Below are positions 1-64,000 of a stretch of DNA of 64,000 nt, piece by piece. The stretch is from Mobula hypostoma (taxonomy: Eukaryota): assembly GCF_963921235.1 (NCBI RefSeq), contig NC_086097.1:22632001-22696000 (forward strand), read 5' to 3'. The notes under the pieces were generated by a model, which saw only the letters and a list, made by a program, of their open reading frames with translations, ran no database searches and was not told where the DNA came from. The number at the start of each line of letters is the position of its first letter. The stretch's first letter is position 1. The position numbers were made by a program, and so were the translations under genes.

Positions 1-472
1 CTTCGCTTCTGATGGGCTGGCTTGTCCATCAATTAGCTGTCAATTCTAATCCTATTTACCTGACTTGGCTCATAACTTTCTATGCCCTGGAACTTCAAAT
101 GTTCATCTAAATATTTATAAAATGTTATGAGTGTATCTACCCCACCATTCCATCACCCCAGTCTGTACATCTAAGTGACTTACTAGGCCTTTGCTGTGTA
201 CCCCTGAGAAAATATTTTGCCCAAAAATATCCAAGGTGATAAATCTGTTGGAACTGAAATAGCTACAAGTAATATCTGCAATAACTGGTGTCCTCAATTC
301 TCCCTTTCCTCTACAGTCAACTCAACTAGACAAAAATATCATGATCAAAATGCATTGTGTAGGCAATCACAGTTGAAACTTCAACTACAGTGGTTTTCAA
401 GGCATTGTACAACTACTCCTATTCTTGTACCTGTCTTATCAGGAGAAACAAAATTTCTAGTTAATAAATCTG

Positions 473-1057
473 AGTATTGAGTACAGGAGTTGGGACGTTA
501 TGCTGAAGTTGTATAAGATTTTGGTGAGGTCTACTTTGTGTGTAGTTCTGGTCACCTGCCTAGAGGAAAGGTATCAATAAGATTGAAAGAGTGCAGAGAA
601 AATTTACAAGAACGTTGATGGGACTTGAGGATCTGAGTTATAGGGAAAGGTTGAATAGATTAAGACTTTATTCCCTGGAGCGCAGGGGAATGAGGGGAGA
701 TTTGATAAAAGTATACTAAGTTATGAGTGTTATAGATGGGGTAAATGCTGGCAGGCTTTTTCCACTGAGAATGGTAAAAACTGAACTAGAGGTCATAAGT
801 TAAGGATAAAAGGTGAAAATATTGAAGTAGAGTGTCTGAGGAGGAACTTCTTCACTTACAGGGCTGTTCGAGTGTGGAACGAACTGGCAGCAGAAGTGAA
901 AGATTTGGGTTCAATTGCAACATTGAACAGAAGGTTGGAAACTGCATGGATTTTAGAGGTTTGGAGGGCTACAGTCCATATGCCAGTCGATTCAACTGGA
1001 GAGAATAACAGTCCGTCACAGACTAGATGGCCGGTTCTGTGCCACAGTGCTCTATGC
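473..1057 (+). mobile_element. CR1 LINE 3' fragment (ORF2 C-terminus and 3' UTR), degraded
   Basis: Degenerate MLKLYK..V, ERVQRKFTR, RGDLIKVY motifs; homologous to other CR1 3' ends in the window (e.g. 4860-5454). Confidence 0.85.
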
Positions 1058-1663
1058 CTTGTTAGACTTCCCATTTCTGTAATATTATCCAACCCAAAAC
1101 TTTTAAGTGTGAGTTTTTGTTTACTTCCTCCTGCTTCTGAAGAGTCTGAAAATTCTGAAAACAGTTGGAACCATGAAAGAAGAAGCAGAGCTGATTGGGT
1201 TTTGATTTGAGGTATTATCTCTGGTTCCCCCTATTGTGCTGTCTGATCTGGTGTTTCATGCATGTCCGTTTTCATTGCAGCTTTCCAGCAACTGTAATTT
1301 TGGTCATTTCAATCCAGACTAACAAAGGGACATATAATAGTTTATAGATTGTGGTGAAAGTCGGATGTTCATAGGGAAATCTGGTAAATTACTCTAAGAA
1401 TTTTGTGCAATTGAATCCTTTTAGAAAGTAGGACATGACATGCGGGCTGAAACGGGTATATAAAAGCTAAGGACTCTCACCATCTGAGATATACTCTCCT
1501 CTCAGCTCTCTCATTGGGGAGGAGATACAGGAATGTGGAGACTCACACGCAGTGATTCAGGAACAGCTTTTTTCTCTCGGCTGTCAGCTGTCTGAACAGT
1601 TCATGAACCCATAAATGCTCCTCATTATTCCTTTTTTTGCACTATTTATGTATTTTCGCAACT

Positions 1664-2188
1664 CTTTTTTCTTTTCAAATCTTTTTATTATTATTATTCA
1701 AAAAAAACACGAATGCATCGAAGTAAGCAACACTTACAATGTCTCAAGAAGAAAAAATTATGTTAAAGATTGAAAAAATTTTTGTGATAATAAAAAGCCC
1801 TACTAAGCAGAAAAGTGGAAAAAAAAACCATTAGGTGTACAACCCCGGAGCCATGTGTCATACAAAAAGCTTCTAAAGATAAACATCAAACTGCCATCAA
1901 GAAAAAAAAATACCAGAAATTTACAATTAGATCGTGGAGAAAATTTATCAATTAACTCAAATGATAATAACGAGCAAATGAATCCCATCTTTTCTGAAAA
2001 TCAAATAAAGGTTCAAAGGCTCGACTTCTAATTTTCTCCAAACTAAGACATAACATCACTTGAGAGAACCATCGTGACAAAGTGGGAGCTGATGTATCCT
2101 TCCACTTCAACAAAATGGCCCTCCTGGCAATCAGTGTAACAAATGTAATAACATGTTGGTCAGACACATGGATATTTTTGCAACTCAT
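1664..2188 (-). mobile_element. L1-type LINE 3' end
   Basis: Minus ORF 1952-2188 LIARRAILLKWK..APTLSRW...LSLEKIR...FQKRW resembles fish L1 ORF2 C-terminus; AATAAA and A-rich tail on the minus strand at about 1664-1700. Confidence 0.8.
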
Positions 2189-2199
2189 ACAGTATTCTG

Positions 2200-2739
2200 A
2201 AGGGAGAAGGTGAGCATCCAGTAGTCATGGTACATACTGACACCAATCACAGAGGTAGGAAAAGGAAGGAAGTTCAGAAGTGGGAATTGAGGGAGCATGG
2301 TGGAAAGTTGAAAAGCAGGACCACAGGGTAGCAATCTCTGGTTTGCTGCCTGTGCCGCACGCCTATGAGGGTGAGAATAGGATGATTTAGAGATGAATGC
2401 ATGGCTGAGGAACTGTTGCAGGGGGCAGAACTTCAGATTTTTGATTCATTGGGATCTCTTTTGGGAAAGATATGATCTGTACAAAAAGGATAGGTTACAC
2501 CTGAACCCGAGAGAGACTGATATCCTTTCGGGCAGGTTTGCTCGAACTGTTGGGGAGGGTTTAAACTAATTTTGCAGGGGAATGGGAACCAGAGTGGTAG
2601 GGCTGAGGATGGGGGAGGTAGTATACAAGCAGGGGCAGTGTGTAGTGAGACTGTCAGTAAGGACAGGCAGATGATAGGGCAAAATTACAGTCACTTAGAT
2701 GTTTCAGTGTAAAAAAGGGTCAAAGTCAAAAAGGGTGGC
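2200..2739 (+). mobile_element. CR1 element A: ORF1 SGNH/esterase C-terminal part; resumes at 5455-5494 (ORF2 start NTGLMVLYLNARS)
   Basis: Translates with frameshifts to ISGLLPVP..MNAWLRNCCRGQNFRFLIHWDLFW...DRLHLN..GEGLN*; the continuation aligns with the CR1 ORF2 start at 6881-6945. Confidence 0.75.
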
Positions 2740-5454
2740 CATTACAGAGACTTGGATGACTCAGGGGCAGAAATGGCTGCTGGGTGTGCCGGGCTTTAGG
2801 TGTTTCAAAAAGGACAGGGAATGAGGCAAAAGAGGTGGGGGAATGGCACTGCTAATCAGGGATAGTATCACAGCTGCAGAGAAGGAGGAAGTCATGGAGG
2901 GATTGTCTACTGTGTCATTGTGGGTGGAAGGCAGAAACAAGTAGGGGGCAATAACTCCACTGGGTGTTTTTTATAGACCCCCCAATAGTAACAGAGATAT
3001 TGAGGAGTGGATAGGGAAGCAGATTCTGGAACGGTGCAATAATAATAGGGTTGTTACAATGGGTGAGTTAAGCTTTCCTAGTATTGACTGGCATCTCCTT
3101 AGAGCAAGGAGTTTAGATGGGGTGGAGTTTGTTAGGTGTGTTCAGGAAGGTTTCTTGACGCAATATGTAGATAAGCTAACTAGACTTGATCTGGTATTGG
3201 GAAATGAACCTGGTCAGGTGTCAGATCTCTCAGTGAGAGAGCATTTTGTAGGTAGTGATCACAACTCTATCTTCTTTACCATAGCGCTGAAGAGCAATAG
3301 GAACAGACAACTTGGGGAAACATTTAATTGGGGTAGGGGGAAATATGATGCTATTAGGCAGGAACTGGGGAACAAAAATTGGGAGCAGGTATTCTCAGTG
3401 AAATGCATGGCAGAAATATAGCAAATATTCAGGGAACATTTGCATGGCATTCTGCATAGGTATGTTCCATTGGGGCAGGGAAAGGATGGTAGGGTAAAAG
3501 AACCATGGTGTACAAAGGATGTAGAAAACCTAGTTGAGAAGAAAAGAAAAGCTTATGAAAGGTTCAAGAAACTGTTCAAGGTACTGTTAGGGCTCTAGAA
3601 AATTACAAGGGTACCAGGAAGGAGCTCAAGAATGAAATTAGGAGAGCTAAAAGGAGCCATGAGAAGGCCTTGGTGAGCAGTATTAAGGAAAACTCCAAGG
3701 CATTCTACAAGTATGTGAAGAGCAAGATGATGAGCCATGTGAGAATAGGACCAATCAGGAGTGAGAGTGGAAACATGTGCTTGGAGCCAGAAGAGGTAGC
3801 GGAGGTACTTAATGAATACTTTGCTTCAGTATTCAACAGTGAAAAGGATCTTAAAAATTGTGGGGATGAAAGGCATTAAGAAAGAGGATGTGCTGGAGCT
3901 TTTGAAAGGTATTAAGTTTGATAAGTCGCCAGGACCAGACGAGATATACCCCAGGCTACGGTGGGAAGTGAGGGAGGAGATTGCTGAGCCTCTAGTGATG
4001 ATCTTTGCATCATTAATAGGGATGGGAGAAGTACCAGAGAATCGGAAGGTTGCAAACATTGTTCCCTTGTTCAAGAAAGGGAGTAGAGATAACCCAGGAA
4101 ATTATAGACCAGTGAGTGTTATTTCAGTGTTGAGCATGTTGTTGGAGAAGATCCTGAGAAGCAGGATTTATGCACATAAGGAGAGACATAAACTGATTAG
4201 GGATAGTCTGCATGGCTTTGTCAAGGGCAGGTTGTGCTTTATGAGCCTGATTGAATTCTTGAGGATGTAACAAAACACATTGATGAAGGTAGAGCAGTGG
4301 ATGTAGTGTATATGGATTTCAATAAGGCATTTGATAAGGTTCCCCATCCGAGGCTCATTCAGAAAGTAATGAGGCATGGGATGCAAGGAGACCTTGCTTT
4401 TTGGATCCAGAATTGGCTTGTCCACAGAAGGCAAGGGGTAGTTGTTCGTATTCTGCATGGAGGTCGGTGACCAGTGGTGTTCTGCCGGGATCTGTTCTGG
4501 GACCCCTCTTGATGATTTTTATAAATGACCTGGATGAGGAAGTACAAGGGTGGGTTAGTAAGTCTGTCGATGACATAAAAGCTGGGGATGTCGAGGATAG
4601 TCTGGAGGGTTGTCAGAGGTTACAGCAGGACATCGATAGGATGCAGAAGTGATTGGTGGAGTTCAACCCAGATAAGTGTGAGGTGGTTCATTTTGGTACA
4701 TCAAATTTGAAGGCAGGATATAATATTAATGGTAAGACTCTCGGCAGTGTGGTGGATCAGTGAGATCTTGGGGTCCAAGTCTATAGGACACTCATAGCTG
4801 CTACGCAGGTTGACAGCATTATCAACAAGGCATATGGTATATTGGCCTTCATCAACCATGGGATTGAGTTCAAGAGCCGTGAGGTAATGCTACAGCTATA
4901 TAAGACCTTAGTTAGATCTCATTTGGAGAACTGTGTTCAGTCTGGTCACCTCATTACAGAAATGATGTGATACTGTAGAGAGTGCAAAGGAGATTTACAA
5001 GGATGTTGCCTGGATTGGGGAGCATGCTTTTTGAGAATAGGTTGAGTGAACTTGGCCTTTTCTCCTTGGAATGATGGAGGATGAGAGGTGACCTGATAGA
5101 GGTGTATAAGATGATGAGAGGCATTGATTGTGTGGATAGCCAGAGGATTTTTCCCAGGGCTAAAGTGGCTAACATGAGGGGGCATAGTTTTAAGGTGCTC
5201 GGAAGTACGTACAAGGGGGATGTCAGAGGTAAGTTTTTCACACACATAGAGTGGTGGGTGCGAGGAATGCACTGCCAGCAAAGGTCGTGGAGGTGGACAC
5301 AACAGAGTCTTTTAAGAGACTCTTAGAAAGGTACATGGAGCTAAGAAAAATAGAGGGCTATATGTCAGGGAAATTCTAGGCAGTTTCATGGTCGGCATGA
5401 CATTGTGGGCTGAAGGGCCTGCAATGTGCTGTAGATTTCTATGTTTCTATGTTT
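2735..5454 (+). mobile_element. CR1 element B, 5'-truncated ORF2 (AP endonuclease and RT), with stops and frameshifts
   Basis: VAITETW, LDLVLGNEPG, GSDHNSI, KSPGPD, GNYRPVS, DVVYMDF, SGVLPGSVLGP motifs; (TTTCTATG)n tail ending at 5454. Confidence 0.95.
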
Positions 5455-5494
5455 AATACAGGACTGATGGTGTTATATTTGAATGCACGCAGTA

Positions 5495-6618
5495 CAGTTG
5501 ATGTCAGAAGTTTACATACACCTTAGCCAAATACATTTAAACTCAGTTTTTCACAATTCCTGACATTTAATCCTAGAAAACATTCCCTGTCTTAGGTCAG
5601 TTTGGATCACTACTTTATTTTAAGAACGTGAAATGTCAGAATTATAGTAGAGAGAATGATTTATTTCAGCTTTTATTTCTTTCATCACTTTCCCAGTGGG
5701 TCAGAAGATTACATACACTTTGTTAGTATTTGGTAGCGTTGCCTTTAAGTTGTTTAACTTGGGTCAAACGTTTTGGGTAGCCTTCCACAAGCTTCTCACA
5801 GTAGGTTGCTGGAATTTTGTTCCATTCCTCCAGACAGAACCGGTGTAACTGAGTCAGGTTTGTAGGCCTCCTTGCTCGCACACACTTTTGCAGTTCTGCC
5901 CACAAATTTTCTATCGGATTGAGGTCAGAAAATGATGTCAAGTCTGGTTCATCCTTGGGAGCAATTTCCAAATGCCTGAAGGTACCACGTTCATCTGTAC
6001 AAATAATAGTACATCATATAAACACCATGGGACCACGCAGCCGTCATACCACTCAGGAAGGAGACGCATTCTGTCTGCTAGAGATGAACGTACTTTCGCG
6101 CGAAAAATGCAAATCAATCCCAGAACAACAGCAAGGGACCTTGTGAAGATGCTGGAGGAAACAGGTAGACAAGTATCTATATCCACAGTAAAACGAGTCC
6201 TATATCGACATAACCTGAAAGGCTGCTCAGCAAGAAAGAAGCCACTGCTCCAAAACCACCATAAAAAAGCCAGACTACAGTTTGCAAGTGCACATGGGGA
6301 CGCAGATCTTACTTTTTGGAGAAATGTCCTTTGGTCTGATGAAACAAAAATTGAACTATTTGGCTATAATGACCATCATTATGTTTGGAGGAAAAAGGGT
6401 GAGGCTTGCAAACCGAAGAACACCATCCCAACCGTAAAGCATGGGGGTGGCAGCATCATGTTGTGGGGGCTGCTTTGCTGCAGGAGGTACTGGTGCACTT
6501 CACAAAATAGATGGCATCATGAGGAAAGAAAATTATGTGGATATATTGAAGCAACATCTCAAGACGTCAGCCAGGAAGTTAAAGCTCGGTCGCAAATGGG
6601 TCTTCCAAATGGATAATG
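5495..6618. mobile_element. Rearranged Sleeping Beauty-family Tc1 transposon (pseudogenised)
   Basis: TA at 5493-5494 then CAGTTGATGTCAGAAGTTTACATACAC; inner DR at 5692-5719; minus-strand DLNPIENLWAEL...KGNATKY* at 5723-5928; plus-strand KSGSSLGAISK...WSDETK...VFQMDN at 5939-6618 with two frameshifts. Confidence 0.95.
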
Positions 6619-6620
6619 GC

Positions 6621-6710
6621 TAGGGTTGCCAACTTTCTCACTCCCAAATAAGGAATAAAAGTAGCAGTCAAATACGGTAAACTTGTGTTTACCCCGAGAA
6701 AGACTACCTG
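6621..6710. mobile_element. Single terminus of a probable hAT-type DNA transposon
   Basis: Begins TAGGGTTGCCAAC exactly where Tc1 homology stops; no partner end seen. Confidence 0.5.
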
Positions 6711-6711
6711 C

Positions 6712-6880
6712 AGAAAGTTCTTAAGATTTGGGGGCCCATACCAAAGTTCCTCAACCGTCTGAGGTGAAAGGAGCGCTGTTCTGACTTTTTCACCACACAG
6801 CTGGTGTGTACAGACCACATGAGGTCCTTGGTGATGTTTATGCCGAGGAACTTAAAGCTGTTCCCCCTCTCAGCCCCAGA
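6712..6880 (-). mobile_element. Rex-Babar-type LINE internal fragment
   Basis: Close match to 24795-24961 in this window; encodes FKFLG..IT.DL.W on the minus strand. Confidence 0.8.
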
Positions 6881-9103
6881 TTCAAATTCAGAAGGGGAAA
6901 GAATGCAGGACCGAAAGTGCTGTATTTAAACGGACATAGCATTCGGAATAAGGTGGACAAACTTGTGGCACATTTAGAGACTGGTCGGTTTGACATTGAG
7001 GGCATCACTGAATCGCAGCTGAAAGAAGGCCATAGTTGGGAGCTTATCATCAAAGGATGTACTTTATATCGAAAGGACAGGCAGGAAGGCATGGGCAGTG
7101 GTGTGGTTCTGTTGGTAAGAGATGGAATTACATTTTTAGAAAGAGATGACATAGGGACAGAGAATGTTGAATCTCTGTGGGTTGAGTTAAGAAATTACAA
7201 GGGTAAAAAATGTTATGGGAATCATATATAGTCTCCAAATAGTAACCAAGAAGTGGCGTTGAGATTGCACAGGTAGCTGAAAAGGCATGTAATAAGGGTC
7301 ATGACACAATTGTAATGGCGGACTTCAATAGGTAAGAGGATTGGGAAAATCAGGTTGGTATTGGATTGCTGGAGACGGAATTTGTTGAATGCTACGAAAT
7401 GGGTTTTTAAAGCAGCTTGTGTTGAGCCTACTCAGGGAATGGCTATCTTAGCTTGGGTGTTGTGTAATAACCCAGATCTTAATAGCGGGCTTAATGTAAT
7501 GGAGTCAGTGATCATAATATGATTGAATTCATACTGCAATTTGAGAGGGTGAAGCATAAGTCACATGTATCAGTATCGCAATAGAATAAAGAGAATTACA
7601 GAGGCACGAGACAGGAGCTTGCCCAGGTGGATTGGAGGAGGATACTGGCGGGAATGATGGCAGAGCAGAGATGGCTGAAGTTCCTTGGAATATTTCACAA
7701 GGTGCAGGATAGGTTTGTCTCACAGAGAAAAAAAAAATCCCAAATGGCAAGTGTAGGCAACCGTGGCTGACAAAGGAAATTAAGGATTGCATAAAAGCCA
7801 AGGAAAGGGCATATGAGGTAGCAAAAGTGAGTGGGAAGTTGGATAATTGGGAAGCTTTTAAATTCCAACAAAAGGCAACTAAAAAAAGCTGTAAGGTGGG
7901 AAAATATGAAATATGAGGGCAGACTAGCCAATAATAAGAATACCAAAATTTTTTTCAGTTATATAAAGAGTAAAAGGGAGTTGAGAGTTGATATTGGACC
8001 ACTGGAAAATGATGCTGGTGAGGTAGTAATAGGGGACAAAGAAATGGCAGATGAACTTAATGGGAACTTTGCATTTATCTTCACTGTGGAAGACACCAGT
8101 AGTGTGCCAGTGGTCTCTGAGTGTCAGGGAGCAGGAGTGAGTGCCTTTGCTATTACAAAGGAAAATGTGCGAGGCAAACTCAAAGGTCTTAAGGTGGATA
8201 AGTCACCTGGACCATATAGACTACATCCCAGAATCTTAAGAGAGGTTGCTGAAGAGATAACGGATGCTTTGGTCATGATCTTTCAATAATCACTTGATTC
8301 TGGCATAGTCCCGGAGGACTGGAAGATTGAAAATGTCACTCCACTCTTTAAAAAGGGAGGAAGGCAAAAGAGATTAAATTATATGCTAGTTAGTCTAACC
8401 TCTGTGGTTGGGAAAGTGTTGTAGTCTATTATTAAAGATGAGGTTTTGAGGATCTTGGAGAATAATGACAAAGTATGTCAAAGTCAGTATAGTTACTGTG
8501 AAGGGAAATCTTGCCTGACAAATCTGTTAGAGCTATTCTAGGAAGTAACAAGCAGATTGGACAAAGGAGAGATAGTGGATGTCATTTACTTGGATTTTCA
8601 GAAGGCATTTGATAAGGTACCTCACATGATGCTGCTTAACAAGGTAAAATCCTATGGCATTACAGGAAAGATATTGGCATGGATAGAGGAATGGCTGAGA
8701 GGCAGGAGGCAGTGAGTGGGAATAAAGGAGGCCCTTTTTGGTTGGCTGCCAGTGACAAGTGGTGTTCCTCGGGGATCAGTATTGGGACTGTTACTTTTCA
8801 CATTGTTTGACAATGATTTAGTTAATGGAATTAATGGCTTTGTGGTGAAGTTTATGGATGATACGAAGATAGGTGGAGGGGTAGGTAGTGCTGAGGAAGC
8901 AGTGCGATTGTAGCAGGTCTTGGACAAATTGGAAAAATGGGCAAAAAAGTGGTTTATGGAATACAGAGGAAATGTACGATAAAGCATTTTGGTAAAATAA
9001 ACATTAGTGCCGACTATTATCTAAATGGGGAGGAGGTTCAAACATCAGAGATGCAGAAGGACTTAGGAGTCCTCGTGCAAGACTGCCAGAAGGTTGATTT
9101 ACA
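6881..9103 (+). mobile_element. CR1 element C: ORF2 (endonuclease and RT), 3' end missing
   Basis: KVLYLN..SIRNK, ESLWVEL, KSPGP..LHPRIL, TSGVPRGSVLG, KFMDDTK motifs; multiple stops. Confidence 0.93.
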
Positions 9104-9394
9104 GGAATCAGATAATGAATCTGATTCTTCTTCTGAGAAACTGCATGGGCTGTGCTTATTTTAAGGTATCATTATTTTATGTAAAGCATTTATTAATCTT
9201 CTATTTGTTTGCAAGCCTGGTCTAAACTTGTATTGTTTTTCAACATTACATCAGCAAAAGTCAGATTACCTGTTTGTGGGAACCTGCAAATGTGTAACTT
9301 GGTTGTTTCATTTCCAACAATAATGACCACCTTCCAAACCCTCGGAGCTTGTAGACACTTGTGGATATTCTGGGATGTCAGTAGGTACCATGTA

Positions 9395-9580
9395 CACTCA
9401 GTGGCCACTTGATCAGGTACAGGAGCAGAATTTGTTGTGGTCTTCTGCTGCTGTAGCCCATTCACTTAAAGATTTGACAAGTTGTGTATACACAGATGCT
9501 CTTCTGCACACTACTATTGTAAAACATGGTTATTTGAGTTACTGTTGTCTTCCTGTAAATTTGAGCAGATTTGGCCATGG
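9395..9580. mobile_element. Fragment of a non-autonomous Tc1-like element (same family as 31081-31583)
   Basis: TA + CACTCAGTGGCCACTT terminus; interior is the reverse complement of about 31380-31515. Confidence 0.7.
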
Positions 9581-10673
9581 GCTCTTGATTCACTTGGGTG
9601 AAAAGGTTATGAGGAGAAGGCATGAGAATGGGGTTGAGAGGGATAATAAATCAACCCTGAGCAAATGGTGGAGCAGACTCAATGGGCTGAATGGCCTATT
9701 TCTGCTCTTCTGTCTTATTGTCATACTTAAATTATTATATGCTTCAAAATTCATTCTTACTTAGTGGTATTAAGCTTGCCACAAAAGAACATCAATGTAC
9801 TTGGCAGTGCTTTCAAATTGAAATGGAATTTAGAAGCAGATATGACTACTGTACTGATGCTTCTGTGCAGCATGTCTCGGGCTGCTCATCTGGGATGAAC
9901 TCCTCGGCAGCTCTCTTTTACATAGGATTTCCCAACCACTGTGCCCAAAATAACTTGTTTGTTTAATTTCGTTCTGTGGGACTTTTAAATTTGCAGATGT
10001 CTTCTGCACAATGATATTACCAGGTTTACGAATCAGATTGATTTTAATTAGCGCCAAACAATTGACTTATTAGAAGGTGTCTGAGTCTATAGACTGCAAA
10101 GTAAGATGATCTGAAAGATGAACCACAGTTAATTTAAAAGATTAATTTTTAAGCAGTCACCTGCAACAGAGAGGACATGTGACCTGGCTTTGCCTGCAGC
10201 TTACTTGGGACTTTGTGAACATTGTCATACAATCAACCTATTTGTGAAATACAGTAATTTCATGAATTATACGTAATTGGGGTCATGAATTGTGTCTAAA
10301 TATAGCAAAGCATTTGTTTTTGCTTTTCATTATTGTGAATAAAAATAGCCAGAAAAGAACAATTGGTACACTATGTAAATTAAAATCCCATCGTTAGCAA
10401 AAAATTGAATTACTGTTTTTTAATGAAGTGTTAATTATATCAGCATTCAAAATCTCTCTGCAAATCAGTGTTTTTTTAATTTGTCACTGTAGTAAATTTG
10501 CGAAGGCTTAAGCATTTTTTACAAGCATGGAAAAAGGATTTTATAGATAAAATACAGCAAGGAAGAAGTACATGATTTTGAAATGGGTACTTAACCTAGT
10601 CTATCTAGAACTTGTTTTTATATAAGTAGTTTTTGCTGTATTTTTTATTTTTGAATGGCTGTTATAGACTTAG

Positions 10674-10754
10674 CATAGTGTTCACAACCTTTTTGATGTC
10701 ATGGACCAATACCATTAAGCAAGGGGTCCGTGGACCACAAGTTGGGAACCCCTG
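10674..10754. mobile_element. Short hAT/Charlie-like MITE
   Basis: Degenerate TIRs CATAGTGTTCACAAC ... GTTGGGAACCCCTG; no clear TSD. Confidence 0.5.
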
Positions 10755-11122
10755 GAATCAGAAGCTGATATTTAGAACTTTTTTAAATATTTAAATAAAT
10801 GGTTTATTTTAGAGGAATAATCTAACACAAGGGAGCACCATTTTAAAGTGATTGGAAGAAAGTATAGGGAGGGATATCTTCTCCAGAAAGTGGTGTGTGT
10901 GCGGAATGTCCTGCCAGGGGTGGTGGTAGATGCAGATACATTAGGAACATTCAAGAAGCTCTTAGATAGGGCCATGAATGGAGGGAGTGGTGAAATTAAT
11001 CTTACGTAGGTTAGAAGCTCAATACAACATCATGGGCTGAAGGGCCTGTACTCTGCTATTGCACCTTGATTTTGTTAAATCTAAGTTATATAATAGTCGG
11101 TTAATGGGCCAACTATTAATAG

Positions 11123-11425
11123 GTGCGTGGCCAAGTGGTTAAGGCGTCGATCTAGTGATCTGAAGGTAGCCAGTTCGAGCCTCAGCTGAGGCAGCGTGTT
11201 GTGTCCTTGAGCAAGACACTTAACCACACATTGCTCTGCGACGACACCGGTGCCAAGCTATATCGGCCCTTGTGCCCTTCCCTTGGACAACATCGGTGTT
11301 GTGGAGAGGGGAGACTCGCAGCATGGGCAACTGCTGGTCTTCCATACAACCTTGCCCAGGCCTGTGCCCTGGAAACCTTCCAAGGCACAAATCCATGGTC
11401 TCACGAGACCAACGGATACCTATAA
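11123..11425 (+). mobile_element. tRNA-derived SINE with CORE-like central motif (copy 1 of 3)
   Basis: A box TGGCCAAGTGG, B box AGTTCGAGCC, then GTGTCCTTGAGCAAGACACTTAACC; homologues at 44823 and 63655. Confidence 0.9.
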
Positions 11426-11631
11426 TAGACTTGTAAAATTATTCATGAATAAAGTCAATGAAGTGTTCTTTGACCTTTGATTATGAAACCTATGGACAAC
11501 TTTTCAATGGTGCTGACATTATTTTGGCTCTAGCCACCTTTGTATCCCTCAGATTTATCAACAGAAGGGTGCCAATTAATTAATTGGGTTACAGCTAATC
11601 TAGATTTTAATGATACTTAAAACTGTACTGG

Positions 11632-11975
11632 GCAGCAGAGTAGCATAGCATTTAGTTTAGTGCTTTACAATGCCAATAATCATAGTCCGTGTATATTTCC
11701 CAACTCTGTTTACAAGGAGCGGACGTGCTATGTTGGCACCAGAAGCATGGAAGCGTAATTCCGAACAGTGCCAGCTATAAGATCAGGGTCCAATTTCTGG
11801 GGATGGCTGTAAGGAGTTTGTATGTTCTCCCTGTGACTGTGTAGGTTTCTTTGAGGTGTTCCCATTTCCTTCCATCTTTCAAAGCTGTCTGGGTTAGTAG
11901 ATTAATTGATTAAATGGTGGCATGGGTGCATTGGGCCAGAAGGGCCTATCACCATGTTGTATCTCTAAATAAATG
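11632..11975 (+). mobile_element. V-domain (HE1-like) SINE, degraded
   Basis: GTAAGGAGTTTGTATGTTCTCCCTGTGACTGTGTAGGTTTC core; CR1-like tail GGGCCAGAAGGGCCT. Confidence 0.75.
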
Positions 11976-12251
11976 GTAGATGATGAAAATGTTGTTTCCA
12001 AAGCACATCTGTTCCTATCATTCAATACCCTAGAGAGTTTCTGCTCTACAAACCCATTGGCTAATGAGCTAAACTCCAGTCTGAATAATAGTCAAAGGAT
12101 ATGGAGGCATAGGGGTTAAGTTATTTGACTTTCGATCAGAAGATGTGCATTTCAATCCCAGCAGAGTAGCTGAGGAATTTGAACTCAAGTCTAAATGGCA
12201 CTGTCAGTTCTGGTGATTGTGCTGCTGAGATATATCCTAGGACATGCTAGT

Positions 12252-13090
12252 CACATCATCAGTGATGTAAGCTGGGGTCACTGGGGGTGTCAGGTCTTTC
12301 AACATCAGACACTCTCACCCAGGCAGCCCAGCAGCTTTGGTCCATGGGTCACAGCTCCTGATCCATACCCAACTGGAGGCATGCTTAGCAGACCTTATGT
12401 TGGTCCTGGTGGCTCTTTTCTTTGCAGACCCTGTAAGGCGAGGAGATAGTTTGTTCTGCACAGCCAGCAGCCAGGAAAACCTCTACATCCTACCTGTACA
12501 GCCTTGTGTCATGCCCTCCACCCCTGTCTCTGGCACTGCTGTACCAGCTCCTGGTATTTGATTTTCTTACACTCAAACACCTCCTCAGTTCCAGTCTTTC
12601 CAAACCACTGTCAGTGACAATAGACAATAGGTGCAGGAGTAGGCCATTCAGCCCTTCGAGCCAGCACCACCATTCACTGTGATCATGGCTGATCATCCAC
12701 TATCAGTATCCAGTTCCTGCCCTATCCCCATAACCTTTGATTCTGCTATCTTTAAGAGCTCTATCCATCTCTTTTTTGAAAGCATCCAGAGACTTGGCCT
12801 CTACAGCCTTCTGGGGCAGAGCATTCCATATATCCACCACTCCCTGGGTGAAAAAGTTACCATGAGCTACCATGAGCACCTGCTTTGAGGTTTCTGGCAG
12901 AATAACCATGTCAGGACTCAGGGATGACGATGCAATGTAGTCAGGGAACTTTGAAACTACCAGGTCATTGTTAGGACCAACATAATTCACCAAGAGTTTG
13001 CAGAGGAGGGAAATCTATTGCACTTTTGCATGGGATCTAGTGCTTCCAACATAGACATCTGTTGAATGCCCTCTGAAATAGCCCTGGGCA
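12252..13090 (-). mobile_element. HERO-clade (RLE-encoding) non-LTR retrotransposon 3' remnant, interrupted by CR1
   Basis: Minus translation KFPDYIASSSLSPDMVILPETSKQVLMV / LTVVW..EEVFECKKIKYQELVQQCQRQGWRA*..VQVGCRGF resembles the RPD..ELTVPWE..KY..L..GW..EVGCRGF restriction-like endonuclease. Confidence 0.75.
12616..12857 (-). mobile_element. CR1 3' end inserted into the HERO remnant
   Basis: FFTQGVVDIWNALPQKAVEAKSLDAFKKEMD; (CTATTGT)n tail. Confidence 0.9.
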
Positions 13091-14879
13091 ATGCCTCACA
13101 AAAATGGCATCCATCATTAAGGATCCCCATCACCCAGGTCGTGCCTTGTTTTCATTGCCACCATCAGAGAGGAGGTACAGAAGGCTGAAGGATACACACA
13201 CACTCACTGTTTCTCCCTCTATTATTATGTATTGCAATGTACTGCTGCTGCAAAGACAACAAATTTCACAATACTTGCCAATAATATTAAACCTGATTCT
13301 GATTCTGAGCACGATTATGGATGGACAGTGAACATCGGCCTTGCTAGCGAGATTTTGACGCATCTGGATGTGGAGAAGATGTTTGAGAATCGCCTTTCAA
13401 TCGCTAGTATTGTTGGAAAATTTACTAATCTATTCATTTTATCAAAATAATTTGTGAACTGTATGCTGTTGATCAGTGGCTCATTGATAAGCCCGCAGTT
13501 TGGCAGTAGTCATGGCAATGAAGTAAATCGATCAAGATAATTACATTGGAGACTGTGTTTTCCACTGGCAGCTTTGGGTGCCTCTATACTGTGGCTTCAA
13601 TGGAGATGGTCCGTCAGGTACTAAGGAGTGTTATAATGAAGGCTTGAAGGTATACTGCTGGGGCAGTCAAAACTATGAAAACTGCAAACACATGGAGACT
13701 AGTCTATTCATTACAGTACAATAAACCAAGCCCAAAGGATAACGATCTGAGGGGGATTTTCTTCACTCAAACAGTGGTGTGAGCGTGGAACAAGTTGCCA
13801 GCTGGAGGTGCTGGATGCAGGTTCAATTTCAACATTTAAGAGAAGTTTGGATAAGTACATGGATGGTTTGGAGGGCTATCGTTCAGGTACAGTCGAAGGG
13901 ACAAGGCAGAATAATTCAGCATGGACTAGATGGGCTGCATGTCCTGTTTCTGTGCTGTAAAGCTCTATAACTCTATGAAGTAGACACACTGCACATGGTA
14001 GCAATTCTTGAGATACCGTTAAGAGGATGTCCACATTATTGAGGTGAGTACTTTGGCCCCTCAGAGTTTCTCTTTGTTTGCTAAGTCAGGGCATAAAAGA
14101 ACGTTTGCAAAGTTGAGGAACAGAAACCAGCAAGTGAAGGACATATGGAATGAAGCAAAAATGTTGGAAATACTCAGCAAGTATCAACTGAGACTGAAAT
14201 AGAATTAATATTTCACATTAATAACTTTTAAAAAGGTCTAATAAATAAAAAGAAATAATTGGCTTTATTTCAGATTTCCAATCCTATCAGTTTTTTCAAG
14301 TTTATTTAATCTATGCTGATAGAAATAACTTCTCAGTTTTGATGCCATCTGGATTGAGATTCAGATTTATTTATCACATGTACATAACAGTTACTTGTAT
14401 GTTGTTTTTTATAGGATTGGTTTTATATTTATTGTGCTTTTTGTTTTTTTCATTGTGTTCTTTACGCTTAATGGATTTTTTATTGGCTGCATCAGATCCA
14501 GAGTTACAAATATTTTAATCTCCTTTATTTGTGTGTACTGAAGAATTTCAATAAACAGTCTTGAATCTTGAATTACTCAATTGCAATAACAACGAACACA
14601 CCCAAAGATGTGGTGGGGGTAGCCTGCAAATGTCACCACACATTCCATAACCAAGATATTTGCTACCTTCTCCTAGTAACAGTTCTAGAAACACACTATG
14701 ATCTAGTATTTTGCACTTCCAGTGGGTGATAAATTTTTAGAAGATTAATTCCTAGTACTTAAATGCATAAATCTCTTTAACCAACACTAGTCACTATAGA
14801 GTTCAATGTACTTGCTGACCCCAAATGCAGAAAAATAATTTTTGCAAGGGATATCAAAATGTGACATTCTTCGTATGAT

Positions 14880-15252
14880 AATGCTTTTCATGCTGTGTTG
14901 CATGACATGGGAGATCATGGTCTTGACCATGATTGTTCTTGGCAAGTTTTTCGACGGAAGTGGTTTGCCAATGCCTTCTTCTGGGCAGTGTCATTATAAG
15001 ACAGGTGACCCCATCCATTATCAATTCTATTCAGAGATTGTCTGCCTGATGCCAGTGGTCGCAAAACCAGGACTTGTGATATGCACCAGATGCTCATATG
15101 ACCATCCAGCACCTGTTCCCATAGCTCCACGGGACCCTAATCGGGGGAGCTAAGCAGGTGCTACACCTTGGCCAAGGGTGACCTGCAGGCTAGCTGAGTC
15201 AAGGAGCACCTTACACCTCATTTGGTAGAGACATATCTGCATCCCACCACCC
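14880..15252 (-). mobile_element. Short non-autonomous retroelement with RTE-like 3' tail (copy 1 of 2)
   Basis: Minus strand GGCAAACCACTTC...TTGCCAAGAA tail motif; second copy at 22012-22385. Confidence 0.7.
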
Positions 15253-15879
15253 TGCATTAACAGTGCACTTTCTAAAGCATTGTGTTTTCCACCTACAGAG
15301 GTGAAATATTTCATACTGCTACTTTTGTTTCTAAACAGGGACATAAAACAGGAGCTATAATGCCACAGTTGACATTGTAAGTGATTTGACATTTAGAGTC
15401 CAATAAACAAAAAGGATTTGTGATCGCTCTGTAAAATCGTGTGTGTTGCTCTGTAAAATTATGCCTGGATTTTCAATCAGCCATCTTATTTAAGGCTTCA
15501 GCTGGAAACCATTCATACAAACTTTGACTAATCACAGCTGAAGCTATGCACTGAGACTATCAACTCTTGGAAGACAGAGCCATGAAACCACTTAATAAAC
15601 CGTGGACAGAACGTGTAATCAGTAACTGGAGGGAGGTCCAAATGATCTTATAACAGCTTCTGAAATACAAATAATACATATAGCTGAACAGTCAACCATG
15701 GACTGTCATCTTGCATTGCCTCTTAATTTTCTGGTACAGGAGCTGAGATAAAGTACTTTCCTATTTTGCCGTGATTCTAGTGCATCAAGCACTCCTATGT
15801 TAGATGGAGTAGTGAGAGTTAAACATAATTTCATAACAACAGTTTAACACCTGAACCTGGGGGACAAAAAACAATCCCC

Positions 15880-16245
15880 TTCTCCTTCCAGATCCCCTTT
15901 AACATGGCTGCCACTCGCAAAGGGATGTCCTTCTATTCTGAGGCTGTGTCCTCTGGTCCTAGACTCCTGCATTATTGGAAGCCTTCTCTCCACATGCGCT
16001 CTATCTAGACCTTTCAATATTCAGCAGGTTTCAATGAGATCCACCACCCTTCATTCTTCTAAAATCCAGCGAGCACAGGTCCAGAGCTATCAAACGCTCT
16101 CATATGTTAAACCTTTCAATCCTAGGATTATTCTTGTGAACTTCCTCTGGACCCTATCCAATGCCAGCACATCCTCTCTTAGGTAAGGGCCTCAAAACTT
16201 CTCACAATACTCCGAGTGCCTTCTACCAATGCCTTATAAAGCCTC
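15880..16245 (-). mobile_element. CR1 3' ORF2 fragment
   Basis: Homologous to 62881-63560. Confidence 0.8.
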
Positions 16246-17448
16246 ATCTTGGAAGCTCTCTGCTGTGGCCACCTCCTTTCTGTCTTGTGCAGGGTCCAGT
16301 ACTCCTAGGACAATATCCCTAATGTGTTCTAACTAATATTTTGTCTGCAACATGACATCTAAACTGTTTTACAAAATGCTTTGACCTACAACGGCAAGAA
16401 CGCTAAAGGCCTTTTTCTCACTTCCCCATCTAACAATGTTGTCAGAATCAGAGTCAAGTTTATTATCACTGACCTATATTGTGAAATTTGTTGTTTTGTG
16501 GCAGTAGTACACTGCAAGACATACAATATACTGTATATCTTAATAAATAAATAGATATAAAAAACTAAATGAGAAAAACAACGAGAGCAAACATAGTGGG
16601 GTAGCGTTCATGGGTACATTGACCATCCAGAAACCTGACTGTGGAGGGGAAAAAGCTATTCCTAAAATGCTGAGTGTCACAGTGTGACTTCAGGCTGCTG
16701 TACCTCCTCCCTTATGTAGTAATGAGAGGAGGGCGTTTCCTGGGTGTGGAGTCCTTACTGATGGTTATCACTTTCAGAGAGCTGTGGTTGTGAATCCCAA
16801 GGTCTCTCTGTACGTCAGTGCATCTTAGGTGCCTGCCATTTGTTCTAAGTAGAATTTGACCTCCCAAAGTGCGTTATCATAGACTTCATCTGCTGTGTCC
16901 AACATGCCAGCTGATTTATGTCCAGCTTTATCTTGGTTATCTACAACTCTACCAATTCTCTACCTGTGCATTCTCATTGTGTCATTTATATATACAAATA
17001 ATAAAGGTCCCAACACCAATCCCAGCCATGCACCATGTTACATATTTCTAGCCAGGAAACAACCCTCCACCATGACTCTTTGCTTCTCATAACCCAACTA
17101 ATTTGGAATCCACGCAATCAACGTGTCTTGGATTCCTTGTGTCTTAACCTTCTGGACAAGCCTATGATGAAAAACTGTATCAAAAGGCTTACTGAAGTCT
17201 ATTTGAAGTCTATCTGAAGTTCATTTCCCTTACGTCATTAATCTCCATGGTTACCTCTTTGTTATCTCAGAATCTCTTCCATTAACTTCTCTACCATTGG
17301 TACATGGTTCACTGGCCATATCCGTCTCTCTAAATCCCTGGTGAAACATCCAACTCCTTCTTGAATACTTTCAATAATTGGGCAACGATTGCTTTCCAGT
17401 CTAGAGAATTCCACAGGTTCACCACATTTTGTGAGAATTTTTTTCCTC

Positions 17449-19225
17449 AAAGTTCAAAGTAAAATTTATTATCAGAGTACATACATGTCACCGCATCCAA
17501 CTCTTTTTCCTGCCGGTATACTTAGCCAGTCATTAGAATAGTAACTGTAAACAGGATCAATGTACAACTAACTATGCAAATACAAATATAAATAAATACC
17601 AATAAATAACGAGATCATGAAATAACAAGATAAAGAGTCCTTAAAGTGAGAACATCGGCTGTTGGAACACTTGAAATAGAATGTGTAGATGTTCTCTTTT
17701 TTCAAGAGCCTGATGGTTGAGGGGTAGTAACTGTTCTTGAACCTGGTGATGTGAGTCCTGAGGCTCTTGTACTTTCTACCTGATGGGAGCAGTGAGAAAA
17801 GAGCATGGCCTGGCTGGTGGGAATCTTTGATGATTGATGCTGCTTTTCTACAGCAACGTTTCATATAGATGTACTCAGTGCTTGGGAGGGCTTTACCCGT
17901 GATGTACTGGGATGAATCCCACTACCTTTTTTTCTGTAGGATTTTCCACTCAAAGGCATTGGTATTCCCATACCAGGCCATAATGCAACTATTTGGTACA
18001 CTTTCCACCACACGTCTTTAGAAGTTTGCCAAGGTTTTGATGACATGCCAAATTTCTGCAGACTCTTGAGGAAGTAGAGGTGCTGTTGTGCTTTCTCTGC
18101 AGTTATATTTATATGATGGGTCCAGCACAGGTCCTCTGAGATAGTGACACCCAGGAGTTTAAAGTTACTGACCCTCTCCACCTCTGGTCCTCTGATAATT
18201 ACTGGCTCATGAACCTCTGGTTTCCTTCTCCTGAAGTCTACAATCAATTCCTTGGTCTTATTGACATTGAGTGAGAGGTTATTGTTACACCACTCAGACA
18301 AATTTTCAATCTCCTTTTCAGTATGTGGATTCATCCTTACCTTTGATACAGCGCACAACAGTGGTGTCATCAACAAACGTGTATATGGTTTATGGATCTG
18401 TACTTAGCCACACAGTCATAGGTATAAAGCAAGTAGAGCAGGGGGCTAAGTACACATCGCTGTGGTGCTCCTGTGCTGATGGAGATTGTGGAGGAGATGT
18501 TTTTGCCAATCCGAACTGACTGGGGTCTGCAAGTGAGGAAATACAGGACCCAATTGCACAAGGGGTTATTGAGACCCAGGACTTGGAGTTTACTGGGGAT
18601 GATGGTATTAAATGCTGAGCTGTAATCAATAAATATCATCCTGATGTATGCGTCTTGGCTGTCCAGATGTATGCGTCTTGGCTGTCCAGATGTTCCAAGG
18701 TTGTGTGAACAGCGTAGACCTGTTGCTTCAGTGGGCAAATTGGAGCAGATCCAAGCTGGCACTCAGAGAAGAGCTGATATGTTTCAACACCAGCCTCTCA
18801 AAACTGTGGATGCAGGTGCTACTGGGCAATTGCCATTGAGGTAGGTTATTACGCTGTTCTAGGGCACCAGTACGGTTGAAGCCTTCTTGAAGCAGGTAGG
18901 TACTACACACAGCTGGAGTGAGAGGTTGAAGGTATCTGTGACTACAGCAGCCAGTTCGTTGGTACAGGTCTTCAGTACTCGGCCAGGTACTCCGTCTGGA
19001 CCAGATGCTTTCCCTGGATTCACTCTTTTGAAGGCAGCCCACGTGTCATCTTCAGATACCAAGACCAAAGGATCATTGGGAGACATGGGGGTGCGTGATG
19101 GTTCCTCACTGTTCTGGTGGTCAGAGCGAGCATAGAAGACATTGAGCCCATCCGGAAGTAAAGTTCTGCTGTTCCCTATGTTGCAAGGTTTAACTTTAAA
19201 GGAGTTAATCATCTCAATCAATCAT
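17449..19225 (-). mobile_element. Rex-Babar-type LINE: RT and DUF1891-like C-terminus plus 3' tail, frameshifted
   Basis: [57 protein letters not shown] motifs. Confidence 0.92.
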
Positions 19226-19259
19226 CTTATCTCAATCTTAGAATCAAGAGAAAAAGACG

Positions 19260-19745
19260 TAGTTCAAAAAGAGAGCAAAAATAGTGAGCTAGTATTCAGG
19301 GTGGTTTCCTTGTCCATTGAGTAATCTGATGGCAGAGGGGAAGAAGCTGTTCCTGAAACATTGAGTGTGTGCCTTCAGGCTCCTGTACCTCCTCCCTGAT
19401 GGTAGCAACGAGAAGAAGGCATGTGGATAGTGAGGGTCCTTAATGAGGATGTGGGCTTTCTGAGGCATTGCCCATTGAATATATCCTTGATGGTGGGTAG
19501 ACTCGTGTTTGTGACAGAGCCGGCTGAGTTAACAACTCTCTGCAGCTTTTTCCAATCCTGCGCATTGACCCCTCCGTACCAGACGGTGATGCGACCAGTC
19601 AGAATGTTCTCCACAGTTCATCTGTAGAAATTTGCTAGGGTCTTTGGTAACATACTAAATCTCCTCAAAATCCTAATGAAATATAGCCACTGGCATGCCT
19701 TCATAATTGTATCAATTTTTTGGTCCCAGGATAGATCTTCAGAGA
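19260..19745 (-). mobile_element. Rex-Babar-type LINE 3' fragment
   Basis: ENILTGRITVWYG...KLQRVV motif. Confidence 0.85.
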
Positions 19746-21067
19746 TTTGTTTAAGTCCAATAGTGTCTTACTAAATTTAGTGTTTTTTTTGATAAGGCAT
19801 CAGATTTGTATGATGAAGAGAGTGCAATGGGTAGACATGATTTGAGTAGATTTTCAGAAAGTGCCACATGGAAGACTGGTAAGAATTCTTAAGTTTGGAA
19901 ATTGATTGGATTGGACTGTGCTTAACCGCAGTAAGTAGAGAATAGTGCTCTACCTGTTGGGACAGCAGAGGCACATCAGACTGGGTTTAAAATAAAAACT
20001 GGGACTGGCTCTTGATGGAGAATGATTTGCAGGTCTAACAGGAGTGAGTTGGGGATGGAGTAACACATACAAAAGGATGAGGGTCTGAGCCCGAAGCGTT
20101 GGCTGTTTATTCATTTCTATAGATGCTGCCTGACCTTCTGAGTTCCTCCAGCACCTTGTGTGTGTTACTCTGGATTTCCAGCATCTGCAGAATCTCTTGT
20201 GCTTTTGAGTAGAGCATAGGACTGGCAGGATTGTTGTACTGGAAGGTGTGCCTGTTTGAGAGGATGAACTACGATGCAGTCTAGCATCTAATTAAATGTT
20301 AAAACAGAGTTAAGATGCAGGACGGTTTGATGGACACAGTTCATAGCAATAAAATACAGGTGCGCTAACCACTTTGTCCCAATGGAAGACTTTGCGTGAT
20401 TACTGTTTCTAATTATATACAATATTAATGAAAATGTTTTCTTATAATTTTCACGTACTGTTCATTTTGAAGATTATGTCATGGGTATTGTGTTGCAGTG
20501 TGAGGTTAATACCTCGCCGACCAACTGGTGCTATTGTTAGAATAGAAACAACATATACTATTACTGTGTGTCATGAACGGAAATTGGATCTGAAGATGGC
20601 CCCTTATATCGTATGAATTCATTGCAGGTTCTGGCGTCAGAGAGGTGCATCATTGACCAACAGAAAGAAACAGGTAGCTTGGAAAATTAATAAATATTTA
20701 GCAGTGGATAACACACTCATCTTTTAAATCAGGGTCATAGTGAAATCATTATGATAGCGAAGTAAAGAAATACAATATAAGTTATGAAAACTATACATAA
20801 AGATGGATAAACAACCAGTGTACAAAATACAACATATTACACAAATAATAAATAAATAAACAATGCTGTTATCAAGAGTTGTAGAAGCTTGAAAGTGAAT
20901 CTACAGATTGTGGAATCAGTTCAAAGGTGTGGTAAGCAAAGTTATCCAAGCTGGTTCAGGTGCCTGATGCTTGTAGGGTAGTAACTGTTCCTCTAAACCT
21001 GGCTGTGTGAGATCTAACACTTCCGTACCTCCTACCTGATGGTAGTAGTGAGAAAAGAACATGGTCT

Positions 21068-21420
21068 GAATTGAATTGAATTGACTTTATTTCTTACATC
21101 CTTCACATACATGAGTAAAAATCTTTACATTACGTCCCCATCTAAATGTGCAATGTGCAATCATAGTAATTTTTAATAAATAGAACAGTCCATGTAATAT
21201 GGAGTACACTCAAGTCAGTGTGAGTTCATCAGTCTGATGCCTGGTGGAAGAAGCTGTCCCGGAGCTTGTTGGTCCTGGCTTTTATGCTGAGGTGCCACTT
21301 CCTGGATGGTAGCAGCTGGAATAGATTGTAGTTGGGATGGCTTGGGTCCCCAATGATCCTATGACCCTTTTTACACACCCATCCTTGAAAATGTTCTGAA
21401 TCATGGGAAGTTCACAACTA
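21068..21420 (-). mobile_element. Rex-Babar-type 3' end with (CAATT)n tail, nested in an older Rex-like 3' end (about 20730-21520)
   Basis: Homologous to 24320-24680 and 27100-27525. Confidence 0.8.
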
Positions 21421-21520
21421 CAGTCTAGATAGTGGGGGTCTTTGATGATGGATGCTGCTTTCTTGTGGAAGCACTCTATGCAAATGTGTACCATGGTGAG
21501 AGGGCTTTGCCTGTGATGGA

Positions 21521-21960
21521 ATGGGATCAGCAGTGGAAAGGGTGAGCAGTTTCAAGTTCTTGGGTGTCAACATCTCTGAAGATCTATCCTGGACCCAACA
21601 TATTGCTGCAATTACAAAGAAGGCACATCAGCAGTTATATTTCATTAGGATTTTGAGGAAATTCAGTATGTTGCAAAAGACTCTAGCAAATTTCTATAGA
21701 CATACCACAAAGAGCATTCTAACTGTTCGCATCACTGTCACATACAGAGGGGCTAATGCACCAGACTGGGTAAAACTGCAGAAGGTTGCAAACTCATCCA
21801 ACTCTGTTCTTCAAAAGGTGATGCCTCAGAAAAATGCCCATCACTTGAGACATGCCTCTTCTCATTCCTACCATCAGGGAGAATGTATAGGAGGTCAAAA
21901 ATGCTCACAACGTTTCAGGAACGGCTTCGCCCCATCCCTTACAACCATCAGATTTCTTGA
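21521..21960 (+). mobile_element. Rex-Babar-type LINE 3' fragment
   Basis: AVERVSSFKFLGVNISEDLSWTQHI..KKAHQQLYFIR. Confidence 0.88.
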
Positions 21961-22011
21961 TGGACTCTACCTCACTACTTTTACTCTCTGTTTGCATGAC
22001 TTATTTATCAT

Positions 22012-22385
22012 CATCATCATCATCAGTATATGCTGCGTCGTACGACGTGGGCAATCCTGGTCCCGTGACCATGATTGTTCTTGGCAAATTTTTGTTCAGA
22101 ACCGGTTTGCCATCGCCTTCTTCTGGACAGTGTCTTTACAAGATGGGTGACTCCAGCCAATATCAATACTCTTCAGAGACTGTTTGACTGGCATCCGCGA
22201 TCGCGTGACCAGGACTTGTGATATGCACCAGCAGCTCACACGACCATGCACCACCTGCTCCCATGGCTTCACGTGACTCTGACCAGGGATCTAAGCAGAT
22301 GTCACTCCTTGCCCAAGAGTGACCTACAGCTAGCGGAGGGAAGGAACTCCTTACACCTTTGCTAGAGACGTATCACTACCTTCCT
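22012..22385 (-). mobile_element. Short non-autonomous retroelement with RTE-like tail (copy 2 of 2), (TGA)n tail
   Basis: Aligns by eye with 14880-15252; (CAT)n at 22010-22024. Confidence 0.7.
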
Positions 22386-22479
22386 ACCCGCACCACTTAT
22401 TTTATATAATAATTCTATATAATATATTGATTTCTGCATTGTAGCATACTGTAGATTGCGCTCCAGAATTTCTTTCCAC

Positions 22480-23089
22480 ATTCCTGGTCCCCTCTTACCC
22501 TTTCTTCTCGACCCTGGAAGCGGTGCGCCTCTCACGAGTGGGTGAGAAGCCTCAGACAACGACAAGGGTGGAAAGGTACGATCAGCGGGAACCCGGTGTG
22601 TGTCCGCCCTTGCCTGGGTGCCGGGTTCACTGCAGAGGATCGACCGCAGCTGGAGGAGGGGTCACAGTCGGTGACCTCAGGTGACATCACCAAGGACCCG
22701 CCCAAAAGCTGTTTGTGAGCCATCTCGCTGGTCTGTGAGCCATCTTGCTGGTCTGTGAGTGAAGCCGTTCTGAATGATCAGTTGTTCCTATTCTATGTCT
22801 CTCTTCCCCCACCTTGTCCATCGCCATGGCAACGATTACTGCGAACTGAACTTTGAGTCATTTTGAAATTTGGTCATTTACCCCTAGACAACGATAGAGC
22901 TTGATTGATGCTGTTATCTTAATTCTGTGCACATGTGTGGTTATCATTGTTGAATTGTTGCATTTATTATCCTTTCGATTACTGTGTTGCTTGTTTCTTT
23001 AATAAAACTTTCTTAGTTCTAGTACTCCAGACTCCAACTGAGTGATCCATTTCTGCTGGTTTGGCAACCCAGTTACGGGGTACGTAACA
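22480..23089 (+). mobile_element. Probable LTR fragment (5' part missing)
   Basis: CpG-rich, AATAAA at 23001, ends ...GGGGTACGTAACA (CA terminus); 20-bp tandem duplication at about 22719-22760. Confidence 0.55.
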
Positions 23090-23094
23090 TAAGT

Positions 23095-23415
23095 AACTGG
23101 CCCATCATCATCTTCTGGTTGCTCTTCTCCTTCCATTCATTCCATGGTCCACTGTACTCCTCCTTTCAGATTTATTCTTCCTCAGCCCTTTAGGTTTTCC
23201 ACCAATCACTCCCAGTTTCTCACTCCATCCTCCCTCCCCCTCACCTAGTCTCACCTAGTCTCACCTAGCACCTGCCAGCTCGTACTCTTTCCCATTTTCT
23301 CCCCCACCTACTTGTTCTGGCTTCTTTCCCTTCCCTTTCCAGTCCTGATGAAGGGTCTCAACCCAAAATGTCAACTGCTTGTCCTCTCCATAGACACTGC
23401 CCGATCTGCTGAAGT
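23095..23415 (+). mobile_element. Penelope-like element 3' tail
   Basis: Pyrimidine-rich tract followed by CAGTCCTGATGAAGGGTCTC; reverse complement of 51130-51370. Confidence 0.75.
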
Positions 23416-24319
23416 TGCACTGTGCATATGTTACTTCAGAAGTATTCTGTAACCATAACAGATTTTGGGGAGGTCTAAATGGAACTGTATGAGAATGCAG
23501 GTCCTTTATTTTGTAAACAGGTTTCCAAAAAGTGGGAAAATTGGTAGAATTAATATCACCATAATTACTGAGAAGAATGTTGAGGAGGGAGGTGGTTATA
23601 GAAACCTGACTGTGGGCCCAACAAATGTTGAAAGACCAAATGTGAAGTCATTTTGTATAAGATTTGCACACAATAACCGCACTGTCTTTTGTTCTCGTAG
23701 CTGTTCTCACCTGAATTCCAAAGAACAGTGTACTGGAAAATATATGCTCATAAAACCTATAAAAATTGTGAATTTACATTTAAGGGCTTATAATTGATCA
23801 TTTAAATGTGATATGAGGTTTGGGAGTTATCCAAAGCTGGTTTGGCTTTAGTATTGGCCCAAGATTCTCAGCTATAGGCACATTACTATTCTGAGCTGAC
23901 AGATCCTAACTTCCCTCCTGAGGGGAATGAATTCCTTATGTCATATTGCTGCTGAGTGATGGCAGAAATCGTAAATTACAGGAAGTGCTGAATTATGTTC
24001 TGCAGATGTTTATCTATTTTGGGCTTCTGTATATTTGATTGTACAGGTGAGCACCCTCATAAATTTTTGAGGAAGTTGAAGGGGAACAAAACAGTGAAGA
24101 ACAAGAATCAGAATTAGGTTTATTATAGAACATAGAATTATAATAATGCATTATAATACAGTACAGGCCTTTTGGCCCACAATGTTGCGCTGACAATTTA
24201 TCTTGTTTTAAGATTAATACAACCCTTCAATTATCACTGACATTTGTTGTTTAGTGGCCGCAGCATAGCACAGTACATGATAAAAATTACAATAGGAAAT
24301 ATCAAAGATAAGTAAGTAA

Positions 24320-25392
24320 TGAATTGAATTGACTTTATTTCTTATGTCCTTCATATAGATGAGTAAAAATCTTTACGTTATGTCTCCATCGCAATGTGCA
24401 ATTTATAGTAATTTATAATAAGCAGTATGTACAACAGAACAGTCAACATAACATAGAAATACAATTGTATCAGCGTGAATTAATCAGTCTGATGGCCTTG
24501 TGGAAGAAGCTGTCCTGGAGACTGTTGGTCCTGGCTTTAATGCTGCAGTACCATTTCCTGGATGGTACCAGCTGGAACAGTTTGTGGTTGGGATGACTCA
24601 AGTCCCCAATGACCCTTCAGGCCCTTTTTATACACCTGTCCTTGTAAATGGCCTGAATAGTGGGACGTTCAAATCTACAGATGCACCAGGCTGTCTGCAC
24701 CACCCTTTGCAAAGTCCTATGATTGAGGGAAGTACAGTTCCCATACCAGGCAGTGATGCAGCCAGTCAGGATGCTCTCAATTGCGCCCCTGTAGAAAGTT
24801 CTTAGGGTTTGGGGGACCATACCAAACTTCTTCAACCGTCTGAGGTGAAAGAGGCACTATTGTGCCTTTTTCACCACACAGCCGCATGTACAGGCCACGT
24901 GAGATCCTTGGTGACGTGTATGCCAAGGAACTTAAAGCTGTTCACCCTCTCAAACCCAGATCCCTTGATGTCAATAGGGGTTAGCCTATCTCCATACCTC
25001 CTGTAGTCCACCAGTTCCTTTCTTTTTGCAGCATTGAGGGTTAGGTTGTTTTCTTAACACCTCTGTGGCAGGGTGATGACTTCTTCTCTGTAGGCTGCCT
25101 CATTATTATTTGAGATTAGGCCAATCAGTGTAGTGTCGTCAGTAAATTTAATTAGCAGATTGGAGCTGTGGGCGATGACACAGTCATGGGTATACAGAGA
25201 GTAAAGGAGGGGGTTTAGGACACAGCCCTGGGGACACCTGTCTTGAGGGTCAGAGGGGCAGAGGTGAGGGAGCCCACCTGCTGGCAATCTGACAGAAAAT
25301 TCAGGATCCAGGCACACAAGGCAGAGTGAAGACCGAGGTCTCTGAGCTTCTTGCCGAGCCTGGAGGGAATTATGGTGTTGAATGCTGAACTG
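24320..25392 (-). mobile_element. Rex-Babar-type LINE 3' half
   Basis: [58 protein letters not shown]; (CAATT)n tail. Confidence 0.92.
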
Positions 25393-27099
25393 TAAATGCA
25401 TAAAAGAGAGCAAAATAGCGAAGTCATGGTCAGGGATTCGTGGACTGTTCAGAAGTCTGATGGCGGAGGGGTGGAAATGTGTCCTAAAACATTGAGTGTG
25501 CGTCTTCTGGCTCCTGTACCTCCTCTCTGACGGTAGAGGAGGGGGTTTGTCTCGGGCAGTGAGGGTCCTTAATGATAGATGCCGCAGTTTTGAGGCATTG
25601 CCTTTTGAAGAGGTCCTCAATGTGGGGTAGCTTGTGCCCGTGATGGAGCTGGTTGAGCCTGAACCTGCTGCATCTTTATCAGACCCCGTACTTTGGCGCC
25701 TCCATACCAGACAATGATGCAGACAGATTGATGTATAAAGGCGGAAAAGAGTTGACAACACCGGCAGATCAGTCAGCATCTTTGGAAGGCCAAAGCTGAG
25801 TCAATGTTTCGGGTCCAAGAAGTTCCGTTAGTGTTGTGTTTCTTTTTCCACAGATTCTGCAAGACCCACTGAATGTCTCCGTCATTTACAATTCTTACTT
25901 CAAATTTCCAGCATCTGTGTATTTTTTTCAGGTGGAACCAGGTGGTGTGTGACAGTGGTCTTGCCCATGGTGCATCAGTGAATGTCTTTAATGTTCAAAA
26001 TATTGTTAGTTGAAGTGTGGTGAGTAGGAAACCAATAGCTAGAATATGTAGGTATGTAAATAGCATTCTGAATGATTGGGATAACCATGCATTTTCTCTG
26101 AAAGTATCTAGAATACATGCAATACAGAGAGGTTCACCAAAACATTTGAAGACAAATTGATTAACTCACTGATTATTTTCCAGGGCACTTTAACACCCAT
26201 TATTTTCAATAGAGTCAAGAGTCATGGAACACTTCAGCTCTGAAGCAAGCCCTTTGGCTCATCTAGTCTGTGCCAAACTATTAACCTGCTTAGACCCATT
26301 GACCTGCATCTGGACCATAGCCTTCCATGCCCCTCTCATCCATGTACCTATCCAAATTTCTCTTAAATGTTGAAATTGACCCCGCATACATTGCCCCACA
26401 CTTTCCAAGTTAGGCCGCACAAATGTGTTATACAATTTGAACATAACATCCCAACTCCTGTCCTCAATACGTTGATTTATAAAGGAATATCAATGGCTGA
26501 CAAGTATTGCGTAAATGTCTGTAACTGAAAGGAGAGCTGAAATTTTATCCAGAGGTTCCATACATTTTGTCAGTGGTGGTTTTAAGCCGAAAAAAAACTT
26601 AAACCACTTACTTCAGAATCAGAACCAGGTTCATTGTCATGGACGTACGTCATGACATTTGTTGTTTAGTGGCAGCAGTGCTGTGCAAGGGAAAAAAAAA
26701 TTACAATTGAAAATAAACAAGTAAATTAATAAATAGTGAAAAAGAAAAAGGTTGTTTGCATGGCCCTTTCAGAGATCTGATGTCAGAGGGGATGTAGCTG
26801 TTCCTAAAACATTCAGTGTAGGTCTTCAGGCTCCTGTAACTCCTTCTGAGGGCATGTGACAAATGGTGAGGATCCTTAGTGATGGAGGCCGTCAGCTCGA
26901 GGTGGCGCCTTTTGAAGATTTATTTCTACATTAAAAGTTGCTAGAGGAGTGTTTCACATTAGAAAAACGCAGAGTGGCTTCACATACCTTACCCATGAGG
27001 CAGTGTGGTACGCTGAAAAGGAGACATTGGAGTTGGCCAATAAACCACTCACGTCGTTTCATTGGACACTGTTGAATCTGTCCAATGGGAATAGTATGG

Positions 27100-27525
27100 G
27101 AAGGGAACTGTACCTCCCTTAATCGCAGGACTCTGCAGAGTGGTGCGGACAGCCCAATGCATCTGTAGTTGCAAAATTCCCATGATTCAGGACATTTACA
27201 AGGACAGGTGTATAAAAAGGACCCGAAAGATCATTGGGGAACTGAGTCACCCCAACCACAATCTACCCCAGCTGCTACCATCCGGGAAGTGGTACCACAG
27301 CATAAAAGGCAGGACCAACAGGCTCCGGGACAGTTTCGTCCCCCAGGCCATCAGACTGATTAATTCATGCTGATTTGAGTGTACTCTATATTACATTGAC
27401 TGTTCTAGTTATTATAAATTATTATAAATTACTGCAATTGCACATTGCCATTTAGACAGAGACGTAACGTAAAGAGTTTTACTCCTAGTGTTTGTGAAGG
27501 ATGTAAGAAATATAGTCAATTCAAT
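27100..27525 (+). mobile_element. Rex-Babar-type 3' end
   Basis: Reverse complement of 24320-24745; LLPSGK.Y.SIK.RTNRLRDSF.PQAIRL. Confidence 0.85.
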
Positions 27526-28419
27526 CTGAAACTCAGCTCTTGAAAGTATGACTTATTGATTGATCCAACAACCATATCTTTTAGTCGTGTGTTCAGCGTT
27601 TCTTTATCTGGAAAGTGCATTCCCAGACTTCACTGCTAATTGGTCTAACTTCAGTGTAGGGATTATGCTCTCTTTTGGATTCCTTCAATAGGAACATTTC
27701 CTGTCGGTATTTCCCTTGCTTAAAATGTTATGAGGATTCAATATGTCAGATTGATCTTTCCTCTATCTTCTAAGCCCAAGAGAAAACAAATAAAAACAGG
27801 AAGTGCTGTATATACTTAGTAGGTCAGGCCCATCTGGGATAAAGAAACACAGTTAATGTTTCAATTCAATGAAAGTAAAAGATGTACAAAGGGCAACTGG
27901 AGTGAAAGTTAATTGTTGCTTTCAGTAGATGCCAGGGAGGCTTCTGAATATTCCCAAAACTTCATTTCTATCAGATTTTTTAAGAGAATATAAATTTGGT
28001 CCGTTCAGTCTGCCTTCGTAACATCATCCTTTAAGTCCTGCTGTCAGTGTGGTAAATTTGCGTATTCAAGGGCGTTATGTCTTCCGGCAGCCTTGCTGCC
28101 CCAAGTTAAACATATGACACACCTTAGCTTATGACCGAAGCTTTGTGCAGCTGATCTTAACCTTCAACATTTTTAAAATTTCTGACCACTCAGCACAAAT
28201 GCCAACAACAAAAAGAGCGTTTCCATGTGAAGTTAAAGATACAATTACATTCATGACAGCTGTGGCAGGGTTTCCTCCTATAGGGCAAACTTAACAGTAT
28301 AGATGGCAGTGATGCTTCACTCCTGATGAGCTCAGTGCCTCTTGTGCATTATTTGAGAGGGAAAATAATTATACCTGTGCCAATCCCCACAGCATCCGGT
28401 GGCTCTGTGACCTCTGTCT

Positions 28420-28830
28420 CAAGAAGGTGAAACCACAAGGTCATTGGAAACTCTGGGAGTCTGTGAATGTGCCTCCATGTTTTGATGGTCAACTCGAGCA
28501 TAAAAGGCCATTAAGCACACCTGGGGGCAAAGCCTTGTTGTCACCTATGTTGCTTGGATTTCAGTTTGTCGGAGATCATAACATTAAAGCCCTGCCACAG
28601 CTGCTGAGCATCCTGCAGTGACTCAAGTTTGATCAGGAAATGTCACTTTGTACGTGAGATGACTTTCCAGAGATTGCACCTGGACCTCATATTTTTAACC
28701 TGGTCGCCAGACCTGAATGTCACTGATCTGGCTCTCAGCAGGTTGCAGATCTCATGGTCCATCCAGGGCTTCTGTTTACTGAAGACTTTGAATGATTTTG
28801 TGAGGACACATTTGTCTATGACTCACAAAT
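28420..28830 (-). mobile_element. Old Rex-Babar-type LINE fragment (linker between endonuclease and RT)
   Basis: Minus translation KSFKVFSKQKPWMDHEICNLLRARS..FRSGD. Confidence 0.65.
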
Positions 28831-29084
28831 GCTCCAGACCTGTGAAGGAAGCGTGAATGGAACTTTCCTGCAAACTTCTGCTGTGAATTGCTGCTTGTGG
28901 CAATGTGCATCTTAAAAAATTATGTCCCCTGAGGTGGCCATGTTGTTATATAGACAGACCAGATGAAGACTTGTCAGCTTCTGATTTTACCAGATACCAA
29001 TTCCATAAGGACTTTGAAAGCCTTTACCTGTTTTGACATTAAGAATCCTTAAAATTCTATTCAAAATCAATTGGAGAGTGAGAG

Positions 29085-29360
29085 ATTAGCTTTATTTACC
29101 CAGTGTACATCGAAACATGCAATGAAATGTGTCCTCTGAGTTGAGAATGTGTTGGTACAGCCCGCAAGTGTCGCCATGCTTCTGGTGCAAGCATCGTATG
29201 CCCGCATCTTACTAACCCTAACCCCATGTCTTTTTTTGAATGTGAGAGGAAATTGGAGCACTTCGAGGAAACCCACATGGTCATGAGGGTCCTTACAGAC
29301 AGCAGAGAGATCTGAACCCTGATCATACAGCTGGCATTGTGATAGCGTGACACTGACTGC
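29085..29360 (-). mobile_element. V-domain SINE
   Basis: Homologous to 40195-40502, 50355-50632 and 55273-55602. Confidence 0.75.
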
Positions 29361-29544
29361 TCATGCCTGTGTCACCTCACCCTTTGGCATGCTTTTATAT
29401 TGTTTTGTCACATTCCCAGTCCACGGTTTTTCTGTTTCCACTTTCAGATAATGAAAGTTAGTGAAAAGAGAAGTACTTTCAAGTTGATAGACTGATAATT
29501 GAAGGAAAAATTGTTAAAGACTGAGCTCGAAATGTCCATAATTC

Positions 29545-30202
29545 CAATGAATCGCCATGACTGTGGACTTCAGGAAAGGTAAGACGAAGGAACACATACC
29601 AATCCACATTGAGGGATCAGAAGTGGAGAGAGTGAGCAGTTTCAAGTTCCTGGGTGTCAAGATCTCTGGTCCCAACATATCGATGTGGTTATAAAGAAGG
29701 CAAGACAGCGACTATACTTCATGAGGAGTTTGAAGAGATTTAGTATGTCAACAAATACACTCAGAAACTTCTATAGACGTACCCTGGAGAGCATTCTGAC
29801 AGGCTGCATCACTGTCTGGTATGGGGGGCTATTGCACACAACTGAAAGAAACTGCAGAGGGTCTCAGAAAGGCAGCATCCATTATTAAGGTCCTCCAGCA
29901 CCCAGGGCATGTCCTTTTCTCACTGTTACCATCAGGTAGGAGGTACAGAAGCCTGAAGGCACACACTCAGCAATTCAGGAACAGCTTCTTCCCCTCTGCC
30001 ATTCAATTCCTATGAACACTACTTCACTTTTTTACGATATATTTCTGAGTTTTTCACAATTTTTAATCTATTCAATATACACATACTGTAATTGATTTAC
30101 TTATTTGTTATTATTATTATTATTCTATATTATGTATTGCATTGAACTGCCACTGTTAACAAATTTCACGTCACATGCCAGTGATAATAAACCTGATTCT
30201 GA
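29545..30202 (+). mobile_element. Rex-Babar-type 3' fragment with internal deletion
   Basis: KKARQRLYFMRSL, ESILTGCITVWYG, LLPSGRRYRSLK; AATAAACCTGATTCTGAT tail. Confidence 0.88.
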
Positions 30203-30224
30203 TCCTCACCCTGTTGCAGTACAT

Positions 30225-30530
30225 GCGTCTGAAAACTAGGCTATCCACTGCACCTCAAGGCACTAGAAAGATACCATCGCTACAGCATCTGCAAGATCTT
30301 CAAGTCCATAGAAAAGATAAGCAAATGAACATCAGCACCCACTCCCAGGTCTAAAAACCTACATTGAAGTCTAGGAAGAAGTTATCATGTGACCCGAGGA
30401 AATGTTGCAAGGATGTGCTCAAAAATGTCTACTTGCGAAAAGGCAACATCCTCATGGACCTCTGAGAGTCCTTGGCCACGATCAGAGAATCTAACTTTGA
30501 TATGGTTTTCAGAACCTCAGGTCCATGTGG
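30225..30530 (+). mobile_element. Highly degraded RTE-type LINE fragment
   Basis: HLKALERYHRYSICKI resembles RTE RT C-terminal HLK.LE..HQRCLRKI. Confidence 0.5.
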
Positions 30531-31080
30531 AAATGGTTAAAAAAAAAGTGCGGTAATCCAGAAACTACCATCTCACCCACTCTATTTAGCAACTTTGTCC
30601 CTGTTCAGAGAAGAATTTATGTTTTCCACATTAGTATCATCCATCTCCTCAAAGCCCACAAATCATGGGGGATTTCCTAAGAAGAATAACAGCTTGATGC
30701 TTGAGATTTGAATACAGGAACAAAATAAAATCTAAAATTGCTTGAAATAATTAGCAACTTGCAAACAAAGCCTATCATCCGCATCTGCTGTCTGCGTATT
30801 TACATTTTCTTATTGTATCTCAGGCTTCCAATGCCTGCAACAATTTTGTTTTTTGACAGTCTTGTTTTGCTGATTTAAACTAAAATAAATTGCATTTAAT
30901 TTCAATGTCTTAATTAAATAAATGCAGAAGATTAGTTTCTTTATCTAGCTAGGTTGTAAGAAATGATGCCTTATCATTAAACACTTCATGCCCCACTTCC
31001 TCTTAAATTTAGCTTGGTCTTTGAATCAAAACCACACATAAATTTGACATTCTGCCAAGTAGTAAGCTTAGTCATATTTG

Positions 31081-31583
31081 CACTCAGTGACCACTTGTTA
31101 GGTATACTTGTACACTTGCTTGGTAATGCAAGTATCTAACCAGACAGTCATGTGGCTGCAACTCAGTGTAAAATGTATGCAGACGTGGTCAAGAGGTTCT
31201 GTTGTTGTTCAGACCAAACATCAGAATGGGGAAGAAATGCGATCCAAGTGACTTCGACTGTAGAATAATTGCTGGTGTCAGATGGGGTAGTTGAGTATCT
31301 CAGAGCCTACTGATCTGAAGGGATTTTCACACACAGCAGTGGGCAAAAATATCTTGTTAATGAGAGAGGTCAGAGGGGAATGGCCAGCCTGCTTCAAGCA
31401 GACAGGAAGGTGCTAGAAATTCAGATAACCTCACCGTACACCAGTGGTGTCCTGAAGAGCATCTCTGAGTGCACAGCATGTCAATTCTTAAAGTGGATGG
31501 TCTACAGCAGCAGAAGACCATGAACATACACTCAATGACCACTTCTTCTTACGTTCAGAGGGGATTAAAGTGGCCACTGAGTG
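31081..31583 (+). mobile_element. Internally deleted Tc1-like transposon
   Basis: TIRs CACTCAGTGACCACTT / AAGTGGCCACTGAGTG; degenerate transposase N-terminus MGKKCDPSDFDCRIIAGVR at 31227. Confidence 0.85.
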
Positions 31584-32194
31584 TCTGATCTGAATGACTG
31601 CTTAAAAAGCTGTGTGGTTATGCTACTAACCTAAGCTGCTTCCTGAGTAAAACAATGGAAGACATTTCAAAATGGAAAGATGCATTATATCACAAAGGCA
31701 TAAATCAGTCAATACTGTGTAAGAGAAAGGACAGAAAGAAAAACAGACATGCTGTGGCAGCAAGATTTTTTTTACTGAACAAAGAGTGTTAGTGAATACA
31801 AAAGGCCTTTCTCCATTGTAGGAGGCAACTAAGAGGTCTATCTGAAAGCATCATCCATCACATTTGAAGGAATAAGGCACTATGAGCCCATTCCATTTAG
31901 TTTTGCTGTGGCTATCTGACTTTCAAAGTTAATTGCTTTTAAGTGGTGCTGCTTGCTTCAGGATGAAGCTGCAAATTGTTGTTTTATTCTTTTCTCTCCC
32001 AATATGAAAGTTCAAAAGCATTCACTCCTTACAGCTCTTTGTTCAAGTTTAATTGTCATTCAACCATATACCAGCTGAACGAAACACCCTTTCTCTGGGG
32101 CCAAGGTGCAAAACACGGTATTTACAATCACACACAGTAGACAGCACATATAGTTATGAAAGCACATACAGTCACAAAATCATGTCAGCACAAG

Positions 32195-32512
32195 TCCCTG
32201 AACTCCAAGAAGACCACAACCTTGTCATTGTTTGGAGGCTTGTATGCCTCAGTGACCAGGGAAGCTATGTTGGCTGGAATCAGGGCTTTATGCTTTTCTC
32301 TTGGTCGGGTCACCCATGCCAAACAGGTAAAAGGGTAGAGGCCAGAAAAATAATGGTCCACTGGTCTTCTAGGTTTGCGGGTTCAGCTCAGGGCTAACGA
32401 CCCTGACTGCCCAAACAAAACTGTTATGGAAACAACAATGAAGAATCCTTCTACATACCAAAGGCAGACAGAGAGGAAGGACCTTCAGTGCTGCCCTAAA
32501 GTGTCATGGCCT
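32195..32512 (+). mobile_element. Short interspersed repeat resembling an RTE 5' region (second copy about 62000-62400, minus strand)
   Basis: Shared GGGTCACCCATGCCAAACAGG...GGGTAGA..CCAGA block in both copies. Confidence 0.65.
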
Positions 32513-32519
32513 GAAGATT

Positions 32520-32680
32520 GTTGGTGCATGGAATATTGTTTTGGAGCCATGTTTCTGCAAGAACAAGCACGCAGCAGCTCCTCATCTCACACTGTATCAG
32601 CCGCAGAAGAAGGCAATCCAACTTGTCTTCCAGAGTGCGAACACCGGAGAACAGCACTTGATAACTTGGAGTTGGAAGTA
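32520..32680 (-). mobile_element. AP-endonuclease N-terminal fragment of a Rex-Babar-type LINE
   Basis: Minus translation VRTLEDKLDCLLLRLIQCEMRSCCVLVLAETWLQNNIP. Confidence 0.7.
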
Positions 32681-33234
32681 GGAACTTTCATTTATAAAGT
32701 TACTTTCTTGATCTGAATGTCAGATTCAGATTCATTTTTTTTATCACAAGTACACCAAAATATACAGTGCAATGCATTCTTTGTGTTAACAACCAATATA
32801 ACTTAAGGATGTGCTGGGGACAGCCTGCAAGTGTCGTCATGTATTTCAGCGCCAACATAGCATGCTCTGCTTGTCCTGAAGCTGTTTTCAGACCAAAAAG
32901 TACTTATGACATGACTAATATTGCAATGCAGTAAATGAAACAATTCAGACTGCACAAACTGTAAACAGAAAATGCCATCGGAGAGTCTAAAGTTCAAGGC
33001 CTAGTGGACTGTGGTGATATGTCCTTCGATTGATGGTTGCCAAGGATCGAGGCCCGAGGATCAAATTGTAAGTCCTAGGAAGCTGAGGCCCTTTGCTGGA
33101 GCTAAGTCTGTGAATCTCTGTGAGTCTGCTGATGAAATTAAAGCCCAATATCTGCAAATCCAAATCTGCTGGAGGCCGAAAACCTTTCCTGGGGTTAAGG
33201 ACTTGTTCTGCTGTTGTTGTTTGGTTGCTTTTGT

Positions 33235-34040
33235 GTTTCAAAGGTACATTTAATGTCAGAGAAATGTATACAATATACATCCTGAAATGCTTTTGCTTCC
33301 CAACCATCCACAAAAACAGAGGAGTGCCCCCAAAGAATGAATGACAGTTAAATGTTAGAACCCCAATGTCCCCCCAGCTCCCCCCTCCCACATGTAAATG
33401 GCAGCAAGCAACAATCCCCCTCCCTCCAGCAAAAAGAAGCATTGGCACCCGCCACCGAGCACTCAAGTGTGAACAAAGCAACAGTAAAGACACAGACTGG
33501 CAGTTATCCCAAAGACTACATTGTTCACCCGGTCTTCGACATACCACAGGCTCTCTGCCTAAGAAGGAAGAAAGATGTGTCTCTGTTTCACAGCGAGTGG
33601 GGAGACATAACAAACAACTCACTGGTTTACGACGTTAAAGTCCATTACATTGCTTTCTTCGAGCTCTGTGCCCAAAGATCTCGAGTCTCTGGGCACACGG
33701 CCGTAGATCTTCCAAATCCCCTGACGACACATGGGTGTCCTGCCGTGACACCGACCTTCGATCCACCCGTCTCCAGAGCCCGGAGATCCTAGGCCTCCAA
33801 AGGCGAGCCAAGATCTTAGGCCGAGCCCGTGGTGTGCCGAACAACGGCCAGTTATGAACCCTTGAGAACGAGTTCCATTCCTGCAAAGAAATGTAGTCAG
33901 CGTGTAACCCCAGGGCGGGGTCTTCAAAAGAACCCTGAAAGGGAAAAATAGAGATATTAAGGATGGAAATGGAGCTGTTTCCAAAGATGCAAGCAGAGGA
34001 GTCGCTGTTTAGCGCCATCGTCACTTCGCTCCGCCACCAG
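33235..34040 (-). mobile_element. Non-coding, probably non-autonomous retroelement
   Basis: CpG-rich head with GATGGCG, ends ATTAAATGTACCTTTGAAAC; tail related to 47318-47560. Confidence 0.55.
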
Positions 34041-34048
34041 TTTCGGGC

Positions 34049-34249
34049 ATCAGTCCTCGAAGATGTCCTGGTTGCTCCTCAAGTCACAGAAAGTTGTGAA
34101 CATTATGTTTCTTTCTCCACAGAACGCTGTCTGACCTGCCAAGTGTTTTTGGCAATTTCTTTTTTTTTACTTCACACTTTCAGCATCTGCAGTTTTTTTT
34201 TTGAGTTTTAAGCTAAAAGAGATCTTGGGTTCCTGGCCAGTTTCTTCAT
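34049..34249 (+). repeat. About 200-bp direct duplication, partner at 42155-42355
   Basis: Near-identical sequences with only a few substitutions. Confidence 0.95.
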
Positions 34250-34794
34250 TTTCAAAGGTTTTCAAAGATTCTGTGTTTTTCTGCCAAGCAATGTGGGCCT
34301 GTTATGTTGGTGCCGAGAAGGATACTGGTGGGCCGCCCTCAACACATTCTTGGGTGTGTTGGTTGTTTACACAAATGATGCATTTCACTGTTGTTTCAAT
34401 GTACAAGTGAAAAATAAACTTTAATCTTGAAAATTGAATCCATGTGGTAATGAACAGTTAACCTGTTAACCAAGAGGTGACTGGGCAAATCTCTTGGAAT
34501 TGGAGCCATGAAATGACTTTATTGTCCATCTCCAAATGCAATAGGCCAATAAGCAGTCCGCTATATGGACTGAGTGGAGTCAAGCAGCGTCTATGGGGTT
34601 AAGGAACTGTTAATGTTTTTGTGTCAAAACTCTGCATCAGGACGTGAGGAATTTGATGGACCATGTAGATTAGTAGTTCCACCTGGGGTATTTCCTTGCG
34701 ATCAGAGGTGGAGAGGGTCAGTAACTTTAAATTAACATTATCTCAAAGTTTCTCTGAGTTCTCAGCATCTGTCCTGAGACCAGCATGTAAATAC

Positions 34795-35415
34795 CATTAG
34801 ATTAGATTAGATTAGATTATGAGGACACGCAATCCTCTTTTATTGTAATTTAGTAATGCATGCATTAAGAAATGATACAATGTTTTTCCAGAATGATATC
34901 ACAGAAACACATGACAAACTGACTTAAAAACTAACAAAAACCACATAATTATAACATATAGTTACAACAGTGCAAAGCAATAACATAATTTGATAAGAAC
35001 AGATCATGAGCACAGTAAAAAGTCTCAAAGTCTCTCGAAAGTCCCATCATCTCACCCAGACGGTGAACCTCCAGCACCGCAAACTTGCTGATGCAGCATC
35101 CTGGAAGCATCCGACCACAGTCCCACTCCGAGTCTGTCCGAAAACTCCGAGCCTCCGACCAGCTCTCCGACACCGAGCACCGAGCACCATCTCTGCCGAG
35201 TGCTTCAACCCCGGCCCCGGCAACAGGCAATAGGCAAAGCCGAGGATTTGGGGCCTTCCCAAGATTCTCGATCGCACAGTAGCAGCGGCAGCGAAGCGGG
35301 CATTTCAGAAGTTTCTCCAGGTGTTCCTCTGTGCTTCTCATGGCTGTCTCCATCAAATCAGGATTGTGCATGGCATCCTAGTTAACACATATCAATAACA
35401 TTCGGAATGGCTGCA
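34795..35415 (-). mobile_element. Non-coding retroelement with (CTAAT)n tail inserted into a Rex-Babar fragment (34706-35820)
   Basis: (ATTAG)n at 34796-34820, CpG-rich body; Rex-like coding remnant on both flanks. Confidence 0.6.
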
Positions 35416-36414
35416 AAGAATACAAAGAATACATGGCAAAGTCTCTACTTTCTGAAGATTTTATGCAGATATTGCATATCTGATTTGGCATATCATCTAA
35501 AATTTTAACAAACTTCCATAAATGCACGGAGGAGATTATCCTGACTGTTGCATCATGGTCTGGTGTGGAAACGCGAATGTCCTTGAAAGGAAAAGCCTAC
35601 AAAAAGTCAAACAACAGGAATTCTGCAGATGCTGTTGCCTACAAAAAGTGTTGGATACAGCTCAGTTCCATCACAGGAAGTAAACTCTCCCCCTCATTGA
35701 GCACATCCACCATGCTCTCTACTTGCTACTGCCATCAGGAAGGAGGTACAGGAGCCTCAGGGACCCACACACCACCAGGTTCAGGAACACTTATTACCCT
35801 TCAACCATCAGGCTCCTGAACCAGTGTGGATAACTTCACTCACCTCAACTCCAAACTAAATCCACAAACTGGACTCACTTTCAAGGACTTCACAAGTCAT
35901 ATTCTCAGTATTATTTATTTATTTGTTTCACTTTGTACTTGCACAATTTGTGTAGTTTTTCATTGGCTCTATTGTATTTCTATTGTGAATGCCTGCAAGA
36001 AAACAAATCTCTAGGTAGTATATGGTGACAGCTATGCTCGTTGATAATAAACTTAATTTTAATTTTAAACTTTGATTTGCTTTCACTCCAGTCCTTGGGT
36101 GGCTGATGAGGCCTGTTGGACAAATGGAGATGACAGTTTTTACCAATAATGCTGCAAAATTTCCTCAAGAAGCGAAAAGATGTTTATTATCCACTTTATT
36201 TTCTGAGGTTGCCTCAATGGATTTTACTGTGTAGATAAGCCTGCCAATCATTTTGCAAGATCTATTGGGTTAAAAATTATTTCAAGTAGCACACCAGAGG
36301 AGGTTAATCAAACACCTAACCTCTAAAGAGTATTGTGTACTTAGTGTTCAGTTCTCATCGGCCATCTGCTTTTCTCAAGAAGGCACTTGACATGTAGGGT
36401 AACAAAAGAATATA

Positions 36415-37259
36415 CAGGTGCACTTTCCTTTATCCAAAATTCTGAAATCCAAAAAGCTCCAAAATCCGAAGTTTTTTCCGCCAACAGCTGATGTCACTCA
36501 GGTGCGATGTGGCAGCACTAGCAGAGGCCGCCAGACGTTGGTTGTGGCTCGGCGCTCGTACTGGTTACACGTGCATTTGCTGTTTGCTGATATTTTGTGT
36601 TCACTGTTGACTTTGTGTTTAATTTCACTGTGAAAATGTCAAAAAGAGCTGCGGATACCCCTATGGGTATCAGCGAGGAAAAGAGAAGGAAGCATATACC
36701 ATTATCAATAATGCAGAAAGTAGAGTTATTGCAGAAGCTTGATTGTGGTGTGCGATGTCTTACTGAAGAAAATAGTGTCGGAACTACCACTGAATATGAT
36801 TTAAATAAACAGAAAGATAAGTTACTGAAGTTTTATAGTGAGAGTGACAGTGACATTGACATTCTACATTTATTCCAATAAGTCATTTACCATGTGTTTG
36901 ATTCGGTTCATTTGAAGCCGTATATTTTTATGTTTTATTGAATGTTTTTGTTGAAAATAAAATTTCTTCTTGTCATTATTCCCTAAACAATACAGTATAA
37001 CAACTATTTACATAGCATTTACATTGTATTAGGTATTATAAGTAATCCAGAGATGATTTAAAGTATACGGGAGGATGTGCGTAGGGTTGGTGTGCCGCCG
37101 GGTCCTAAAGTCCACCCGCACTGAGACCGGTTAAATAAGGGACTTGAGCATATGTGTTTTTTTGGTTTGGGGGGGTGGGGGGTGGTCTGAAATCCGAAAA
37201 ATTCTGAATTCCGAAATGCAACTGGCCCCAAGGATTTCGGATAAGGGATTGTGGACCTG
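36415..37259 (+). mobile_element. Internally deleted pogo/Tigger (Tigger4/Zombi-like) transposon
   Basis: TA on both sides; TIRs CAGGTGCACTTTCCTTTATCC / GGATAAGGGATTGTGGACCTG; HTH-psq N-terminus MSKRAADTPMG...QKVELLQKLD...YDLNKQKDKLLKFY at 36636-36850. Confidence 0.9.
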
Positions 37260-37694
37260 TACTTCCCATAGGGACAATACAGCGAAGGTTCAGCAGATTA
37301 ATTCTGCATGTGAAAAGACCATAAAGTATAGAAGCAGAATTAGGCCACTTGGCCCGTCAAGTTTTCGCCACAGAGGATGAAGTATGTATTCACTAGAACA
37401 TAAAAGATTGATAGAGGATATAGCTGACGCTCCCAAAATTATTACAAGACCAGATATACTGTATGTGGGGAGGATGTCTCCCCTGGCTGGGTTGTCTAGA
37501 ATGAGGGACTAAATTTTGCAGGTGTGAACAGCAAGGTAGAGGTGGAGGGAAAAGAGGAAGGGGAGTTGAATTTCTGATGAAGGAGAAAATTACAAAAATA
37601 GTCCAAAATGAAATTATTGAAGTATTGTCTGGTGAGGCTTTGTAGGTGAAGCTGGGAAGTAAGATGGTGTTGATCACCCTTGTTAGGATTCCAC

Positions 37695-37995
37695 AGTAGC
37701 ATAGTGATTAGTGCAATCACTTTGCAGTGCCAGTGATCACTGGCCAGGGTTCGATTCCCATCCTGCCTGTAAGAAGTTTGTACATTCTTCCCTCGACCGT
37801 GTGGGTTTCCTTCGGTTGCTTCAGCTTGCGCCCACATTTCAGCAATGTACAGTTAGGATTAGTGAGTTATGGGTGTGTTATGTTACTGCCGGACGAGTGG
37901 CTTCACTTCAGGGCACATTTCTCACACAATCCTTGGACTGTATTGGTCAATGATGCATTTCAGTGTGTGTTTCAATGTGCATGTGACAAATAAAT
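37695..37995 (+). mobile_element. V-domain SINE
   Basis: A box TAGCATAGTGA, B box GGTTCGATTCC, V core. Confidence 0.8.
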
Positions 37996-38019
37996 CCAAA
38001 CTTCGACTTTATCTTTACA

Positions 38020-39585
38020 ATAGGCCTGCTAACCATCAATGGGAATGAGAGGAACAGACTGTGCAGGCAGATTGTAGAAAGTAGCGAGAACAATAGGCTA
38101 TCACAGTAAGGAATTATAACTTTCTGAATGTAAACTGGAACTGTACAAGTGCAAAGCACTTAGATGGGTTGAAATTTGTTCAGGAAAGTTTTCTTAGGCA
38201 ATACGTAAAAGACTCTACTAGGGGGAGGGCAAAGTATGTCCTGCTCTCAGAAAATAGGATTGAACCAGTGACTGAGGTGTCGGCAGGGAGCAGTCTGGGT
38301 CCAATTGACCATTGTTTTATTAGTGTTAAAATTGTTACTGAAAGGGACAGGTCTAGTCCACAGGTTTATGTTTTAAATTGGGACAAGGCAAGTTTTGACG
38401 ATATTAGACAGAATCTTGTGAAAGTTGTTTGGAGTATTTGTTTGTGGTCAAATGGGGACATCCAGCAAGTGGGGTCTTTACAAATGAGATAATGAGAGTT
38501 TGCAGCGGCATCTCCCTGTTAGAAGGAAGGGTAGGGGTGACAGGAGCAGGGAACACTAGATTGTGAGGGGTTTTGGGGCTCTGGTTGGGAAAAAGGAGGC
38601 TGCAGACAGCTAGGCTCAAGTGAACCCCTGAAGATGTGTGTGGATGCAAGTGCATACTTAAGAAAGAAGTCATGAAGGCACGAGGGATCATGAGAAGGTG
38701 AAGGAGAATCCAAAGAGGTTTAATAAGTATATTAAAGGAAACAGAGTAACTAAGGAGAGAACAATGACTAAAGTGGACACTAATGTGTGGTTGTGCAGGA
38801 GATGGGCATGGTCCTCAATGAATGTTTCTCCTCTGTTTTACTATGGAGAAAGACAAAGCACTGGGAACTTGAGATAACTGATGGGGGTATTTGGGGATAT
38901 TCTGCATTTCAACAAAGAAGGTACTGGTCATCTCAAAATGCATGAAAATAAAACTCCAGGCCTTGACTGGATATATCTAAAAACAGTGCGGATAGGGAGA
39001 AGATACTGTGGGAGTCCTGGCTGAGATATATGCATCATCGGTAGTGAATGCAGAGAGTGTAGAGAAGTCTTATAAACATGTTGCTTGGACTTGAGGGACC
39101 AAAGTTACAGAGAGAGTCGAGTGGGCTTGGACTTTATTCAGTGGAGTGTTGGAGAATGAGGGCAGATCTAATTGAGGACTATAAAATCGTGAAGGACGGA
39201 GTGTCAGAGAATGATGGGTGATTTTATCGAGGACTATAAAGTCATGAGGGACGTAGATAGAGTGAATGCACAGTCCTTTCCCCAGGGTTGTGAGTCCAGA
39301 ACTAGAGGAAATAAGTTAAAGATGAGAGGGGAGGCATTAAATAGAAATCTGAGGGGCAACATTTTCACCCAGAAAATGGTCTATACATAAATAAGTTGCC
39401 AGAGGAAGTGGCTGAGGAAGGTATATTTGTTAATTTAAAAGATGCTTGGACAGATACGTGGCGAGGAAAGGTTGGGAGCAGTATCCACTAAGCACAAGCA
39501 CATAGGATTAGTCTAAATGGCAGTTTCCATTAGCGTCGATCTGTTAGCATGAAGGGTCTGTTTCTGTGCTGTATGACTTTATATG
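38020..39585 (+). mobile_element. Old, deleted CR1 ORF2 and 3' end
   Basis: FVQESFLRQYV, VLNWDKASFD, LGLYSVE..RMRADLI remnants. Confidence 0.75.
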
Positions 39586-40194
39586 ACTGTACCTCTTCCT
39601 ATAGATGCTGCCTGACCTGCTGCGTTCCACCAGCATTTTGTGTGTGATGCTCCTATGAGTCAGTTTACAGAGAATCTAACTGAAAACTGAAATGAGCAGA
39701 AATTTCTTTTCTCGGACTGTAATGGACCTGGGGAACTTGAAGCCACAAAGGACTCGAGAGACCAAATACTTTGACAGAGGAGAAAGATAAGTTTCCAGAC
39801 ACACAGGGAGTACAGGGAGAGAGAGGGAATGTGATATTGATGTAGGTGATCAATCACGGTGGTATTGAATGGCGGAGGAAGCTTGACAGTCCAAATGGTT
39901 ATTCCTGTCCTGATTTTCTATATTTTTATTGCTCATCACAAAAACTATCAGAGCCAAAGGAGGATCCAGAAATAGCTTTTAGGTTATGGTTAGGTTAAAT
40001 GAGTGATAAGAATGTAGAAAATGGAAAGAAAATCGGAGGTCATCTGCTTTGACAGAAGAAAATGAAGAGCAACGGTTTTTTTTAAATGGTGTGAGGCTGA
40101 AAGTTGTGAGTGTACATTTGGACCTAGCTATTCTTGTACAGGTGCCACTGAAGAGTAAAGTACATTTACTGCAGATTGAAGATTTAAAAGAAGA

Positions 40195-40502
40195 TTAGCT
40201 TTATTACCCATTTGTATAACAAAGCATACAGTGAAATGCTTCAAATCAAATCAGCAAGGATTGTGCTGGGGCAGCCGTTAAGTGTCACTACACTTACAGC
40301 ACCAACATAGCGTGACCACAACTCTTACTAACCCTGACCTACACTTCTTTGGAATGATGGAGGGAACTGGGGCACTCGGAAGAAATACATGCAGGCATGG
40401 GGACAATGTACCAACTCCTTACAGATGGTGGCGGAAATTGAACCCAGATCGATGATCGCTGGTGCTGTAAAACGATGCGCTAACCACTGTGCTACCATGC
40501 CT
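40195..40502 (-). mobile_element. V-domain SINE
   Basis: Minus-strand head GGCATGGTAGCACAGTGGTTAGC, B box GGTTCAATTTCC. Confidence 0.8.
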
Positions 40503-41296
40503 CTTGCAATTAAAAAGGCAAGTGATACACATTTTGGGTCTCACTACAGAAGGGCTTGAGAACACGAGATTCTGCAGATGCTGGGTATCCAGCGTAACAC
40601 GCAGAAAATGCTGGAAGAATTTAGCAGGTCAGGCAGAGGAATAAAGAGCCGAGATTTTGAGTTGAGACCCCTCATAGTGTTGCCTAACCTACGGAGTTCC
40701 TCCAGCATTTTATGAGTAATTGAAGCCTGTTCTAATTATAATTGAACACTGGGTGAGATTGCACTGGGAACATTGTGTGCACATCTCTTAACACAAGAAA
40801 GATAAGTTTATAAAAGAAAGAATGATGGAGAAGATTCACCAGAACAATTCTTGAGAAGGGGAATTTGTCAGCTGAAGAAATTGGGCTTATACACTTTTGA
40901 GTTTATCAGTATGAGCTGTGATTATATTAAACATTTGGAATTTGATAAAGCAAGTGCAGTGTTGATTTTCACCTAGCTGGGGTGTCTTAAATGAGTGTCA
41001 GAAAGAGGGATTAACCATTCAGGAAAGAGATAAGAAAAAAATTCTTTACACAAGACAGTGAGAATGCACAAGAATAAAATAAATACACTTATAGTTATTT
41101 TTTAAAAGTTGGATTACTGCAGCAAAATGGCATTCTGGTAGAAGAAGGATATAGATCATTTACAGATAGGGGCAAAGATGTGGCAGGTTGAGTTTAATCC
41201 AGGGAAGTATGAACTATTTGCACTTTAGGAGGTCAAATGGAAGGAGAAAGTATATAGTTAACGGCACTTAATAGCGCTGAAAGTACAGAGAGATCT

Positions 41297-41710
41297 TGGT
41301 ACAGAGGAGATGTCGGGTAAGTTTTTTGAAAATGCAAAGAGTGGTGAGTGCGTGGAATGAGTTGCTGGCGGTGGTGGTGGAGGCGGAAACAATAGGGTCT
41401 TCTAAGAGACTCCTGGATGGCTACATGGAGCTTAGAAAAATAGAGGGCTCACTCTTCCTTCAGTTAGTCCTGACGAAGGATCTCGGCCTGAAACGTCGAC
41501 TGCGCCTCTTCCTATAGATGCTGCCTGGCCTGCTGCGTTCACTAGCAACTTTGATGTGTGTTGCTTGAATTTTCAGCATCTGCAGAATTCCTGTTGTTTG
41601 GGCTATGGGTAAAGCCTAGGTAGTTCTAAGGTAGGGACATGTTCGGCACAGCTTTCTGGGCCGAAGGGCCTGTATTGTGCTGTAGGTTTTCTATGTTTCT
41701 ATTTTCTATA
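41297..41710 (+). mobile_element. CR1 3' end carrying a 150-bp Penelope-type insert (41450-41599)
   Basis: Matches 5210-5454; insert flanked by GGGCT at 41445-41449 and 41600-41604. Confidence 0.88.
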
Positions 41711-42154
41711 ATAATAGAGAAAATAAACATGAATTCTTGTGCGGGAGAGGGATTTGGGGGTTGGTGATCATGCCATTCTTTTCTTTCTTAGTTTCACGGC
41801 TACCTGGAGAATTGAAGAATTTCACAGTTGTATACTTTGATAATAAATGAACCTTTGAATTACAGTGGAATATTTATAATGTTGTTAGTTTCTTCAGCCA
41901 ATAGGGGTGGGACGTGGATATATATAAATATATAAAATAAGTAGTGCAAAAGTAGAAATTTTAAAAAGTGGTGTGGTAGTGTTCATGGATTCAATGTCCG
42001 TTCAGAAATCAGAAGGCAGAGGGAAAGATGCTGTTCCTGAATCGCTGAGTGTATACCTTCAGGCTCCTGTCCCTCCTTCCTGATGGTGGCAATGAGAACA
42101 AGGCATGTCCTGGGCGATGAGGGTCCTTAATGATGGATGCCATCATTTTGAAGT

Positions 42155-42355
42155 ATCAGTCCTCGAAGATGTCCTGGTTGCTCCTCAAGTCACAGAAAGT
42201 TGTGAACATTCTGTTTCTTCCTCCACAGAACGCTGTCTGACCTGCCAAGTGTTTTTGGCAATTTCTTTTTTTTAATTTCACATTTCCAGCATCTGCAATT
42301 TTTTTTTTGAGTTTTAGGCTAAAAGAGATCTTGGGTTCCTGGCCAGTTTCTTCAT
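42155..42355 (+). repeat. About 200-bp direct duplication, partner at 34049-34249
   Basis: Near-identical sequence. Confidence 0.95.
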
Positions 42356-42394
42356 GTTTGCTTTATGTTTGCAAGTACTTGATGTATGAATGAG

Positions 42395-42670
42395 GACACG
42401 GTAGTTTAATGGTCAGCGTAATGCTTTACAGCGCCTGTCTTCAGGGTTTAATTCCTGCCGCTGTCTGTGGGGGAGTTTGCATATTCCCCCTGTGACTGCG
42501 TCAGTTTCTTCTGCGTGCTCCAGTTTCCTCCCACATTCCAAAGTTGTACAGATAAAGCAGTAAGTCTTGGGCCTGCTGTATTTGTGATAGGCGCACAGTG
42601 ACACTTGCCGACTGCCTCAGACTGTGTTGGTTCCTGGTGCAAATAATGCATTTCGCTGTGACAAAGATCT
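42395..42670 (+). mobile_element. V-domain SINE
   Basis: GGAGTTTGCATATTCCCCCTGTGACTGCGT...TTTCCTCCCACATTCCAAAG core. Confidence 0.8.
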
Positions 42671-42789
42671 TTAATCTTTGAATATGCTGTCATTCATTGT
42701 CATCCTAGTCTTCTCCCTCAAAACTTCAATACATTGCTCCTCCTTTTAAGACTGACTTTAAAACATTTCTTCGATTGAGCTTTTTGATA

Positions 42790-43624
42790 TAGTGGATTCC
42801 AGTTATTTGGGACCCATTGTGAAGCATACATTTTGACCCAATTAACCGGCTGCTCAATTAGCCAAAGTTTCATGGAAATAGTTAAAAGGGTATTAAAAAA
42901 AGAGAAGCTATTGTTTAACTGAGTAACAATTTATGTATTTAAATGAAATACAGAACAAATTATAACACTATAATTACTACTATAGTACTATAAACTGTGT
43001 ATTATTTCTTAATAGTTATCAACGGAGGAATTAAACCAGTGTACACTGCTGGGTTCTTTTGATTGACTGTAAATGAACAAAATCAGCCAGATACCTAGTG
43101 TAGGTAATGGATTTGCTTCATACAATGCTTTCGACAATTGCTCCTTCCAAATCTTCATTTTCATTGTAACTTTCAAGATGATTGTCGATACCTTCAAATT
43201 CTTCAAAGTTCCTAACTCTTTGAAGTAGTGAAGTTGTTTCATTTTCACCCCTGGCTGTTTCTAGAATATTCAAGCCTGAATGCTTAGAACCGCAGTGAAC
43301 AAGACAGTTCTGTATTGCCTTACTGCTTACTTCTCGCCAACTATCAGTGACAAAAATCACTGCTTTTTGAATCGAGACACTTGCCAATGATGCCATTTAA
43401 AAACTGTTCACTCTAAGCACAATGTACTGTCTAATGGCCACACAGAGTATGCGAATGATGGTAGGGTTAGAAACTATCGGCAACAGTCCCCGACCCAGTT
43501 AAGTGGCATAGTGTCCCAGATTAATGAAGGGAATCCCAGCTCGATTAGTTTTATTTCTTTAAGAATTGTCCCAAATAAGTGGCTGCCCTGATTAACCGAT
43601 GGCCCAATTAACTGGAATCCACTA
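42790..43624 (-). mobile_element. Non-autonomous pogo/Tigger element
   Basis: TA on both sides; TIRs TAGTGGATTCCAGTTATTTGGG / CCCAATTAACTGGAATCCACTA; AVIFVTDSWREVSSKAIQNC transposase C-terminal remnant; partial copy at about 58920-59145. Confidence 0.88.
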
Positions 43625-44329
43625 TATTTCTCGGATTCATGTCAATTGTGTCATTATGTCACTTCTGAATCATCTTGGGGTGCTTTAAAGATATATTTGC
43701 TGTTTTCTTCTGCATTTGAAGGAAGAATTTTTTGGCTGTAAAGTGCCTTACACATTCTGAAAGAGATATAAGAGAGCTGTAGAAATGCCCATAGTCCATC
43801 TTCTCAAATATGGTTGGATTCCCTTGGGTAAGGGCACACCATGCAAATGATCTTAAGTTGTGTGGAAGTGGCACGGGGCAGTCTCTGTCCAAATCTGAAT
43901 ATTGTAATTTGCAATTTCTTTGCACTTACATAGATTTTGTATGATTAGTTCGTTTGTGACGAGGCATGGCAAGCAAGGTCTGCATTTATTGCATAGAGCT
44001 AATTGGTCTTGACCTGAAAGATTTCCAGAGTCATTTCAGAGGGAACTGACTGCCAACCATGGCCGATGTGGTCTGTGATCAAATATTGGACAGGCCATGC
44101 AGGGACAACAGATTTTCTTCTTAATTAGGTATTTTTGAATCAAATTGAATATCGAGCAGAACAGCAGAGGACAGGCCCTTGAACAGACATTGGGTACAGT
44201 GATGCCAATCTACGTAACTAATCGCCCTGCCTGCACATGGTGCATATCCCTCTATATTCATGTGTCTGTCTAAGTGTCTGTTATATGTTCAGAATCAGAA
44301 TTAGGTTTATTACCAGTGACATACATCCC

Positions 44330-44805
44330 TGTGCAAAAGTCATAGGCACATATATATATATATATATATATATAGCTGGCGTGCCTGGGACTTTTGCACA
44401 GTACTGTCATAATTTTATGCATCGCACTGTATGTGGGTCTGTATTGTGGACTAAGACTGGGAAGGAGACAGCGAGAGGGGAATCATGGTTGGGGAAAAAG
44501 GGTTGGGAGAAAGATAGAAGGAAGCACTGGAGAGATATTCTGTAATGATCAATAAAGTAATTTTTTTAGAATCAAATGCCCTTGCCTGGTGTCTCAGGGC
44601 TGGATTTGTCTGCACTCACACCAGCCCCCACCCCTGGCACTCCCGCACCCCTCCCATGATGCTCCACCCTCACCATTCCCAAATACCTTTGCTCTTGCCA
44701 GATTTACAAACTCGTTCCCTGATCTACACTGACAAATACAGTACTGTGCAAAACGTTTAGGCATCCTAGCTATATACATGTGTCTAAGACTTTTGCACAG
44801 CACTG
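44330..44805. mobile_element. MITE-like unit bounded by two inverted, self-palindromic ~70-bp modules
   Basis: CTGTGCAAAAGTC...GACTTTTGCACAGTACTG at 44330-44406 and its reverse complement at 44739-44805. Confidence 0.7.
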
Positions 44806-44822
44806 CATGTGGTGAAACTTGT

Positions 44823-45092
44823 GGGCACGTGGCCAAGTCGTTAAGGCATTGGACTAGCGACCTGAAGGTCGTGAGTTCGAGCCCCAGTCGAGGCAATGTT
44901 GTGTCCTTAATCACACTGGTGCCAAGCTGTATGGGTCCTAATGCCCTTCCCTTGGACAGCATTGGTATCGTGGACAGGGGAGACTTGCAGCATGGGCAAC
45001 TGCTGGTCTTCCATACAACCTTGCCTAGGCCTGCGCCCTGGAGAGTGAAGACTTTCACAGATCTATGGTCTCGCAAGATTAACAGATGCCTT
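44823..45092 (+). mobile_element. tRNA-derived CORE-like SINE (copy 2 of 3)
   Basis: Homologous to 11123-11425; B box AGTTCGAGCC. Confidence 0.9.
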
Positions 45093-45554
45093 TATTGTGC
45101 AATACATAAAAAATGACTACAATAAGAAAAAGTATAAACAAATAAGTTTCTGCAAAAAGAGAGGAAAAAGTCAGGTAGTGTTCAGGGTAGATTCAGGAAT
45201 CTGATGACAGAAGGGAAGAAGCTGTTCCAAAAATGCTGAGTGTGTGCATGCCCTCCTCCGTGATGGTGGCGTTGAGAAGAGAGTTGCAGTCGTATCTGCT
45301 TCTACACCTACCATTGTAGTGCAATTCAAGCAGCTACCAGTCACTGTTGTCTTGGCTTGCTGATCAACTTTGCATTCACTCACCAGTATTTGGCATTTCC
45401 ACACTGAGAGGAAAAACTCTGACTCTCCACCCTAATAATGCCTTTCAAAATTGTACTTACCCCAGTCAGGTCGTCACCCCCACTCTCCGAAGCTCCAGAA
45501 AAACATACACGTTTGTTCAACCTCTCTTTATTGCTGATAAACTTCCGTCCATGA

Positions 45555-45856
45555 GTCATGGTAGTGTAGTGGTACCATGACTACCATGGTAGTGAGGTTG
45601 CTACAGAATTTGGAGTTCAGTTCCAATGCCTTCTGTAAGGAGTTTGTACGCCCTTCCCATAAGTGTGGGGGTTTCCCCGGGTGCTCCAGTTCCCTCCCAC
45701 ATCCCAAAGATGCACTGGTTAGTAGGTTAATTGGTCATTCTAAATTGTTCCGTGATTAGGTTAGGGGTTAGGGTTCAGTAGGTGGGTTGCTGGGCAGTGT
45801 GGCTTGTTGTGCCAGAAGGGCCTGGCCTGTACTGCATCTCTAAATAAATAAATAAA
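45555..45856 (+). mobile_element. V-domain (HE1-like) SINE
   Basis: V core plus CR1-like tail and (TAAA)n; related copies at 46580-46826 and 47805-47965. Confidence 0.75.
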
Positions 45857-48800
45857 CATCTTGGGAAACCTCTTCTGTACCCTCTCCAAAGCTTCGGCGT
45901 CCTTCCTATAGCGCAGCAACCAAACTTTGACACAATATTTCAAGTGTGGCCTAAAATTTGATCTAACTTCAATTTGACTTCCTTACTCCTATTCTCAATG
46001 TCCTGATCCATGAGGGCAAGCAAACTATGCCTACTTCACCTCTTTATCTGGCTGCTTTATTTCCAGGGATCCGTTGACTTAGACCCCAGATCCTTCTGTA
46101 CATCAGTGTTCTTCTGGGTCCTGCAAATTCGCTTTGCTTGAATCATGTCACGCAGAACTATTTCAACATGATGAAGCTCAGAGAACTGAAGATATTTTGC
46201 TGGGGGAAATAATGGCCCAGATGCCTACTTTTCTTATTACTTTTAAATGAATTCATAGCAGAACACAAAATTCTGGAGGAACTCAGCAGGTCAAACAGTA
46301 TCTATGGAAGATAATAAACAGCTGACATTGTGGGCCAACACCCCTCATCAGGACTAATGATTCTAGCCCCTAAACGTCAACTGTTTATTCCCCTCCATAG
46401 ATGCTGCCTGGCCTGCTGAGCTCCTCCAGCATTTTGTGTGTATTGCTCCGGATTTTCAGCGCCTGCAGAATCTCTTGTGTTTTAATTCATAGCAACGCTG
46501 CCTCGATCAGTGTCTATAGTGTCTATTCACAGTTTAGATACATCTATTCTGTCGCTAAGTGTTAAGGCAAGCTAACCTGGGCGCACAGTAATATAGTGGT
46601 CCGTGCAACACTATTGCAGGTCAGGCATCGGAGTTCAGAGGTCATTTCTGGTGCCATCCGTGAGGAGCTTGTACGTTCACCCTGTGACCTCATGGATTTC
46701 CTCCGAGTGCTCTGGTTTCCTCCCACAGTCATTAGTAGGTTAATTGGTCATTGTAAATTGTCCGGTGATTAAGCTCGTTAGGCTGAAAAGATCTTGGTTT
46801 GTACTGTCTCTCAAAATAAATAAATAAGCATTGAGCTTGATATTTTCATATGTTCCACATTACATATTAACTGCCATCTGTAATTGTCAGCTCCACAAGC
46901 AATGACAATATTTAGTCAATTGCAGTCCAAGCCAAATGAAGCTGTTTTAAACAAACTGCAATTTATATTCACTGTTGCTTTATTTATGTTGCCCTTGTCT
47001 GATTGCCTGGGTAGTATTTCCCAGAGCTGGGTTTGACTTTATGCTTCAAGAGCAAGACTCATCCCTTTAGTACTGGCTATAAATGAGTAATGCTGTGAAC
47101 TTGGGTCACGTCCATTATACCCATGCATGCAGGGCCGTACAGCAAAATGGATCACAGCTTCAGATGCTTGTGGCACTGAATTAGTAGCAAATCATAAATA
47201 AAAGAGGTTCTGTAGGTGCTGGAAATCCTGAGCAACACACACACACAAAATCCTGATGAAGTGTCTTGGCCTGAAATGTCAACTGTTCTGCATCTTTTTG
47301 GAGCACCAGGAATTCCATTTCAAAGTTCAAAGTAAACTTATTCTCAAAGTACATATGTCACCAAAAACAACCCTGAGATCCATTTTCTTGCAGGCATTCA
47401 CAGTAGAACAAAGAAATACAATAGAATCAATAAAGTGGGGGAGTGGGGGGATTTCCGGGCTTCGATGCTTTTGTCATTCATTCTTTGGGGTTCTTGTTTC
47501 GTGGATGTCTGTGAAGAGTACGAATTTCAGATTGTATACTGTACGCATTCTCTGATATTAAATACCAAGCCATCAGGTTGATCAACACCTCCACCCATTA
47601 ACCCACTCCACCACCCCCATCAGAACTACATACACATCACCTAGCGTCACTTTATGCACATAGAGTCTATCTATGTACATAAGTTACTTGAACCCTGTGC
47701 TTTATATTATTATTTTTATATTTAGATTTATTGTCTTTTTATTGTATTATTTATATTTACTGTGCTTTATTATGCTGCATTGGTTCCAGAATAACAATCA
47801 TTTCGGGTGGCTTGGTTTCCTCCCACAGTCCAAAGGCGTACCGGTTGATAGGTTAATTGGTCATTGTAATTTGTGCCATGATTATGCTAGGATTAACTTG
47901 GGGGAATTGCTAGGCAGCCTGGCTCAAAGGACCAGAAGGGTCTGTTCTGTGTTGTATCTCAATAAAAGTAAATCAAGTCATTTTGTTCTCCTTCACGCTC
48001 GTGTACTGAAGAACGACAATAAGCAATCTTCAGTGTCGAGTCTTGAATAGATGCAGCCTGACTTGCTGAGTTCCTCCAGCATTTTATGTGTGTTAGTATC
48101 TATGTTTAATAGGTTCACACAATCACACAATCACAAACAAGAGAAAATCTGCAGATGCTGGAAATCAAAGTAATACACACGTAATACACAAGTAATAGAT
48201 GCTGGAGGAACTCAGCAGGCCAGGCAGCATCAACGGAAAAGAATAAACAGTTGATGTTTTGGGCCTGATGAAGGGTCTTGGCCTGAATTGTTGGCTGTAT
48301 ATTTTTTTCCATAGATGGTGCCTGGCCTGCTGAGTTTCTCCAGCATTTTGTGAGTTCACAGAATATTAGGTTCATGTCCTCTTTGCACTTCCTTATCCCA
48401 CCCCTCATTTTTAAGTTTGAATAAAAGAATCTTATTTTCTTGATCAACATAATGTTGCTTAAAATGCTTTACCCACTCTGCGTTGTGGTTAGCGTAGATG
48501 ACAGGCGAAGAATACAGCGGGTTATAAGTCAGTTGCTGGTATGGGCAGAGAAATGGCAGATGGAGTTTATTTCAGCCAAATATGAAGTGTTACACTCATG
48601 TTGATGAGCAGAGGAATCTTGGGGTCAAAGTTCATTGCTCCCTGAATGTAGATTCATAGATTGTTAGGTTGGTTAAGAAGGCATTGAGTTCAAATATTAG
48701 GAAGTTATATTACAGCTTTATAAAACTCCTGTTAAATGGCACCTGGAGTATTTCATAAAGTTCTAGTTGCCCCATTATAGGAAGAATGTTAAGCCTTTGG

Positions 48801-49102
48801 AGAGGGTGCAGAAGAGCTTTACCAGGACGCTGACTGGATTAGAGGCCATGCAATATAATGAGAGGTTGAGCAAACTTGGGTTTTTTACTCTGGAATGGTT
48901 TTAGGGACCTTCAGTTGACATTCAGATCGGCACATGAATGTGAGGAAAATTGAAGGATATGGACATTTAGTTTAGTTGACCATTTAATCACTAATTTATT
49001 TAGTTCAGTACAGCAAAGGGCCTGTTCCTGTGCTGTACTGTTCTATGTTCTACCATGTTGTTTAGATCTGAAGATTTGGAAAATTATTGCAGGATCATAT
49101 AA

Positions 49103-50010
49103 ATTTAAAGTACGTTTATTATCAAAGCACACATGCAGTCTACAACCCTGAGATTCATCTTCCCTCAGACAGCCATGAAACAAAGAAATACCATGGAACC
49201 TGTTCAAAGAAAAACATTAAACCCCCAACGCACAAAAACATACAAATTGCACAAACTGCAAAAAAATGAGCAAAAAATACAGAATGTAAAACATCAAACC
49301 ACAAAGTCATCAAAACAGTCCAGGAATATTCCATTTTTGCTCAGTTCAGTTTAAGCTAGCTCTGTGTCGTTCAACAGCTACAGGCCACAGAGCCAGTTTG
49401 CCCCAATGAAAATTGCACAAAATAGCAACAAAAATCGAGTGACCAGAAACTAGAAACACATCATAACGTGAATTACAGAGTCCAATCTGCAAACTGCTTT
49501 CATTAAACCTTGCCCAAGGCCCAAGACTCTGGCACCATCCTCCAGTAGCAGTGAACGAGAGGAAAAGAGAGACCAATTGAAAACAGACACCTTCTTCTGG
49601 GAGCAGTGAACGAGAGGGAGGGAGACACCGTCACATGCAGACACCTTCCTCCGGCTGCGGCGAGTGAGAGGGAGAGAGACAGACGGGTCAAACAGAGACA
49701 GACAAAGCTGAACACCCACTTGCCTTCTGTTAACATTCTCATTGATTTCAATCTTATTTAACACATTAATCAGTGAGATTGGCGAGAAATAGGGACAAGC
49801 GTGGGCTTGCACCCCAGTTCCAGTTTCCTTGGCCTCCAGGCTGTACACTTCGCTCGAAACCTCACTGAATCCCTCGAAGGCAGCAAACTGCTCAATCATC
49901 CCAAAAACACACACCATCAAATTGTAGGTCAGAGGCTCTAATAGTATGAGAATCATATTTGAAAGAAGAAATAAAAGAAGTGAAAGAAATAGTTTAATCA
50001 GTTTCTGAAG
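49103..50010 (-). mobile_element. Non-coding interspersed repeat (probable non-autonomous retroelement)
   Basis: Minus-strand GATAATAAAC tail; partial related copy at 56520-56810; internal CAGTGAACGAGAGG repeats. Confidence 0.55.
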
Positions 50011-50354
50011 GTGCATTCTGTGCTTAAAACTTGCAAGTTCCTTATTCTAACATCCAATGAGTTATGCTAGTGCCAGAAGAAATGTGAACACAAAAATAAA
50101 GCTGCAGATTATGGAGATCTGAAGTTAAAAATAGAATTTCCGTTTGAAGCCCCTTCATCGGATTTGGGGAGGAGACATTCCCTGTGTCTCCATAACTATT
50201 CTGATAAACAGATGTTGGCCTGAAGTATTAATTTTGTTTCTCTCCCTGCAGACTCAGCCAGGTCTGCAATGCATTTCCCATGCTTTCTACTTGAAGAAAT
50301 GTTGCAGTTTACCTGTTTGAAACTTGAGGAAAGGAAACTTACTCAGAAAGAATG

Positions 50355-50632
50355 ATAAGCTTTATTTGTCAAAATCTATAGTGAAGTGTATCGTTTGCAT
50401 CAAATCAAATCAGTGAGGGTTGTGCCGAGGAAAGCCCACAGGTGTCACCACACTTCCGGCGCCAACATAGCAGAACCACAACTCACTAGCCCTGAAAGTA
50501 CGTCTTTGGAAGGTGGGAGGAAACTGGAGCTTGTGAGGAAACTCATAGTCACGAAGAGGACTTACAGGGTAGCGGCAGGAATTGAACCGCAGTCCAAGTA
50601 ATAGCGTTACACTAACCACTGTGCTATCACGC
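50355..50632 (-). mobile_element. V-domain SINE
   Basis: Minus-strand A box TAGCACAGTGG, B box GGTTCAATTCC. Confidence 0.78.
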
Positions 50633-50799
50633 TGCTCTCATATCTGCTTTGCACTGATAAGATTTATTTTTTGATGTCTAAAGCAGAAATTCTGTTTATA
50701 GATTTTATTTCCATCCCCCTCTGCATTAGTTTATCCCATGCCATCACATGTCCATGAGAGAGTTATTCAAGTGGCATTTTTGCAGTGATTAATTTTATT

Positions 50800-50914
50800 G
50801 AAAAACATCAAACCCCCAATGCGCAAAAACATACAAATTGCACAAACTGCAAAAAAATGTGCAAAAAACACAGAGTGTTAAACATTAAACCACAAAGTCA
50901 TCAAAACAGTCCAG
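50800..50914 (+). repeat. 115-bp direct duplication of 49209-49323
   Basis: Same length, colinear, few substitutions. Confidence 0.9.
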
Positions 50915-51054
50915 TCAAATACTTCATCAGATATCTGGCAATTTGAATACATTTTTCATCATGGCTTGTTCACGAACTTCTAACCTCCCAGAGTACTGAA
51001 AATCTTAGATTAAGAATGCAGCACTGGTAGCAGTTAACGATCAACAAGGAATTT

Positions 51055-52270
51055 AAACAGAAGAGATGCTGCAGATAATGGAAATCCAGAGCAATTCATT
51101 AAAAATTCTGGAGGAACTCAGCAGGTCAGGCAGCATCTATAGAAATGAATAAACTGTCAACTTTCGTGAAGAAGGTTTTTGAGCCGAGACCCTTCTTCGT
51201 GACTGGAAAGAAGTGGGAAGATGCCAAGATAAAAAGTTGGTGGGGGGGGGTGGAGGGGAAGGAAGACTAGCTTAAAGCTGGGTGAGTGTGAAAGGTAAAG
51301 GGCTGGGGAAGAAGGAATCTGATAAGAGAGGAGGGTGGACCATAGGAGAAAGGGAAGAAGGTGGGGCATCAGGAAAGATGATAGGCAGGTGAAGAGAATT
51401 AAGAGGCCAGAGCGGAGTGTGGAAGAAGAGAGAAGGGAGAGGGGGAAATAATTACCGGGCAGGGAAAAAGAAATTACTGGAAAGAGACGTCGATGTTCTT
51501 GCCATCAGGTTTGAGGCTATCTAGACCGAATTTGAGGTGTTGCTCGTCCACTCTGGGAGTAGCTTCATTGTGGCAAAAGAAGAAGCCATGGGGATAGGAA
51601 TTGACATGGTTGACCACCGAGAAATTCCGCTTTCGGTGGATGGAAGCAGAGGTGGTCGACAAAGCAGTTGCCCAGTTTGCGTTGGATCTCACTATTGTAG
51701 AAGAGGCTGCATCAGGAGAACTGAATTCAATAGACAACCCCAATGGATTTGCAGGTGGTGTTGTCTCAGCTGGAAGGACTGCTTAGGGTCCCGAATGGAG
51801 GTAAGGGAGAAGCTGAATAGGCAGGTGTAACAATTCTGTTCCATGCAGGGATATATGACAGGAGAGAGATTAGTGAGGAAGGACAAATGGACAAGGGAAT
51901 TCTGCAGAAAGTGGAGAGTATGGAAGGTAACGATGTGTTTGGTGATAAGATCCCATTGAAGGAGGTGCAAGTTGCAGAGAGTGTTGTGTTGGATGTGGAG
52001 GCTGATGGGGTGGTAGGTGAGGACAAGAGGAACTCTATCCCTGTTGAAGTGGCGGGAAGATGGAGTGAGGACAGCATCAATGGTAAAGGAAAAGAGGCCC
52101 TCTGCTTTGAAGAAGGAGGACATTTCTGATGTCCTGGAAAGGAAAGCCTTGTCCTGGGAGCAGATGTGGCGGAGACGAAGGAACTGACAAAAAGGAATAA
52201 CGTTTTTACAGTAGATGGGGTGGGAAGAGATTCAGTCAAGATAAACTGTGGGAATTGGTAGGTTTATAAA
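51055..52270 (-). mobile_element. Penelope-like element: RT C-terminus, degenerate GIY-YIG endonuclease and 3' tail
   Basis: RDRVPLVLTYHP, YPC...CYTC, PKQSFQ, VVY*I...C.LFYNSE...LG..FVDHL remnants. Confidence 0.88.
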
Positions 52271-53143
52271 TGGTTTTGGTAGAGATTCTTCAGATGCTGG
52301 AAATCCGGAATAACACTCACAAAATGCTGGGGGATCTCGGCAGGTCCTATGGAAATGAATAAAGAGTTGGCATTCTGAGCCAAGAGAATATGCTTTTCCA
52401 ATTTTAAGCTTCAAGATTGTTTATTGTCATTCATCAGTACTCAAGTGTAAACGAGAACGAAATTATTGTTACTCTGGATCTGATGCAGCATAAAAAATAC
52501 ACAATAATCATAAAGAACACAATAAAAAGATGCAATAAATATAAATAGCTAAGCACATCAATGTTGTGAATTTATCTTGAATATACTGTATCACCTACTG
52601 CCTTAAGAACAGACAATGAATTAAATGATGTGTGTGCTATCATAGAAAAATTCCAGCACTGTGACACTTCAATTTTTCACCAAATTAATTCAGGTTAGAA
52701 GGCTATCTATTTTCTGGTGACAATTATTCTACTTGTAATTGATCACAGTTTCACCACAGTCTGGTATGAAAGCACCAAAGACCACGAAAGGAAAAACCTA
52801 ATAAAGTGATGGATACAGCCCAGTCCGTCACAGGAAAATCCTTCCCCACCTTTGAGCACATCTACAAAGAGCACTGCCACAGGAAAGCAATATCCATCAT
52901 CAAAGACCCCCACCATCCAGGCCATGTTCACTTCTCACTGCTGCCATCAGAGAAGAGGTACTGGAACCTCAGGTCCCACGCTGCCAGGTTCAGGAACGGT
53001 TATTTCCCTACAACCATCGGGCTCCTGAAATAGCATGGATAACTACACTCACCTCAACACTGAACTTATCACTGAACAGGACCTATGGACTCACTTTCAA
53101 GGACTCTACAACTCATCTTCTCAGTTTTTCAAAAAATGATCTA

Positions 53144-54165
53144 CAGGTCTACCTTCACTAATCCGGCACCACTGGGACCTGAGGAGTGCCGGATTAGTGA
53201 AAATGCCGAATTACAGAAGGATCACATTAAGCAATAGCCAACCGCCTCATCATACCTTTAAAATATCATGTAATTCAGTACAAGTTAGATAATAATGAAA
53301 CAGAAATATTAAATGAGTAGCAAGTGAAATTTTGATAAAGTGATATACTGTACAGGTACAGATAAAATAGAGGGTACAGGCAAATGTACAGGAATTAACT
53401 TGTACAGAACGGTTGAGCACTTCCGCTTCTAAAGTGAGATGTTTAGTATACTTTCAGGCAAAGTTACATGTCTGGAAGTGTGGGGTTGTCAGGATCATCA
53501 ACATCTTCATCTTGAAAAATGAGTGAAGCATCAGGAACTGGTGCTGAAACTGGCGCAACAGTTTCTTCAAAAACTGTTGATGTTGGTGGCAGCACATCTG
53601 GGTGAGCAGAAGCAGAAGTCGGAGAAAGGAGGTCTTCTGTATGCTGCATTTCATGTGACCGCCAGGCGGTCGGGGATTCGGCGCTGGGCTCTTCACTCGC
53701 AGTTACTGAGGGAATCCTCGTTAGTTTCTTCTCCTCCACTTAGTAATATGCTTAAATTCAGCGTGTCGCCACATCTGATCTGAGATCGTAGGCAGAAGAG
53801 GACGGAGTGCCAGCCAGGTGACGCCAGAGGGCAGTGTGCGACTGCCAGCAGGCGGGCGAGAAGGCGAACTGACCCAGCACGTACCAGATCCCCCGTCGCT
53901 GGCAGGTGGAGATGGGCAATTGCCGGGCGGCCGCACGTCACACAAATGATATTAAGAAATGCAGGAAAACAAGCAGGAATCGCCTGTCTGTGTTTACAAG
54001 AGCGCGCCAACATGTGAGCAGATCTAGCGCAACCAAAACAATGCGCAGCAGATTGGTGTGGTGGCCTGGGAAATTTGAAATTACAGTTGCACGGAAAATT
54101 TGAAATCAGTGCCGGATTATCGAAGGAACCGAATTACAGGTAGTCGGGTTAGTGAAGGTCGACTG
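53144..54165. mobile_element. About 1-kb non-autonomous Tc1/mariner-pogo-type element
   Basis: TA on both sides; TIRs CAGGTCTACCTTCACTAATCCG / CGGGTTAGTGAAGGTCGACTG; subterminal GCCGGATTA repeats. Confidence 0.85.
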
Positions 54166-54327
54166 TATCTATTTATCTGCCACTCACAGTGCATCCACAA
54201 ATGGTAGGATGCTGTAATAGTATAGTGTAGCTTTTCACTGTATGATCAATGAGATATTAACAGTGCTGTTCAACAGTCCTTGCTGTAATACAGAGATATT
54301 ACGACAGATAACGTAGCTGTTAGAATA

Positions 54328-55272
54328 ATTAGATTAGATTAGATTAGATTCAACTTTATTGTCATTGTGCCGAGTACAGATACAAAGCCAATTAAACTCT
54401 TTTAGCATCTGACCAGAGATGCAAAGAATAGTGTTATTTACAAAATAACTGTGAATAAAAAAAGTGCTACAGCACACAAATATAAAAGTACTGAGACAGT
54501 ACAATACGGATGCAATACTGCTTAGCGCTGTGATGAGGGGTTCAGCAGGGTCACAGCCTCAGGGAAGAATCTCTTCCTGTGCCTGCTAGTGTGGGAGCAG
54601 AGGTTCCTGTAGCGCCTACTGGATGGGAGGAGAGTAAAAGGTCCATGGTTAGGGTGAGATGCATCCCTGATAATGCTTTTCGCTCTGCCCAGGCAGTGTT
54701 TATGGTAGATGTTCTCAATGGTGGGCAATTGGGTGCCGATGATCCGCTGGGCAGTTTTCACCACACGCTGGAGTGCTTTGCGGTCCGATACGGGACAATT
54801 GCCATACCACACTGAGATGCAGTTGGTGAGTATGCTCTCAATGGTACAGCGGTAAAAGTCTGTCAGTATCCTGGGATAGAGGTGAGCTTTCTTCATGCTC
54901 CGCGGGAAATAAAGGCACTGTTGCACCTTTTTGATCAGGATGGAGGAGTTCAGGGACCAGGTGAGATCCTCGGAAATGTGGACACCAAGGAATTTGAAGC
55001 TTGATACACTCTCCACTACAGTTCCGTTGATGTAGATGGGGATGGGAGTGTGACTCCTGGCATGCCTAAAGTCCACAATGATCTCCTTGGTCTTCTGGGT
55101 GGTAAGGGCCAGATTGTTGTCGGCACACCACGCAGCCAGGTGCTGGACCTCGTCCCTGTAGGCCGTCTCGTCATCCCCTCTGATCAGACCAACCACCGTG
55201 GTGTTGTCTGCGAACTTGATTATGGAGTTAGAACCATGTCCAGGAACGCAGTCATAGGTGAAAAGGGAGTAC
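54328..55272 (-). mobile_element. Rex-Babar-type LINE, 5'-truncated, with uninterrupted RT-C/DUF1891-like frame (54522-55272)
   Basis: LYSLFTYDC..IIKFADNTTVVGLI..KTKEIIVDFR..IESILTNCISVWYGNC; (CTAAT)n tail. Confidence 0.93.
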
Positions 55273-55602
55273 AGCGGCAGCAATCACCTATCAGGATTCG
55301 ATTCCCACTGCTATCTGTACATAGTTTGTAAGTTCTCTGCATGACAGTGTGGGTTTCCTCTGGGTGCTCTGGTTTCCTCCCACATTCCAAAGACATAGCG
55401 GTCAGCAATACCTGGACTCACTGCAGTTTGACTATTGCCACAATAGGTCCATGGCAGACACAATCTGTTGGCACTGGAATGCACGGTGGCATTTATGGAC
55501 CGTCCAGCACAACCCTTGCTGATTTGATTTAATGCAAACAACACATGTCACTGGATGTTTCAACATTTCAATGCACATATGACAAATAAAGCTAATCTTT
55601 AA
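55273..55602 (+). mobile_element. V-domain SINE (head separated, at about 54303-54328)
   Basis: B box GGATTCGATTCC at 55294; core GTGGGTTTCCTCTGGGTGCTCTGGTTTCCTCCCACATTCCAAAGAC. Confidence 0.82.
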
Positions 55603-57081
55603 TCTACAATTGTTTTTTTTAAAACTTCTGCAGATCAGAGGTTGCTAGCATTCTGATTCCTTAAGGTCAGGGTGTTTAATATTGTACATGAGTTTCATCA
55701 TGCTTGCTTTAAATTCTTTTGTTTCTCCTCACAATGAAGATATTATTTAAAATAATGGGGTTGAACTAAAATGGCAAAGTAAAATGACAAAGCAGACTTG
55801 ATGAGCTGAATGGCCTAATTCTGCACCTATATCTTACGGTTTTATGGCAGCAAGAAGAAATCTGTTTTGCTTATGACACTTCCATTTATCAATCTCTGAA
55901 GAAACTAATTCTGAAGTGGAGATGTGTTGAACCAACAATAGTTACCAACTAATTAGAGTTTCTTACAATCATATTAGGCACCACTTTGTACTTCATTGGC
56001 TATTATAATATTTTCCCAATGGATCAATTGCTTGCAGTTTAACTGAGCCAGCTATTGTTTGTTTTAATGAGTTGTCTTTTTCCTTGAAATGTAATCTATT
56101 TAGGAAATATCGCAGTGTCAGCAGAATCATCATGTACTTGAACGTGAACGAAATGTGAAGGTACACTTGGCGAGCGAGTAGAGAAAGTGAATTGTTTTAC
56201 ACAAGGTACTCATCTCCCTGTTGCCATTTGTGGAAAGCATAGTTCAGCTTTTAATGATGCAGTTGTTAAACAAACATAAGCAACCTACTCAAAGGCATCA
56301 TGCATTTAATTTGGTGGATTTAATTTCTGCACTGGAATAAAATTACAAGTTCCTGGCCATGCAGGTTTCATCGAGAGCTGTTGTTTAAATGACTATAAAA
56401 GCAGAACATTCTAGAAGCACTCAACAGGTCAGACATAAGTGTGAAAAGATGAACAGAATTAACTTTACAGCTAAGAGAATCCTTCCTCAGCTGTTTTAAC
56501 TAAATGGGTTTATTTCAAAGATTCAAGATTCAAAGTATATTTATGGTCAAATTACGTCTGCAGTGCACAATCCTGAGATTTGTCTTCTCACAGGCACCCA
56601 TGAAACAAAGAAAATCATGGAACCCATTCAAAGAAATACATCAAACCCCCAACACACACAAAAAACAAATTGCTCAAACAGGGGAAATATGAGTGAAAAA
56701 CACAGAATAAAAACATCAACCCACAAAGTCATCAGAAGAATCCAGGCATATTCAGTTCAGCTCAGTTCAGTTCAATCTAGTGCTGTGTCGTTCGTTATCT
56801 GCAGGATGATTTCTAGATCTTTTTGAAGTTTTGTTTTCACATTTTAACATGTTATTTTTTAAGCTCATTTTGTTCTCCGCATACATTTCTCCTATTTTTG
56901 GTTTTGGTGAAGATTTAATGTTAAATGGATGCTTCAATATTTCATTTGCACTTTGATCTTAAGTAACTGAATTGGTAGTGGAGAGAGAGAGACGGTGGCG
57001 TTATAACTACTTGTGATTGGTTGTGCTGTGTTTATTAACATCGTCATAAACATTGTTGTTTACATTGTAAATACATGCTGG

Positions 57082-57799
57082 TGTAGGCCCCTGGTAAGCC
57101 TCAGGCTTGCTCAGCTTGCTCCCGTCTAGGGGGAGCAGCCTTTGGCCCCACCAAACTGGGTAATCAAGTTTGTGTGGATGCTGTGTGATGTACCCCACCC
57201 TGCCAAATAACAGACAATACACTACATGTGATTAAATGATTACACTTTATAGATCTTACTGGAACTATGTAATTAATAGAGATAAAATATAAAAGGAATG
57301 TAAAAGGTGCCAAACTTATCAAAGTTCAAACACCTCGGGCACAACTGTTGGACTCAATGAACCGGGTCTTCTTTCCACCACGCGATCTCCTCCGACCCCT
57401 TCGACCCGCCACCTGGGACCAACCATGGTGTTCGACCAGAGCGCATCCAGCACGTCCTTCCTCTTCGGTTCTCCTCCCGAAAACCCTGGGCTTTGGACTC
57501 CGGCTCGGGGTCCATTACGTCGCCCAGCTTACAACATCGCGTCTCCTCTGTCCCCAACCACCTTCTCCCCCAAAGCCCACAAAAACAATAGCTTACAGAC
57601 ACACAAGAAAGAATAACATCTATCCCAATTGGTTAGCTAATGATACAATTCTCGTTATCAGCAATATAACCCAAAAAAGCTGCTATAGAGAAGCACTTTC
57701 TCAGCAGTTAACATAACAAAGAAGCTATTTTATTTTAACATAACAAAGAAGCCATTTTTATTAGCCTTATCAGTAACATGAAAGAAGAAACCCCTTACA
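57082..57799. mobile_element. Solo LTR (Gypsy-like), 718 bp
   Basis: TGTAGG...CCTTACA termini; flanks CTGG / CTAG (4-bp TSD, one mismatch); interrupts an AT-rich tract that rejoins. Confidence 0.75.
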
Positions 57800-59579
57800 C
57801 TAGTATTTATGTATTTATCCACATTTTATTTCATGTCCATACTTTAACCTCTAACTTATATAGTTTTTGACTCTTTATATTGTTTTTGTTGAATACCTCA
57901 CCAACACACAACAAATCCCTAATACATGTAAATGTATATGGTGAATAAAGTTGATCCTCGATATTGTAGCAATATTCTGTCATAATGAATACACAACATA
58001 TTGTGATTAAATAAATGGTTATGAATTATAGATTTGAAACCTATTATGGTGCTGTGGATTATTTATTTCAGTGAAATTCTTTGGGTTTCACTTGGGCAGA
58101 CCGAGATATATGCTTCTGGAATGTATCCATAACTTTGAGAGTTGAAGAATTTAATGATAAAATGTTGAGAAAGCAGAAATTGTTCTCTGCTTTGAAAAGG
58201 GAATTATCTAGAGAAGATTCTACACTTACAATTAAATAACTGTTCCGTGTCACTTCCTTGTCTTCATAAAAAATGCTATATCTTTTCATTCTTTGCTGAT
58301 GTACACATACTGAAATTCATAAAGTAGCTTAAATTTTTAAATGTAAGGTAGTGCCTGGTTCCCTGATGAACTGAACTTGAGGAGTGGTTTGAGTGGCAAA
58401 AAAATTATGTCTCCGGCTTAATTGTGCCCGGCTTGTCTGACTCTTTATAAATAAATGAACCCAGAACTGTGGGAGATTGGGGCTGAGAGGAAAAATGGAT
58501 CCGCCACGATGAAATGGTGGAACAGACTCAATGGGCCAAATGGCCTAATTCTGCTCCTGTATCTTGGGGTCTTATGGTCTTATGATTGGGCTGATGGTCC
58601 ACTAGGAACTAGTAGAGTACAGGTAGCAATGGACACAGCTCTGATTTAACTATCTACCATTTCAGTGCAGAGACTGTGGTCTGGTTTTATATATAGAACG
58701 TAGAATAGTATGGGCCTTTCACCGTGTAGCTTGCTCCAAGATCAATCTGACCTTCCCTCCTACACAGCCCATGACCTTCCATTTTTCCTGCATTCACGGC
58801 TCATTTTAAAGTGATTGGAGGAAAGTATAGCTGAGATGTTTACACAGAGTGTAGTGGGTGCATGGAACATGTGGATGATGGTTGAGGCAGATACATTAGC
58901 GACATTTAAGAAACTCTGACTCACTGATTTTTGAACACAAACACGCACAACTGACACTATATAAAGACTGTTCGCTCTAAGCACAGTTAATGGAAAATGG
59001 CTGCACAAGTGCACGCAACTGAAGGTAGTTAGAAACCATTTGGCAACAGTCCCCTGTCCCAAGTAAGCAGCATAGTATCCCAAATATAAAGATTCCCAGC
59101 TATTTTCTCAGCAGTCTTGTTCCAAATACGTCGTCCCAATTAACTGTATTTCCAAATGGTCTTCATGATCATTGACACCACTGCAATGTATTTAAATAAA
59201 TAAAGACATTAATTAATTTTAAAACACTTTTACCTCTTAAGAATGAATTCATAAAGGAAAGTAATTAATTAATAACAGAGGGAAAAGTAACTTTGCTTGT
59301 CATTTTGCTAACAGTTGGCAGATGCATTCAACTAATGTGAGCCAAGCAGTATATATGCCTGGCATACAAGTGAGGGGACTAGGAATAGAATAGACAACTG
59401 AGAACAGGATAGCACAAGAACAGGCCTCATGCTCACAGTGTATGTGCTGAACAGGATGCCAACTTAAAATGGTCTATGTTCGTCCATTCTCTGTCTGTTC
59501 ATGTGTTTGACTAAAAGCCTCTTGAACATTGCCATCATGACTACTTCGATCTCCTCTCCTGGCAACACATCCCAGGCAT

Positions 59580-59921
59580 CAATGTTCCCCTTCTTTGTAC
59601 CAGTGTGCGCAAGAATCGTGTGCTGTGCAATTTTTTGCCCAGTGACAACAACATGTGCGCACTGAATAATTTCTTCAATAAAAACAGTATAAATACGCCA
59701 ATTCTAAAATCTACAGACAAATCATGACAAACTCCAAACTGTCAACACTGTCCTATTCAGAAAGCAGAAAAGGAAATGTGATTGCGTACGATTATGAAAT
59801 ATACTTGACGTGCCAACGAGGTAGGGGATGACAACCTTTTGTGCGCAGTTTAAACTCCTTTGTGTGCTAGTGTGTCCACGTATAGATGTGCCCACATACA
59901 CACACCTTAGAGGGAACATTG
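59580..59921. mobile_element. hAT MITE, 342 bp
   Basis: TIRs CAATGTTCCC / GGGAACATTG; 8-bp TSD CCAGGCAT / CCAGGCAA. Confidence 0.88.
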
Positions 59922-60469
59922 CCAGGCAAGTACCACATAAATCTCCTTTAAGCTTTCTCCTTCAATCGTTCAATAGTCTTGTAGTGTGACAGAATCTGAC
60001 CTTGAGCCTGGTGGTATGTTCTTTCAGGCTTGTGAATCTTCCACCCGATGGGAGAGGGGAAACGAGGAAATGTATGCTGACTGCTTTACTGAGGAGGTAA
60101 GAGTGCACACAGAGACCATGGAGGAGAGGCTGTCCTTCAGAGCTGCATCCACAACTCTGCACTTTCTTGTGGTCTTGGGAAGAGCAGTTGCCGTATCAAG
60201 CCATTACGTATCTGGATAGGATGCTTTCTGTAGTGGACCAACAAAGGTCAGTGGGGACATGCCTAATGTCTTCAGCCTCCTGAGGAAGAGAGCCACTACT
60301 ACACTTTCTTGACCATGGCATCAACATGCTCCAGGACAGACTATTGGTGATGTTCACTCTGAGGAACTTGGAGCTTTCAAACCTCTCGACCTCAGCACCT
60401 TTGACGTAAGCAGGAGCATGTGAATGGCTTGCCATAAGAACATCGTCTGATGGCTCTGGGCCAGTATTC

Positions 60470-60872
60470 ACTACATTTCAGAAGAATAAGGGGTGATCTC
60501 ATTGAAATCTATCAAAAGTTTAAAGGCATTGATAAAGTGGATGTGGAGAGGATGTTTCCTATGGTGGGAGAATCTAAGACCAGAGGACACAGCCTCAATA
60601 TGGAGGCGTCCTTTTAGAAAGGAGATGAGGAGGTATTTCTTTGGCTAGAGAGTGGTGAATCAGTGGAATTTTGCCACATGCAGCAGCGGAGGCAAAGTCA
60701 TTGGGTATATTTAAGGTAGAGTTTGGTAGATTCTTGAATGGTCAGGCCATGAAGGGATATGGGGAGAAGGCAGGAGATTGGAGCTGAGAGGAAAATTGGA
60801 TCAGCCATGATGAAATTGTGGAGCAGACTCAATGGGCCAAATGGCTTAATTCTGCTATACCTTATGGTCTTA
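60470..60872 (+). mobile_element. CR1 3' end inserted into a minus-strand Rex-Babar fragment (about 59960-60925)
   Basis: RGDLIE.Y, FPMVGESKTRGHSL remnants; (CTTATGGT)n tail. Confidence 0.85.
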
Positions 60873-61999
60873 TGTGCACTGCCCTTCTTCCTGAAGTCAA
60901 TGGCAAGCACTTTTTTCTGATGACAGTGAGAGAAAGGTTGTTTGCTTATATTTGTTAATACAGCCCTGAAAGAGGTCCCTTGATGCTCCATGCTCATGTT
61001 AATGATTAGTATTAATCCATAGCCTTCTATGCTTTGGAAATCAGATGCTTGTCCAGGTGCTTAAGTGTTATGTGTGTATCTGTGTTAGGCAATACTTTCC
61101 AGATTCCAACTACTCGCTGATTAAAGAAAAGTCTTCCTCAGATCTGATTCCACATCCTACAGACTCACTTTCAAGTTCTCCACAACTCGTCTTCTCAGTG
61201 TGTTTTCTACTTGCACATGGTCTCCTTTTGCATATTGGTTACTTGTCCGTCTTCATAGTGTTTCATAAAGACCTGTCCTATCAGATTGCTTCATCTTCAG
61301 CCCTGACCTCTTCCACCTATTCCCTCCCAGCTGCTTACTTCATCTCCCCACCCACCTTCTCCTTCGCTTGGTTTCACCTTGTCTCTCTTACCCTTATTAT
61401 GGCCACTTTCCCCTTCCTTTACAGTACTAATGAAGGGTCCCGAAACATCGACTGTTTATTCCTCTCCATAGATGCTGCCTGACCCACTGAGTTTCTCCAG
61501 CATTTTGTGTAGGGTTCTCTTGTTAATTCTCCTTTGGATGTGGAGCTCTTTTCCCCTCTCCCATTCTCAGCAAGCACATAGTGAGCTTTAGGGCTGTTTG
61601 ACTCTCTCAGCTTTTTAATCCTGCTCTTTTCCTCTTTTGGTGTCACGTGTGGACCCAGCCTCATTAATGTAGTGTAACATATTGAGGTTACCAGTGAAAT
61701 ATATTCTGACACTGTACAGGAGACTGACATTACGTTATCAATAGCCTCAAGACTAAAAGTGAATGTTTGACTCTGTCTTGACCTGGATGCAGTAAGAGTG
61801 CTCAACAGTGTGTATACAGAGGCCAGGATTTAGGGAAATGTTGGCAAATCTAACTTAACAGGTACACTGCATACATTTTCTGTGGGCCTAACCAAAATTT
61901 ATCTGTGCAGTATCGGGGTGGCACAATCGTTTTACAGCGCCAGTAAACCCCTATCAGGCTCCGATTCTCACTGCTATCTAATGAATTTGTACTCTAACC

Positions 62000-62400
62000 A
62001 CACTATTAAGTGTGTTACTGCCTGTTACCCATTGGCATTTAGGGCATTTAATGAAGGTCCTCCATCTCTGGTGGTGTTCAGGGCTACCTTTGTCATGTCA
62101 GTAGCTTCCTCTGGGTGTTCACCACTGTCAGTCATGCAAGTCCAGGGTGGATACCGTCACACTCAGACGTGGAAGGATCCTTCTTGATGTTTCTGTAACA
62201 ATTTTGTTTAACCAGTCAGGGCTGTTAGTTCTGAGCTGAACCGCCAACCCTAGAGGACTGGCAGACCACTCTTAGTCTGGCTTCTACCCTTTGGCCTGTT
62301 TGGCATGGGTGACCCTACCAAAAGCCAAAGCATAAAGCCCTGACTCCAACCAACACAGCTCTCTGGTCATTAAGGCTCTAAACCACGACAAGGTTGTGGC
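62000..62400 (-). mobile_element. Second copy of the RTE-5'-like repeat
   Basis: Reverse complement of 32195-32512. Confidence 0.65.
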
Positions 62401-62880
62401 TTTCCATTTTGTACTGTGATAATAAATTTTACTTTGAACTCTAAATGTGATAGTCCTTTCATGCATCTTGTACTTCTGTAGTTTTTTCTTGCTAAACTTG
62501 GGTCAGGGAGGTGGCATGAATTGATTTAGGCAAATTACACTTTAAGGACTGCAGCTACAGAGTTACCGAATTTACTCTGGGGAATATTGGTGAAGCAAAT
62601 TGTTTCAGAGTCTAGCTTCTTAATTGTCCTTGGGATTGCAGTCATCCAAGTAAATACTCCATCACAGACATGACTTGAGTCATTAGAGAGGAGAGAGCCT
62701 TGGAAAGGCTCGGAATAGAAAGATAGTTGATTTCTTTCAGCCACAATTAAGATGATTGCTGAATTACTAATACAGTAACCAATGGTGAACATCAAAATGC
62801 GCTGATTGATGATGTGTACTAATGAGGTAATAATACTAATAATGAGAAAAAAATAATATTAAAAAATGGCACAGTCTGTC

Positions 62881-63560
62881 CATAAGACCAGAAGACTTAA
62901 GAGCAAAATTAGGCCATTTGGCCCATCAAGTCTGCTCCGTCATTTGATCATGTTTGATTTACTGTCCAGCTCAACCCCATACTCCTGCCTTCTCCCATAA
63001 CCTTTGATACACTTACTAATCAAGAAACCTCTGCTTTAAATATGCCCAATGAATTGGCCTCCACAGCCATCTGTAGCAATAATTCCACAGATTCATCACC
63101 TTCCAGCTAAAGATATTCTTTTTCATCTCTATTCTAAAAGGATGTCTTTCTATTCTGATGCTGTGCCTCTGGGCCGAGACGTTCCCATTGTAGGAAACAT
63201 CCTCTCCAGATCCACTGTGTCAAGATCTTCCAATATTCGATAGGTTTCAATGAGATTCCCCCGCTCATTCTTCTAAACTCCAGCAAGTACAGGCCCAGAG
63301 CTATCAAATGCTCCTCATTGGTTAATCTTTTTATTCCTGGAATCATTTTCGTGAATCTTCTCTGGACCATCTCCATTGCCAGCACATCCTTTCTCAGGTA
63401 AGAGACACAAAACTGCTTCCAATACTCCAAATGTAGTCTGACAATTGCTTTATAAAGTCATAGCTTTGCATCCTTACATTTATATTCTAGTCCTCTCAAA
63501 ATTAATGTTAATGTTGCATTTGCTTTCCTTACTACTGACACAACCTGCAGATTAACCTTG
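62881..63560 (-). mobile_element. CR1 3' fragment
   Basis: YLRKDVLAMEMVQRRFTKMIPG..LGLYLLEFRRM. Confidence 0.9.
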
Positions 63561-63654
63561 TCTTGGGCAGATCAATGGTAGGTACAGTGACTAAATGTAG
63601 GAATGCCAATAATACATTTCCTATTGTATATCAATGCAGTACTGTACAACTACT

Positions 63655-63897
63655 GTGGGCCAAGTGGTTAAGGCATTGGACTAGCAACCTGAAGGTCGTG
63701 AGTTCGAGCCCCAGCCGAGGCAACGTGTTGTGTCCTTGAGCAAGGCACTTAATCACGCATTGCTCTGCGATGACATTGGTGCCAAGCTGTATGGGTCCTA
63801 ATGCACTTCGTGGAGAGGGGAGACTTGCAGCATGGGCAGCTGCTGGTCTTCCATACAACCTTGTCCTGGAGAGGGTCTCGCAAGACTAACGGATGCT
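63655..63897 (+). mobile_element. tRNA-derived CORE-like SINE (copy 3 of 3)
   Basis: GGCCAAGTGGTTAAGGC A box, GAGTTCGAGCC B box, GTGTCCTTGAGCAAGGCACTTAA. Confidence 0.9.
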
Positions 63898-64000
63898 TTT
63901 ACTTTACTTTTACCTTACTGTACAAAACTTTGATAAAGAACTTTGTGAGTAATTGAGGATAAGTCATAAATCTTTAAGAGTATTAGACTAGATTTATTAA

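Follow-up and report, generated by a model that had tools for sequence, protein, structure and literature searches.

Sleeping Beauty (SB) donors with two right ends are probably weaker. The primary study on donors with two left or two right ends is Izsvak et al. 2002. A passage of PMC4505599, in which SB resembles Mos1 in being most active when a preferred end is present twice, supports the weakness of two-right donors just indirectly. The left and right ends of SB are not equivalent, and a half-DR enhancer in the left IR is useful, though not essential (passages of PMC5224488, PMC7827188, and bioRxiv 659086). The length of SB is given as 1638 nt in the relevant passage of PMC6362248. Rpmar49 of Rhodnius prolixus, as presented in the section of PMC4678618 drawn on here, has its 5' part replaced by 221 bp of its 3' part and occurs in 13 copies. 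A literature search outside most subscription papers and repeat databases found no report of a natural SB family with two right ends.

The locus described here lies in a window of 64 kb (the whole stretch of DNA that was analysed) and holds a right end and two opposed pieces of an SB-type transposase gene. The features in and around it are as follows, with element positions given on the reference described below.

3800 to 5457, plus strand: 3' part of a CR1-like LINE (RT region, 3' end, and short tandem tail), the upstream neighbour
5458 to 5494, plus strand: 37 nt of a second CR1-like endonuclease start (LMVLYLNARS), ending in the target TA at 5493-5494
5495 to 5722, minus strand: SB-type right IR/DR of 228 nt, with the outer DR at ~5495-5526 and the inner DR at ~5691-5722
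5723 to 5928, minus strand: transposase codons 274-340 and stop (reference 1206-1411), without internal stop, DLNPIE...ATKY*
5926 to 5940, plus strand: 5' UTR remnant of 15 nt, overlapping the minus arm by 3 nt and the ORF piece by 2 nt
5939 to 6620, plus strand: transposase codons 20-245 (reference 445-1126), with two frameshifts and without an in-frame start codon
6621 to 6706, plus strand: unrelated piece of 86 nt starting TAGGGTTGCCAAC, which begins at the cut without a spacer
6707 to 6881, minus strand: 3' fragment of a non-LTR retrotransposon ORF, 86% identical to 24788-24961
6882 to 8900, plus strand: another CR1-like LINE from its endonuclease start, recognised by its translations

The references L001 and L002 are full-length, TA-flanked SB elements obtained from a protein-seeded scan of metagenome contigs, and all element positions are given on L001. 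Both have 1639 nt and are 99% alike, and their left and right IRs are ~69% alike. The scan of metagenomes gave four loci among 112 candidate stretches; three of them, L001, L002, and the partial copy L003, are SB elements whose left end is normal, and the fourth (L004) was an unrelated chance match and was dropped. The same scan gave 0 of 82 in prokaryote genomes and 0 of 4 in viral contigs. Another Tc1-like element, full-length but unrelated, occupies L001 44-1610 and adjoins the SB copy with only TA between them; its terminal repeats measure 65 nt and are 95% alike.

The element starts with CAGTTG at 5495, directly after the TA at 5493-5494. On the minus strand, positions 5495-5928 align without gaps to reference 1639 to 1206, and 30 of the 434 positions carry substitutions. 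The terminal 228 nt matched the right IR/DR of L001 in 215 of 228 columns and the left one in 168 of 243, which bears out the preliminary description in placing the right IR, the one adjoining the stop codon, at 5495. The last transposase codons were read on the minus strand at 5723-5928, also as first described, and the translation of this piece matched the SB100X catalytic domain (PDB 5CR4) with an E-value of 5e-33. Residues ~20-245 follow on the plus strand from 5939, again as had been proposed; this piece showed 35 substitutions in 678 positions against reference 445-1126, frameshifts near 6013-6017 and 6470, and E-values of 8e-48 with 5CR4, 3e-25 with PDB 5UNK, and 5.6e-22 with the Pfam domain HTH_Tnp_Tc3_2. 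Both pieces were 93–94% identical to the full-length references at the DNA level, and the protein identity to the top 340-aa matches was 89%. Protein searches returned relatives including teleost entries and were uninformative on the joint. The DDE residues, D153, D244, and E279 in the usual numbering, were recognisable in the translation.

Protein, DNA, and end structure all identify the element as an SB-clade Tc1/DD34E IR/DR transposon. One end has the repeat of ~230 nt with outer and inner DR and the CAG at TA that mark SB-clade ends. A distal second end with its TA duplication was found nowhere within the 64 kb; as the copy is truncated, the missing second end does not lower its SB-clade membership. 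The copy is dead and cannot move, and 5495-6620 is a real, well-resolved rearranged fossil.

The joint between the two opposed pieces was seen at 5926-5940. The preliminary description had reported ~10 nt of filler at 5929-5938, but these bases are templated: 5926-5940 is an exact 15/15 copy of reference 261-275 from the 5' UTR on the plus strand, and the same 15 nt are exact in L001, L002, and L003. In the reference this stretch sits 33 nt inside the left inner DR. When the 10 nt were shuffled, a match of at least 15 nt was obtained in 8 of 20000 trials; random filler is thus ruled out by the exact UTR match and this control. The joint therefore consists of a strand switch (1206 to 261) at a 3-nt microhomology and then a 171-nt deletion, which takes the remaining UTR, the ATG, and codons 1-19, and it has no untemplated base. 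A minus-strand origin from the other hairpin arm was less complete, as the 12-nt match at reference 314-303 leaves one base unexplained. A new reading frame from a UTR ATG was likewise rejected, being out of frame and stopping after 15 codons. No transposon terminus, duplicated TA, or TA-CAG-TA footprint was present at the joint.

In the SB 5' UTR (L001 1876-1926), two perfectly matching 11-bp arms of an inverted repeat enclose a loop of 29 nt, and a third motif similar to this repeat sits at the start codon. The remnant at 5926-5940 covers one arm of the 11-bp stem. The reference UTR fold gave a z of −2.2, and 6 of 200 shuffles were equally good.

When the 64 kb were searched with the full reference, only the pieces described above and DR cross-matches came up. 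With this sensitive search, nothing above chance was found in the window for the left IR, positions 276-444, the gap 1127-1205, or a second right end. The left IR and the first 19 codons are thus absent from the window as first reported, and most of the UTR is absent too. No long inverted repeat of the window involves the SB element. The pieces (reference 445-1126 and 1206-1639) do not overlap, and the copy stops ~80 nt short, so there is no duplicated or inverted arm in the window. The claim that the left end is an inverted copy of the element's own right end is not borne out here, since no such arm is visible.

The surroundings form a pile of nested, cut elements. The LINE at 3800-5457 has stop-free RT-like stretches with a Pfam RVT_1 E-value of 7.7e-5, under the curated cut-off, and similar 3' ends were found at 41299-41705. 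The LINE pieces are putative CR1 elements, and CR1-like repeats such as those around the SB copy are typical of cartilaginous fishes. The TA had been placed cleanly inside a CR1; this is true on the left side alone, where 5458-5494 has the look of a CR1 endonuclease start and resembles 6902-6938, but its continuation was not found in the window. The LINE at 6882 was considered as the right flank and rejected, as it carries its own copy of the left-flank motif. The 86-nt piece at 6621-6706 is presumably one end of a hAT-type DNA transposon, judged by its first bases; a partner end was sought at up to 2 mismatches in the window and none was found beyond chance, so that only one end is present. 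The match of the fragment at 6707-6881, 24788-24961, adjoins an RVT_1-like stretch. Most of the LINE fragments that were translated between 3800 and 8900 are in plus orientation. GC skew was strongly positive (0.12–0.35) over runs of LINE fragments at 2000-12000 and 36000-42000 of the window.

The best reading of the locus is a local inversion in one SB copy that lost its left end, to which we assign a probability of roughly 0.43 (a judgement, not a computed value). An SB-clade element in minus orientation would have entered the TA with its right end leading, and this end is observed. The segment between UTR position 261 and roughly codon 245-272 would then have flipped in place, and the left joint of the flip would have been sealed at the 3-nt microhomology seen in the window. 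The 171-nt microhomology deletion may have been present earlier as an inherited deletion form or may have arisen in the same repair event. The native left end would have lain distally and was probably lost together with the right CR1 flank. Because the hAT-like end at 6621 stands exactly where the flipped piece stops and only ~80 nt are missing, aberrant transposition of this end may have caused the flip; the literature search found no report of hAT-driven adjacent inversions.

The pieces are near-perfect complements: reference 1639-1206 is followed by 261-275 and 445-1126, nothing occurs twice, and the gap is ~80 nt. In an element with two right ends, a random cut would fall within 80 nt of the overlap point in ~80/1195, or ~7%, of cases by simple arithmetic. 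The near-exact complementarity, with a cut so near the overlap, thus favours local inversion. The divergence of the two pieces was alike (30/434 vs 35/678, Fisher p 0.24, a test of low power), which is the expectation for one donor and again favours inversion. The enhancer in the left IR and the non-equivalence of the ends also disfavour amplification without a left end.

Several observations stand against local inversion. If 6620 was cut by an independent insertion, the probability that no discriminating sequence is left is 0.75 under inversion and 0.64 with two right ends, so the cut position hardly separates the models in that case. The equal lengths of the replaced and replacing stretches, given below, would be mere chance under inversion, and a fold-back within one family should likewise leave equally diverged pieces. 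In addition, the amplified rearranged mariner lineages in the passages of PMC4161770 and PMC4678618 are end replacements and not internal inversions. The reciprocal joint and native left end that an inversion would leave are absent within the window, where the distal part is lost.

A lesser but substantial chance is given to an amplified non-autonomous derivative with two right ends, of which this locus would be one copy. Its progenitor would have had positions 1-444 replaced by the inverted last 434 nt and 10 nt of UTR, through template switching in gap repair or through deletion between neighbouring opposed copies. The resulting element, with 1639 nt and 434-nt arms, would have moved in trans, inserted at the TA, and later been cut by insertion and deletion. 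An intact right end at the TA fits this derivative, and a young copy that carries two rearrangements is more readily understood if it inherited them. The TA shows just that the right end was once inserted by transposase. A normal minus-orientation element that was later flipped inside gives the same TA and right end, so the argument from the TA, on which the preliminary description had leaned, does not discriminate. With the far end lost at 6620, the window fits both a local flip and a family with two right ends.

The length comparison argues for the amplified derivative. Ahead of codon 20, window 5495-5938 was compared with L001 1613-2056, and 444 nt stand in for 444 nt (443 replaced by 444 on L002). 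A form with two right ends would therefore have the native length within one base. No mechanism for this equality was found. According to the passage of PMC5224488, SB transposes full-length substrates better than those with internal deletions. Published kin exist in Rpmar49 and Rpmar17 (section of PMC4678618) and, with the opposite replacement, in seven Drosophila sublineages (section of PMC4161770). The half-DR enhancer is called ‘not essential’ in the passages cited at the outset, but the same literature has SB needing the left-IR enhancer for efficient transposition, and the cut 80 nt before the overlap must be put down to chance. The right end and the joint were each seen just once in the window.

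The joint pattern also gave 0 matches in the metagenome (as a gapped pattern), viral, and prokaryote contigs, which is weak evidence against a family as these collections hardly sample the host. The plasmid collection gave no match. Among 24 sequencing runs, 0.26–0.40 of the words of 5400-6750 were shared and none of the runs reached 0.5; one reference alone gave a word share of 0.09–0.11 for exact words and 0.31 within one mismatch. The shares of the runs fit a related multi-copy family and give no evidence of a holder of the same locus.

It is unlikely that the locus is a one-off structure with two right ends that never moved, formed by fold-back of a resident copy or by a deletion fusing a minus and a plus copy. 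Microhomologies at both switches and the UTR hairpin at the joint fit template switching, and Rpmar49 is proposed, in the section of PMC4678618, to have arisen when a deletion joined neighbouring copies. The locus, full of nested and cut elements, offers a setting for such events. The pieces showed no difference in divergence (p 0.24, at low power), the near-complementarity is left unexplained, and the distal part that would reveal a fold-back or fusion is missing. That sequencing or assembly joined reads from different copies into a chimera is hardly credible even in a repeat-rich region, as the 15-nt templated piece and the 2–3-nt microhomologies are far shorter than what assemblers join on and the window is without N.

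The host appears to be a cartilaginous fish, and the survey of Jia et al. 2022 lists no SB in cartilaginous fishes in the parts of PMC9777934 used here. Together with the 93–94% identity to salmonid-type references, this suggests that the SB-clade copy reached its host by horizontal transfer. Some coding variants are common to eel, tarpon, and other teleost entries in the portion of the PMC9777934 supplement that was searched, and the joint motifs gave 0 matches in that portion. SB terminal repeats of up to 415 bp and a 3' repeat overlapping the ORF are given in Table 1 and section 3.3 of the same source. Such teleost entries, as far as this table and section describe them, could be unrecognised end-replacement forms.

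It is somewhat doubtful that, after horizontal transfer into a ray lineage, a non-autonomous SB family with two right ends, 434-nt arms, and exactly native length spread without the left-end enhancer. Such a family, if true, would contradict in nature the left-end dependence known from cell assays. It would suggest that IR/DR synapsis obeys a rule of length or spacing, and hairpin RNA directed at the transposase 3' end could arise from its arms. Amplification would mean that an SB-type transposase moved an enhancer-less substrate often enough for it to spread, which bears on IR/DR end pairing and vector design, and end-replacement lineages would extend from simple-IR mariners to IR/DR Tc1 elements. 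If the locus arose by a local flip, it would be a common case of transposon decay, and the little interest it has would lie in the well-resolved joint at a microhomology.

Compared with SB and salmonid-type (Tss1) elements, the copy has the same DNA sequence at 93–94% identity, the right IR/DR with two DRs, and the TA target; it differs in that the left IR/DR, most of the UTR, the ATG, and codons 1-19 are gone, the parts are opposed, and the ORF is cut at codon 245. The inversions produced by SB autointegration, as presented in the passage of PMC3952818, likewise give SB elements with internally inverted parts. Their joints consist of transposon ends with a duplicated TA, whereas the joint in the window is internal sequence with neither, so an autointegration product of this kind was rejected. 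The Galileo ‘2RT’ copies in the section of PMC3573991 are similar in that internal sequence was recruited into long inverted arms, giving extended TIRs; Galileo belongs to the P-superfamily and both of its arms were observed, and only one arm is seen here. The Drosophila MITE sublineages Dromar7, 11, 28, and 36 share a strand switch with a deletion giving long arms (section of PMC4161770). In them the 5' part replaces the 3' part, and amplification was demonstrated. Rpmar49 and Rpmar17, in the section of PMC4678618, are simple-IR mariners that occur in many copies and of which both ends have been seen, whereas the element here is an IR/DR Tc1 transposon with one end seen. They share with 5495-6620 the terminal 3' part with transposase homology, inverted ahead of the remaining ORF.
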